DNA of 64,000 bases from Vitrella brassicaformis CCMP3155 (GCA_001179505.1 CDMY01000859.1:180046-244045), one strand, 5' to 3'. Positions 1 to 64,000 are shown, counted from the first letter of the stretch. Notes: generated by a model not told the origin, from the sequence alone. Numbers and translations: made by a program.

Positions 1-152
1 GCTTCCCGCATCGTGAATTCATTCTTATCGAAGGACAAAAAGCCAGCGAAGGCACGACAAGAGGCAGAAAGATCCTGTAAGATCAGCTGCACGCACTCAC
101 TGGGGAGGCAATGATCAATTAAGTTTTTGTTGTGTTGTGGTGTATCATGCAG

Positions 153-3100
153 ATGGGGCTCGCCTTCTCGTCGTGGTTCTCGTGCGGAGTGACCGATTGT
201 GTGAGGGTATGTATGTGAGACACGCATACACGACTGGACACCCACCCCGTGTGTGTATTGTCTGTCTCATGCAGACGGATCACTGCAAAGGAGACGTAGA
301 CGAGCTGCAGTGGTTCGTTCGCGACCACCTGCCATCGCCCTCGGGGGCGGTCTTCGCCGACACCATTCCCTCGTCCACCGATCCACTGGACCGCGAACTC
401 CTTCTCTTCTCCCTCACGGCCAACACTGCCGCCTTCAGGTGGCTGCTGGACATGGGAGCCAACCCTAATGTGTGCGACAGCAAGGGCAGTTCGTGCCTGC
501 ACGCCGCTGCACGGTCGGGAGGATTGGGCGTCGTACGGGAGCTGGTGCTGAAAGGGGGGCGCGTGGGATAGATGGATGCTGCGGGCTGGACGCCGCTGCA
601 TGTGGCGGTATTCATGGCCAGGAGGAAAGTGGCGGTCTTCCTGATGCAGAATGGAGCGGCCCCTGACGTGTCTGACGTGTAAGCGCGCGCGTGAATTGAT
701 GGGCTGCATGTCATTGGCAATGGTTGTTGGTGACCTGTCTGTCTGTCTGTCTGTCTGTCTTTGGTTTGTGTCAGAATGACTCACCAACACCAAAGTGAGG
801 AACAGCGCTTACACGATTGGCACCTCTGCTGCACATTTGTTGTGTGATGGGGCTCTTCGTTTGTCCCTCCCGCCCTTCAGCCCCCATCGACCTCTGCAGC
901 GATGCAGGCATGATATCCACACAAAGGATACTGAGCGGACATTTCCTCACTTGTGTATGTCTCTGTCTCTGTCCCCTGTCTGTCTGTCTGTCTGTCTGCA
1001 GTCTTGAGGGATGCGCTGAGGAAATATCTGCAGTATGCGCGCAACGGCAACAAGCGGCACATGTTCAACTGGGAGGCGTCAATCGGCACACGTAGGAAGA
1101 TGAGAGTGCAGAGAAAGAAACCACATTAATGGAAGCGCAAGTGCAGCCAGCAACTTCACCAGCTGTCCTTTGTCATCCATCATTGTGCAGTCCGCGATGC
1201 GGGTGGGGCTACACAGTCAGTGACATATGAGCCGTTCTTTGTCCCGAGGTGACCCACAGAGCCTCTCCCTTCCCTGCCTGTTCGTTTAGGCGCGTCATGT
1301 CTCGCTCTGTCTGTCAGGGCCGCTGCGGTGCGATCGCTGGACTCGAACATCAAAAACCGGCTCAGGCAGCTCGGTGTGGTGGGGGAGGGCAGGGTGGCGC
1401 GTAGGTTGACTCTCGTCTCCATCCATGGGAACTAACTCGATATGTGTCCAGGTGTCATCTTCTGCAATGTCAACCCGGGTGTCGGTTTGGCTTTTCTGGT
1501 TGCGACGGGCTGCGTGCGGGACTACCCCGTGGAGCTGGCGCAATTCTTCTTCAAATACGCGGTGAGCATGTGATGGAGAGCGGGTGAATGGGAGATTGAT
1601 TGAGGTCGTTGCCGGTGTCACAGGTGTCACCCGAGGCTTTGGGTCACTTCCTCGGCGAAAACTACAGGTACACGGATGGCTGCCGTAGCTCCCTGTGTTT
1701 CCATTGCTGTCCATTTCCTCGTCTCAGCCTCTCCCAGATTTTGCGGCTTGAGTTCCTCAACCTCCTGTAAGTCAGTGAGTAGCCAGCATGATGCCAGGCA
1801 AACGAGTGTCCATTTGTTCTCCGCTTCAACATACAGGCTTGACCACGAGCCGTCGATGACATTGCCCGAGGTCATCCTGAGCACCTTCACCCGCGTTGCC
1901 GTCCTGCCCGCTTTCCAGGTGGGTGGCCAAGCCATCCATCGCATATCGCACGTGGAGGCCTCATGGGTGCTGGCTGGGACGGCTCGCAGGCACTCGACCG
2001 CATCATTCACGCTCTTGCGCACGTGTGGTGGAGGAAGGAGCGCATGCACACGGCCAAGAACGTACACACACACAGAGGCGGATAGATACGCCTACACAAA
2101 TGTCTGAATGCAGTGCTGGTTGTCTCTCTGTGTGTCAGAGGGAAGAAGGTTCCGCGATGGATGGCCTGACGTTGGGTGCGCTGCAGCTGACGTCGATCGA
2201 CGGCCTCTGCCAGCTGTTGTTCAACTGTGTGATGCTGGCGTGGGCGATGCAGAGGGCCACAGACAGCAGCTGCAGTGAGGACGATGTGCATGTGCCAGAG
2301 GTCGATGTCAACGCATGGGTACGTGAATGAGCAAGACAAAGGCGGAAAGCAAATGAGCACCTTTTCCTTTCATTTCTGTCATTTCTGCAGATGGCGCTGA
2401 ATGCTGGTATGGATGACGGCGATGCCATCCCCTTGGCAACGCAGCAGCGGCTGTATCATGACATTGAGAGCATACACCACCGACTGCAGGTGGGTGACAG
2501 GAAATGCAACCAAACAGACACACCGAAGGAGAGAGAGGACACATACACATACTGAAAGGGCGGAAGGGCGGCCTGTGTGTCTCCTTTGCTGTATCCAGCT
2601 GCCGAAGACCTTCTTTGGCAACTGTCAATCGACTCTTCCCACCTCGCTGGACAACCACACCCAGTCGTACATCGACCGCTGCACCCTCCACAGCAGCACC
2701 ATGCTGGCGCCCAACAACTCACCACTCCCATTTATGGGAGACTCCGTCCGCTCATCCCTGCAGGTGCGGATGGAGTCCTTTGGGGCCAACCACACCCACA
2801 GCGACAGGACACGAGACACGGATACCAATGAGCGCGGGACTGCTCTGCCGTCGTCACGATCGTCAAGTGGGAGACACGTCAGCGCAATGACAGCTGTGGG
2901 GGCCAAGCCGCCCGCCGGCAGGAGAGTGGAGAGAGGGAAGTCTGCACGGGGTGGGGGTGGTCTTCGGGAGCTGACTTTCACGCTTGTCCAGGGGGGTCTG
3001 TTGTTCATGTCGACCTGTGAGCGGTCAGTGGTGCCTGACGCCTTCGTCCACCTGCCCATGGTGGAGGTGGTGGACTGGAAGGAGAGCCAGAGGCTGTTCA

Positions 3101-3340
3101 CTTTGGGAGGGAGACATGGTGCCAACCTTCAGGTGACAGACAACTGAGCCCTTACATCCATAAATAAATGGATCCATACGTGTCGACTGTGGGTTGTGAG
3201 TGGCCATGTTATGTTGGTGGCTGCAGATTGTCTATTTGCTGGAGGATGCGAGGTGGCAGGTGGTGGAGGTGCCCCGTGTGTGCCTCAAGGCGCAGTCAGA
3301 CTGGTCATTCAATACCTGGATGCAACACCTGCACACAGTA
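153..3340 (+). CDS. Multi-exon ankyrin-repeat + Sec7-like + PH-domain protein (ArfGEF-like architecture); in-frame TAG at 569-571; 3' end uncertain
   Basis: Exon 153-206 encodes MGLAFSSWFSCGVTDCVR. The exon from 275 gives ankyrin repeats (GANPNVCDSKGSSCLHAAA; DAAGWTPLHVAVF). Sec7-like exons: CNVNPGVGLAFLVATGCVRDYPVELAQFFFKY (~1450-1560), LPEVILSTFTRVAVLPAFQ|ALDRIIHALAHVWW (1860-2030) and DGLCQLLFNCVML (~2200). PH-like exons: RELTFTLVQGGLLFMS...DAFVHL (~2965-3060) and CLKAQSDWSFNTWMQHL (~3280-3330). GT-AG introns keep the frame at the junctions I checked. Confidence 0.65.
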
Positions 3341-4094
3341 CAGACCAACGACTGACCGATTGACTGTGCATTGTATGTACATCGGCGTTCTCGCGCATGA
3401 TTGTTGCCCAGATGTGATGACTTTTGACGTGTTTGTCAACATCTGTGCCTTCAGAGAATATGTTTGTGTCATGTGCGCACATGACTGACGGTACACACGC
3501 TACGCACCATCGAAGTCATCGATTCATGTCTATCTAAAGTAGCTGCCACTACCACTACACAACGGCCGCACTGACCAACTGGTGGACGCACTGTCGGCTC
3601 GCCCTATCTACAGCAGTGATGTCCACAACTCAGTGGCTCCATCCATCCATCCACACAGACAAACGACACCACACACACACACACACACAGTCCATCCATC
3701 CATCCATTGCTAATAATCCATACAGCACCCTTACACGTGCCATATGGCCTGCCTTACCGGTGTCGGATGCCGGCTGGTGGCCCGCCTCTCCGACAGCAGG
3801 CTGTGCGCGTGTGGATGGGAAGCACTGAGTGATCCTCGGCTGGTGGGCATCTAATGGAGGCGGCACGACCGTTACGATGGCCTCGCCGCCGACCGCAGCT
3901 GGCTCCTCAACCAATCCTGCCGCTGGACAGCAAACGCATCACACACACACAACAAATGCAGCACGCGTGTCCATTTGTCTAGCGTCTGCTGCTGGAACAT
4001 CGTACCACCACTGCCGCCACGGGCAGCAGCACTTGATGGCGATGGCGTCAGGGACGGGAAGTAGTCACGAATTGAAGGCTGCCCACCCGACACA

Positions 4095-6486
4095 CTACAG
4101 ACGGGAATACAACACAGCACAACAAAACAATCTATCGCAGGTGGGTGTCGCCCGTTCTCCATCTGCTTTGCCCCCTTTCACGCACCTGGTCGGTTGGCGC
4201 TTGACGAACTCCATATTGACTTTCGTGTTCTCAAACCATTTGCCGCTGGTGGGCAACTTGACATTGACGTGGAAATCGTAGCCGGTCGGCGCGCGACTTG
4301 TGGGTCGCACCTCGGTGATGGTGTGCGGGAGGAGGCTCGGATGGTTGTAGCCCTCGGATGCATATACGCCAGGTGGGTCCTCAAAGTGGTCAAAGTGGAG
4401 CATCTGGTCCACTGGAGATGGATCGCTCTGAACGAATGGATACAGACGTGAGGGCAGGGCATCACGACCGACCTCATGAGGGCACCTTGCATACCTCCGG
4501 AGGCGGGAAGAGGTTGAAGGTAGAAGAGAGGGTAGTGGAGAAGGCTTTAAGGTAGTTGTGCAAACGACACTGCAGGTCCCGCACTTCCTGCGGCTGCAGC
4601 TCCTCAATAAGGAACGATAGATCTGCCACGCTCACTTGCAGTTCGTCTACCGTGACCTCACCCACATGCGGGTAGCGCCGCCTCCTCTCCCTCTGTGGCG
4701 GCAGCAGGCCACTCTGCACCATCCTCATCACGGGCCCCACCAGCTGCCGCTCTCCCGCGGAGTCGTAGCCCATACTGTCCAGGTGTAGCTGGGGCAGGGT
4801 CCTCTTCTCGTCATGCTGGCTGGTGCCGCATGGGTACCACGCCAGGATCTCTGGGAGCAGCCACACGGCCACCCAAGTCATGGCCAGCTTCTTGCACGAG
4901 GGGAGGGCCCGGAGGGTGCGGGTCAGGTTGTTGGGAGAGGGAGGGGGGCTGCATGTCCTCCAATCGGTGGTGTTGTCGCCGAGGCGATACAGGGTGACAG
5001 CTGACAAGCACAGCATACATTCAAGGATCGTTGATGTCGGCTTATGTGGTGTGTTGCTCACTTTCGACGTTGGGCAGCGCGCCGTCGTTGGCGAGGCAGG
5101 CAGGGATGGACTCAAAGGTGATGTCATCGGCCTCTCCATCACACGGTGACTGGTCGATCTCCAGATCCTTGGCGTCGCTGAACTCCAGCCCCTGCAGACT
5201 CTCGTGCTGTGCGAGCAGCGACGTCCCGTCCTTGGCGATCATCAACCTCAGCCGGTCCCCGCCCCGCACATGGCGCGCCAGGAAGGAAGCGATCTCGTCA
5301 ATCGGCTTGGCCGGCCGTCTCGGCGTGCCGTTTTTCTCCTTCTTGTTGATGTTGTCGAGGCTCTCCGTGCAGTTGATGCAGGTGATGCCGCCACTCCTTG
5401 TCACGGTCCAGCCGTTCTCTCGGCGAAGGAGAGGAGGCGTAGTGGCCGGGGACTCCTCACGCTGTTTGTGGGGCTCGCCAGGACGGTGGGCAGGCTGAGG
5501 TCGATCAGGATGGGCGTTTCGACCACCATGGTGCGCTCCACTCGGTCGTCCCCGTGCCGCTGCTTGATGTCTTTGATGAAGGAGACCACGTCCTCAGACG
5601 CATCCCACCCCGTCTCCGGCCAGCTGTGGTGCCAGTCGTTCAATCCCAATGGCCCGTCCCAGTTGTCGAGGTCTAAGTGAATGTTGCCGACATAGGTCAG
5701 GTTGAGACCCTCCAACTCCCCCAGCATGCTTGGCCACAGGGTATCGACGTCCACGTGCTGGAGCGTGGGATGGCGGCTGCAGAATGACGAGAATGTCGCA
5801 TCCAGGTTGCGGCGGGGGAAGGTGAGTGGTCTCGCCGTGAGGAAGGTCATCTTGGGGCACCACAACTCGAGGCTCTCGAAGATCGAGAAGGCCGCCACGC
5901 TGTTGACGTTGAGGGCCTCCAGTCGTGGCATTGCCTTGTCGTTCGACGGCCCCTCGCCCGGCCTGTCGACGGGCAGCCGGGCCGTCTCCTCGCCAGTCCG
6001 ATGCCGTTTGTCGATCTTGTGCGTGACGTCCACGATGAAGAGCTCCTTCAGCACGGCCGCACGAAGGCTCAGCCGACGCCGACAGAATGCCGCCAGCTGC
6101 CGCAACACGTCCTTGGCGACCTTGTCCATCTCTCTTGGCAGGAGGACGACAGCCTGGCTCACCAGATCACGGTGGCCCTGCACCACGCTGCCATGGTCTG
6201 GATTGGCGAAGTTGACGATGGTGATGAAGGTGTAGATGGCATTGTAGAGGGCGTGGCAGAGAGCGGCCATCCGCCATGTATCCTTCATGGCGAGCATGTC
6301 GATGAGGTGCCAGAAGAGGCCCGGCACACATGCGAGCCGTTGAATGAGGAGGAATGGGGACGGGCTGGGAGGGGCGGGAGGTGGCGGGGTGGGCTTCTGG
6401 CTCGTAAGCTGGCCATCAACGACACCGCCAGCATCTGAAAGAGCCACAAATGAATGCGTCAGTGAGACAAATGCATCATGGACCAC
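4095..6486 (-). CDS. Lineage-specific F-box-like/LRR-like protein; probable frameshift or micro-intron near 5400-5530
   Basis: Long ORF 5401-6486 has an F-box-like start (LIQRLACVPGLFWHLIDMLAMKDTWRMAALCHALY) and leucine-rich segments (MPRLEALNV, CPKMTFLT, HPTLQHVDV). It continues in ORFs 5042-5404, 4474-5142 and 4095-4607, with a GT-AG intron near 5010-5062. Confidence 0.5.
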
Positions 6487-6651
6487 GAGCCCTTCTCTCC
6501 CGGCTCACCATCAGCTGCGGTATTGGTCTCCACTTGACTTTTCTCGAGTCTGCCGTTGAGCCCATGCGAAGCTACACGCAACTCCACGCCCTGCCAAGAA
6601 AGCCAACGATAACAAATCAACAACAGATGATCGACTCACGAAGCATGTGTG

Positions 6652-9362
6652 TCAAGTGTCAAGTACCTGTTGTGGATGCTGCTGCAGGTAATCAGCCAGG
6701 TGATGAAAGGCCGACACGACGACATCCATCTCGTATCCGCTACGATGGCTGCTGAAGGCACCACTGACATCGGACGGCACTCGCCCCAGGTCAAGTGCTT
6801 GTGCGATGCTGTTGAGGTCGGGCGGGGAATCGAAGGGACACACTGGCGGAGGGTGCGACCGTTTGCCGTGGTAGAAGGCGGCCAGCGCCTTGAGTGCATC
6901 GACGTACGAGGAAACTGCAAACACGACACGAATGACAGCACACGCGAGGATGTTGCCAGATGGGGCGCATCCATGTGTGGGTGCGGTGCGCACTTTGTTG
7001 ATTTGCGTCGTCCGTGGTGGTGAGGGCCTGACTGGCCGGCGTGATGGTGTTGATCAGATCTGCCAGCGCCTTGCAGTTGATGTCACGCCCGGTGAACACA
7101 CTTGGACGTATCTCACCGCACTGATGATAAGAAACAGGGAGCAGGAGTCGGTTACTTTGTGTCGTATGTGATGTATTCATCGCTCCCTCTTACCCGGTCG
7201 TGGAGATGGCTGAAATACGCCCTGGTGATTGCATCGAGCTTTTTGCCAACGCCCATGTCTTGCGGACCACCAATGGGTGATGCTACGACCTTTGAGGTGG
7301 CCCACGCCCAGATGATGCAGAGGTCCCGAACGCACTGGCCGATGTCAAACCTGCTCTGATCCACACCGAGCGAACTCACCTGAGTGACAAACAGAGGCAA
7401 TGTTATGGTCCTGGTGCTGCTGCCCTCATACCGTGCTCACCTGTGCCTGTACGTGGTCGTAGAGGGCATCTCGCAGCCGGTTGATGTGGACTACTTCCAA
7501 GGCACCGCTGGCCTGACAAGATGGAAATCAGGAAGAACGGCATCTTTTCTGCCTGCGTGAGTCTGTGTGCGTGTACATTACATGTGTTGTGTGTACCTGC
7601 TGCAGTGTCCGAAGAATATATATATGTGCCGCTGTTGGTCTTACTGCGCGAGCCAGGCTGAGCAGCATGGCGTCGCTGCCAACGCCACACGCCCAATACA
7701 CGCGACACACATGCCTGGCCGCCACACACAATAAGCCACGTCAATTGCACCCTCACTCCGACGTTCTCGGTTGCTTACTGGTTGTTGTACTTCTGCTGTC
7801 GTCGTAAGAATCTGACGATGGCTGCGTTGATGTCCTCAGGTGACGGACACGGCAGGAGCAGCACCACCAGGTCCGGACACCGACGCGCCAACGCGAGTGC
7901 GTAACTCCTGCACATCGACATGCACCCACAGGTCAGGTTTGCCGGCCAGGGAGATCATTGCGTGACGGGCTGGTTCTTCTCTTCTGTTCCGTACCTGACT
8001 CTACCTTCTACTTGTGCACGGCTGTCCGGCTGTTGGCTCGCCGGTTTCTCTGAAGAGGAATGAATCAAGGCAAGGAGAGCCAAGGTCGGCCGTGCAGTGC
8101 GGTGTGTTGTGTGCCTTCTTGCTTTGATCTGTCACCAAATGCGAGGAGAACGAACGACTTTGGCAGCACGGCAGCAACCAACCTGATGTAAGCAATGCGC
8201 AGCATAAGGGCAGCCATGCGATGCGATGCGATGCGTGCATATTTGCAAAGGCGTGATCATCTCCCTCCCTCCCTCCCTGCCTACCTGTCGATTCTGATCT
8301 CCATCTCTCCTATGTGGCCACCCGATGACCCAGCGCCACTCTGCAAAACGGCAAAGACAGCTGCAGAGGCCAGCTGCATTGCCGTGGACACACATGCGCT
8401 TGCCTGTGGCTGGGCCATGTCTTCGATAATGTCCTTGACGTTCACTATCAGCCCATCTGCAGCCGAACGCATTGATCCAACCCTCTCAGCCAGTAGCTCT
8501 GCCACACACAACACAACACAACACAACACAACACAACACAGAGCACACGATGCAGTCCATCCACCCACCCATCGACGAGAGGCGTTGGTATGTGCCCACC
8601 GGTGCAGCCGGGGTATTTGTCCAGCAGCCAGCTGTCGAGGCTCGCACGGCTGCACCTGGTCATCATCACGCCCAAGCTCAGCCACTTGGCAGCGATGGAT
8701 GACGCCTTCACACCACAGATGGCGCGCAACACATGACGTGAACCGAACGGCCTGTGCATTGGGCACACAGACAGACACAAAGACAGGTGTTCGATCTCCT
8801 TTCGGTCCCTCTCGTGCCAGCCATACTTACGTGTCTGATTCGCTGCTGGGGATGAGTGTGTGGTCAGGTGGGTGCGGCAGCAGCACCCTCAGGCCATTGG
8901 CAACGCCGCCATGCTCGAGAAACAACCTCTGCACTCACATCACCGGCACAACAACAACAACAACAACAATGGTGAGATGGCTGAAGGTGCGGGTTCCTCT
9001 CTCTCTTACCACAATTCTGATCACAACCTCCTCGAGCGTCATATGCAGCCCGTCCAGTTGGGCGAAGTGCTCACAGGAGCCCGCGATGCGCCTGATCCAC
9101 AGCCTGCCATCGTGGATGAGGCCGTCCCGAAAGTTCGAGCAAAACGCGTCGTCATCAGACAGCAGCCACCGGATGTGACCTGCGCAGCAATAAATGAAGC
9201 ACAAGCAAGGCCAGATCCACCGTGAGTGAGGTGTGTCTGAGGTGTGTGAGGTCGCATCTTCCCATGGATCTCACCGAGCAGATCTGGGGCTTTTCGAAGT
9301 TTTTCTGACACAGCGGGGCTGATGAGAACCACAGGCAGCGCCAGGCGCTGCGAACCATCCAT
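6652..9362 (-). CDS. Multi-exon hypothetical protein
   Basis: Protein-like exons bounded by GT/AG: MDGSQRLALPVVLISPAVSEKLRKAPDLL, WLLSDDDAFCSNFRDGLIHDGRLW, RHVLRAICGVKASSIAAKWLSLG, ASGALEVVHINRLRDALYDHVQAQ, and a terminal VFAVSSYVDALKALAAFYHG...QQVLDT*. I do not recognise the family. Confidence 0.45.
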
Positions 9363-9439
9363 CGCCACAACCAGCGCCTTCTTTTCTTAGCTCGCGTCTT
9401 CCTGGCCGCAGCGCTTTTTTCTTTGTGTGTAGCGACGTC

Positions 9440-12400
9440 ATGGCAGGGATGGCGCGGTATGAGAGAGAGCCGTTGGCACCTTTGCGTGAGGGTCGGACCT
9501 TCAACAAGGTCCATCGCACTCAGGCCGGCAGCAGCACTCTCCGCGCCAGGATCCTCCAACTCGCTGAGAACGGTAGGTACACACACCATCATGGCAGACG
9601 CACACATCACAATGGGCGGTGGGGCAATCCATCCAGCCGATGGCCTGCCTTTCTGCCGTTCAGACGCGATATTGACGTGGAAGAAGACGCGCCTGGCGCA
9701 GACGCCGCCGTCAACAGGATGGAGTAAGGTGGCACCGATGACCGCACCGCATGGCGCCACAGATCCACCCCTGGATCTGGCTGGATCTACCGTTTTGTCC
9801 ATTGGTTTGCTCTCATTCCCTCCTTGCCTGCAGTCAGCGTCGCGTCGATCGTGGCGGTGCGGCCCGGCAACTCGTGGGTGAGAGCCCAGCAGGAGCAGCA
9901 GGACGCCCCGGCATACGCGGCAGGTCCAGTGGGGAGCAAGAACGACAAGGGCCTCACCATCGAATACGTCGCCGCAGACAGGACACGCACCATCGAAATC
10001 TGCTCTGACGACAGCGTGAGCACACAGAGCGACCACACGAAGCAATCCGCGGAGGTGTTTGGTGTGATGTGGTGTGGTGTGGTGGTCAGAATGCGTTGCG
10101 GGAGTGGGAGGCCGGTCTGAACATCCTCATTCGCAAACACCACGGCAACGCCATACCGCCGCGACCACCACATCCCTCACAAGCACGTAAGAAACGACGA
10201 AGCGATGACTTGCGTAAGACGCACTTCAACCAACACGTTCTGTTGTCATCTCTTTTTGCCAGCCGCCCTGTTTCCCATGGACAGCGTGGCGTCGAGCACC
10301 ATGGACGGGGTCGCCATCGACACACCATACACCCACAACCACCAGCAGCAGCCGTATCCCCACCCTGCGGCGCAGTCCATCCAGCCGCCCATCCCCAAAC
10401 ACCCGGCGGCCAGCACATCGCCGCTGGGCAACGGAGGTGTGCACACAGGGGGCCAGGGAGGGGGAATGGGGAGTGCGGGTGCAGTAGCTGTAGGTCCGGG
10501 TGCAGAGGAGGCCGCTGGTGGGGCGAGTGGGGGTGGTGCGGTTCGTGGGCGTCGTCGCAGTTCGGGCAACGACACCATTGTAATCGTCACGGCCATCAAA
10601 GATTTCGTTTCGGTACGCACGGACGGGGCAAAGAGGAAGGGTCTACGCCACATCGTGTGGAGTGTGTGTTGTGATGTGTGTGTTGTGATGTGTGTGTTTG
10701 GCCACTTAGAGTGATAGCCGTCAGTTGTCGTTTCGCCGTGGCGACCGTATCGATGTGGTGGAGGTGCACCCGTCGGGCTGGTGGGGCGGACGCATCGCAG
10801 ACAAGGTATCTATGGAGGGTGCATGCCACATACATCTCTGGACATCTGCGCACCGCTCTTGTGTGTCTGTATATTTGATGCAGACGGGCTGGTTCCCCCA
10901 TGTGTTCACCAAGAAGCCAGCAGGCTTTGACGACAGCCAATACCTGACGCAACCCCAACAAAACGACGCGTGAGTGAGGACGGGAGATGACATCCACACC
11001 TCAGAGATGGACACACACCACACGCTCCCCGTCTGTGTGTCGCATGCATCCATCTCCCCAGGGCCTCCAGTGGCAGCGGTTCGCGAGTGGTGGGGGTGAC
11101 TGGTGCTGCAGGGACGCCCTGCCGCCAGGATGAGGACAAAGGCGCCGACACGGCTGCATCAGCGCCGCAACAGCAGCAGACCCCTCCAGTATGTGCACAA
11201 CACAAGAGAACACATCTACAGGCGATTCTTGCCATGTGTGTGCTGTCCTTTTGGCCGTTGGTGTTTGTCTCTCCTCAGGTTCGTGCACAGGGGTGTGGCG
11301 GTGCTGGCGGTGGCAGCCCCAGCACGGTGTTCCCCGGTCTGACTGCCAAAGACACCCGCCCCAACCCACTGCAACAGCAACAGCAGCAGGAGCCCAAACA
11401 GGCTGGACAGAAGCCACACCAAACATCAGAAAGGGTACTCTCGCCACTCAACACACTACACACGCACACAGTTCCACCGCCTTTGTGCCTCTCTTCCTCC
11501 TCAGGATGGCGACCATCCCTCTAGTGGCTCCGCTCGCGGCAGCCAGGCCTCCAATGTCTTCACCTTCGCCCCCCGCTCGTCAGCCATCAACCAGGACCAA
11601 CAGCCCGCCCCACACTCACACACACACCCGAGCAGCAGCAAGACCAGCACCGAGCCAGCAGCCCCAGACAAGGAGGGCCGCTCGATGAAGCGCCCCATCG
11701 GCGAGGGCGATGAGGTGCGCGCCAAGCGCCAGTCTGACGGCCGGCGGTCGACCCACCCGCCCCGGCACCTGCTCAACGACGAGGGCCAGGAGGGCCCTGG
11801 GGTGTTGGGTGAGGAGTGGGGGAAGCCCAACCCCGACGCACACGGGGAGTTCTCCGCCAACTTCGAGGCGTCTTCACAGCAAGGGAAAGGGAAGCGCATG
11901 ATGGTGTCTCGTGTGGTCAAGGAGGGGAGGGAGGGCGAGCTGGTGGGCGAGGGGGGTGGGGGTGAGGAGGAGCCGCGGGAGGTGGACGGCATATTCCACT
12001 TCCGGGCTGAGGGGCGCATAGAGAAAGTCGACCTGCACAAGGAGACGGTCAGCGAACAGACGGGGGCATTGTTGTGGTGGACATCTTCGTATCGTTTATT
12101 GTTTGCAGAAGGGGTCTCTCTTTGAGAAGTACAAGTTGCTGGCCAAGGACTACGAGACCAACTCATCTGAAAAAACCGAAAACCTCAAGGCAAGACAGAC
12201 TGAGAGACCCTACCCCCACAGCACAGATCATTCTCTGTATTCTTCTGTGTGTATGCAGGCGTTGAACGAGTTGCGTGAGGGTCTGGGCAGCCGCGACACC
12301 AAGATAGCCGAACTGGAAGCCGAAATCCGAAAGCTACGGTACGCAATCAACAGAGGATGGCCAAACACCATCCACAGACATGTCTGTGATGATGGTATGT

Positions 12401-14511
12401 CTGTGTGGATGTGTGGGCAGTAGCGAGAAGGGCATCTGGTCGGGTAGCCGCTATGGCGACGGCAGCCGGACGGCCCGACCGGAGGTGGCGTCAGCTGCCC
12501 ATGACCAGCAGCAGCAGCAGCAACAATACATACTCTTCGGGGCCAACCCACAAGCAGAGGTACGTCAGCACACAAGAGTCAGCGAGAGATTGTGCCGCCT
12601 ATGCATTGGTGTGGTGTTGGGTGTGTCATTCAGGCTGCGTTTCAGCGTGTGTTGGAGGTCGAGAAGAAGAAGATCATAGACGAGGACAAACGCCGACTCG
12701 ACGCCGTCAAGAGCACCATGCAGGACAAGGTACCTTTACACACACATAGACACACGACCACCCCCACCCCCACACACCCTCCTGTGTCTCCGTGTGTGGT
12801 CTGTCTGTCTGTGCTGTGTGTGCAGATAGATGCGTTGGAGTGTGAGAAGAAACACTACCAGGACTACCTGCGATCCATAGACCCGTGCGCACAACATCAC
12901 ACAGCACACCAACCGCCCTGCACAGCTTTATGCATATCCGCATGTGTGCCCTTGTGTGTGTTGTGTGGTGGTCAGTTCGATGGACGAGCTCAAGTTGGGT
13001 CACATAGCAGCCGGTGAGGCCGCCAAGGGCGGCACACTCCCCAACTTCGCACACCTGCGGGCCTCATTCGACGACAAGGCCACCACCAAGGAAGTACAAA
13101 GAGAACTTGACCGTTCACGGTAGGGAGACACATGGTTGCAACACACCTCCACCCATCCACTCACACACCTGATATCACGTCATTTTGTGTTGTCCATCAA
13201 TCCGTCAGGAATGAGATCCATCGGCTGCAGCGTGAGCTGGAGAGCGAGCGCCAGAAGGCCGCAGCACAGCTCATTCGGTTCAGGCAGCAGCAGGGGGGCG
13301 ACCACCCCCAGCAGTCCATCACGGCCCCCCTGGCCCGCCAAGGCAGCCCCTTCACCACACCCATACCCCATATAGAGGCCCACCTGCCCATCAAACGCAC
13401 CCATCTCGGCGGCCACCATGACTACGGCACTCCCTCACCTGTCATGCACCGCGAGGAGGTCAGCTCGGCGTCGGCGGCTGTGCGTGTGGGCAGGTCGGCA
13501 GTGGACGTGGGCGAGGGGCGCCAGGCCGCAGAGGACATCGACCAACACGACAGACAGGACGACATGTACAAGACGCCAGGTGACTGACTGACTGACTGAG
13601 TGGATGAATGAATGAATGAAGACAGACACTCGGCCGGACTCTTTCTGTGGGTCTCTTGCTGTTGCCTGTTACATGCAGCGTTGTTGCTCAAGCCGGACCA
13701 TCCAGACTCCCCCTCCCCTGACAACGGCAGCCGTCCCCTGGGCAGCCGCCCCGCCATGATAGACATGAAGGAGCCCGCCAGCCCAGCCGGGCCAGGATGC
13801 GCCGCGGGCGCACTCGACATCGACGAGGGGCCCAAGTCATCGGTTTTCGAGCTCGCCAAGAAGTTCGGCACATCCCCCCCGTCGACCAGCCGGCTGCCCG
13901 TGTCGTCATCTGTGGTGCAGAAGGGCAACAACGACAAGGGCGGGGCGGCGCTGCGGGACGTCTCCCCTCGTGTGGGCCACGGGGTTGGCATCTTCGCCAC
14001 CACCGGCCAGCACCAGCAGCACCAGCAGCAGCGTCGGTTGATGGGCGGTATCTTCACGGCCGGCCGCAAGAGCATCGACAAGAAGACCCCCCCGGCCAGC
14101 AAGGGCCTGATGGGCGGCCTGCTGTTCGGCAAGCGCAAGCACGCCACGCAAGAGGACGCCAAGGCACCCGGCGCCACGACGCAGGAGGAGGACCACGGCA
14201 ACCGACATCATGGGCAGCACAACCACATCAACATGAGCGAGGCGGGCCGCATGTCCATCCACCAGCACGGAGAGCAGCAGGGAGAGCAGCAGCAGGGAGA
14301 GCAGCATCAGGAGGATGACGACAACCAGGAGGAGCCGGCCCCCGAGGGCCAGCTCGAGGGCGACACACAGCAGGGTGAGGGGGGAGCAACGGGTGCAGCA
14401 GCGGCAGTAGATGGGGGCAGTGGTGACGGCAAGGCGCCTCGCAAGTCGGTAGAGCAGCTCAAGGAGGGGCCCTCGGTGCTCAGCAGGGCCGCACGATTCG
14501 AGAAGAAATGA
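9440..14511 (+). CDS. PH (PLC-type) + SH3 + coiled-coil adaptor protein with low-complexity C-terminus
   Basis: N-terminal LREGRTFNKVHR...RARILQLAEN|DAILTWKK|VSVASIVAVRPG|KGLTIEY...REWEAGLNILI resembles a PLC-type PH domain. SH3: IVTAIKDF...QLSFRRGDRIDVVEVHPSGWWGG|TGWFPHVF (10575-10915). Heptad exons at 12250-13270 (LNELREGLGSRDTKIAELEAEIRKL; NEIHRLQRELESERQK). The 299-aa terminal ORF ends at 14511. Confidence 0.65.
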
Positions 14512-15572
14512 ATGTGGCAGGGGGGTAGGTGGGATAGGGTGGGGAGGGTAGTGCACGTCTCGGGTGTTTGCATGTCTGTGCCTCTGTGCAATTCACAGAA
14601 AGATAGCGAATCGTGTGTGGGTGAGTGTGCCGTTATAAAGGGGGCGGGTGGGACTGGATGGATGGCTGGATGGATGGATGGCTGGATGGATGGATGGCTG
14701 GATGGACGGATGGATTAGCAGCGTGGCGGGGGATTTCCGCATCGTGAAGATGCTTAGCGTAGAACAAGGGTCTCTCTGTCTGCGCCAACTTGCCTTGACC
14801 GTCTACTCAACCAAACCAGACCATCTCTGTCGCTACCTACGGCACGATGCAGCATTCACACACACGGTGTGGCTGGCCAGATGGATGGATGGATGGATGA
14901 TAGCACACAGGGGAGGTTGGGAATAGGATAGCCGACTGCTACATGGATACATGGGTACATGGGTACATCGGTGAGGGAGACACTTAGTGACACCAGGGCT
15001 GCCTGACGGACAAACGGAACAGGTCATGACATCAACAACACATTCGAAGGGAACGTCGTTGCGCAGTGCACGAAAATATGGCACCAACACGTCAGATATG
15101 TCACTCACAGACGGTCTTGTGTTGTGGTAATGTACACCCAGCGAGCGAGCCAGCCATCTCTCTCTTGTCAGAAGCCCTCGGTGTTGCTGATCCGTCGGCA
15201 TCCCGCGGGAGACTTCACACGTCCTCAGCAGGACACAGACAGAGCCAAAACAAGAGGCCACCGACAGAGAAGAAAGGGCAACAGGCGTCCGCACCAGTAT
15301 CCGTACATCCATCCATCCATCCATCCCTCCATCCATCCATGTCCTTGTATCCAGACCCATTGTCTTAGTATGGACTCAACGCCATTCCATCTCATATCAC
15401 GACCAGAGCCATGCAGTGCGTGTCAGCTCCGCATGGTACCACGCACTGTTCCACGCCAGCACAGACCCGCACTCCACGACTGTGATGAGCGGATGAACGG
15501 CAAAACATAAACCCCCCCAACAATCAGCAAAGAGAACAACGCTCCACCACCTCCCGCCACCACGCAACCAAG

Positions 15573-16852
15573 CTAGCTGGGTGGTTTGTAGGGTCCCGTG
15601 GTGGGGACGTCTTTGCCCCTGTCCGACCTCTGCGGCCCCGCGTATCTGGCCCTGGCGTCCTCCACACGCACGTCGGTCAGGGCGGCCGTCGCCTCGCCCG
15701 GCGGGGGGGTGCCCTCCTCACCAGGCAGCGTCGGCAGCAGCTCAGACATGCGCTCGCCGCCACCCGTGGGTGCGAAGCCCTTGGCCGCCACAGTGCCGCG
15801 CGCCATCAGCCGCTGCACGTTACGACGCCAAGGGGTCACATCCAACTGAAGAGTGTTAACAACACAGAACAACAGAGAGACAAAGCAGGCAGAGGTGTAA
15901 GTAAGGGTTTGTCCGTCCGTGTGTGGTGGGCGTGGCGTACGTATGGGTGTGCTTGCTCGGGTGCTCCGTCGATTTTGGTTTTGGGCCGCACGCGCAGCCC
16001 CGCCCATGCGAATGGCTTCGTGGGGTCGGGCGGCATCTGCGTCTCGTCCTCGGGGACCTTGCCTGTCGGGTTCAAATCGTAATGGTCACCTGAACACACA
16101 TACACACACGAACGAGATGCGCCCACGCATCCATGTCCCTCCCTCCCTCCCTCCCTCCCTCCCTCCGTCCCTCCCTGTGTGCCTTGAAAACTCACCCGCC
16201 AAGAGAGTTGGCAGCGGTAGTCTCCATGCGTTTCGGTCGACGCCCATCCAGAAGAGGTCGTCTCTGTGTCGCGTCTGGTGTTTGGGGTTCTTTTTGCCGT
16301 AGCTGATGTTCTTCTTGAGCAGGGCGGGGTTGCGGCCCAGCTGCCTCGATGACGAGAACATCTTGACGTCGTCAGGGATGGCATGCTCGAAGTTCACTAT
16401 CGCCTTCTTGTGCAGAGGGCCCCGCCTGTAGTAACCCACTGCACCCACCCGCCAGACACACAAAGCCAACACGCACCCAGGCAGTCTCACTGAGAGGGCC
16501 CTCCCCGGCCGTGTTTGCGCTTGGCTTACAGGTCTTGTGCATGTAGTTTCTGGTCCTCTGTGGCTGGCGGACGAGTGTGTTGACCTTGAGGACCTTTGCT
16601 CCGTAGAGTTTCTTGAGGTACTCGCGGATCTCATACTTGGTGAAGTTGAGGGGCACCTTGAGGGCCAGCCTGTTCCTCTCCAGAAACACACCCGTCAGGT
16701 GGATGTAGCAGTTCTGCCAAGGGAAATACACATTCCTAAACACACACCAGACAGACAGACAGCACGGGAGTGCAGCTGCAGTTTTCTCGCGATTGTGTGA
16801 GCTCTGACCGAGGCGCCTTTGGTGGCCCGAGCAGCGGCCGTGAGCTGAACAT
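15573..16852 (-). CDS. MRPL23: Mitochondrial ribosomal protein uL23m with long C-terminal extension
   Basis: Spliced MFSSRPLLGPPKAPR|NVYFPWQN...LALKVPLNFTKYEIREYLKKLYGAKVLKVNTL...KKAIVNFE matches the L23 core. The presequence is R/S/L-rich, and the extension is typical of myzozoan mitoribosomal proteins. Confidence 0.85.
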
Positions 16853-17147
16853 CGCACCAGGTCCCCCGTAGCCGACGGCCGCTCACACACAAGAGGTGGA
16901 GCAGAGGTGACAGATCAGCGGCAGATCTTCACGTGCACGAGCACGTGCATACCACACGGCACCCTTTGCGTCAAAAACAAACGAAAGCGCTCAGCCTCAT
17001 TTCGCGAGCTCAAGCTCGCCCCTGAGAGATCTGGAGGAAAAGCCGATGAGAAGGCTGTGCGTGTAGCGCACTGATGGTCGCCTTGTGTGACGTGATGTAT
17101 GTTGAGTCAGATGTGTTGAACCGATAGATATTCATTGCTCTCCCAGA
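16853..17147. promoter_or_regulatory. Putative bidirectional promoter between uL23m and Sam50 with twin CACGTG palindromes
   Basis: Divergent ATGs at 16852 (-) and 17148 (+). CACGTGC-acga-GCACGTG at 16930-16947 is an inverted repeat containing two CACGTG boxes. Confidence 0.45.
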
Positions 17148-17464
17148 ATGAGTGAGTCTGACGCCGGTGAAGGGGCGTCTGTGCTGGACCAGCTGGACCT
17201 CGACGGGGAGGTCAACGAGGTCACAGTCAGATTTGAGGGACTCAGAAGAGTCGGTAGGTAATAAGCGACGCACACTAACCATCACACACACATAGACCGT
17301 ATCGCTTGGCTGCTGCTGATCTGATCTGCATGCCTCTGTCTGTCTGTCTGTCTGGGTGTGCAGATTCCAAGGTTCTCTACTCGGAGTGCCATCCCATCTT
17401 CGAGGCACGCACCGTCGGAGAGCTCCTCGCCAAGGTCGTACAGGCCCAAAACGTAGGTAGCCAT

Positions 17465-17495
<31 letters not shown>

Positions 17496-19855
17496 TCCCA
17501 TCGATGGCTCACCTAACTAGCCCACGCCCCTTGTGTTGTGTGTGTATGCTGTGTGGTGTGCAGACGTTCAATTCCTTTGGCTTGTTTCGCCGTCAGTCTG
17601 TGGAGCTGTCGACGCCCCAGGGTGGTGCCCGGGGCGACGTCGAGGTGACATTCCATGTGGAGGAGCAGAAGTACGACATTGCCGTGGGCGTGCAGATGGA
17701 CCACCGGCGGAAGCCCACCATGGAGCTCACCGCCACCATACCCAGTGTCTTCAGCACCCTCCAGTCCTTCTCACTCAAGTCGTCTTACACCAACAGCAAG
17801 AGCCACGAGATACTCGTAACCCGACGGATAGATGCACCACACAGCAAACAGATGTGTGTGTGTGTGTGTGTGGGGGGGGGGGGGGGNNNNNNNNNNNNNN
17901 NNNNNNNNNNNNNNNNNNNNNNNNNNNNNNNNNNNNNNNNNNNNNNNNNNNNNNNNNNNNNNNNNNNNNNNNNNNNNNNNNNNNNNNNNNNNNNNNNNNN
18001 NNNNNNNNNNNNNNNNNNNNNNNNNNNNNNNNNNNNNNNNNNNNNNNNNNNNNNNNNNNNNNNNNNNNNNNNNNNNNNNNNNNNNNNNNNNNNNNNNNNN
18101 NNNNNNNNNNNNNNNNNNNNNNNNNNNNNNNNNNNNNNNNNNNNNNNNNNNNNNNNNNNNNNNNNNNNNNNNNNNNNNNNNNNNNNGGGGGGGGGGGGGG
18201 GGGGGGTCTGTTCTGTAGGGCCGGCTGTCATTTCCGCGGTTGTTCGGGCGGTACTTGATGAACACCAAGTGGTTTGGTGAGCTTTCGGGTGGCGTGACCT
18301 TCTCCGACTACTCCAGATTCAGCTCCTACAGGGAAAAACTCCTGTAAGTGAGGCAGGCTAGGCTCTCAACCAACCACCATTCACACACGCCCACATTGAT
18401 TGAGTCCCCTTCCTGCGCGCGTGTGTGTGTGTGTGTGTGTGTGTGTCAGCCCTCTTGACTTTCGGGTCCGGTCGCAGGACGGCAGGCAGGCTGTCGGCCT
18501 GGTGGGTGTGTGGTTGTGTGGTTGGGCGGGTCACGCACAACAGAGGTGTACAGGTGGGTGTGGCATTGAACTGTCTGTGTATGTGTCCGTGTGTCAGCAT
18601 TTGGGTCTCCGTGACATCTTGCCGGACAAGGACGCCGGCAGGAGCGCATCATACGCGTGAGGGAAGGAAGAACTGCCACCCCCACACCACACCAAGCACC
18701 ATGGTACATGTGTGTATCATTCTCTGTGTGTGTGTGGGTGGGTGTGTGCAGCGTGTTGTGCAGCCGTCTGCGGTCTCTCAAGTCGAGTGTCAAGTACGAG
18801 TACACCGACGACAGGACGCAGGACGTCGCCGCGGGCGGAATGCCCGTCGACGGACACACACGACACATGGCACTGGTCAGACATCGATGCACCACACACT
18901 GAGAGACAGACACAGAGAGATGAAGGAGAGAGACCAGACACCATTGCGTGTTCATGTGTGTGTGCAGGAGTATGCGGGTCTGCTGGGCGATGTTCGGTAC
19001 GTCAGGGCTGAGGCGGGTCTGTCCTTCTACAGGTCGCTGCTGCCTGACAGGGACAGACTGGTCGGTGCACTCCCACGACCTGCTTACTCAGTTGACACTT
19101 GACAGTCGCCATTTCGTTTTCTTATGCATGTGCGTGTGTGTGTGTGTGTGTGTATCAATCAGGTCCTGAATGCGTCTGTGTCTGGCGGGGCTCTCTATCC
19201 GATCGGAACAGACGCATCGCCAATACAGGACAGATTCTACCTCGGTGTGTAAGCCGTGCCAGGGGGGCTGGGCTGTCTGGCCGTCCATACCAGACACCAA
19301 CCAACATGGTCTCGTGTGTGTCGTGTGATGTGTTGTGGTGTGATGTGTGTGGCATGGCATGGCTTTTAGGAGAGGGTGCGGGTGCGCCGACCTACCTGAA
19401 AGGCTTTGCATACCGGGGAGTGGGACCCGCTGACCCATGTATGTGCGTACGTGTCGGCCAGCAACACACAAACACGCACAGGGGGAAGAAATCACACTGA
19501 TGGATGGATCGATCGATTTGATGTGTCCATCAATCAATCAGGCATCTGTCCGAAGCCTGGCTCGTCACTGGTGGCACCAGCAGCAGCAGCAGCAGCTGGC
19601 GAGTCCAAGGGCGGCAAGGCCATCAGCACCAAACTGAGACGGGTGAGTGCGATGCGATGCGCAGCCACCACACAGCCAGCCAGCCATCTGTGTGTGTGTC
19701 AGGAGTATGACTATGTGGGTGGGAACGTCTTCTACGGCGCCTCTGCGCTGCTGTCATACCTGCCGCCATTCAACGTCACACAGAACATCGGGTGACCAGC
19801 CAACGGAACGGAATATATACAGCACACAGCGCACAACACGCCACCATTCCCCTCC

Positions 19856-19890
<35 letters not shown>

Positions 19891-20298
19891 TCACTGGGTC
19901 AGTTTGCGTGTGATAGGCTTCACGCAGGCGGGCAACGTGGTGGAGGACCTCTCACGTAAAGCGCCAACAGCAATTGTCCTCTGCACGCACTGAATGCCCG
20001 TTGGATGGATGGATGGATGCGTGCAGGTGCGTCGCTGTCGCGTCTCTTCCAGGAGACCCGTGTGAGCAGCGGGGTGGGCTTCACTGTGCCCCTGCCGGTC
20101 ATCCCCGGCGTCCTCGAGGTCACCTACGCATGGCCATGGAGGCGATACACATCCGACGCACTCGAGAAATTCCAGGTGGGCCAGCGAGGAGGGAGGCCAA
20201 GGGGTGTGCACTGTCTGATGGTGTGTGTGTGTGTGTCGTCTATCCATGCATTTGTTGAGCAGATTGGTGTGCGGTTACGGCTGCCCGGGGCGAGGTGA
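17148..20298 (+). CDS. SAM50: Sam50/Tob55 (Omp85 family) mitochondrial outer-membrane beta-barrel assembly factor; spans a gap
   Basis: POTRA-like start VTVRFEGLRRV|DSKVLYSECHPIFEARTVGELLAKVVQAQN|TFNSFGLF. Barrel strands follow, then FAYRGVGP (equivalent to the Omp85 (V)RGF...GP lid motif, ~19405-19430), YVGGNVFYGAS, RVSSGVGFTVPL and a terminal IGVRL strand. Confidence 0.85.
17887..18186. other. Assembly gap (300 N)
   Basis: N-run flanked by poly-G, inside Sam50. Confidence 1.
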
Positions 20299-20571
20299 AT
20301 TGCGATATTGTTGAGTGTGTCAGGGTTGGGCTTCTGTCGGCAGTGGCAGCAGGCTAGGCTGCTTGTGTCACGCGAATCTCCACACACCCTCGAGGCAGGC
20401 AGGGATGTGTGGAGATTTGCATGGTGCACATGACGTACGCTGGCAGGCCCGACAGACTCGGCAGCCCACACCACCCAGCTCAGAGAGGTCCCTCTGGAGT
20501 GCGTGTGCGTGTGCGTGTGTTCCATTGTGCCGCACCAGCACACACGTGGGGCGGGTGTGGGTCCGTTCGTA

Positions 20572-20608
<37 letters not shown>

Positions 20609-21160
20609 GCGTATTCATGTGCGCGCCATGCCACGCCAGGCCACTCACTGCCGCCACGCCACTCCACTCCACTCTGCTGGTGTGCTGTATGGTATGTGTG
20701 TTGATGAGTTTAAACAAAGCCACCTCACCCACCTGGTAGATAGAACAATAATGCATGGATGGCGTGGATTCATTCATTCACTGATGCATTTATTGCATGG
20801 GGAGTGACTGATTGATTGATGTGATTGATGGACACCGTCTTACCGAGACGAGACACAGCCATCCATCCTTCCTGTATAGACCAGAAAGCCACTTACGCCT
20901 TAATCAATCCATGGGTCTGCATGACATTCCGTGGGATGCTGTTTGATGCTGTCTGTCCGCTGCAAACTCGGACTGATATATACTGCGGAATGACCAACCT
21001 TGGGTCCACAGTCACAGACTCGTGTCTCGTAGATCTAACGCGTGTAACTGTCTCCGCTCTAAAGCACGGCGTGAGCACATAAAAGGGAGAAGCGCTAGAG
21101 CAGCAGCAGCCGAGAGATGAGTACCTGACGGCCTCCTCTATTCTGATCTCCTTCATCTGA

Positions 21161-23517
21161 ATGTCAAGCTCCGACGCAGACGCATCCATCTCCACCGCCC
21201 CTTTGCGGCGCAGAGGGTCCTCATCCAACGACGGCATCCCCACCTCAGCCTTCACGCCGTCCCTGCCCCGCGCCCCCTCAGTGTATCTAGAGTTCCCAGA
21301 GGTGTATGTGGTGCTTGATGCCTCGCTCATGGAGGTCGCAGAGTCGCCACACGAGGCCCTCGATGAGGAAACGGTCAGTGGATGGACAGATCCAGACATC
21401 ATAGACACACAGACGACCTGTGGCAACATGACTGTGTGTGTGCGTGTATGTTCTTGTGGCTCTGTGTGTGTGTGTATGTTGGTTGATCAGGTGCTCAAGA
21501 AGATCCGTCAGGACATCTTGGGCATTCGGCGGGCGATATCGGTGCGGGATCTGCTGACGGGGACGACTGTGCAAATCAACCCGCTGCAGCTCAGGCAGAC
21601 ACTCCTCATGGTCGGATGCAGGTCAGTCAAGACAAGACGATAAACAGATGAACCAAATGGCAACACACAGAGAGCCGAGCGGTGGGTGGATCATGGCATC
21701 GTCTGTCTGTCTGTCTGTCTGTCTGTCTGTGTGCCACGGCGTGGTGTTAACCTGCGTGCAGGCCGCCTGATGCACACGCGATAGTCTTGTTCCTGGCAGA
21801 GGTGCTGCACAAGGTATTCAACCCGTCGACGTACTTCGCCAACTCCCCCTCCACACAGGGCGAGTCAGAGGCCCCCTCCTCCCCCAGCCAGTCGGACGCC
21901 TCATGGGGCCCATCGCCGCGGTGGCGCCCCTCCCTCCCGCCCGACCACCCCCTGGCCACCGTCTCCAACACACTCAAGACCCTCACTTTCCTCCGGCTGC
22001 TGCAGTTCGCTTTGCGGAGCTTCGAGTACTTCCACTCCCACATGCTGCTGGACCTGGCCATCGCCAGCCAGCTGGCGACGAGACGGCGGAGCGCCATCAT
22101 CCTGATTGCGGGGGTGCCGGGGACGGGCAAGTCGACGCTGGCCTTCCACCTGGCCAACCAGCTGCAGATCGCCACTGTGCTGGCGACCGACTCGATCCGC
22201 CACGCAGCGCGGCACTTCTACACCAAGAAGGAGAACCCCATCCTGTATGCGTCGACCTACAATGCCGGCGACCATGTGGACGAGTCCGAGGGGCTGAGCA
22301 AGGCGGAGCGGGTGCTGAAGGGCTACCTCTTGCAGAGTGCCATGGTGTCAGAGTTCGTTGAGACGTTTGTGGCGGGTTTTGTGCGTGAGAGGGAGAGCGT
22401 CATTGTGGAGGGGGTGCACCTGACGGTGGACTTCATGGTGGAGCTCTGCAGGAAACACGCGGCCTGTGTGCCCTTCCTGGTGTTCATCGAAGACGAAGAG
22501 CGACACATGGGCAGGTACACACAGCACACCACATCCGTACTTGCATGCCCACATGCATCCCACCCATCCACTTGTGCGTGTGTGGTCAGGTTTCAAGTTC
22601 GCGGCAAGAACATGACGCTAGACCCGAAGCAGAACAAGTACATCGGCCACCTGCCGGCCATCCGTCAGATCCAGCACCACCTTCTCTCGTCCGCACACCG
22701 ACTCGCCCTCCCGACCGTCGACAACACATGCCTCCACCAGTCCCTCTCCATCCTCCACGCATCAACCGTCACGCGGCTGCGCAACCTCGCGCACAACCGG
22801 CCGGCCTTCGAGCCAGCCGCAGCCAGTGATGCTGATGCCGCTGCTGCTGCACCCTCCCAGCCCCCGCCCCCGCCCCCGCCCCCTTCCACCGCACATCAGC
22901 TCAGCCATGCGTCGTCCATCGACAGCAGCAGTGGCGAAGAGAGGAGGGAGTGGGCACCACCACCCTCAGCCGAGGTCGGGAGCGCTCTGTCGTCCTACCT
23001 GGCCGAGAGGGAAAGCCCCTCCAAATGGTGTCTGTTCAAGCGCATGCTCGACTCGCAGCAGCATGACGTCAGGCACCGCGCGGAGAGCGCGGGCATCGTC
23101 CCGTTCGGCGGGCAGGAGGGCGTCCCTGATGAGGCTGACAGCACCACCGTGTTGCAAGGCGTTCGTCGCGAGAGCAGGTCGAGGAGCGACGCGGACAGCG
23201 AGTTGGAGGCGACGGACACGGTGCATCTGCCTGAGGAGCGGTTCAACAGCTTCCGCTACATTGAGATGCTGCAGCAGGAACATGTGGACGAAGACGACCT
23301 CGAGGAATCTGTCCTGGGTGCGCCACACGCCCACGCGTACACACACACACACAGACATGGACCATTGCCCATATCTGTTGGTTCAGGTTCGGTTGCTGAC
23401 TTCGTGGCTGATCCGCTGGAGGGGTCGACTCTCGAGACGCTGATGGGGTGGCGCTCATGCGATGGGGATCAGGAGGGAGGCGACGCACAAGAGGAAGAAA
23501 CGCAGGGGACGACGTGA
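21161..23517 (+). CDS. 2-phosphoglycerate-kinase-related P-loop NTPase (plant LPA1-like)
   Basis: Walker A GVPGTGKST, TDSIR, ILYASTY, SVIVEGVHL, CVPFLVFIEDEERH and NKYIGHLPAIRQIQ. The N-terminal QLRQTLLMVGC resembles plant LPA1-type proteins. The 576-aa ORF at 21787-23517 contains a small intron near 22515-22590. Confidence 0.8.
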
Positions 23518-24006
23518 GGGTATTGTATCGATTTTTGCCTGCCGAGGGTTAACAGCCATGCCTATTGTGTTTGTTTTGTCCTTGTTTGATGTTCACGCCG
23601 CTTAGGTTGGGTGCTGGTGATGGCGGACCTTGTACACTGATCAGTGTGCAAGGTCTGACGTCGCCAGGAGCCAACCAAGCGGCCTCAACAGGGAGGGACC
23701 AGAAACAAACGGGCAGTTTTGATTTGGCCTTGTCGCAAACCTGACTTGATGCACGATGGACAGCATCCGTATGTGTGTGCATAAACCAATAACGTATGGA
23801 TGTGCATAAACCACCAGCTGAATTGAGACACACAATTTGTTCCACACCGTGGCGAAATCGCTTCATGAGATGTCCTCATGTTAGTCAGATCCCCATGACA
23901 CATATCCACACACAGACACACAGCCACGAGGCGCCGTGCCACGCAGCAAGGCTGCAGAGATGACGGACGACATTGTCGACTGCCGTCCGTCACACCTGAC
24001 GCATCG

Positions 24007-25971
24007 CTATGTGGCGGTGTCCGCCTCTGGCTCAGCTGTGTCTGTCTTTCTCCTCTTGGTGGGCCGCTTGCCGGCGTCTCCGTGGTGGTGGGGTGTGTGT
24101 AGGCGGGACAGATCCTGCACACCCACGTGGATGCGACCCCGCTTCTCACCCAACACACCTACACCCATTCACAGACACACAGACAGACAGACATGGCTGT
24201 GTGTGCTCATACGGAGCATGTGTGAGCGTGTGTGTGTTGGGTCACTCACTTGTGGAGACGTTTTTGACTTTCTTGGGTTTGACCTCCTTGGGAACCTTGA
24301 CGGCCGTGCGCCACCTGTACGCACACACGCACATCCATCCATCCATCCATGTGGATGGAACGGCCAGCAGCAGGAGTGGGCGTGTGTGTATGTCCGTCCG
24401 TGCCCACCGCCTGTCCCTATCCCTACCTGTCTTTGTCGGCCATCTGGTGCCTGTCGATGGTCATCTCGAACGACGGACCCATCTCAACCAACTCAACATG
24501 AGGCAACTGAGCATGGGAACAACACAACACAACACAACACAGCCATCCACCCACCTCACTCCCTGCCCCCTCCATGCCATCCATTCGCACCTCACCTTGC
24601 TGTCGGACTTTTTGAAGTTGACGCGAAAGTGCTGGAAGAGTATGGGTGTGCTGCGGGATGCCCCACCAGCAGATGAGGGCGCCGGGCCGCTCAGCAGGCG
24701 GGCGCTGAGGCTGTCTGGCGCCTGTTCGATGGACGACGAGAGGGAGGGGGGCAGGGCGGCAGACGAATGCTGGTGGTCGAGGGCTGACAGGACGATCAGA
24801 TGGTCAAGTCTGCACACACACACACACCCATAGACACACACGCGTAACATATGGAGTGTGTCTGGGCTATGTTTGTAATGAATGATGGGTGAGTGCGTAC
24901 CCTCCCAGCAGGAGCTCCTTCGGTCGTCCTCTGTTGAAGAGGTCTGCAGAGCAAATAAAGCATCCACCCACAATGAGCGAATGCCAATCCCTCCGTCCGT
25001 CCGTCCTCTCCTTGGCTGATAGACTACTGACCTGTGAGCAGGTTCTTGGCCGTGCCCATCGTCTCACTGGCCTCAAAGGCAGGACCTGCACACACAACCG
25101 CATACACACATGGATGGATGGATGGATGACACTGGCACTCATCGCATAGCCTGGATCTGTCTGCTCCCGTTTTACCTTGCACAAGGATGAGTGGCTTTGA
25201 TCCAAGCTTGCAGGGCTCTACACCCTGAACACATGAACACAACACAACACAGGCGAGCCGTGAATGGCTCTTTCGCTAGAGGGTGCTTGCCTTAAAGTCT
25301 TTGTGTGAGGACGGCTTGTACTTCTGTATGCTCAGCTCCAGCATGTCCAGCAGCGTCTTGTCAAAGATGCGACCCACAACCAGACGGAACGGACGCTTCT
25401 TGGACGTTGACCTGACACACACACACCGGCAGATCCATCCACTGGCCGCCTGCCCACTCACTGACTCACCCAAGTAGGAAGATTCCGCAGTCGTTCTTCT
25501 CGCACAGGTACTCGGCTGACGAAATGTCCTCGAAGGGGTGGAAGCCCTGGTGCCGTCGGGAGAGGTACACGCACTCTGGCTTCAACAGGTCGTGCTGACA
25601 CACACACACAGGCGCATGGCATGCAGGGGTTGTCATGGTGAGTGTGTCCATGCCCACCAGATCGGCCAGCAGCTGCTGGACGTCGAGGCCTGCCCGATTG
25701 CCCTTCATCAGCAACACTCTCTGACAGACATGCAAGACACACACAACCCAACCACACAAACAGGGAGATCTGACGGTGAGGAGGGAATGCGATGTCCAGC
25801 ATCTCTCCTTGTCCACTGATCTGCTCATATATCTGCCTACTCATCCCCTGGCTCACTCACCTTGGCATCTTCGTGGACCTGAGGCTCCTTGGCCTCCAGG
25901 ATCCGCTTGCCCTTCCGGGTCTTGGCCTTCCGGAGCAAAGACGACACAACCGCTTCCTTCGTTGCACTCAT
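24007..25971 (-). CDS. RPF2: Ribosome production factor 2 (Brix domain)
   Basis: Spliced KAKTRKGKRILEAKEPQVHEDAK, HPFEDISSAEYLCEKNDCGIFLLG, SKKRPFRLVVGRIFDKTLLDMLEL, KLGSKPLIL, PHVELVEMGPSFEM, KVPKEVKPKKVKNVS; TAG stop at 24007-24009. Confidence 0.9.
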
Positions 25972-26075
25972 GGAGCTCAAGATCTGCGAGGGGACCCAAT
26001 TCCAAACGCGCCCCCCGCAGCTCGCATTCCCGGCCCTCCCCTCTCTCCCCAGGTTCCCTCTGCCTGCTGAAAGCC

Positions 26076-27616
26076 ATGCCGAAGGTCGTGCCGCCCAAGT
26101 TTGAGCACCCCGGGCTCACAGGCAAACCGGGATAATGCTGCATTCATCCATCCAAGACACGGCAACATCGTCGGCCCTTCCTTCCTTGTGTGTGTATGGC
26201 TGCAGGTCCTCTTCCCTATGACCCCTCCCCCAGTTGTGAGCAAGAACACACAAGGCCCTCACTCGTTCTTTCTCCACACATCCTGGCATTCGCCCTGTTT
26301 GCAGCCCGGGGTCAGATGGTGGGTTCGCCGCGCGTGGGGCCTCTGGAGAACGTGGAGCTCGTTGAGGCCCTCAAGTAGGTCTTTTTGCCATTGGGGGGAA
26401 TGGACACAAACGACTTATCGGTCTGTCTGCGTTGCAGCACGTGGCGCAACAAAATCGATAACAAGTGACCGGCTGACGCGACCATTCTCTTCCCATTTTC
26501 CTTCCCATTCTCTTACTTACACCCTATGTGTGTTGCAGGTACCACAACATCCGTGAGGCGTTCAAGTAAGCAGCCATGCCGGCCCCCCATACGCCAGCCA
26601 TCGCATCGCCCCATTCCTCCATCCACGTGTGCGCAGGCATTTGAAGGGCAAATACGACGGCTACATGACGTACGAGGACTTCTCACACGCCGTGTCCCTG
26701 GTGCTGGGCGAGCTCTCTCGACCCTCTCTCATAAGAGACCTCTTCGAGCTCTTCGACCAAGACAAAGACGGGGTCGTCTCCTGGCCGGTCAGCCAGATCA
26801 CACGCAGCGGAGGCGGAGGGCCTGACACGATTGATGTCACTTGTCTGTTCGCCTCTCCCTGCAGGAGTTTCAGGACATGACGGCCACGACTGGGTGTGGG
26901 TTGATTGACCGCTTCAGACCAAGATGGATCACGCCCCCCAAAGACGGGGGATTCCTCGACATAGAGACTGGTGCATCCATCGCCCACAAACAAGAGCATT
27001 GGAATCATGTCTCTCTCTGCGTGTGCCTGGCGGTGTTGTTTGGTTGTTTCTTTGGTTGCATTCATTCAGCGACGATATTGTTGTGGTCCAAGATACACGA
27101 GCGGTTCATGAGCATCCAGTCGGCCTACCTGGGATTCAACGACAACCTCGACGCGAAAATAGACGAACAAGTGAGGAGCTCAATACATGCAGAGAGGGAC
27201 AGTCAGTTAAGGAGACATACATGTGTGGATCAAATGGAGTGTGGGCGTGTGTTTGTTTCTGCCTTCCATGCCATCGATGGGGGGGTGCCTGCAGGAGTTC
27301 CACGCATTCCTTCAGAAATGCGGCATCTTCATGCGGGTGAGCTGGTTGACGGGTGGGTGTCTGTCTGTCTGGATTGTTATGTGCCACTCGCTACTTGTGT
27401 GGCCGTCCGTGGTCAGCCTGAAGACGAGGAGAAGCTCTTCGCCAACCTGGTGAGCAAACCAACCAGGCACCTGTACTCATTCAATGCACGCCACACCCCA
27501 CCCACATGTGTGTGTGTGGTTGTGTGCAGGACTACAACAATGACGGCAAGATATCGGTGCGGGAGTTCTACGACTCATTCAAGAAGGAGGCGCACCCCAA
27601 GGGAATCGCCATGTGA
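26076..27616 (+). CDS. EF-hand calcium-binding protein (start 26076 via a GC-AG intron, or alternative ATG at 26196)
   Basis: EF loops DLFELFDQDKDGVVSWPEF and LFANL|DYNNDGKISVREF, plus degenerate GKYDGYMTYEDF and FNDNLDAKIDEQ|EF. About ten short exons with frame-consistent junctions; TGA at 27614-27616. Confidence 0.8.
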
Positions 27617-28060
27617 AGGAAGGCTTCTTCCCTCCCATCATCCATACACCATACACTGATTGCACGTCCTGGTTCGTTTCATTTCGCCTGCCTGCCAAGT
27701 GAAGTCAGCTGGGCTGAGAGTGGTTTGTTGTTTGCAGCAGTGAGGAGCTTGTTTGGTGAGGGAAATATGACATGAGCAGCTAGGAGAGAGGAACAAGTAG
27801 GGGATGACATGGATGGATGGATGGGGATATTTCTGGTGAGCCGAGTTTCCAACGAGCGACCGATCGATCATTGACCGAAGACATCCGATCCGATGGATGA
27901 ACACACACGCTCTCTGACCGACACACACGCAGACACAGACACGCACACATGACACCGAACGAGTCTCTGCTGTTGTCTTGTTTCCACCTGACTAGCGAAA
28001 TCAACACACACACATAGTGATCAACGTACACACGCACACGCACATGGAAGCACCACATCG

Positions 28061-28360
28061 NNNNNNNNNNNNNNNNNNNNNNNNNNNNNNNNNNNNNNNN
28101 NNNNNNNNNNNNNNNNNNNNNNNNNNNNNNNNNNNNNNNNNNNNNNNNNNNNNNNNNNNNNNNNNNNNNNNNNNNNNNNNNNNNNNNNNNNNNNNNNNNN
28201 NNNNNNNNNNNNNNNNNNNNNNNNNNNNNNNNNNNNNNNNNNNNNNNNNNNNNNNNNNNNNNNNNNNNNNNNNNNNNNNNNNNNNNNNNNNNNNNNNNNN
28301 NNNNNNNNNNNNNNNNNNNNNNNNNNNNNNNNNNNNNNNNNNNNNNNNNNNNNNNNNNNN
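28061..28360. other. Assembly gap (300 N)
   Basis: N-run. Confidence 1.
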
Positions 28361-28398
28361 CCTCCCCCTCCCCCTCCCAGCTCCCATTCCAGCCATTC

Positions 28399-31300
28399 TC
28401 ATCGACGTAGTGTGTTAACACGTTTTTGGCGGTCAGCACTCCTGACGACGCAACAAAACCCTCTCAAAACTCCCTCTTTTGGTCCGTCTCTTCTCTCCGT
28501 GTCCGGTTGCTCGGCGCATGATTCCTCTGCCTAGGCGTACTCCACGCGATGGCCCGCGGCATCCAGAGGATGTCTGGATGCACAGCAAACACTCACGTGA
28601 GGGCAAAGAAGCAGCGAAATCAGAAACGCCGTTGCTAACCGCACCGCACCCATCCCTCCGTGTCGATGCATGAGTGCACCAGTCAGTCACGCCAGGCATG
28701 TGTCGATAAACAGAAGCCCTCACAAATACGACCGACTGACCACTGAGCATGTGGGTGGGTGCGCCAGTCCGCACCACAAGATCGTGCTGCCCCACGTCTG
28801 TTACTTGGCCAGCTGTCTTGAGGCAATCAAGGACGTGCTCAAATGAAGTTCCCAAGGGTGCATCCTCGAGACCTTCATTCAGCCACCACCCTCACCGCCA
28901 CCAGACAGCAGGCCCGTTGACAACCAGCCAGGAAGGAAACAGGAAGGAAACAAAACAGAATAAAATGGTGAAATGGACAAGCGCGTATGGCGAAGTTAGG
29001 ATGCCCATCAGCAGGGCGTTTACAATGAGTATGTGAGTGGGTGGGTGGCTGTGGGTGTGGTGTGTCCGTCTGCTTTGCCTGTCCCATTGCAGGAAAGAGG
29101 CCGCCATGAGACCGACCGCCTTGCTCGCCACCCACCCACCCCTGCAAGCATCCATCCAACAGAGAGGGCCATGAATGGCAGGTAGGTACGTCGAATGAAT
29201 CAATGGATAAAGAGCAGCTGTGTAGCACTAGACACTGTACACAACACAGCACGTTGCACGACATAGATGGGGCCAAAAAGCGGCCCCGGCACCTCAAGAC
29301 ATCGACCTTCGGTACCGCAACCACACTGCAGTGTGCAGGTACACGGGCACGGGTACCTGTTGCAGTTCGTCGGCGGCGCCGAAGTCAGATATCTTGAGGC
29401 GGGCCGGTACAAGACATCACACCGCAACATAGGACAATACAGGAAGGAGAGACGGCACAGCAGGGCATCCATGCGTCTGTCTTGTCATCTGCCTGCGCAT
29501 CCATCCATCCATCAGGAATGCAGGCACCCGCCCATCGTTTCTCCCATATGAGCGACGCGCAATCCGGACACACCACCTGAGCGTTAACGCTCTCTCTCCC
29601 CTCTCTCTGCCCTCCCCTCACCCCTTTGGCCCACCCGCCCGAGCAGTAAGTAGTAAGTGAACCCTGCCTCACGTATGAATGTCTGTACGTATGTATGTCT
29701 GTATCCATGCATGCATGGCATGCATGGCTCTCCCTCCCTCCCTCCCTCGTTTGTCGTTGGTTGATTCGTTTGGTCGCGTCCCATTCGGACACAGACCCAC
29801 ACGATATCACGACAGACAGACACCACACGCATCACGCATCACGCATCACGCGACAGCTGACCCGACCGCCCCCTCCCCCCTCCTCCCCTTCTCGAGTGCC
29901 GGCAAAAGCTTTATCCGCACGGCAGCCATCAACCGACCTCGACGAACATGAACACCACACGAACGGGAACGCAAGATGGTGAGAGAGAGGTAGAGGGGGG
30001 GGGGAGAGGTAGAGGGAGGGAGAGAGACGGAATGGTCACAGGCAGGTGGTGGGTGAGGTAGGTGGTTGACGATAGAGGCCCGAAAACACACCTAAAAACA
30101 AAGCGAAATCCTCCTTTCCCCTCCCGTCCATCCGTCCGTCCGACCACAGGTGCCTCAGTGCTTCCTGTCTGTCTTTTTTCATGGCAGATCGACTGCCTGT
30201 CTGCCTGCCTGACGGCTGACTGAGTGGATAGGTTTCCGACAGACAGACAGACAGACAGGCAGACAGACCAGACAGGTACACACTTTCGCGTACCGTCAAT
30301 TAGCTGAGGCAGGCACCGTAAAGCACACGACGCCACACGACACGAACCGACGACCAACCGACAAACCGACCATTAGCACGCGGCACCCGGCAACGATGCT
30401 CATCTTCCTCTCCTTATCGCCCTTCTCTCCTCAGCTGGCTTGGGTCTCGCCTCTCGTCTATCTCCTGTCACGCCGTGTGAGTATGGGAGTGGACATGTCT
30501 GTGGGTATGACATGCCACACATACCCACGCCAAGTGGCAAGAGAGAGATGAGAGGGGAGCACCAAGAAAAGGTGAGCGACTCGCAGGCACCTCCCCCGCC
30601 GCTTTCCCACCCCACACGACCACCACGAGTGTACACCAGAGCAGATACGCGGACAGTCGATAAAGCGGTAGCATACACCCGCCCGTATGGGCACACAGGC
30701 GCACACTCACACACGCACACACACAGACACACGACAGCATCCCGTCCCGCCTCTCTTATTGAAAGCCCCTTCCCTCCTCCCCTTAGCTAGACCACCCCAT
30801 CCGACTTTAAGGGGTGGTTCCGACAGCGAAGCTGATGGGTGACGAGATGGGCGAGATGGACGGCGATTCGTTGCCCACCTCGTCGCCCATCTCAGTGCTG
30901 TACTCGCTGTCCGAGCCCTCCCCGCTGTGTCCCATGATCGGCAGCCGGGGGGACTCGTCACTGTGTCCGGTGGAGGACACGTCCACGGCGGCCTTGGACG
31001 AGCTGTGGGCGTGGTGGTGGTGATTGCCTCTGCGGCAGCGCCGCAGAGCAGAGCGGAAAGACGCCGACCGTACCAGGTTGGAGACGCCCCCACACCTGGC
31101 CGCCCCGCCGCCCTCCTTCTCCCGCTGTGTGTCGGTCATGTCTGAGTAGCTGTTGCTCTTGCCGAGGATGATGTCGACGGCCAGGAGTATCTCTTTGACC
31201 GTGTGTGGCTTGGACTGTGGGTGGAATGACCCTTCCTCGGGGATGTCCCGCAGCACCGGCGGGATGGACGACCGACGCTGGGAGCGGCGGAACGGCGGAA

Positions 31301-31550
31301 CGCACGGAGAGGGAGACGCCTGCACCACACACAAGACGCACCCCAGAGACCGACACACAGGGGTGAGACACCAGTGTGTGTCTGCCAGTGGGGGGGTGAG
31401 AGACTCACCTCTGATGGCTTGCCGCTGCTGCAGCCCTGGCCGCTCTGCGATCGTGTGAGGGCCTTCTTAACGGAGGCGACGGCGGTCAGGAATACGCCGG
31501 GTCCGTAGAGACTCTCGCGACAGAGCACCGAGCACGCCGACCGCCGCCGC
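28399..31550 (-). CDS. Probable multi-exon Ser/Thr protein kinase with Ser-rich N-terminal region; middle exons not fully resolved
   Basis: LKISDFGAADEL (~29360-29400), CGT (~29310), VRQGSLTTY (~29650) and RMHPW (~28860). The last three exons splice in frame to TGA at 28399-28401. I could not find the HRD and APE exons. Confidence 0.5.
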
Positions 31551-32198
31551 TGGCAAAACTGACAACTACTCTCCCACCGATGACGGCCGTCCTGACATCA
31601 CGTAAACACACAGAACGGACAGCCACAGTCACACACGATGCGATGTCAGCACCGCACCCTCCCTAGGGCCGTGTCATCTGGTGTGCGTACCAGGGAGCGT
31701 CCGCACGGCAGCCGCGCGAGTGACGAGGTGACGCTGGCCTCGCACAGGCGGCACCTGTGCTCAGTGAAGCGATGGGCCATCTCGCAGCAGTCCCTACGCA
31801 GCGGGGGGTATCTCGGGCGATGTTCAACGTATCTGAGGGATCACAACGGCGATACACAGCAGAGGTGGGAGGTATCGGCGGAGGCCTCAGTGAGGCGAGA
31901 GGGCGTGTGCGGGCGTTGCGGCCACCCACCTTGCGCAGTTGGAGCGTTGACGGATCTTTCACACAAGCAAGGGTGATAAGGGCCTCAGCATCATGGCAAC
32001 GCGATGATAATGCTCATACACCAAAGGGATATTCTTCGCGACGCCAATAATCCTCCGGTCCTGTGTAGGGTGCTCTTGCGCGAAACACAATGCGAGCTTT
32101 TCGTGTTGATCTTCTGCTGCATCTCTCCCTGGTCTGCCTATCGCTGAGTGCGTGCTTTCAATGATCTGAGCCTGTTGATCCATCTAATCAGCTTTCCA

Positions 32199-32782
32199 AT
32201 GTTCCCAGCAGCGTCCCTTGTTGCCTTTGCAGTGGCACTTCCTGCCGTTGCCGCCGCTTTCGTGGCTCCGGCACACCCATCTCCCTCTTTCATCGTTACG
32301 GCAGCAACGCCCTCCCTGCATCTGAGAAGAAATCGCCCCGCGGCATCAGTGCTGGCAATGAGTAGTGATGGTGATGGCAGCGGCAGCCAGGGCGATGTGT
32401 GCAGGGGTGCTTACCTGAGGGAGATGGCCTGGTTTGCCGGTGCTGTGGCGCTCATCCAGACACTGAGGACAAACGCCGAGGCAGTATCTGGAGGTGGGCA
32501 TGATTGCAGGTCGTGACTTGGTGTGTGATATGTGTGTTGAGTGTTCCTCTCTTGCCTGTCAGGTGGGAAGGATTATTCTGGACTGAACCTGTCGAACCAA
32601 GACCTCAGTGGTACCTAGAGAAGCAGGCAGACACTGCCATATAGAGCGGGTCCATTGTGCGTGTGCAGGTCAGTCGTTCATTGGCAAGGACTTCTCTCAG
32701 GCCATCGCTGAGGGCACCAACTTCAAGGGCTCTGGTCGGCAAGCACACACAGAGAGATGCACACACGTGATGACGCTGCTGC

Positions 32783-32813
<31 letters not shown>

Positions 32814-33206
32814 GACACGTCAGATCTGAGCGGCACGCGCTTCTACAAGGCCAACCTCAAAGGAGCTGACCTCAGTGGTACGACGGAAGAAGAGGCACAA
32901 CGAAACAGAAACTGCTGCACAAATCGTGAACGAGCATTCTCTCCTTTCGTCCGTCCAGGTGCCAAGATGCGCGCCGCGTCTTTCGAAGCGGCGCAGCTGG
33001 ACGGCGTCAGTCTCAAGAATGCCGACGCCAGCTCGGCCTACTTCTCCGGCAGCTCCCTGGACAAGGTCGAGTCGATCGAAAACAGCGACTTCAGCGAGGC
33101 GCTGATGCGACAAGGGGTGAACCGTATGCTGTGCGAGCGGGAGGATGCGAAGGGCGTGAACCCGTCTACTGGGGTGGACACGAGGGAGTCCCTCAACTGC
33201 CCGTGA
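32199..33206 (+). CDS. Thylakoid-lumen pentapeptide-repeat protein (TL17/TL20.3-like), nucleus-encoded and plastid-targeted
   Basis: Signal peptide ending AAA|FVAP, S/A/R-rich transit peptide and a lumenal signal ending AEA. A(D/N)LxG pentapeptide repeats (DLSGTRFYKANLKGADLSG) and the characteristic C-terminus LCEREDAKGVNPSTGVDTRESLNCP*. Confidence 0.9.
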
Positions 33207-33531
33207 CGCGGAGAGGGAGGGAGTGAGGGAGGGATGGGTTGATGAGATGATATGGTTGTCGTATAGACTCGTGGACGGGCAGATTTGTTGGCACTGAGAT
33301 TGAACATTGACTTCTTTTTGATGGTTAAGGCCGTTGTCTGTGTCCACTCAAGGAGAAAGAAAACGGACCGACGGCTTCATCCCCACCACCCCCTGACTCT
33401 CAGGTTGTCAGACGCCATACAGCTCAAGCTGACAGAAATCACAGTGTCAGTCGAGGAAGCGTTGATGCGCTCAGAGCAGTGCAAGTGACACACACACACC
33501 CATCCACAAAACCGGCAGACACGGATAAAAA

Positions 33532-34105
33532 TCACGCCCTCTTCCATCTCTCGGCCGGCTCCCACTCCCGCATCTCGTTGAAGAAGCCCGGCACGCGGTT
33601 CCTCTTGCCGGCACCGGCCACCTCCCCTCTGTAGCTCTGTGGCACTCGAAAGCCCTCCTTCGGCCGCCTGACCTTCGCCTTAGCCCGCACAGCAGATGAT
33701 TGGACAGCTGGGGCAGGGGATGGGCCGGCAGCCCGCCATGGCGAGAGCATCATGGGGGCAAGGGCAGGCTTCTTGCTGCCAGGTGGGGGGGTCGATGGCT
33801 GGGGCTTTGGCTTTGCTCTTGCCGCCGACCGTTGGGTGTTGACCTGGTCGGCTGAGGCGCGTATGCGGTCATTCAGCCTCCTGAGGTCTTCGCGGGACGG
33901 AAGGCCTGCATAAGGAACGCAGACCGACGCTTTTGTGTGGGGCTTCTTCTGCATGTGTGGTGCGTGAGTGCCCGCTATTTACCATGCACTTTTGTGCTCA
34001 AATGCTCCACATCAGTGCGGAAGTAGAAAGACACGGGGGCGAAGGAGGTCAGGCCGGCAGTCGGATCAGCACCCAAAGCAGACGGCAGCTTCGCTGACAC
34101 GCACA

Positions 34106-34138
<33 letters not shown>

Positions 34139-35172
34139 TGCAGATGAGGGATGGACACACACAAGGATGTGTCCTGCCTGTGTGGTGTGGGTATTGACTC
34201 CCACCTGCATTCATTTGGTCCCTGTGGACGTTGAGGAACTCAAAGGCAGCTCGGGGCGTGATCAACGACTGGCTGGCAGGACGATAGCTGCAGCAGCGAG
34301 GACAACAGCCATGAGTGGCAGCACCAGTGCCATCCGTCCGTCTGTCTGCGTGCCCACCCATCGTATCTCTGATGGCAGCCGCGACACAGATTGACCTGCA
34401 GTGCCACAACCAGCCCGAAGATGATCTCACCATCCATCCGCCCCAGTCGTCTATAACCATTTCTCACCTTGATTGCGCCGACCAGCCGCCGTGCAGTGCC
34501 CAGCTCATCGCCGCAGTCATAGCACCGCCGCGTGAAGTACCGGTGGATCATATCACGCAGACGAGAGGCTGCAAGAAGGCGTGCACACAACGGACGGCAA
34601 CATTGAATGTGCGCACGAGCCCCACGTGGATGGCCTCCGTAGTACTGTACCTGACAGCTGGTTTTCGGATCGCACACCCTGCGGCAGGGGCACTTGCCGT
34701 GGCAGCTGTCGGTACTTCTCCACCCATATCTCACGCGTATCTGCACACGCTCAAGAACGGCACAATGACCCTCACCCACCGCTTTGTGCCTTTGCTGCCT
34801 ACGTGTGAGTTGGGCGAGGCATTTCTCGACTCTGAAGAGGCGCAGTAGCTCATGCGGGGCCAGGTGGGCCATCACTGAACGCATCACCTCGTCCGGCAAA
34901 GCACCGAACGTGAAGCCATCTCCACGAGCTGAAGCTGAGGACACAGCCGCATTCCCACTTGTTGCGTCCTCCTCCAGGTCGATGGTGACGACTTGTCGCT
35001 GTCTTGGCCTCCGTGACGCCGCAGACTCCTCAGAGATGACTGAGGGACAGCCGGTCATTTGATTCGGTGCAGCAGGCGGTGTACGACGGGAGGCTACTTG
35101 CGGCTGCCGACGGCGGCTGGGCGTCACGTGGGGCATCTCATCCACAATCAAGCACTCGTCATCGATGTCCAT
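33532..35172 (-). CDS. F-box protein with C4 zinc finger and XPA/Rad14-like domain
   Basis: F-box FGALPDEVMRSVMAHLAPHELLRLFRVEKCLAQL...IW. Spliced downstream exons give RCYDCGDE...VNLCRGCHQRY, LITPRAAFEFLNVHRDQM and FYFRTDVEHLSTKVHG|LPSREDLRRL. All junctions are in frame. Confidence 0.7.
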
Positions 35173-36099
35173 GGGCGACTTTCGGTCTGTCAAGAATTCT
35201 TTCCCGGGGAGATTCGAGACAAACCCCGGAATGCTTCCAGTCCGCTCGTCAGATCAGATTCTGTTTCTGGCTGGAATGATGCTAAGCTCGCAGGCGAGTT
35301 GCTCCCTGAAAGAGGAAGAGAATGAAGAGAAGAGGGAGGAAAGGCAAACGACAATGCATTCGCCTCTGGGTTCCTACTCTCGTGCAGGTCGTCTTGAAAA
35401 GAAAGGAGAGGATGTGTGTGCGCGTGATAGACGACTCGCCTCCCCCGAGGCCGACACGTTCATACGGGCGGTGCATGACTCGCTTCCTACCCCTTGACGG
35501 GCCCACACATCAGGCGCAGCGATGGACGGACGCATCGATGGGCTCACACAGGTCGGTAGTAGTGAATGCGCAGAATGAGTTGGGGCTGTGCATTCAGTCA
35601 TCGGATGTCACATCTACAGGTTCATGGGGACGGCGAAGGCCTCGCCAGAATGAGACAAATGCATTCCATCCAACGGCATCCGTCGTGGTACGCTCAGGAC
35701 AGCCCTGCACGCCATGTGATGACTTCTGTGATTGCATGTGTATCCGCTACCCTTTTGCAGGGTGCCGACAGGCAGTGCGTGAGGACTGATGGTTCTGTCC
35801 CGTGTCGGCCGATGTCAACAAGTTAACACACAAGAAGCACAATGGACGAGTAAGCAACCATGACACACACAAGCCGAACACACAGACACCTACCCCTACC
35901 CCTCTCTCTTTGTCTGTGTCAGGAGAGGTGCGGCCCATGCGAATGGTGTTCACAAGCCAGTCATCATCCCCCGAATGTGTTGCTGAGGAGGCCTGCTCAT
36001 GTATGGCTTTTGGTCGGTGTGACCCTATCGACTGAGCCAACTTGGGTACAAACGCATGGACACATGACACTTGCCAGCCAGTATTCGCTTCCTTCCATC

Positions 36100-36487
36100 T
36101 TCCATCTTTCGTGCAGGGCACATGGGGCATGCATGAGAGTGAAACCCACCGATGTCGCTGCTCTCACGTAAGCGACATGACACGCACGTGAAGCGTTTGT
36201 GGAATAGCCAGAGACCGCTTTGTCTCTTGTCTGTGTGTCAGGAGTCCGCGTGAGGGCGAGTGATCGGCTATCGAGGATGGCGAGCGCCGGTCGTTCCGTG
36301 TGGTTTCTTCCTGGCGCCTTGTGATCGATGTTACCCAATCGATTGAGTCACTGTCGCCTCACCACAATGGGTCCAGACACAAGTGGGGCTCGGCCGCCGG
36401 TCTTCACTGACTAACATCTCACCTTTCGTGCAGGGCATATGGGTAGACACATGAGGGACAGAAGGGCGTGGATGTCACTGCTCTCAC
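36100..36487 (+). repeat. Pair of diverged ~65-bp direct repeats
   Basis: ctttcgtgcagggca(c/t)atggg...catgag...gatgtc(g/a)ctgctctcac occurs at ~36100-36168 and ~36420-36487. Confidence 0.7.
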
Positions 36488-36659
36488 TGCTCTTCTGTCG
36501 TGGCTTTGGTGGCTAATCTATCTGCCTTGGGCCGGCCATGCCATCGCTGTGTGCCAGGTGTTGAGTAGGCAGGATCGGTGCATGTGTGTCTGGACTGTTG
36601 ATGTCAGTGAGGCGATCCCATTTTCGAGGCCATTCCATGGAGCTTGAAGGCATCCACTC

Positions 36660-38700
36660 AGTGCCAACGAAGGTGAACAACATCTCACCATACACACACC
36701 AATGCGAACCATGGCGTGAACTCATCCCGCTGCAAAGGTCAACAAGAAATCGAGCTGTTCCGGTCCATAATGGCTGGCTGGTCGGGTACTTTGAGCCTTG
36801 CTGAGGATCCACTAGAGGTCAAATGAAGAACATGTGCGCCCAGAAAGGCGCATCTCGGCGTCATACAGACCGCCATCCGGCAGGCCGAACAGTGAACAAA
36901 TTTCATGAAAGTGAGCGGATTTCACGCAATCTGACCTTATCTGGGGCAGCAGCCATCGTCTCTCCGTCTGCCTGCCTTTACTTGCCTCCCGTTGTCCGCA
37001 GAAAGCGAAATACAATGGCGAGATTTTCGCGAGCTGAGACGGAGACAAAGATTTACGAGACGGCGGGCCGTTTTTCACATTTTCCGTCCCAGTTCGGCTT
37101 TGCAGCCTTGTTTCGGCCACATCCCCTCCAGTTCTTTTCCTTTTTGGCTGGTTGTTGGCTTATGTTGTCCGCCGCATCTCCCTCTACCCCTCCCAACTCG
37201 TCCGCATGTCGCCCGCCACTTTTTCCTCCACCGCCGTGCCCCGGGCGAGGCCTTGTTTGGTGGCGCCCCGCCTTCTGAGGAGCGGCTGGCGACTGCCTGG
37301 AGCCTGCCGAGTGCGCGCGCAGCTTCTTTCCGCATATACCGACCTCCGACAGGTGACTACATATCAGTGTGGCCTCGTGCGTCATTTCTCTTGGGTGCGG
37401 TGATGGTGTGGCGTGTGGATGATGTGTAGGGATGAATGTGTGGTGCATTTCGTTGCCATGGGTGTGCTCAGATGCCTCCTGTTGCCGTGTTTGTGCGTGC
37501 AGATGAACGGGTGGCTTTTTCTTTTTGTTCCCGTCTCTTTTTCTCGACACATTTCTCTGAAGATTGGTGAGGTGGGTGACTGCCTCAGTGAGTCCGGTGT
37601 TGACGCGCACGTCAGATTCCCTGTCCGCTGCTTTTCAGAAAGGCGATCCCTTGGTCCGACGAAAAAAAGCGAGAAAAAGAGACAGATTTTACGCATTTTG
37701 AGTATTTATCTTTCTGTCTTGCGGCAGGCAGGGAAGTTTTCACTTCGACGACAACAAGCTGCCCAAGACGCCTTGCCGAGGATCCACTAGAGGTCAATTG
37801 AAGAACCTCTGCACCCAGACAGGCGCATCTCGGCGTCAGACCGACATCCGGCCAGCCGAAAAGTGAAAAAATTCCATCAAAGTGAGCGGATTTCACGCGA
37901 TCTGACCTTATCTGCGGCAGGAGCAATTCTCTCTGCCTCTCTCTCCCTCCTGTCGTCCGCAGAAAACGAAATTCAAATGCGGCGAGATTTCTGCGAGCTG
38001 AGACGGAGACAAAGATTTACGAGACGGCGGGCCGTTTTTCACATTTTCCGTCCCAGTTCGGCTTTGCAGCCTTGTTTCGGCCACATCTCCTCCAGTTCTT
38101 TTCCTTTTTGGCTAGTTGTTGGCTTATGTTGTCCGCCGCATCTCCCTTTACCCCTCCAAACTCGTCCGCATTTCATCCGCCACTTTTTCCTCCACCGCCG
38201 TGCCCCGGGCGAGACCTCGGCTGGTGGCGCCCTGCCTTCTGCCGCGCGGCTGGCGACTCCCTGGCATCAGCTGAGTGCTCACGCGCCTTCTTTTCGCCCA
38301 AACCGACCTCCAACAGGTGAGTACATATGAGTGTGGCCTCGTGCGTCATGTCTCTTGGGTGCGGTAATGGTGTGGTGTGTGGATGATGTGTAGGGATGAA
38401 TGCATGGTGCATTTCGCTGCCATGGGGTGTGCTCAGATGCCTCCTGTTGCCGTGTTTGTGCGTGCAGATGGACTGGTGGTTTATTCTTTTTGTTGCCGTC
38501 TCCTTTTCTCGACGCATTTCTCTTTAGGTGGGTGAGTTGGGTGACTGCCTCAGTGAGTCTGATGTTGACGCGCACGTCAGATTCCCTGTCTGCTGCTTTT
38601 CAGAAAGGCGGTTGTTTGGTCCGACGAAAAAAAAACCGAGAAAAAGAGACAAATTAAGAAATTTTTCTCATCTTTGTGTCTTGCAGCCGGCCGAGAAGTT
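36660..38700 (+). repeat. Diverged ~975-bp non-coding unit in two tandem copies (part of a larger duplicated block)
   Basis: Anchor gaggatccactagagg has its CTAG at 36812 and 37787 (period 975). Shared internal strings include gcgagctgagacggagacaaag, ttttcacattttccgtcccagttcggctttgcagcc and gcttttcagaaaggcg...ggtccgacgaaaaaaa. Confidence 0.9.
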
Positions 38701-39900
38701 TTCCCATCGACGACAGCCTCCTGACCAACAAGAAAGCATGCGCATGGAAGCCATAAAGGTAGTCGCATATTCAGAAACGCTCACTGATTTCGTCAGCAGA
38801 AAACCGAGCTGCATCTGCAGACAAAAGCAGAGCTTCTGAGTAGGCCAGTCGCCTCATTTGCGCCGCCACCAAGGGCTCTGCATATCGTGACGAACACTCG
38901 ACATCTATCCCTTTTGCCTTCTCTTTCAGCTCAGGGAAAGAAATCTGGCGACAAGGTTGCCCTCAAGCATTATCCTGAAGACCACTCAGGTAAGTAAGGG
39001 AGAAGAAAGAGGAAAAAGCATATATTTGCTCATTTCTCCGCTGGGTTTCCTCTTTTTCTTTTCGCACACTTGGCCGCTTCGGCGGCCATCTATCGGCCCA
39101 AGCTGCAGCGGACTGGTAACACCCGAATATGATATCCATCCATACATTTGCAGACCCTTGTGGGTGGCTGGCTGGATCGTGCAGCTGGCTGCTCCCCCCG
39201 GTCATCGGCGTCAGGCCAGGCCAGGCCGTCAGGAGCCCATCACTGGGAGCCGGGCACCCAAGTAAGCTCAGAACAAGTGCACCTTCAGACATATTTAGAC
39301 GTCTCAGTCTATGTCGCCGCCATGGCCCGCAAGACGGCCAAGGAGGTAAGCTGGGGAGGATGTTGACAGGGAGGCAGGGAGGGAGGGAGCCTGACTCACA
39401 GTAAGAGAGTGGGAGCGGCACACGTGTGACATGGTATTTTCAGGCGTCGTTTGGATCGTCAGATGAGAGCACGTCAACGGACGTTAACGTGCCGGGGCCA
39501 CATCTACACGTCACGGACTGAGAGTCACGGAGACCCGAAACAAGAGGAAAGCCCGCGCGGTACTAAGGCGGAACATACATGAGCCATTGCCGCGTACACG
39601 GACTTTGAGCTGTGATGCATCTGCTGTCATGCTACAGAGAAAGGCGACTCGTGTGCGCATAGCCGAGCAGGCCAAGGCGAGCCAAGCGCGCGAGGAAATG
39701 GAAACAACGAGAGTATAAGGCGAAAACGTGTACCTTGTCGCATGTGGATGGGGGGTTTTGTGTGTGTGTGTGTGTGTGTGCAGCTGATCTACCTTCTGTC
39801 GGGCAAGTCAACGCACAAGCTCACGGTCCGTCAGCGCCCCTGCCCCTCCCCCACACACATCGGCAACCGTATGCCCACACACACCGAGATGCACAAGCAT
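38700..39900 (+). pseudogene. Truncated kinase N-lobe relic, paralogous to 44.6-46.3 kb and 59.7-61.7 kb
   Basis: Exons KKSGDKVALKHYPEDHS, TYLDVSVYVAAMARKTAKE and ASFGSSDES, with their introns, match 44820-45065 and 59727-60196. No catalytic-lobe exons follow. Confidence 0.55.
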
Positions 39901-39959
39901 GGTGTGAGAACATGACGAGATCGACATGTGAGAGTTATCTTTTTGTGTGTCTGCACTCG

Positions 39960-41500
39960 CAGATCGAATCGTTGCCTACGTTCTATATTCGTCGGCATAT
40001 CTTCGCTTCTTCGCAGTCATGTCTCCGACAGGACCAGAACAGGACCTCAATGGCAAAGACATACACAATACAAAAAGGAATACTTTGTCTTCTCCGCTCT
40101 TCTCTCTGTGGCTGGGTGGTGTGCAGATCGCTGGCTACATTTTATATTCGATCGGTCGATGACGACTTCAAAGCGCACTGCCTTCCCAGCCGTTTGCACA
40201 TCAAAAGTGAGCTGTCAAAATATACTGCACTGATCAAGTCATCTGTACGTGTCTTGTGCCTCTGCGTGTGCAGATGGATGTCGCTGTCTCCCTCTTACAT
40301 CTCCGATGCGCCTACTAACTAAATCGCCCACGTCTGCCCCCGGCGGCCCCACAGGTACGGAAGTGAGGGAGACACAAAAGAGGTGGCAATCAAGATGTGC
40401 TAATGTCTTTTCTCTCTTCTCTGTTTGTCTCCACATCTTTGGCCGCTTTGGCGGCCCCCGAGAGACGCCTCTTCTATCCGGCCCGCTACCCCACTGGCCC
40501 CACTGACGCGACGCTGCCTGACGCGATGTGGGTACTCATCTGTGTGTTCCCATCTGTTCGAAGAAAGTCAGACGTCTGCTGTGTGCGATCATCAGGAAGT
40601 CATCCGTCTGCTGAAAGACAAGCTCCGCGCCGATGAGCGGGCCAAGAATGAGGCCCTACTCGAGCAGGTAGGAGGAGAGGGAAGGCGGGCCAATGGCTGC
40701 CAACAACCTCAACTGCCCTGTCTTTCAGGAGCTGTTGCGTGTGCGCCGGGAGAGTCGGAGATCATCAAGGTAAGATCATCGACCTGAACACATACCAATC
40801 TGAGATGCCGTGTGGTGTTTGTGCAGGAGCTGACGGCCGCCAAGGACTGCAACAACCAGCTGCTCGACGAGCTCACCGATGCGAACTTCAAGAAGCCCGC
40901 CGCGAAGGTACCCATGAGAGGAGTGACGGCTTCAATGATGCATTTGTGTGTGTCGACTTGTGTGTCAGACTACCGCGGTGCAGACGGTATCCTCCACTCA
41001 TATCCATTCACTCACACATGGGCAGATCGACGTCCATTCTACACGTGTGTGTGTGTGTGTGTGTGTGTGTAGGTCAACGAGCCTTCTCGTGTTGGTGGCG
41101 GCGGCAAGGCTGAAAGTCCTCCGGCTCCTCCTGTGTTGGTACGCGCCATACACTCACTCACACATGGGCAGATCGACGTCCATTCTACGTGTGTGTGTGG
41201 GTGTTGCTGTCATCTGTGTGTGGCTTTGGAGGGCGGTCGAGCGCTACCAACGCCACCACCTCTCCCGCGACCCCATCATCAGCAGAGCCCGCCTGCTCAC
41301 AGAGACGGCCTGGCGCCGCGCCGTCCTCTACGGCCCCTTCGGCTCATCCACCGCCACGGCCGCCGTCGGCAGGGCAGGGTGCTCGCCGACCTGGCCACTG
41401 TCGGCGACTCCCTCGCCTGGGTGTTTCGGCTGCCGCGCGGGACGCCTTCGGCCCTCCAGCCATACAACAGCAGTGAGCAGCCCACACAGAGAGAGCAGAG
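39960..41500 (+). pseudogene. Chimeric fragment: kinase-family 5' exons followed by coiled-coil and Pro-rich exons
   Basis: 40100-40465 matches 56180-56570. Coiled-coil exons IRLLKDKLRADERAKNEALLEQ|ELLRVRRESEIIK|ELTAAKDCNNQLLDEL follow. The 5' exons contain stops. Confidence 0.45.
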
Positions 41501-42267
41501 CAGTCCACCACACGCATCCTGGCTCATACGTACGTGTGTGTTGTCGTGATGTCATGGTGTAGGTCTTTCACCTGTGAGGCCGACAGAAGAGACCACACCG
41601 TGCATCGCACACACACAGAAGGTGAGCGGGCGCTCTCTGAGGCGGTGCGAGGGGCGTGGAGGCAGTGCAGCGAGGCTTTGAGGGATTCGGTGAAGGGCTC
41701 ATGGCATGCTGGTGGGGGGCTGCATGGGAGGGCATGTCTGTGGGCGTCAGAAAGGCACCTGGGCGTCGCAGCGAGGCAGTCAGGCGGGCTCCCACGTGAT
41801 GCATGCTGTAATGAGGATGAGCCCCATGAGAGCCATCTGATGCTCACCTGCCGTGTCTCTCTGCTGTGCTGGATGGCAGAGAGGGGGGCTGGTGCCAATG
41901 CAGACCCACCGACGGCACCGTGCAGCCCCACCCCGACACCATAAGACAGGAGCCGCCAAGTAAGTCACACACACACAAAGCTATGCACATCTGATGCACA
42001 CCTGCCGTGTCTCTCTGCAAGAAGGCCGAGGAGGATATCGATCGCCGTCTACATTTTGTATTCCTGAGGCTCTCTCGTGACCGACATCGATGACTTCGAT
42101 GATTATCTATTCACTGCACAGTAAGAGGCCACCACCTGGTGTGAGAAATGTCGAGGTCTGCGTGTCTGTCTGTGCCTCTCACCAGAGTTGCGTTTTCGGA
42201 AGAGAAGACGAGATGGCTGGAAGGATGTGTGCTTCATCCAGCGAGCCGTCCACCCCCTCGCCGAACA

Positions 42268-42568
42268 CGTACACACACTCACTGGAGGGATGGAAGGGAC
42301 GTTATAGGGTACACGTACACACACTCACTGGATGCATAGAAGGGACGTCATAGGGTACACGTAGACACTCACTGGATGGATGGAAGGGACATCATAGGGT
42401 ATACGTACACACACTCACTGGATGGATGGAAGGGACGTCATAGGGGATGGATGGAAGGGACGTCATAGGGTACACGTACACACACTCACTGGAGGGACGG
42501 AAGGGACGTCATAGGGTATACGGGAAGGGACGTCATAGGGTACACGTACACACACTCACTGGAGGGAT
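42268..42568 (+). repeat. 46-bp minisatellite, about 6-7 imperfect copies, running into an assembly gap
   Basis: Unit gggtacacgtacacacactcactggagggatggaagggacgtcata is repeated with internal deletions up to the N-run. Confidence 0.9.
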
Positions 42569-42868
42569 NNNNNNNNNNNNNNNNNNNNNNNNNNNNNNNN
42601 NNNNNNNNNNNNNNNNNNNNNNNNNNNNNNNNNNNNNNNNNNNNNNNNNNNNNNNNNNNNNNNNNNNNNNNNNNNNNNNNNNNNNNNNNNNNNNNNNNNN
42701 NNNNNNNNNNNNNNNNNNNNNNNNNNNNNNNNNNNNNNNNNNNNNNNNNNNNNNNNNNNNNNNNNNNNNNNNNNNNNNNNNNNNNNNNNNNNNNNNNNNN
42801 NNNNNNNNNNNNNNNNNNNNNNNNNNNNNNNNNNNNNNNNNNNNNNNNNNNNNNNNNNNNNNNNNNNN
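42569..42868. other. Assembly gap (300 N)
   Basis: N-run next to the minisatellite; truncates PSMB2. Confidence 1.
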
Positions 42869-43328
42869 ATCGCGAGACAGCTGAGAGCTGGCTGACCGTG
42901 TGAAGTTAGCCGCGGCCCTGACGCTGAGGGTGACTCCATTGCGCAGCCGATACAGGTGTATGTTCTTCTGAATGTACTCGCAAAACATCGTCCTGTCGGC
43001 TGCAGCAATCCACCAAAGCAAGCACAACACGGCAGCCAGTCAAAGAATGAGATGAGATGAGATCAGGCGACACATCTGCTCCTCGCCTCTCACCTGAGGG
43101 GCCACCTGCCGCCATGAGTTTGTTCTTGTCAATGGTGATGATCTTGTCCTCATCATCCTGATATGCACCAACACAACCACGCAGCAGAGATGCACACGCG
43201 ACGGCTTCACTCTGTGCGTGTCTGTGCCGCGTGTGGCGGACCTTGAGGCGCAGCACGGAGAATTCTGCGTGTCCATCGGTGGCCAGCAGGACGAAGTCCT
43301 TGCCGCGCAGCCCCAGCGCCGAGTCCAT
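42869..43328 (-). CDS. PSMB2: 20S proteasome subunit beta type-2 (beta4/PRE1); 3' part lost in the gap
   Basis: [29 protein letters not shown]|[21 protein letters not shown]|[35 protein letters not shown] is the diagnostic beta4 N-terminal half. Confidence 0.9.
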
Positions 43329-43509
43329 CACTCAGCCACAGCACAATTATCAGTTGAAAGGCGGGAAAGAGAGAACTCTTTCTGCCGGCTGGTCGCTCTC
43401 CGTCGGCGCGTGTGCGTGGCGGGATGGGGAGAGATCTGATTTCAAGAAAAGCTCGCAAATATGCGAGCTCTGGGGAGCTGTGGGGGCCGTCATTCCGAGA
43501 CGGAAATGG

Positions 43510-45070
43510 TGCCGATGAAGGTGAATGTCATCTCACCATACACACACTCACGCAAACCATGACGTGAACTCATCGCTCTGCAAAGGTCAACAAGAAATCG
43601 AGCTGTTCCGGTCCACAATGGCTGGCTGGTCGAGTGCTTTGAGCCTTGATGAGGATCCACTAGAGGCCAATCGAAGAACCTCTGCACCCAGACAGGCGCA
43701 TCTCGGCGTCAGACCGCCATCCGGCCAGCCGAAAAGTGAAAAAAGTCCAAAGTGAGCGGATTTCACGCGATCTGACCTCATCTGCGGCAGCAGCAATCCT
43801 CTCTCCCTCTCTCTGCCTCTAATGGCCTCCTGTCGTCCGCAGAAAACGAAATTCAAATCCGGCGAGATTTTTGCGAGCTGAGACGGAGACAAAGAAGATT
43901 TACGAGACGGCGGGCCATTTTTCACATTTTCCGTCCCAGTTCGGCTTTGCAGCCTTGTTTCGGCCACATCTCCTCCGTTTCTTGTCCTTTTCGGCTGGTT
44001 GCTGGCTTGTGTTGTCCGCCGCATCTCCCTCTACCCCACCCAACTCGTCCGGATGTCGTGCGCCACTTTTTTCCTCCACCGCCGTGCCCCGGGCGAGGCC
44101 TCGGCTGGTGGCGCCCTGCCTTCTGCTGAGCGGCTGGCGACTCCCTGGCGCCTGCAGAGTGCGCACGCGCCTTCGTTTCGCCCAAACCGACCTGCACCAG
44201 GTGAGTACATACGAGTGTGGCCTCGTGTGTCATGTCTCTTGGGTGGTTATGGTGTGGTGTGTGGATTATGTGTAGGGATGAATGCATGGTACATTCCGTT
44301 GCCATGGGTGTGCTCAGATGCCTCCCCTTGTCATGTCTGTGTGTGCAGATGGGCTGGTGGTTTATTCTTCTCATTCCTGTCTCATTTTCTCCACGCATTT
44401 CTGTGAAGGTTGGTGAGGTGGGTGACTGCCCCATTGAGCCTGGTGTTGACGCGCACGTCAGATTCCCTGTCTGCTGCTTTTCAGAAAGGCGATCCTTTGG
44501 TCCGACGAAAAAAAGCGAGAAAAAGAGACAGTTTTACATATTCACCTAATCATATTTGTGTCTTGCAGCCGGCCGAGAAGTTTTCCCAGCGACGACAACC
44601 TCCTGACCAACAAGAAAGCATGCGCATGGAAGCCATAAAGGTAGTCGCGTATTCAGAAACGCTCACTGATTTCTTCAGCAGAAAACCGAGCTGCATCTTC
44701 AGACAAAAGCGGAGCTTCTGAGTAGACCAGTCGCCTCATTTGCGCCGCCACCAAGGGCTCTTCATATCGTGACGAACACTCGACATCTATCCCTTTTGCC
44801 TTCTCTTTCAGCTCAGGGAAAGAAGTCTGGCGGCAGCGTTGCCCTCAAGCATTATCCTGAAGACCACTCAGGTACGTAAGTAAGGGAGAAAAAAGAGGAA
44901 AGAGTATTTGCTCATGTCTCTTCTGTGTTTCCTCTCTTTCTATACTTGGCCGCTTCGGCGGCCATCGATCAGCCCAAGCTGCAGCACCGACTGGTAACCC
45001 CCGAATATGACATCCATCCATACATGTGCAGACCCTTCTGGGTGGCTGGCTGGATCCTGCAGCTGGCTGC
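43510..45070 (+). repeat. Third copy of the ~1-kb unit plus adjoining kinase 5' exons (segmental duplicate of 36660-39200)
   Basis: 43510-43660 matches 36660-36810. CTAG anchor at 43660. 44560-44870 matches 38690-38990, and 44862-45065 matches both 38980-39190 and 59727-59930. Confidence 0.9.
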
Positions 45071-46260
45071 AGGATCCAGCGAGCGTGCTCCTGCATGGAG
45101 CTGCTGAAGACACGTGGCTCGTCGAGGAGCGAGCGGCCGCTCGCACGCACGCACGGACGGACGCATACACACACGACAGCCCGGTACTGACTGAATGAAT
45201 GCAGGGCGCGTGAGCATTGAGAGGACTGTGAGGAAACTGTATCAGATTCTGAAGGGCCTGGTACACATGCACGGCTTGAACGGTGAGGAAGGGAGTCATC
45301 CATCCCTCGTACACACCCGCACATGTATGTGTGTGTGCGTCCCGTCGGGCATCTCGACCTCAAGAAGGAAAACATATTCCTTACGGCTGACGGCACTGTC
45401 TTTATAGGGGACTTCGGTACGCGCAGATTTGATCCTCACACACACACACACACACACGCGGGATAGGCTTCCTTGGCTATACACGGGTGTGATCGTGTCT
45501 CCCTGCTGCCTGCACGGAGTAGTCAAGGTAAGCAAGTGGAGCGATCGGCAGGGTGTTGGGGTGGAAGGATGAGCATGCTGCGCCTGCCCGTCTGCTTGTT
45601 TGTCTGCAGGTGTATCATCGTGACCTCACCGCGAGGAATGTGATGGTGACGGAGGGGTGCTGGGTCATGCTTACGGGTTTTGTCCTCTGCACGTCCATCG
45701 AGAACCCGCAGTCGATCCTCCGTGATGGCATCGTCCTGATGGGCACACCCTGCTACAAAGTGGGTCGGACAAACCGGTCTGAGAGATCTGTGTTCGCTAT
45801 GTATGCCTCTGCCCTCGTGCGTGTGTGTGTGTGTACATGCGTTCAGGCTCCCGAGCTCTACGACGGCCAATTCGACGCCAGATCGGACCTCTTTGCCTGC
45901 GGAAGTCATAGCGTAGGGGCGGCACACACAGCGAGCGAATGGAGAAACAAGGCTGGCCACACGTGTGTGCGCGTCGCTCTTTGTTGCAGTTGGCGCCTGA
46001 TGACAGGTGAGTGGCCCTTCGCCGTGCCCGAGAGGAGGCAGGGCGAGAGCAAGGAGGAGCAGCCAGGTACGGCACATCGACGACACAAACAAACCACACA
46101 CATGAATGCACCTTGCCTCCATGTGTTGGTTGGCTGATTGGTTGGTTGGTTGCTGCAGGACGTCACCGTGACGCCGGAGATGGAGCGGCGCTTCCCAGGC
46201 GTGTCGTCGCTGGTGCCGCTGCTGTTGGCCAAAGACCCCGCCAGTAGGACACAATCAGGT
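44600..46260 (+). CDS. Divergent protein kinase, predicted pseudokinase (HRDLTARN; DFG replaced by TGF)
   Basis: VALKHY (~44836), LYQILKGLVHMHGLN, VYHRDLTARNVMVTEGCWVMLTGFVL (45610-45687), MGTPCYK|APELYDG, SDLFACG, LMTGEWPF and LLAKDPASR place the subdomains in the correct order. Confidence 0.7.
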
Positions 46261-46399
46261 CAGTCAGTCTGTCATCAGGTCACGCCAAATCCAACCGTCG
46301 GCGACGCCCATTTGTGTGTGATAATGGATACCATGCAGCACGGCACGCCCCTCTCAACTGCTGGTCTTAAAAGAGAAGGGTCGTCAACGACCCTGGAGA

Positions 46400-49000
46400 T
46401 CACGTCCCGTACCTGAGATTGAGAAAGAGAGATGCAGTCGGGGACCGGGAGCACCGAGATGATGGCATACCCAATGCTGGTCCATGCCAAGTTTTGGCAA
46501 TGGGGTCCGTATAGGCGCGCCGAGAAGAGAAGGGTCGTCAACGACAGTAAGCCACCTATTCTGTTGGTTCTCCTGCACCCCACAGCACACTGAGTGAGGC
46601 AGACAAGTACACACACGAGCAGACAGAAAGGCATGCAGCACAAGAAGTGATATTTCACGTGCGTCTTTTTTCCGCTTCAATGCGTCCCCGTCTGTGTCGC
46701 TGATGGCATTGCAGTCATCGGCCAGTCCCACTTGGGCCAGTCCGACCTCCAGGAGCTCCTCGATGATATCATTGACATCATCGAGGACAGAGACCGGGCG
46801 CAATGTAGGCCTTAACTTACAACACAAATGGAGGGACCCGAGCTCATGCATGGCTTTCCTCTCGACCTGTACGTCTGTGTGTGCAGACGAACTGCTGGAG
46901 GAGCGGGGGCTCTCGCGGGTCCGGCGGCGCGCCGAGATGAACCAGCGCCTCGCCAAGGTCAGTGAGTGGAGGGCACCTGCATGTGCCCTCCGGGCGGCGT
47001 CCCCGACAGATTCCGTCCCTTCCTGTCGGTCTGTGTGTCTGCAGGAGGCGGCACATACGCAGGTAGCCGAGCTGCAGCGCCAAGTGGATGAGTTGCGAGC
47101 GGGTACATCAGGCAGTCGGGCGGGCGGTATTCCGCCACGCCGAGGATGGCACAAATGTAATGTATGTGTGTACTCTGTGGGTGTCCTCTGCATGTGTCCG
47201 TGACTTTGCAGGCTGAGCGTGAGAGTCACGGGCCAGCCGGCTGGCGGTGCCAGTGTCCCACTGGGGGGGAGGGGAGGATGGCTTCTATACCAGCTCCCTG
47301 ACCCGGTGGGACCTGGCCTATTGGGAGAAGAAGGGGGCCTGGTGGGTCGTCACGTGGGAAATGCCAGAGAAGCGCAGGGTCGTCAGCAACAGTAAGCCAC
47401 CTGTTCTGTTGGTTCTCCTTCACCATACAGACCGACGATTTCGATTCCTATGGTTTCGAATGCGCTTTCCAGGGCAGGGCAGAAAGGGTAACCGGGGGAT
47501 CGCCAGCGAAGGAAAAAGAGAGAAGAAGAAGAGGCGGGGGATGAGCGCCATCACCCCTGCCGAGTGGGCGGCCGGAGGCCCCCAGCTGCTCGCCAGGATA
47601 GCGGAGATTGCTCGTCAGAACATCGCGGAGGAGCGTCGGCTTGCGGCAGGTGGGCGAGAACAACAACACTGCCATGCACACATCAGAGAGGCGCAGAAAT
47701 GCAGATAGGTAGCTGGGTAGCTCTCATTGCACGCAATGACATGGGCCTTCGACGAGCCCTGCGACGAGCGAACAAACCTTGATGACCACGATGCATGCCT
47801 GCCTCCGTTCTGTGTGTGTGTGTGTGTGTGTGTGTTGCAGAGCTGGCCACCTATGATAGCGTCAGCCTGCTGCAGCTGTATAGGGAGAGGGAGCACTTCC
47901 ATGGTCAGAACGAATGTGTTAACACGTCGCGCATGCGATTGATCCACACACACATCTGTCCGTCTGTGTGGGCTTTGTGGCCTGCAGCCGAGTACGTGAA
48001 GTGGAAGGAGCAGTACCACCTTGACTCTCAGCGCATCGACCAGCTCGCTAAGACCCTGGACATCGCCAAGTCCAATCAGGTGGGCTACGTTTCGGACAGC
48101 GGAGGCGTCGACGGCCCCAAGGGCACACCTGCTCATCTGCTCATCTGCCTGCTTGTGGGTGGCTGTACGATGCCTGTGCGCAGGAGAAACTCATCAAGGG
48201 CGTCACTGCGGCCAGGGTCAGCGGCTGAATCACAGAATGCACACACACACAGAGAGAGAGAGGCGGGGGGGAGCCCGTGACCTATGTGTGATTCATCTCG
48301 CTTATTCTGTCTGTCTGTGTCTGTGTCTGCGCCTTCAGGGCCACAGAAGCAGACCAAAGAGGTCAAGAACGAGAACGCGGCACTGAGGGCCAAGTTGGCC
48401 GACCTCGAGGAGCAGGTACATTAATTATGTCACATCAACGTATCGACACCACAGCCAGCCAGCCAGCCAGCCCCACACCAAAGAATCCTCACATCCATCC
48501 ATCCATCTGTAATATAACAGCACAGATCGGCATCCTTCCTTTGTTGTCTGTTTGTTTATGCATGCACTTATGTGTTGTTTCCCTCCCAGCTGCTGGCCAG
48601 GTCGACGGCCTCTGGCAGCCCCGCAAGCCCCTCGTGCTCGCCCGCTGCCTCGCCGCCCCCTCCCTCCCCCTGTCCCTCTCCCTCGGCCTGTCCCCCTCAG
48701 TTGGCCCCCATCGAAGCCCACAAGGGCGTCCAGGCCAGCCCTGTGACTTCAGATGCTGCCGTCGACCATGAGCCCGCATCGCTCGGCGCCATGGCAACCC
48801 AGACGGAGCTGGTGTCCAAGGACCAGGGCGTGGCCACCGTCGAGGTGCACATACGGGAGCGCGGGGTCGACACACGAGGCCTGCTGACGAAGGCCACCAA
48901 ACATGCACGGCCACTCAACAACAGCGGTGTGCAGGTTGAGAGGTTCAGGACTACATCTCTGTGCGTCCTTGTTTGTCGTTCATTCAGCAGCAGGAGGTGT
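46400..49000 (+). CDS. Coiled-coil protein exons alternating with a repeated Trp-rich module; may be a C-terminal extension of the preceding kinase or a separate gene
   Basis: W...EKRRVV(N/S)(D/N) exons followed by near-identical introns at ~46470-46590 and ~47300-47430. Heptads QVAELQRQVDELRA, QRIDQLAKTLDI and ENAALRAKLADLEEQ. Confidence 0.45.
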
Positions 49001-49070
49001 TTCGGAGGCGGTTTATTATCGCTGCTTACATTTTATATAGTGAAGTCTCTTCGGCAATCAGCTACAGACA

Positions 49071-49668
49071 GGTGAGCTCAAGATAGGCCGTATCCATCCA
49101 TCCATCCATCGCCTCAGATCGACGAATGATCCTCCTTCTCTCTATGGACTGACTGTGTGGTCATCAGGTTCTCAGTTGCTGGCACAGTCGTCGAGGCGCA
49201 GCACGGCTGCACCAGCGCCAAGTATGTTTCACGCGTCCTCGTGCATCAACCCGACCATTCCCGACCATCCGCCGGTGACCAACATCAACCCCACACCGGC
49301 CTGCAGTTCCATCTTCAGTAAGGGAGGGAGGGTGGCTCTATCTGCCAGTCAGACCACAGCCACACATGGATGGATGGATGGATGTGTGTGTGTTATCGGT
49401 CGGTGTGCCGCAGGTTGGTCCACCTTTGTTTGACGTGCCAGCGTCGCGACATGAACGACTGCCACCTCAAGGCACAGCTCAAAAAGTGAGACAGAAAGAA
49501 ACAGATGCACAGGGGGGTGAGGTGAGCACACGTGGACGCCCGCCGGACGATTATATCGATCGATTATTCGTTCGTTCTGTCTTGGCAGCTACTCAGAGCA
49601 CATTCGCCACCTCGAGAGTGAGATTCACCTCCTCAATACCAAAATCGACCTGTAAGTCAGAGGTCAAG
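49071..49668 (+). repeat. Duplicated exon-intron module, also at 55202-55860 and partly at 58430-58535
   Basis: Near-identical exons LVHLCLTCQRRDMNDCHLKAQLK and YSEHIRHLESEIHLLNTKIDL with flanking introns. Confidence 0.85.
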
Positions 49669-49956
49669 CAGAACTGTGTGCGTTGCGAGCGCAACAAGAT
49701 GTGTGTGGCACGACTCGATGAGGATATCGAAGCGTAAGCGTCCGAAAAGGAACAAAGGCAAGCAACTGAGAGCACCTGGACGTCACGGACGGTTGTCTCG
49801 TTTTGTCTTGGTTTGAAGCCTCCAAGCCTCCGTCGACATCCTTCATTAAGGCCGATTCAAGTGGGACTGAACGAAGCCATATCGGACACCCATGAGCGCC
49901 GCATTCATTTTGTTGTGTGCAGCGTGCGTGTCAAATCATTGGCCTCCGCACTGATA

Positions 49957-51099
49957 ATGGTCGAGACCCACATAGCCGGTGGGTAGACCATCCATTTCTT
50001 GCGCTTCCATGGTTCACACACACCTGTGTGTGTATGTCCGTCCGCGTGTGTGTGTGAGCTCAGAGTTTGATGAGCTATTCGCCCCCAGTGACGACCTCCT
50101 GCGGACCGTATCAGAGCTCCGCGCCAGCATCGATGAGGCGAAAGACGACATCCTCGAGTACTGCAGCCTCAACAACGATCCCTGTCCGACTCTGAAGGAG
50201 GCGCTCCACAACGTCAAGTGTAGGCTCATTCACCACACACACGCCCCAAACAATGTGTCCGCATGTGTCTGTGTGTGTTTCTGTCTCCGTGTGTGTGGCA
50301 GTTGTGGCCAAAGATCATCGCCTGAGAATCACTACCACTCAGCATTGTCGGTGGTGGTTTTCAATGACCACAGAGGGGCTGCCTGCAGACGTCATATGTG
50401 TGTGATGGTGCGTTGATGCGTGTGCAGCGGATGGCTTTGTAGTTTTGGAGGCGCGGCATTCCGACGGGTTTGTGAAGTCTGCCCTGGACTACTTCAACGC
50501 GTTCAGCTCCGCTTGCCACAAGGTAAGAAATCTCAAACACAGACCACACACACACGCAACACTTGTCCATCTGTGCACCTCAGGCAAGGCAGCAGCTACC
50601 CATGTGAGCAGCTGGCCGACAGAGGAATGGCACACGCACATCTCAACTCTCACCTGTCCCACTGTCGTGCCTGTCCTGGCTGGGTGTGTATAGACTCATC
50701 ACCAAGATCAAAGAGGTGGAGGGGCCGGCGACCGAGAAGGCCAAGGAGTTTAACAACAGCAAAAACATCACGACATTCGATACTGACAATCAGGTGGGTG
50801 AGCACCCACACACAGACACACGGATGGATGGATGGATGGATCGATGGCAGACACGTGCGACCGCGTGTGTGTGTCTATGTGGGTGTGTGGTGCAGGTGTG
50901 CGCCGTATGGGCCAACATATTCAGCATCAAGAAGCTGCTGACACTCGCGGCTGACACACTCCAGAAGGCCGCCGCGGGGACCCAAGAGCTCACGGTGAGC
51001 GCTACATATCTCTTGTTCCACGACACACATGACACACTCTGTCTGTGTGTGGGGCGGGGCGTACGTGTGTGTCAGGTGTGTATCCAGGAGGTACTATAG
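49957..51099 (+). CDS. Multi-exon all-helical hypothetical protein
   Basis: MVETHIA|EFDELFAPSDDLLRTVSELRASIDEAKDDILEY...KSALDYFNAFSSACHK|LITKIKEVEGPATEKAKEF...|VCAVWANIFSIKKLL...|VCIQEVL*, with clean GT-AG introns. Confidence 0.6.
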
Positions 51100-52513
51100 A
51101 CGTAGATATTGACGTGCGGCTGTTTAAATCAGGCGCCCATATACCGACCGGCGGGGAGCTACGACGGTCAGACAGACACCAAACAGTCAGTAGACATGAC
51201 TTGGCATGACCCACACGCTCATTCTGTGTTAAATACTGTGTATCGTGTATCGTGTGTTTGTGGCAGCTCGAGCTTTTGGGAGTCGTTGGGTCTTTTTACA
51301 CATCGCTGGCTACATTTTATATCCCGACGTCAGTGGAAACGCAAAGACACGCCCTGTCTTCGTCATTATGTACTGGCCACCAAAAGTCACCAACATGTAA
51401 GCCAACGAGGAGAGGAGGGATACAAGGGGAGGTGGCGGCAATTGCTCTGCATGTGTGTCGCCCAGCTCAGCTTGAGGCACATGCAGCGCTTCTCCGTGAC
51501 CAGGACAGCAAGGAGGAGGTGAGCACACGAACGAATGTGTGTACACCTTTCCACTTTGTGTGTGTTCGATGGGTGCAGATCAAGGTGGCCATTCCCGAAG
51601 GCGACACACAAACGACCACACAGGGAAGTGACGAAAGGAGAAAGGCCAATGCGCGTTAGCGTGTCTTGTGCTGCGTAGGGAAAGGTGGTCACGAAGCCGC
51701 TGACGTTGAGGGGCCAATGAGGGCCGCCACTTCGACCCGCACGAGGACCCAATCACTCTCAGACACGCCAATCTCTATGTGTCTATGTGCGTGTGCAGGA
51801 AGTTCGTCAGGAGAAGAGCGAGATTCGCCAGCTAATCGATCGACAACATCAATGGCCAAGTCGACACCATCACAACGGTATGTACCAACCCACACAAGTC
51901 ACAAAAGTTTGTCACCATGGTGTGTATGGGCCTACACGTGTGCAGGAGGGCTGTAAGGATACGCATGCACATGCCATCAGTGTCTCTCTCTCTCTGTGTG
52001 TGTATGTGTATGTGTGTGTGTGTGTGTGTCCTCCATCCATCCATTGCAGTTAGTTGATCGAGCGGCACCTGAGAAACAAGACGTACATGGTCGATGTATG
52101 TGTACCCCCCGTCGATGACCGTCGTTGACCTGGCCATCTACGCTTCTCTTCGGCGGTGGATGGTGAGACATCGAAAGCAAGCGTGCACTCCCACACACAT
52201 CCACATGATCCACATATAGCTTTTTCTCCGTGTGTGATGTCTGTCGGTGCAGTCATCTGTGTCTGTGCAGTCACTGCGGACGTACCCCCACGTCATCCGG
52301 CACGTCAAGCACATTCACGAGGTCGCCAAGGCCCGAGGGATGACCATGGACACCATGGCGTAGACGAGTACCACAGGTAAAAGAAGTCCACGTCTACGCA
52401 CCTTCTGTTTTGTCTATGATCGATTGGTTGCAGCTGTGCTGTGCTGTGCTGTGCTGTACTGTGCTGTGCGGCTGGCCGTCTCCCGACTCACACATCGTTC
52501 GCCACCATACCCA

Positions 52514-53840
52514 ATGCAGGTGCAGCATCAGCATCAGCAGCAGCACCCGTTTTTGCCCCCCTCCCACCCCTCCATGCCTTTGCACCACCCCGCCCACAAG
52601 GCACAGACGACGGAGCAGCAGCAGCCCAATCAGCGCACATGGCGCAGTCAGCAGCCGCAGCCATCAGCATGCCGCCCCGATATCGCCGGCTTGTACCGCA
52701 CCAAGGCCGAGAAGAAGGGATGGCTCGAGAGGCTCCGCTGCGCCGTGAAGGACCTCTACGCCAGCCTGACGTGCCCCCCCCCCCNNNNNNNNNNNNNNNN
52801 NNNNNNNNNNNNNNNNNNNNNNNNNNNNNNNNNNNNNNNNNNNNNNNNNNNNNNNNNNNNNNNNNNNNNNNNNNNNNNNNNNNNNNNNNNNNNNNNNNNN
52901 NNNNNNNNNNNNNNNNNNNNNNNNNNNNNNNNNNNNNNNNNNNNNNNNNNNNNNNNNNNNNNNNNNNNNNNNNNNNNNNNNNNNNNNNNNNNNNNNNNNN
53001 NNNNNNNNNNNNNNNNNNNNNNNNNNNNNNNNNNNNNNNNNNNNNNNNNNNNNNNNNNNNNNNNNNNNNNNNNNNNNNNNNNNNCCCCCCGTGCTGCCAG
53101 GTGGAGAAGAGCGCGCCCAGGGCGCCGCAATTCCCCGCCGCACGGCAGGGTCCGTCAGCACCGAGGCCAGCCATCTACCGGCCTGGTCCGCCACGACACC
53201 CACCCGCCGCAGCGACACTGGCTTCTTCGCCGCCGTGCCGAGCCAGCATGCCGCCTGCAGCGGCAGGCTCACCTGCTGGCACCACCGCCACCGGCCCCGA
53301 CTCGCCAGCACCCGACACAGCCCAGCCACCAGCACCACTGCCTTCGGCCAGCGCTGCACCGCCCGCCAGGCGGAGGAGGGGCCCTCCGGGAAGGTGTGGA
53401 GCAGCCAGCTACGAGGAGGAGGACGGCAGCCACCGAGGGTCGCCCCCGCTGCCACAGATCCCCGCGGCGCCCTCTTCGCCGCCCCCCACCACCATGCTGC
53501 AGTACTTGGAATACGACGGCGAGCTCGCCACGGGTGAGAAGGACTCCAAGGGCGACTGTCAGCTGCACAAGTGCAGAATCCCCTCTCCACCCGTCCACCG
53601 ATTTTTCTTTCTGTCCGTTTGTCTGCAGGTGTAGGCTGCGACCCCGCAAAGCACTCGACTGGGACAGCAAGTACGTATCCTATATCAACACACACTTGAG
53701 GCACACATGAATGCGTGAATGGGAGAAACCGACACACGCCACACAAGTACGTCCGTGTGTGTGCTTGAATGGATACAGGAGGCAGACGGCGACCAACCAG
53801 GAGGGCACTCACCACTTCACGGCCGCCAAGGGCGCCAAGG
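52514..53840 (+). CDS. Q/P-rich N-terminal exons, possibly the 5' half of the kinase-like gene completed at 56570-58365; spans a gap
   Basis: Open frames on both sides of the gap; exons MLQYLEYDGELATGEKDSKGD and PRKALDWDSK. The intron starting at 53840 is duplicated at 56628. Confidence 0.4.
52785..53084. other. Assembly gap (300 N)
   Basis: N-run flanked by poly-C. Confidence 1.
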
Positions 53841-53954
53841 TGGGTGGGTGGGGGCATACACACATACACACGACAGCACATTTATATGTGTCTCTCCCGC
53901 CTCTCTCTCCTTCTCTTTGTCTGTATGTGTGTGCGTGTGTGTGTGTGTGAGCAG

Positions 53955-55079
53955 ACCGTTCTCGTAGTGGAGAGCGGCTGGTGGAGTGCTACAAATAGAC
54001 ATCCCTTTGCTAGTCATTTTATACGCCGACCGACGGATGCAGGTCTGCAGTCTACGGTTGAGGAGGTCCAGAGTGACAAGGACCGTCAGCTAGAGCAACG
54101 CAAATCGGACATCCACCAGGTAAGTGGATCATGAGACGAACGAGGCGGGCGCACACACCCACACACTCACAGACAGACATCCACACACAAATCCCTCTGT
54201 CCCCCCTCCCTCTCTCTCTCTTTGTGTCTGTCTGTCTATCTGTCTTCGGTCTGTGTCCGTGTCGTCAGGTTGAAGGTCTCTTGACGACGGCCCGTGAGCA
54301 GCTTCGACAGGCCGAGGACGACAAGGAACGAGACACGGCAGTACTCTGCTGAGATAGAGAGGCTGCGTATTGCGTTGGCCAAGTCCGCCTCAGCTCAGCT
54401 TGAGGCACATGCAGCGCTTCTCCGTGACCAGGACAGCAAGGAGGAGGTGAGCACACGAACGAATGTGTGTACACCTTTCCACTTTGTGTGTGTGTTCGAT
54501 GGGTGCAGATCAAGGTGGCCATTCCCGAAGGCGACACACAAACGACCACACAGGGAAGTGACGAAAGGAGAAAGGCCAATGCGCGTTAGCGTGTCTTGTG
54601 CTGCGTAGGAAAAGGTGGTCACGAAGCCGCTCCCGCGATAGCTAGCTGTTTTGGAGATCCCATTGCTGTCCGTTTCGTCGTGTAGAGATGGCTGACAAGG
54701 AGGACTCATGCGCAGAGTAGGTAGAGGGAGAAGGCAGGCCCTCATCCATCGCTATAATGGTGTGTGGGGGCATTCATTCGGATCCCCATCCATCCATCCA
54801 TCCATCAGAGAGGAGGAGGAGGAGTGCCGTGTGGTGGAAGAGTTCGGGTTGGGGTCTTTGTCTGTAGAGGACGGTGAGCAGAGGAGGCAAAAGGACGCAC
54901 AGAAACGCACCCCAGCCGTTGGTTGACACGTCCCCGTTCTCACTCATGTCGGATGGATGGATGGATGGATGGCAGACGGCAAGCCGCCTGAAGATGCACC
55001 GGCACCGGCGGCCAAGACGGTCAGACACTCACCGACCACCTCACACACACGCTTTCATCTGTGTATGTGTGTCTGCCCG

Positions 55080-55115
<36 letters not shown>

Positions 55116-56570
55116 TGTGTGTGACTGCTGCAGGCTGACATGTTGGTTTGTGAGTCTGACGACTACGATAATGGTGGGCCGGCCAAGGCGCATCTGGACA
55201 CAGGTGAGCTCAGATAGGCCGTATCCATCCATCCATCCATCCATCCACCCATCGCCTCAAGTCCACTCCCTAATGATCCATCCTCCTTCCTTCTCCCTAT
55301 GGACTGACTGTGTGGTCCTCAGGCTCTCCATTGTTGGCTCAGTCATCGGGTCGAAGCACGGCTGCACCGGGGCCCAGCATCGTTCACGCCTCCTCGTGCC
55401 TCAACCCGATCATAGAAGACCATCCGCGTGTTACAAACATCAACCCCCACACTGGGCAACAGTTCCAGCTACAGTGAGTGAGGAAGGGAGGGTGGCTCTG
55501 TCTGCCAGTCAGACCATAGCCACACATGGATGAATGGATGGATGGATGGATGTGTGTGTGTGTGTTATCGGTCGGTGTGCCGCAGGTTGGTCCACCTTTG
55601 TTTGACGTGCCAGCGTCGCGACATGAACGACTGCCACCTCAAGGCACAGCTCAAAAAGTGAGACAGAAAGAAACAGATGCACAGGGGGGGTGAGGTGAGC
55701 ACACGTGGACGCCCGCCGGATGATTGACTGACTCATTCGTTGGTTGGTTGGTTGGTTGGTTGGTTCTGTCTTGGCAGCTACTCTGACCACATTCGCTACC
55801 TCGAGGGTGAGATTGTCCTCCTCAATACCAAAATCGATCTGTAAGTCAGAGGTCAAGGGAAAGCAGCACGGAAACGAACGAACCATTGTGTCTTTGCATT
55901 GCAGAGGAGAGGGCGTTCTGGGATGCCCAGAGGGAGGAGAGGAATCGGTAAGTTGTAACCAATTCAATCTCCTCTCTGGTTGATTGCAATTTTGGCTGTG
56001 TGTGTGCGTTTCAGATTGGCAGAGTACGAGCAGGGCAAAATATATGGAGGAAGACCCTGACAAATTCCGCTCATTCCACGTGCCGTACCGGGTAGGAAAT
56101 GATCACCCTTCTCACCTCATCGATTGACATTCGCACTGAGTCTTGTGTGTCACATTTTGAACCCCACATACATCTGCAGATGTATCATACATCTTGGGGT
56201 TTCTGCACAGATCGATTGCTGCCTTCATTTTATATTCGATCGGCCGATGACGACCCTTCACCCGCACTGCCTTGTCCAGCCATTTGCGAAGGGTATGTGA
56301 AGCTGTCAAACCGTACTGATCACTTCCTGTCTTCCTGACGTGTCTCGTGTCTGCGTGTTCAGATCGATCGCTGTCTCCATTTTATATCCGTGGACCTCTC
56401 GTTCTCAATTGCCGATGCACCTCATCTAAAACCGCTCTGAAATTCCTGGCGGCCCCACAGGTGCGTAAGTGAGGAAGAAGAGAAGAGACTCGTGAACATT
56501 TGCTCATGTCTCCTCTTTTCTTTGTTCGTCTCCGCATAACTGGCCGCTCCGGCGGCCCCGAGAGATTTAC
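53955..56570 (+). repeat. Mosaic segment built from four pieces found elsewhere in this window, flanked by a ~105-bp direct repeat
   Basis: 53955-54380 = 58649-59180; 54382-54631 = 51464-51701; 55202-55860 = 49071-49668; 56180-56570 = 40100-40465. Flanks 53845-53950 and 56630-56730 are near-identical. Confidence 0.85.
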
Positions 56571-57057
56571 CAAGTGCCCCTGGTCCGTGGCGAGAAGCGT
56601 GTCGAGATGGACGCCGGCTGCCGCGAGGTAGGTGGGTGGGGGCATACACACATACACACGACAGCACATATATATGTGCCTCTCCCGCGCCTCTCTCCTT
56701 CTCTTTGTCTGTGTGTGTGTGTGTGTGTGGAACAATGCAGTCTGAGCCTGGCGCCCATCGCTCCGACCTGCCGATCAAGGATGCGATCGACTACCCCGCG
56801 GCACTGTGGCCAAACTTCGACCCCCAACACCCAGAGCTGGCGGCCCTCAAGGGAGTGAGTGAGCGAGTGAGTGAGTCAAGTGCACCAGCTATGAGAGAGG
56901 AGAGAGGGGGGAATGTCTTCTGTCTGTCTGTTTGTCTGTGTGTCTGTTTGTCTGTGTGTCTGTTTGTCTGTGTGTCTGTTTTGGTTTCATTCGCTGAGCA
57001 CTCCTGCCAGAAGCCACCCGAGCGGAGCTGGAGGAGCAGCAGCCCCCACCCCCACCC

Positions 57058-58365
57058 ATGCCCCAACAGCCAAGGGCACCAGCAGCTGCCGCGTCTGCTG
57101 CTGCCCCCGAGGCCCACCGACACACCCACACAGTGGACCCGCCGGCCACTGACACACTGCCCCAGCCCCCCAAGCCACAGCACCCACCTGGGCAGTTCCT
57201 GATTCCGGACGAGGACGAGGACTACGTCCCGTCGACCATCCTGCTTGCGCGTGCCGAGAAGGCCGCCAAGGAGGCCGAGATGGCGCGGGCGAGGGAGGCG
57301 GAGAGTGGGGATGAGGGGGAGGAGAGGAGGCAGCACCAGGCAGAGGTGCGGCCAGGCGAGCTGTGGACCGGCAGCGTCAACCTCACTGATTTCCTCCACA
57401 TCCGCTGCGGCCGCCTGAAGCACCCCAGCATCAAGTCGCGGGCCACGGCACGGAAGCTGCAGCTCATCAAGCAGACGATCGAGCGCCTCAACCTCAGCAA
57501 AGGCCTCTACCGCCAGCTCATGGTGTCGTGCCTGTCGTCGCTGGAGGGCATCCATGGGGCTGAGTGGGTGCACGGGGATACCAATGGCCAGAATGCCATG
57601 GTCGTGTGGGATCCCGTCACCCGCCGCCTCTACAGCCCGTGGATCGACTTCGAGGTGGCCAGGCCGACAACCGAGGCCGAGCAGCCCCTGACGACCACTC
57701 CACCCACACTGTGCCATGTGGAGCCGGTGGCGGTGCCCCCTCCCCACTGCGACCCAACGGCACTGAGACGTGTGGCCAAGGTGATCGAGGTGGTCATCGA
57801 CCAGAGCAAGCCCAGCACGGTCGCAACGGCAGCACCGCAGTCGCCCCTCTATGGCGCCTTCAGCCGCATGGCGGACACCTACGCCATCTGCTCGCTGGCC
57901 GCCGCCATCCTTATGGGTCCCCACATGGACCACCCGAGCGGCCCCTCGCACAACCACGTCATCTTTCCCCCCGCGACCTTCACGGGTCCCTTTATGGACC
58001 CGCCGAGCGGCCCCTCCGACACCCACCCCTTCTGTGGGCAGGAGCTGCCCTTCTTCCCGGGGGCACATGGGGCCCGCAGCAGCAGCAGCAGATCTCTGTA
58101 CGGCCGCCACTTCGAGTGGGTGAAGGAGGAGGATGCGCTCATTAAGGAGGCCATCGAAGTGGGGGGCGAAGGGGGGAGACGGGCGCTGCACGACATTAAC
58201 GACGAGAAGCCGACGGTGGAGCAGCGGCTCGTGTGGGAGGGGCAGAGGGGAGAGGCGCGCGACGAGGAGGCCGTGCAGGACCTCAGGATGGCCCTGGTGC
58301 TCGTCAAGGAGGGGATGTGTCCGGACAAAGGCGAGAGGCGCCCACTGCGTGAGATTATCCAGTAA
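57058..58365 (+). CDS. Divergent ePK-like kinase domain (HGD...N, DFE) in a single long exon
   Basis: 435-aa ORF: LMVSCLSSLEGIHGAEWVHGDTNGQNAMVV...PWIDFEVAR...MADTYAICSLAAAILMG...CPDKGERRPLREII. Likely preceded by exons at 56570-56627 and 56740-56855. Confidence 0.7.
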   Translation: MPQQPRAPAAAASAAAPEAHRHTHTVDPPATDTLPQPPKPQHPPGQFLIPDEDEDYVPSTILLARAEKAAKEAEMARAREAESGDEGEERRQHQAEVRPGELWTGSVNLTDFLHIRCGRLKHPSIKSRATARKLQLIKQTIERLNLSKGLYRQLMVSCLSSLEGIHGAEWVHGDTNGQNAMVVWDPVTRRLYSPWIDFEVARPTTEAEQPLTTTPPTLCHVEPVAVPPPHCDPTALRRVAKVIEVVIDQSKPSTVATAAPQSPLYGAFSRMADTYAICSLAAAILMGPHMDHPSGPSHNHVIFPPATFTGPFMDPPSGPSDTHPFCGQELPFFPGAHGARSSSSRSLYGRHFEWVKEEDALIKEAIEVGGEGGRRALHDINDEKPTVEQRLVWEGQRGEARDEEAVQDLRMALVLVKEGMCPDKGERRPLREIIQ

Positions 58366-58648
58366 GGAAGGCACGCACTCATGCATACACTTGACAACAA
58401 GCAGCATGTATCATGGGTCTGTGTCTCTTGTTCGTTCTGTCTTGGCAGCTACCTAGAGTACATTCGCTACCTCGAGAGTGAGATTCACCTCCTCAATACC
58501 AAAATCGATCTGTAAGTCAGAGATCAAGGGAAAGCGGCAGGGGAACGAACGAACGAACATACGTGAACGCACGCAGCGAATGGTCGGTCGTATGGGTTGT
58601 CTTGGCTGGTAGGATGAGCGTCGTAATCGGCATGAGTGACGTGGGCAT

Positions 58649-59440
58649 ACCGTTCTCGTAGTGGAGAGCGGCTGGTGGAGTGCTACAAATAGACATCCCT
58701 TTGCTAGTCATTTTATACGCCGCCGACGGATGCAGGTCTGCACTCTGCGGCTACACAGGTGCAGTCTACGGTTGAGGAGGTCCAGAGTGACAAGGACCGT
58801 CAGCTGGAGCAACGCAAATCGGACATCCACCAGGTGAGTGGGTGGATCATGAGACAAACGAGGCGGGCGCACACACCCACACACTCACAGACAGACATCC
58901 ACACACACAAATCCCTCTGTCCCCCCTCCCTCTCTCTCTCTTTGTGTCTGTCTGTCTATCTGTCTGTCGGTCTGTGTGCGTGTCGTCAGGGTGAAGGTCT
59001 CTTGACGACGACCCGTGAGCAGCTTCGACAGGCCGAGGACGACAAGGAACGAGTCAGAGAAACGCCAACACACAGACACGCACGCACGCACGTACGCAGC
59101 ACACCAAGCCATCTGTGTGTGTGTGTGCGTGTGCAGTACTCTGCTGAGATAGAGAGGCTGCGTAATGCGTTGGCCAAGTCGGTCGAGGAGCACACCAGCG
59201 AGTCGGGCAAGTGAATTGGAATGGTGCAGAGAGGAAGGGAGGGAAGTAGTGAATGGATGGATGGGTGGGTGGGCCGGTGGGTGCACTGCACTGATTGCTC
59301 TGGAGAGAGATGGATGGATGGATGGATTGTGTGTGTCTGTGTGTAAGTTGGTTCAGCTCAAGTCGACTTTGGAGGCCGTCCAGAGTGACAAGGACAAGGA
59401 GCTCGACCAACGCCAAGCCGACATCGACCGACCAGGTGAG
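58649..59440 (+). repeat. Coiled-coil exon module, donor-like copy of 53955-54380, with an internal related repeat
   Basis: QSTVEEVQSDKDRQLEQRKSDIHQ|...|YSAEIERLRNALAKS, then a related exon KSTLEAVQSDKDKELDQRQADIDRP at 59350-59435. Confidence 0.75.
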
Positions 59441-59726
59441 TGAGTGCATCATGAGACGAGCGAGGCGGGCACACCCACCCACAAACTAACAGAAATACAT
59501 CCTTTACCCCCTCTGTATCCTGTGGCTGACGGCAGCGGCGAGCGGGTCCAAGACCAACCACGACAACGCCAACAGGAGCCCGGCGCGCAAGACACCAGGA
59601 AGACACACACAACACACACGAAAGAGACGACACAATTACATAACAATTCCTCCTGTGTCGGTCGAAGTAGTAGGTGCGCGGGAGGGCTCGTTGCCAATTC
59701 GGAGTGAGACGCCCTCATCGACGGAG

Positions 59727-61680
59727 ACCACTCAGGTACGTAAGTAAGGGAGAAGAAAGAGGAAAGAGTATTTGCTTATGTCTCTTCTGTGTTTCCTCTC
59801 TTTCCATACTTGGCCGCTTCGGCGGCCATCGATCAGCCCAAGCTGCAGCACCGACTGGTAATCCCCGAATACGACATCCATCCATACATGTGCAGACCCT
59901 TCTGGGTGGCTGGCTGGATCCTGCAGCTGGCTGCTCCCCCCGGTCATCGCCGTCAGGAGCCCTTCACTGGGAGACCCAAGTAAGCTCAGAACAAGTGCAC
60001 CAAGTAAGCTCAGAACAAGTGCACCCTCAGACATATTTAGACGTCTCAGTCTATGTCGCCGCCATGGCCCGCAAGACGGCCAAGGAGGTAAGCTGGTGAG
60101 GATGTGGACAGGGAGGGAGGGAGGGAGCCTGACTTACAGTGGGAGAGTGGGTATTTTCAGGCGTCGTTTGGATCGTCAGATGAGAGCACGTCAACGCCGC
60201 CGTGTGTGTGTGTGTGTGTGTGCAGACCGTTTCATGCCCTGAATTCCCTCGAGTCGCCCGCGCCAGCACCTGGAGGCCTCAGCCGGCGGCTGAAGGTGCC
60301 AGTGTCCCACTGGGGGGAAGGGGACGATGGCTTCTACGCCAGCTCCTTGACCCAGTGGGACCTGGCCTATTGGGAGAGGAAGGGGCCGTGGTGCCTGCCC
60401 ACGTTCGTGGTCCCAGAGGCCTCCTGCTGCTGCCTAGAGCTGGCAACGACCATGGTGCGCGAGGTGCGGATGGCTTCCGCTTCCCAACACAGTGGTACAC
60501 ACTCACACACACATATGCATCAGACGCCCACACTGTTGGTCACTGTGGTGTGGTGTGTGCAGCTGACTTGCCGACAGAGACGTGTCATCCATCCATCAGG
60601 GACGTGGCGAGTTCCGAGCACACTGCTGAGGTGTACAAAGCCATCTGCAAACTCTGCTCTCCCTCTCTGGCGAGGGCATCGAGGTCGGTGGGATGTGGGA
60701 GAGGTGGGAGGGGCGGGCGGCCCATCTGTGTGTCTGTGTGTCTGTGTGTGTGTGTGTGTGTGTGTGCTGCAGCTGGTGCACCGACATGTCAAGCTCAACA
60801 ACTCAGGTGGACCCCGCAGGGCTGCATGCTGCTTGGCTTCGACGAGTGCATGTTCGTCGGCCGGCCGCCGACCACTAAGTCACGACGAGCCGACAGAGAC
60901 GGCTTCCTCCCGGGTGCTGACGGTTTCCGCGTAAGTCGGTCGGCCGACAAGTGACTGCACGGCGCAGAACGGAACTAGTTTTGATGTGTGTGTGTGTGCT
61001 GCCTGTCCTTGCTCATTTGGCTGGATGGCGTCCGTCAGGCCCCAGAGGTGCACTTAGGGAAGGATAAGGCGAGGAAGTGGAGCCCTGCTAGCGACATCTG
61101 GGCGGCTGGAGTTAGCTTGTAGGCAACCGAAGGCACATACACACACACACACACATCCTGGCTGCCTGGTGGGTGTAGGTACTTGGTGTGTTTCGAGACG
61201 AGCCCCTTCGAGGACATCGACGAGGACAGGTGGACTGCTGACGAACTCGAGGAGGCATCCTTGAACGGACAGCTGGTACAAACAAACAGACCCCTCACAC
61301 TCACACACACACCAGACAGACCAGACAGACAACGACGAGACGATTGCCCTTGGGTGCCTGCTGTGTCTTCAGAAGGTGAGGCTGCCCAGTGAGGCTGACG
61401 AGGACATGTGCCAGGCGTATCAGCTGATCGAGCAGATGCTCAGATTTGACCCCCGCGAGCGCCTCACAGGTCGGCGGGCGGGTCTGCGTCGCGTGAACCA
61501 AGTGTCGTCCATGTGTGTGTGTGTGTGTGTGCAGCGAAGGCCGCTCTGCGTCATCCCTGGCTGGCCGGTCTGGCTGTCGGTGGCGGACCAATGCCACCAA
61601 TGAATCATCTGTAGGATCGGCCCTGCCAACCCCGGCACACCCTCATCCCCAGGCGCCAACGGCCGAGCACCACCCCCGCA
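59727..61680 (+). pseudogene. Pseudokinase paralogue with HRH/GFD substitutions and a 1-nt frameshift at ~60803
   Basis: LVHRHVKLNN (60773-60802) is out of frame with RWTPQGCMLLGFDEC unless one base is added. Then APEVHLG, SDIWAAGVSL|YLVCFETSPF and LIEQMLRFDPRERLT. The 5' exons match 38980-39480. Confidence 0.7.
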
Positions 61681-62257
61681 GCACCACCGTCCCCGGCGCC
61701 ACAGTGACTATCATAAGGTCGGAGTCGCACCCCCAGAAGAAGGGGGGCCCTGCTGAAGCTCAAGCGGCTGTGGGGAATAGCATCGCTGTCTACGATTTAT
61801 ATCCCAGGGCTGTTTTTGTCCGGTGTCTCGTCGACTAGAACGGGCAACCGCTGCCTACATTTTATATCTTTTGTCACCGCCTTATGGATGTGGGTGCATG
61901 AGACATTCTGTCTACGTGTTTGGGTGACAGGCTCTGCACATGCAGTGCCTTTCCTTCCTGCCTCCGACCGCCCAAGCGGCAACACTGCACCACTTCTCAG
62001 CTCATCAAGGGAGCCTCATGGCGAGCGGATGTGTGCATATGATAGAGTCGAACCGATTACTGACTCACTGGATCGTGCCGATCGACATGCATTCATTCAT
62101 CGGTACGCAAATGTCCACTAGTTCCACGTCCGCTCCTCGCCCCTCTGTACGAGAAAACATCCCCCCTACCAAAACCCACTCGACACACCCACTGACAGGC
62201 AACCATTATACCGTTACACAAACGACCAGCGCAGCTGGTGGTCCCATCATCATGCTC

Positions 62258-63395
62258 TCAGCCGACACCGTAGTCGGGCGCCTCTTGATCTTTGATCTCA
62301 TGGTCCTGCAGCTCCGCCCTGGCCTCGTACACAGTCACCACTGCCTTGCGCTGGTAAGACGACCCCTGCCCACGCAACCCTGAGCAAACAACACCCACAC
62401 ATACACACACACATACACACAGACAGGCACATGAAGGGATTAGTACACACCGGTCATCTGCGTGTGACGCGTTGCTCACCGATGTAGTATAGCCGTGTTT
62501 GGTTCGCGCCGAAGTTCTCATCGAAAAAGACCGTGAGGTGCGTCACGTTCTGGAACTTGGCAACCTGCGCAGCCAGGGAACAGAGAAGCAAGGAAGCAAA
62601 GTCGCCCTGGAGCAGCTCCCCTGTCTGTGAGTGTATTCCGACCTTGAGTGAGTACTCGACAGCACCGCAGTAGTCCTCGACCAGCTCGACCTCCTGGGTG
62701 CACGCAATGTCATGTACACTGAAACGGGCACACACACACACGCAGACATGCATGTGTGAGGGTGCAAGTGTAAGTGTGTGTGTGTGTGTGTGTCGTGGGT
62801 GGCCGAGGTCACTTGGTGAAGTCGATGTCCTCCCTGTTGGTGTACAGCTTGATCCTCGACGGTGAGGTGCCGTCTGTGCCGCCTATCACGTGCAGACTGG
62901 AGATCTGCAGACACACAACACACACCACAACACACTGCCCGCGTGCCACTGACTGGCTCACTTTGCATGGCGCGGTGAATGGTATCTGTATGATGAGCTC
63001 GGGGTCGCCGTCTGTCGAGTCGCAGTACTCACTGTCATTGAGCCGCTCCTCATAGGTCTTGAACACCTTGACTGCCGAGTTGGCCACCTGAAACCACAGA
63101 CAGACAGACAGACAAGGGCATATCAAGAAGAGGGAACATTCTCTGACGGCCTGCCTCTCGTCACCTCTTCGTTGAGCCCTCTCACGCCTTCCTTGTCGAT
63201 GTAGGGCAGCAGAAACTCACCGCCACGCAGCTCTGAAAGCCAGACGAACGCACACAAGAGCACACAGTCGTCCAGATCTGTCTATGCCAGTCCAAAGGCT
63301 CAAAGGCATCGCATCCTATCCCCTGTGTGTGTCGTGTGAGTCGGCCTACCACTTTCGTGTTTGCAGTTGCAGCCAAAACCGTGCAAGCCTGGCAT
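62258..63395 (-). CDS. PITHD1: PITH domain-containing protein 1
   Basis: MPGLHGFGCNCKHE|LRGGEFLLPYIDKEGVRGLNEE|...DSTDGDPELIIQIPFTAPCK|ISSL...PSRIKLYTNREDIDF...KFQNVTHLTVFFDENFGANQTRLYYIGLRG...KAVVTVYEARAELQDH. Confidence 0.9.
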
Positions 63396-63611
63396 ATATA
63401 GAATGAAGCAATGGACGTGCGGAAGCCTCAACAGCCGCACCACCACAAGTTTCCCACACAGCCTGTGACGTCCACGTTGCTCGGCTCCCTTCTTCTCCCC
63501 GATCTTTAATCGTTGAAGTAAAGGAAAGAAACCAAAGCGTCTGATTCCTTTGTCTGTGGCTTCTTGTCTACTTCGCTTGCGAGTGCATTTGAGCTCGCAA
63601 ACCACGAGTAA

Positions 63612-64000
63612 GGGTCTATATCGGGCAAGGTGCTGCCCAACAACGACGACACCCTTGCGAAGCTGCGCGCTCTACACCCGGCGGCCTCCTTCCCACTCGA
63701 CCCGTCCCCCACCCTGCCGCCGAACAACGCACCCCGCACCGTCTTCGAGCCCGACGATGAGCACCTCTTGGGGGCACTCAAGACCGCGCCCAAGGGCTCG
63801 GCGCAGGGCGGGACCGGGTGGCGCTATGAGCACCTCCGCGCCATCCACAACTGGCGATGCAAGGTGCCCCTCCCCAACTTCGTCCGGCTCCTCGTCCACT
63901 CTCGCGTGCCCCCCTCCCTCCGCCCCTTCCTCTCGGCGGCCCGCTTGAGTGCGTTCGAGAAGACCGACGACGACGGGGTCGCGACAGGAGGCGTCCGGCC
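63612..64000 (+). mobile_element. Non-LTR retrotransposon reverse-transcriptase region, CRE/SLACS-like; appears 5'-truncated and runs off the window
   Basis: Open frame (codons from 63621) GKVLPNNDDTLAKLRALHP...LLGALKTAPKGSAQGGTGWRYEHL...VPPSLRPFLSAARLSAFEKTDDDGVATGGVRP, typical of the start of CRE-clade RTs. An in-frame TAA at 63609-63611 and no ATG precede it. Confidence 0.75.

What the first reader, a model, noticed from the sequence alone, without database searches (positions are those of the whole stretch)
33880..34900. F-box protein fused to an XPA/Rad14-like damaged-DNA-binding module
Seen after splicing: F-box, then CxxC-x16-CxxC, then LITPRAAFEFLNVHRDQM, FYFRTDVEHLSTKVHG and a charged helix. 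Known: the XPA minimal DNA-binding domain has the same order (CEEC...CDNC, LITKTEAKQEYLLKDCDL, LYLKLQIVKRSLEVWG, charged helix). Inference: an SCF substrate receptor that targets ubiquitylation to DNA junctions or lesions, or an XPA-fold repurposed for protein binding in a phototroph exposed to high light.
Basis: partly seen in the sequence, partly recalled or inferred. Interest (0 to 1): 0.7.

Follow-up and report, generated by a model that had tools for sequence, protein, structure and literature searches.

The report
F-box protein with XPA-type DNA-binding domain
The alga Vitrella brassicaformis expresses a spliced gene that joins a ubiquitin-ligase docking motif (F-box) to a diverged copy of the zinc-finger DNA-binding domain of the repair protein XPA/Rad14; the same little-studied design occurs in a few other protists, so this is a divergent member of an existing but uncharacterised family.

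Summary
A seven-exon gene lies on the minus strand (CDS 35172-33532, 388 aa). Spliced transcript contigs from three studies show five introns as joints and imply the sixth. A stored MMETSP protein (P0001) is identical to the spliced product. The organism is Vitrella brassicaformis, and the public entry says only "F-box domain-containing protein".

The protein has four parts:
- an F-box at residues 90-134;
- an alpha/beta module followed by a long helix;
- a basic, proline-rich tail.

P0001 alone gives no Pfam XPA hit. An exhaustive HMMER search found three relatives with the same layout: a Vitrella paralogue, Digyalum, and an uncultured marine eukaryote that passes Pfam thresholds for F-box and XPA_C. 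A five-sequence profile, which also includes P0009 from the profile word search, matches only XPA (E 1e-8), Rad14 and the SLC30A9 XPA-like domain in the PDB. A fold search of 48,161 chains put those same three proteins on top (Z 5-7). The DNA-stacking aromatic residue is kept (F245). Most of XPA's basic DNA contacts are not.

An SCF receptor aimed at DNA junctions or lesions is plausible but untested. The F-box/XPA clade was already mentioned in passing by Kose et al. 2023.

The parts
33532..35172 (-). Whole coding region: 7 exons, 388 codons plus stop (TGA 33534-33532). It encodes P0001, the Vitrella brassicaformis F-box/XPA-like protein.
   Evidence: Manual GT..AG model. Identical to the database protein P0001. 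Joints seen.
35173..35263 (-). 5' UTR. Transcript contigs reach 35263. An in-frame stop lies at 35256-35254, and there is no ATG before 35172.
   Evidence: X1 piece 34803-35263; sequence read.
34803..35172 (-). Exon 1: residues 1-123 plus 1 nt. Holds the acidic/low-complexity N-terminus and the first two thirds of the F-box.
34709..34905 (-). F-box, residues 90-134 (LPDEVMRSVMAHLAPHELLRLFRVEK...IWVEKY). It is interrupted by intron 1 (34741-34802).
   Evidence: Pfam F-box-like E 4.4e-4, 20.4 bits (curated cut-off 24.3), covering model positions 2-46 of 47. FBXL5 F-box is the best PDB hit for P0001 alone. Relatives pass the Pfam thresholds.
34651..34740 (-). Exon 2: end of the F-box and the linker.
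34468..34568 (-). Exon 3: helix before the finger and the first CxxC (C169 at 34524-34522, C172 at 34515-34513).
34375..34524 (-). C4 zinc finger, CYDC-x18-CRGC (C169, C172, C191, C194). It is interrupted by intron 3 (34396-34467).
   Evidence: The four Cys are invariant in five relatives. They align with the zinc Cys of XPA (C105/108/126/129) and of Rad14.
34358..34395 (-). Exon 4: the second CxxC.
33983..34274 (-). XPA_C-like alpha/beta subdomain, residues about 205-265 (LITPRAAFEFLNVHRDQM ... SFAPVSFYFRTDVEHLSTKVHG). Covers exons 5 and 6, with intron 5 (34094-34204) between them.
   Evidence: Profile alignments to XPA 137-195 and Rad14 225-283. AlphaFold2 pLDDT 75-90 here. VIA-align Z 5-7 to XPA-type chains.
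34041..34043 (-). Codon of Phe245, the equivalent of the DNA-stacking hairpin aromatic (XPA Trp175, Rad14 Phe262).
   Evidence: Alignment columns. The role of the residue is from PMC7708039 and PMC9739396.
33829..33903 (-). Long C-terminal helix, residues 266-290 (SREDLRRLNDRIRASADQ...), the counterpart of XPA helix alpha5.
   Evidence: Helix 120-145 of model m97325af01776. Aligned to XPA 197-231.
33535..33828 (-). Basic, proline-rich tail, residues 291-388 (net charge +15). It contains GKRNRVPGFF. No domain was found.
34094..34204 (-). Intron 5, which carries a (CA)n/(GA)n microsatellite.
   Evidence: repeat skipped by the aligner; the contig pieces on either side fit the model.
33906..33982 (-). 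Intron 6 (77 nt, GT..AG).
   Evidence: joint 33904/33982, cut +1.

Best explanation
This is a real, expressed Vitrella brassicaformis gene for a 388-residue protein. Its N-terminal F-box is followed, in one reading frame, by a diverged XPA/Rad14-type DNA-binding domain: a C4 zinc finger, an alpha/beta subdomain with a beta-hairpin, and a long helix. A basic, disordered tail ends the protein.

It belongs to a small, uncharacterised eukaryotic family with the same collinear layout. It is not the cell's XPA orthologue.

Most likely mechanism (inferred, not shown):
- The F-box docks on Skp1-Cul1-Rbx1.
- The XPA-type module, helped by the basic tail, places that ligase on DNA that is kinked, branched or at a single-strand/duplex junction, or on RPA-coated repair or replication intermediates.
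- Proteins sitting there are then ubiquitylated.
This would be an SCF counterpart of the damage-binding CRL4-DDB2 receptor or of the F-box helicase FBH1.

My confidence by layer: gene and splicing about 0.97; F-box plus XPA-type domain homology about 0.85; DNA-structure-directed ubiquitylation about 0.4.
For: Gene and splicing: P0001 equals the spliced model, and the joints appear in contigs of three studies.

F-box:
- Pfam E 4.4e-4 over the whole model.
- Relatives pass the Pfam cut-offs.

XPA-type domain:
- Exhaustive phmmer links P0001 to P0005, P0006 and P0007 (E 1e-6, 4e-6 and 1.8e-5 in 1.8 billion proteins).
- P0007 and P0009 hit Pfam XPA_C (29.3 bits against a cut-off of 25; E 1.4e-11).
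- hhalign of the Vitrella/Digyalum group against the P0007/P0009 group gives 98.6 %, E 8e-16.
- Profiles against the PDB give XPA 1.4e-8, Rad14 3.9e-8 and SLC30A9 6e-4, and nothing else at E <= 0.01.
- A profile of only the Pfam-negative members still ranks Rad14 first (E 0.004).
- The fold search over 48,161 chains puts 2enk (Z 7.0), XPA 6ro4_G (6.2) and 6j44_A (6.1), and Rad14 (5.3, 5.1) on top, then MerR/excisionase folds. Foldseek's best hit is 2enk.

Features bearing on DNA binding:
- The four Cys are invariant.
- Phe245 aligns with XPA Trp175 and Rad14 Phe262, and the F262A mutant of Rad14 loses DNA binding (PMC7708039).
- Thr210 corresponds to XPA Thr140.
- The tail has net charge +15.
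- The Vitrella paralogue adds a DEK_C-like DNA/chromatin domain (E 2e-4).

The fusion is old: three introns share position and phase between the two Vitrella paralogues.
Against: - P0001 alone has no Pfam XPA_N or XPA_C hit at E <= 10, and its F-box is below the Pfam gathering score.
- The structure model is of middling quality (mean pLDDT 64; the zinc finger is below 50).
- Foldseek gave no E <= 0.001, and Z 5-7 is in the range the tool warns can be common.
- The five basic residues that contact the DNA backbone in XPA (K141, K151, K179, R207, R211; PMC9739396) correspond to P211, H221, S249, I279 and about A283 in P0001. Only neighbouring arginines are present.
- XPA's zinc finger is also a protein (RPA70) interface, so the module may bind protein.
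- No Skp1 binding, DNA binding, localisation or UV response has been tested.
Confidence: 0.55

Rival explanations
1. The XPA fold is re-used as a protein-recognition (substrate-binding) module. The protein would still be an SCF receptor, but its C-terminal domain would grip a protein such as RPA or another repair or chromatin factor, not DNA.
For: XPA's five basic backbone contacts are not kept at their positions in P0001 (alignments; residue list from PMC9739396). The XPA zinc-finger region is a known RPA70 interface (established knowledge). F-box proteins usually carry a protein-binding C-terminal domain. The related SLC30A9 domain has no demonstrated DNA role that I could cite.
Against: The hairpin aromatic (F245) and Thr210 are conserved. 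Arginines lie next to the lost lysine positions. The tail is very basic. The paralogue carries a DEK_C-like domain.
Confidence: 0.3
2. This protein is Vitrella's working XPA: the NER scaffold itself, with an F-box added for its own turnover or regulation.
For: The whole minimal DNA-binding domain is present and collinear. XPA sequences of the SAR group are described as divergent (PMC10810185).
Against: Profile alignments cover only XPA 104-207. Nothing matches XPA's N-terminal RPA32/ERCC1-binding part or its C-terminal TFIIH-binding part. The N-terminus is replaced by an F-box. There are two paralogues in Vitrella, but Kose et al. list one XPA for it and say they discarded the F-box clade.
Confidence: 0.07
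3. The resemblance is chance. The module would be a generic zinc ribbon followed by helices, unrelated to XPA (for example an ArfGAP-like finger).
For: The single sequence gives only weak hits: ArfGAP-like AGFG1 at E 0.6 and rubredoxin-like Pfam families at E 0.1-0.5.
Against: The family profile hits only XPA, Rad14 and SLC30A9. hhalign gives 98.6 %. The fold search is topped by the same proteins. ArfGAP never appears with the profile.
Confidence: 0.05

Closest known systems
XPA (human) / Rad14 (yeast) minimal DNA-binding domain (Pfam XPA_N + XPA_C; PDB 1XPA, 6J44, 6LAE, 6RO4, 5A39, 5G32)
   Same: It has the C4 finger with the same Cys pattern; the x18 spacing matches Rad14. The order of beta-strand, two helices, beta-hairpin, helix and long helix is the same. 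LIT(K/P) starts the alpha/beta part. The aromatic at the hairpin tip is kept (F245 = W175/F262). Profile E values are 1e-8, and VIA Z is 5-6.
   Different: It has no XPA N-terminal (RPA32, ERCC1) or C-terminal (TFIIH) interaction regions; an F-box sits upstream instead. XPA's basic DNA contacts K141/K151/K179/R207/R211 are not kept in place. The hairpin loop is two residues longer. P0001 alone is below Pfam detection.
F-box + XPA_C proteins of other protists (P0007, P0009 with its upstream ORF in L006, Digyalum P0005, Vitrella paralogue P0006); the 'F-box clade' set aside in the XPA phylogeny of Kose et al. 2023 (PMC10810185)
   Same: They share the collinear F-box, linker, CxxC-x18-CxxC and XPA_C-like module. 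The invariant columns are Y, C-D-C, G, K, C-R-C, Y, Q, S, Y and D. Three introns are shared with the Vitrella paralogue.
   Different: P0001 is 26-31 % identical to them. It has a long basic tail and lacks the DEK_C-like head of its paralogue. P0007 and P0009 are much closer to XPA (for example LVTKTEAK, RWGSRE).
XPA-like domain of SLC30A9/ZnT9 (PDB 2ENK)
   Same: It is the best structural match (Foldseek E 0.026, prob 1.0; VIA Z 7.0 over 94 residues) and a profile hit (E 6e-4). It shows the XPA_C fold embedded in a non-repair protein.
   Different: SLC30A9 has no zinc finger in front of the domain and no F-box. It is fused to a cation-efflux transporter.
DNA-directed cullin-ligase receptors: DDB2 (CRL4), FBH1 (F-box + UvrD helicase), KDM2A/B (CxxC + F-box). 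Named from established knowledge, not tested here.
   Same: In concept, a substrate receptor carries its own DNA-recognising domain, so that ubiquitylation happens on chromatin or at damage.
   Different: The DNA-binding folds are unrelated (WD40, helicase, CxxC). No functional data exist for the protein here.
Plant F-box protein SKIP31. From my memory only: I believe it is annotated with an XPA-like C-terminal domain.
   Same: It may be the same architecture. It is reported to target JAZ proteins (Varshney 2023, cited in PMC12647438).
   Different: This is not verified. No held paper links SKIP31 to XPA, the primary paper is not held, and I had no SKIP31 sequence from a tool.

Membership tests
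F-box (Pfam PF12937/PF00646) | An approximately 45-residue motif that matches the Pfam model at its curated threshold. | tested here: inconclusive
   P0001 scores 20.4 bits, E 4.4e-4, against a cut-off of 24.3, but covers model positions 2-46 of 47. The LPDE...ELLR...V.K...L...W pattern is like Skp2/FBXL5.
F-box (Pfam PF12937/PF00646) | Homologues aligned over the same segment pass the threshold. | tested here: met
   P0007 scores F-box-like 29.1 and F-box 27.8 bits. The L006 upstream ORF scores F-box 21.6 against a cut-off of 20.5. Profile A1 hits the FBXO3, FBXL5, Skp2 and FBXW7 F-boxes weakly.
F-box (Pfam PF12937/PF00646) | Binds Skp1 and assembles into an SCF ligase. | not testable with these tools
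   Needs pull-down, two-hybrid or complex modelling.
XPA/Rad14-type DNA-binding domain | C4 zinc finger, CxxC-x17/18-CxxC, at the start of the domain. | tested here: met
   C169, C172, C191 and C194 are present. They are invariant in five relatives and align with the zinc Cys of XPA and Rad14.
XPA/Rad14-type DNA-binding domain | Match of the protein itself to Pfam XPA_N/XPA_C. | tested here: not met
   No hit at E <= 10 for P0001 or for P0001:150-290.
XPA/Rad14-type DNA-binding domain | Profile-level homology to XPA/Rad14 over the whole domain. | tested here: met
   Profile A4 against the PDB gives XPA 1.4e-8 and Rad14 3.9e-8, covering XPA 105-207. Profile A5, without Pfam-positive members, gives Rad14 0.004. 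hhalign gives 98.6 % to XPA_C-positive relatives.
XPA/Rad14-type DNA-binding domain | The alpha/beta fold of the C-terminal subdomain. | tested here: met
   The five top VIA matches of 48,161 chains are XPA-type (Z 7.0-5.1). Foldseek's top hit is 2enk (E 0.026). Caveat: model pLDDT is 64 and the Z values are middling.
XPA/Rad14-type DNA-binding domain | Conserved aromatic residue at the beta-hairpin tip (W175/F262). | tested here: met
   F245 lies in the aligned column. It is Phe in four of five relatives and Leu in Digyalum.
XPA/Rad14-type DNA-binding domain | Basic residues that contact the DNA backbone (XPA K141, K151, K179, R207, R211). | tested here: not met
   Reading the alignments, these correspond to P211, H221, S249, I279 and about A283. 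Arginines 212, 222, 278 and 280 lie next to them. The closer relatives P0007 and P0009 keep several.
XPA/Rad14-type DNA-binding domain | Binds damaged or junction DNA. | not testable with these tools
   Needs EMSA or fluorescence anisotropy.
XPA orthologue (NER scaffold) | N-terminal RPA32- and ERCC1-binding motifs and a C-terminal TFIIH-binding region. | tested here: not met
   Profile alignments stop at XPA 104-207. The N-terminus is an acidic tract plus the F-box. A GDGF at residues 84-87 is not conserved in relatives.
F-box/XPA_C family (uncharacterised) | Collinear F-box, C4 finger and XPA_C-like module, with significant mutual similarity. | tested here: met
   Supported. Intron positions and phases are shared with the Vitrella paralogue.

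The most novel reading that the evidence does not exclude
The F-box/XPA_C proteins are a conserved class of SCF receptors that read DNA structure (junctions, kinks, bulky lesions) directly through an XPA-type domain and ubiquitylate whatever is stalled there. They would be an SCF analogue of CRL4-DDB2 that has gone unnoticed because it was filtered out of XPA phylogenies as an outgroup.
Probability: 0.3. Interest if true: 0.7.

Novelty: new member of a known kind. Interest (0 to 1): 0.42.

Why it matters
XPA is the central scaffold of nucleotide excision repair, and its DNA-binding domain is rarely seen outside XPA itself.

A family that couples this domain to an F-box would link recognition of DNA structure directly to SCF ubiquitylation. 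That link is known for CRL4-DDB2 but not for SCF with an XPA fold.

The Vitrella protein is annotated only as "F-box domain-containing protein", so its repair-type domain is invisible to standard annotation.

The family has no experimental characterisation that I could find. It is small enough (a domain of about 140 residues) for simple binding assays.

For the chromerid/apicomplexan lineage, it adds to a set of F-box fusions to nucleic-acid machinery that this scan has noted in the same genome.

Tried and rejected
- **Pfam on single exons:** the pieces are too short. Only a weak F-box signal appeared.
- **Word-index protein search with the read-through ORF and with residues 85-300:** it found only the protein itself.
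- **ESM Atlas feature searches:** only generic F-box clusters came back. The Atlas fold search gave only low TM-scores (SLC30A9 0.35, listed first; highest 0.40), then excisionase/MerR-like folds.
- **AlphaFold2 without an alignment:** pLDDT was 43, so the model is unusable.
- **Metagenome scans:** the five-sequence alignment had no stretch conserved enough to scan with. The two-sequence alignment found only identical copies of P0007, so the alignment stayed at five sequences.
- **ArfGAP-like finger (2olm, E 0.6):** rejected, because the profile never hits ArfGAP.
- **P0004 and P0008 from the exhaustive search:** multi-stretch, Cys-rich repeat proteins with incoherent Pfam output. I treated them as composition artefacts.
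- **P0003, the 822-aa UniRef entry:** its first 496 residues are not encoded anywhere in the window. I did not use it as the gene model.
- **SKIP31 link:** no paper links it to XPA, and the primary paper is not held.
- **RNA fold of intron 5:** unremarkable (z -1.1).
- **Whether Vitrella has a separate canonical XPA:** this could not be settled. Kose Table S1 lists XPA = 1 without an accession.

Full report
**What is there**

The flagged stretch lies inside a gene on the minus strand. Reading that strand gives seven exons with GT..AG introns:
- 35172-34803
- 34740-34651
- 34568-34468
- 34395-34358
- 34287-34205
- 34093-33983
- 33905-33532

Together they make 1167 nt, or 388 codons. I searched the exons by reference and searched with the 317-residue read-through ORF window:34240-35193:-.

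That search returned a stored protein, P0001, from an MMETSP transcript marked "type:complete". Its 388 residues are exactly the product of my splice model. All later work used P0001 by its id.

The cluster look-up names the organism as Vitrella brassicaformis CCMP3155. The GenBank model CEM35661.1 / UniRef A0A0G4GXF3 is called "F-box domain-containing protein" and starts 38 residues later.

**Expression and splicing**

I laid Logan contigs of four runs from three studies on window:33400-35400.
- They are spliced contigs. Five joints fall exactly at my introns, with CT..AC ends on the + strand.
- The sixth intron (34094-34204) holds a CA/GA microsatellite. It lies between contig pieces that fit the model to the base.
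- No alternative joint was reported.
- The contigs reach 35263. In that 5' leader there is an in-frame stop (35256-35254) and no ATG before 35172, so the N-terminus is complete (read).

**Anatomy of the protein**

| Residues | Feature |
|---|---|
| 1-85 | Acidic, low-complexity stretch |
| 90-134 | F-box: Pfam F-box-like E 4.4e-4, 20.4 bits, below the curated 24.3 but covering 45 of 47 model positions |
| 135-160 | Linker |
| 169-194 | C169-x2-C172-x18-C191-x2-C194 |
| 208-265 | Holds LITPRAAFEFLNVHRDQM and SFAPVSFYFRTDVEHLSTKVHG |
| 266-290 | Predicted long helix |
| 291-388 | Proline-rich tail of net charge +15 |

The spacing is 18, as in Rad14.

**Is the C-terminal module XPA-like?**

The single sequence says no. 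It gives no Pfam XPA_N or XPA_C hit at E <= 10, and nothing but noise against PDB sequences. The word-index search found no relatives.

Because the protein was still open, I used the exhaustive HMMER search with residues 140-300. It gave three credible relatives in 1.8 billion proteins.
- **P0006** (E 4e-6) is a second Vitrella gene, CEM19797.1.
- **P0005** (E 1e-6) is a transcript of Digyalum oweni, which, from my own knowledge, is another myzozoan.
- **P0007** (E 1.8e-5) comes from an uncultured marine/lagoon eukaryote with a compact genome.

All three have an F-box, then CxDC-x18-CRxC, then the same downstream motifs. P0007 passes Pfam's curated thresholds for both F-box-like (29.1 bits) and XPA_C (29.3 bits against 25).

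A further relative, P0009, hits XPA_C at E 1.4e-11. The ORF that abuts it upstream in its contig carries an F-box above threshold.

Four more tests bear on the question:
1. Profile-profile comparison of the three Pfam-negative members (Vitrella x2, Digyalum) with the two Pfam-positive ones gives 98.6 % probability, E 8e-16.
2. A five-sequence profile of the domain, searched against all PDB sequences, returns at E <= 0.01 only human XPA (1.4e-8), yeast Rad14 (3.9e-8) and the XPA-like domain of SLC30A9 (6e-4). The alignment runs from the first zinc Cys to the start of the long helix, XPA 105-207.
3. Leaving out the Pfam-positive members still puts Rad14 first (E 0.004) and XPA next.
4. AlphaFold2 with the five-sequence alignment gave a middling model: mean pLDDT 64, the finger below 50, the alpha/beta part 75-90.
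   - Its secondary-structure order (strand, helix, helix, strand, strand, helix, long helix) is that given for XPA in PMC9739396.
   - Foldseek's best PDB match is the SLC30A9 domain 2enk (E 0.026, prob 1.0), with XPA chains following; none reaches E <= 0.001.
   - VIA-align does not depend on Foldseek. It aligned the model to 48,161 representative chains and ranked 2enk (Z 7.0), XPA 6ro4_G (6.2), XPA 6j44_A (6.1) and two Rad14 entries (5.3, 5.1) on top. MerR/excisionase-type DNA-binding folds followed.

Each Z value is modest. The agreement of sequence profile and fold ranking on the same three proteins is what persuades me. I put the homology at about 0.85.

**What is kept and what is lost**

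Kept:
- The four zinc Cys are invariant.
- The family's Phe (F245 in P0001) sits in the column of XPA Trp175 and Rad14 Phe262. This is the hairpin aromatic that packs on the DNA junction. Its mutation in Rad14 abolishes DNA binding (PMC7708039; PMC9739396).
- Thr210 matches XPA Thr140.

Lost:
- The five basic residues listed as DNA-backbone contacts in XPA (K141, K151, K179, R207, R211) correspond to P211, H221, S249, I279 and about A283. Arginines lie only next to them (my reading).
- Nothing matches XPA outside residues 104-207, so the RPA32, ERCC1 and TFIIH interaction regions are absent.

This protein is therefore not an XPA orthologue. It is an F-box protein that carries the XPA-type DNA-binding domain.

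**Age of the fusion**

I mapped the paralogue P0006 on its genomic locus (L007). It has ten exons. Three introns share both position and phase with the window gene:
- codon H124/G147, phase 1, at the end of the F-box;
- codon G200/T266, phase 2, just after the finger;
- codon A228/R294, phase 1, inside the XPA_C-like part.

The whole architecture therefore predates the duplication and is not a gene-model artefact. The paralogue also has an N-terminal DEK_C-like segment (E 2e-4, below threshold). DEK_C is a domain associated with DNA and chromatin.

**Mechanism**

What is shown: an expressed protein with an F-box and an XPA-type domain.

What is inferred: the F-box binds Skp1, and the XPA-type module with the basic tail brings SCF to branched, kinked or damaged DNA, or to RPA-covered intermediates, where neighbouring proteins are ubiquitylated.

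The main rival is that the fold now binds a protein substrate. The lost basic contacts support this. Two further rivals are that this is the organism's real XPA and that the resemblance is chance; I give both low weight, for the reasons in the report sections.

**Comparison with the literature**

Kose et al. 2023 (PMC10810185) mention that their XPA homology search pulled in a clade of proteins with F-box domains and some XPA_N/XPA_C hits. They discarded it as an outgroup together with the ZNT9 (SLC30A9) clade.

Their Table S1 lists one XPA and one XPC for Vitrella without accessions. I cannot tell whether a separate canonical XPA exists.

I found no functional study of the F-box/XPA family.

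From memory, I suspect the plant F-box protein SKIP31 has this architecture. I could not verify it.

**Verdict**

The function is plausible but untested.

The gene is a divergent new member of a family that is already visible in databases but uncharacterised. It is moderately interesting.

Earlier notes of this scan report other F-box fusions to nucleic-acid machinery in the same genome. I did not test those.

Noticed in passing
window 35059-35172 (minus strand): The public GenBank model CEM35661.1 (P0002, 350 aa) starts at Met39 of the transcript-supported ORF. The transcript contigs reach 35263, with an in-frame stop at 35256-35254 and the first ATG at 35172. The annotated protein therefore appears to be 38 residues short at its N-terminus.
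   Followed up: partly
P0003 (UniRef A0A7S1K3Q9, 822 aa) versus window: A second public entry shares its last 326 residues exactly with this protein. Its different 496-residue Q/P/G-rich N-terminus is not encoded anywhere in the 64-kb window, and the junction is not at a canonical acceptor. It is probably a chimeric transcript assembly, or else comes from another locus.
   Followed up: partly
window 32757-33206 (+ strand): A convergent ORF with pentapeptide repeats (Pfam PF00805, E 7e-13) lies under the roughly 1-kb 3' extension of the F-box gene's transcript contig. Either the 3' UTRs of the two convergent genes overlap, or the assemblies merged them.
   Followed up: partly
window 33577-33606 (minus strand; residues 364-373) and P0006 residues about 380-390: The basic tails of the two Vitrella paralogues share a short motif: GKRNRVPGFF here and GKKRVLPKSF in the paralogue. 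It could be a nuclear-localisation or docking motif. It does not fit a canonical PIP box.
   Followed up: no
window 34100-34147: A (CA)n/(GA)n microsatellite lies inside intron 5. Similar CA runs occur elsewhere nearby, for example around 33480 and 32780.
   Followed up: no
L006:2154-2950: In an uncultured eukaryote contig, the F-box ORF and the XPA_C ORF (P0009) were called as two abutting genes. They overlap by one base, so this is probably one gene split by a frameshift or a small intron in the gene call.
   Followed up: partly
L007:3001-5065 (Vitrella CDMY01000520.1): The paralogue CEM19797.1 (449 aa, 10 exons) has an N-terminal DEK_C-like segment (E 2e-4) and a lysine-rich insertion of about 70 residues between the F-box and the zinc finger.
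   Followed up: partly
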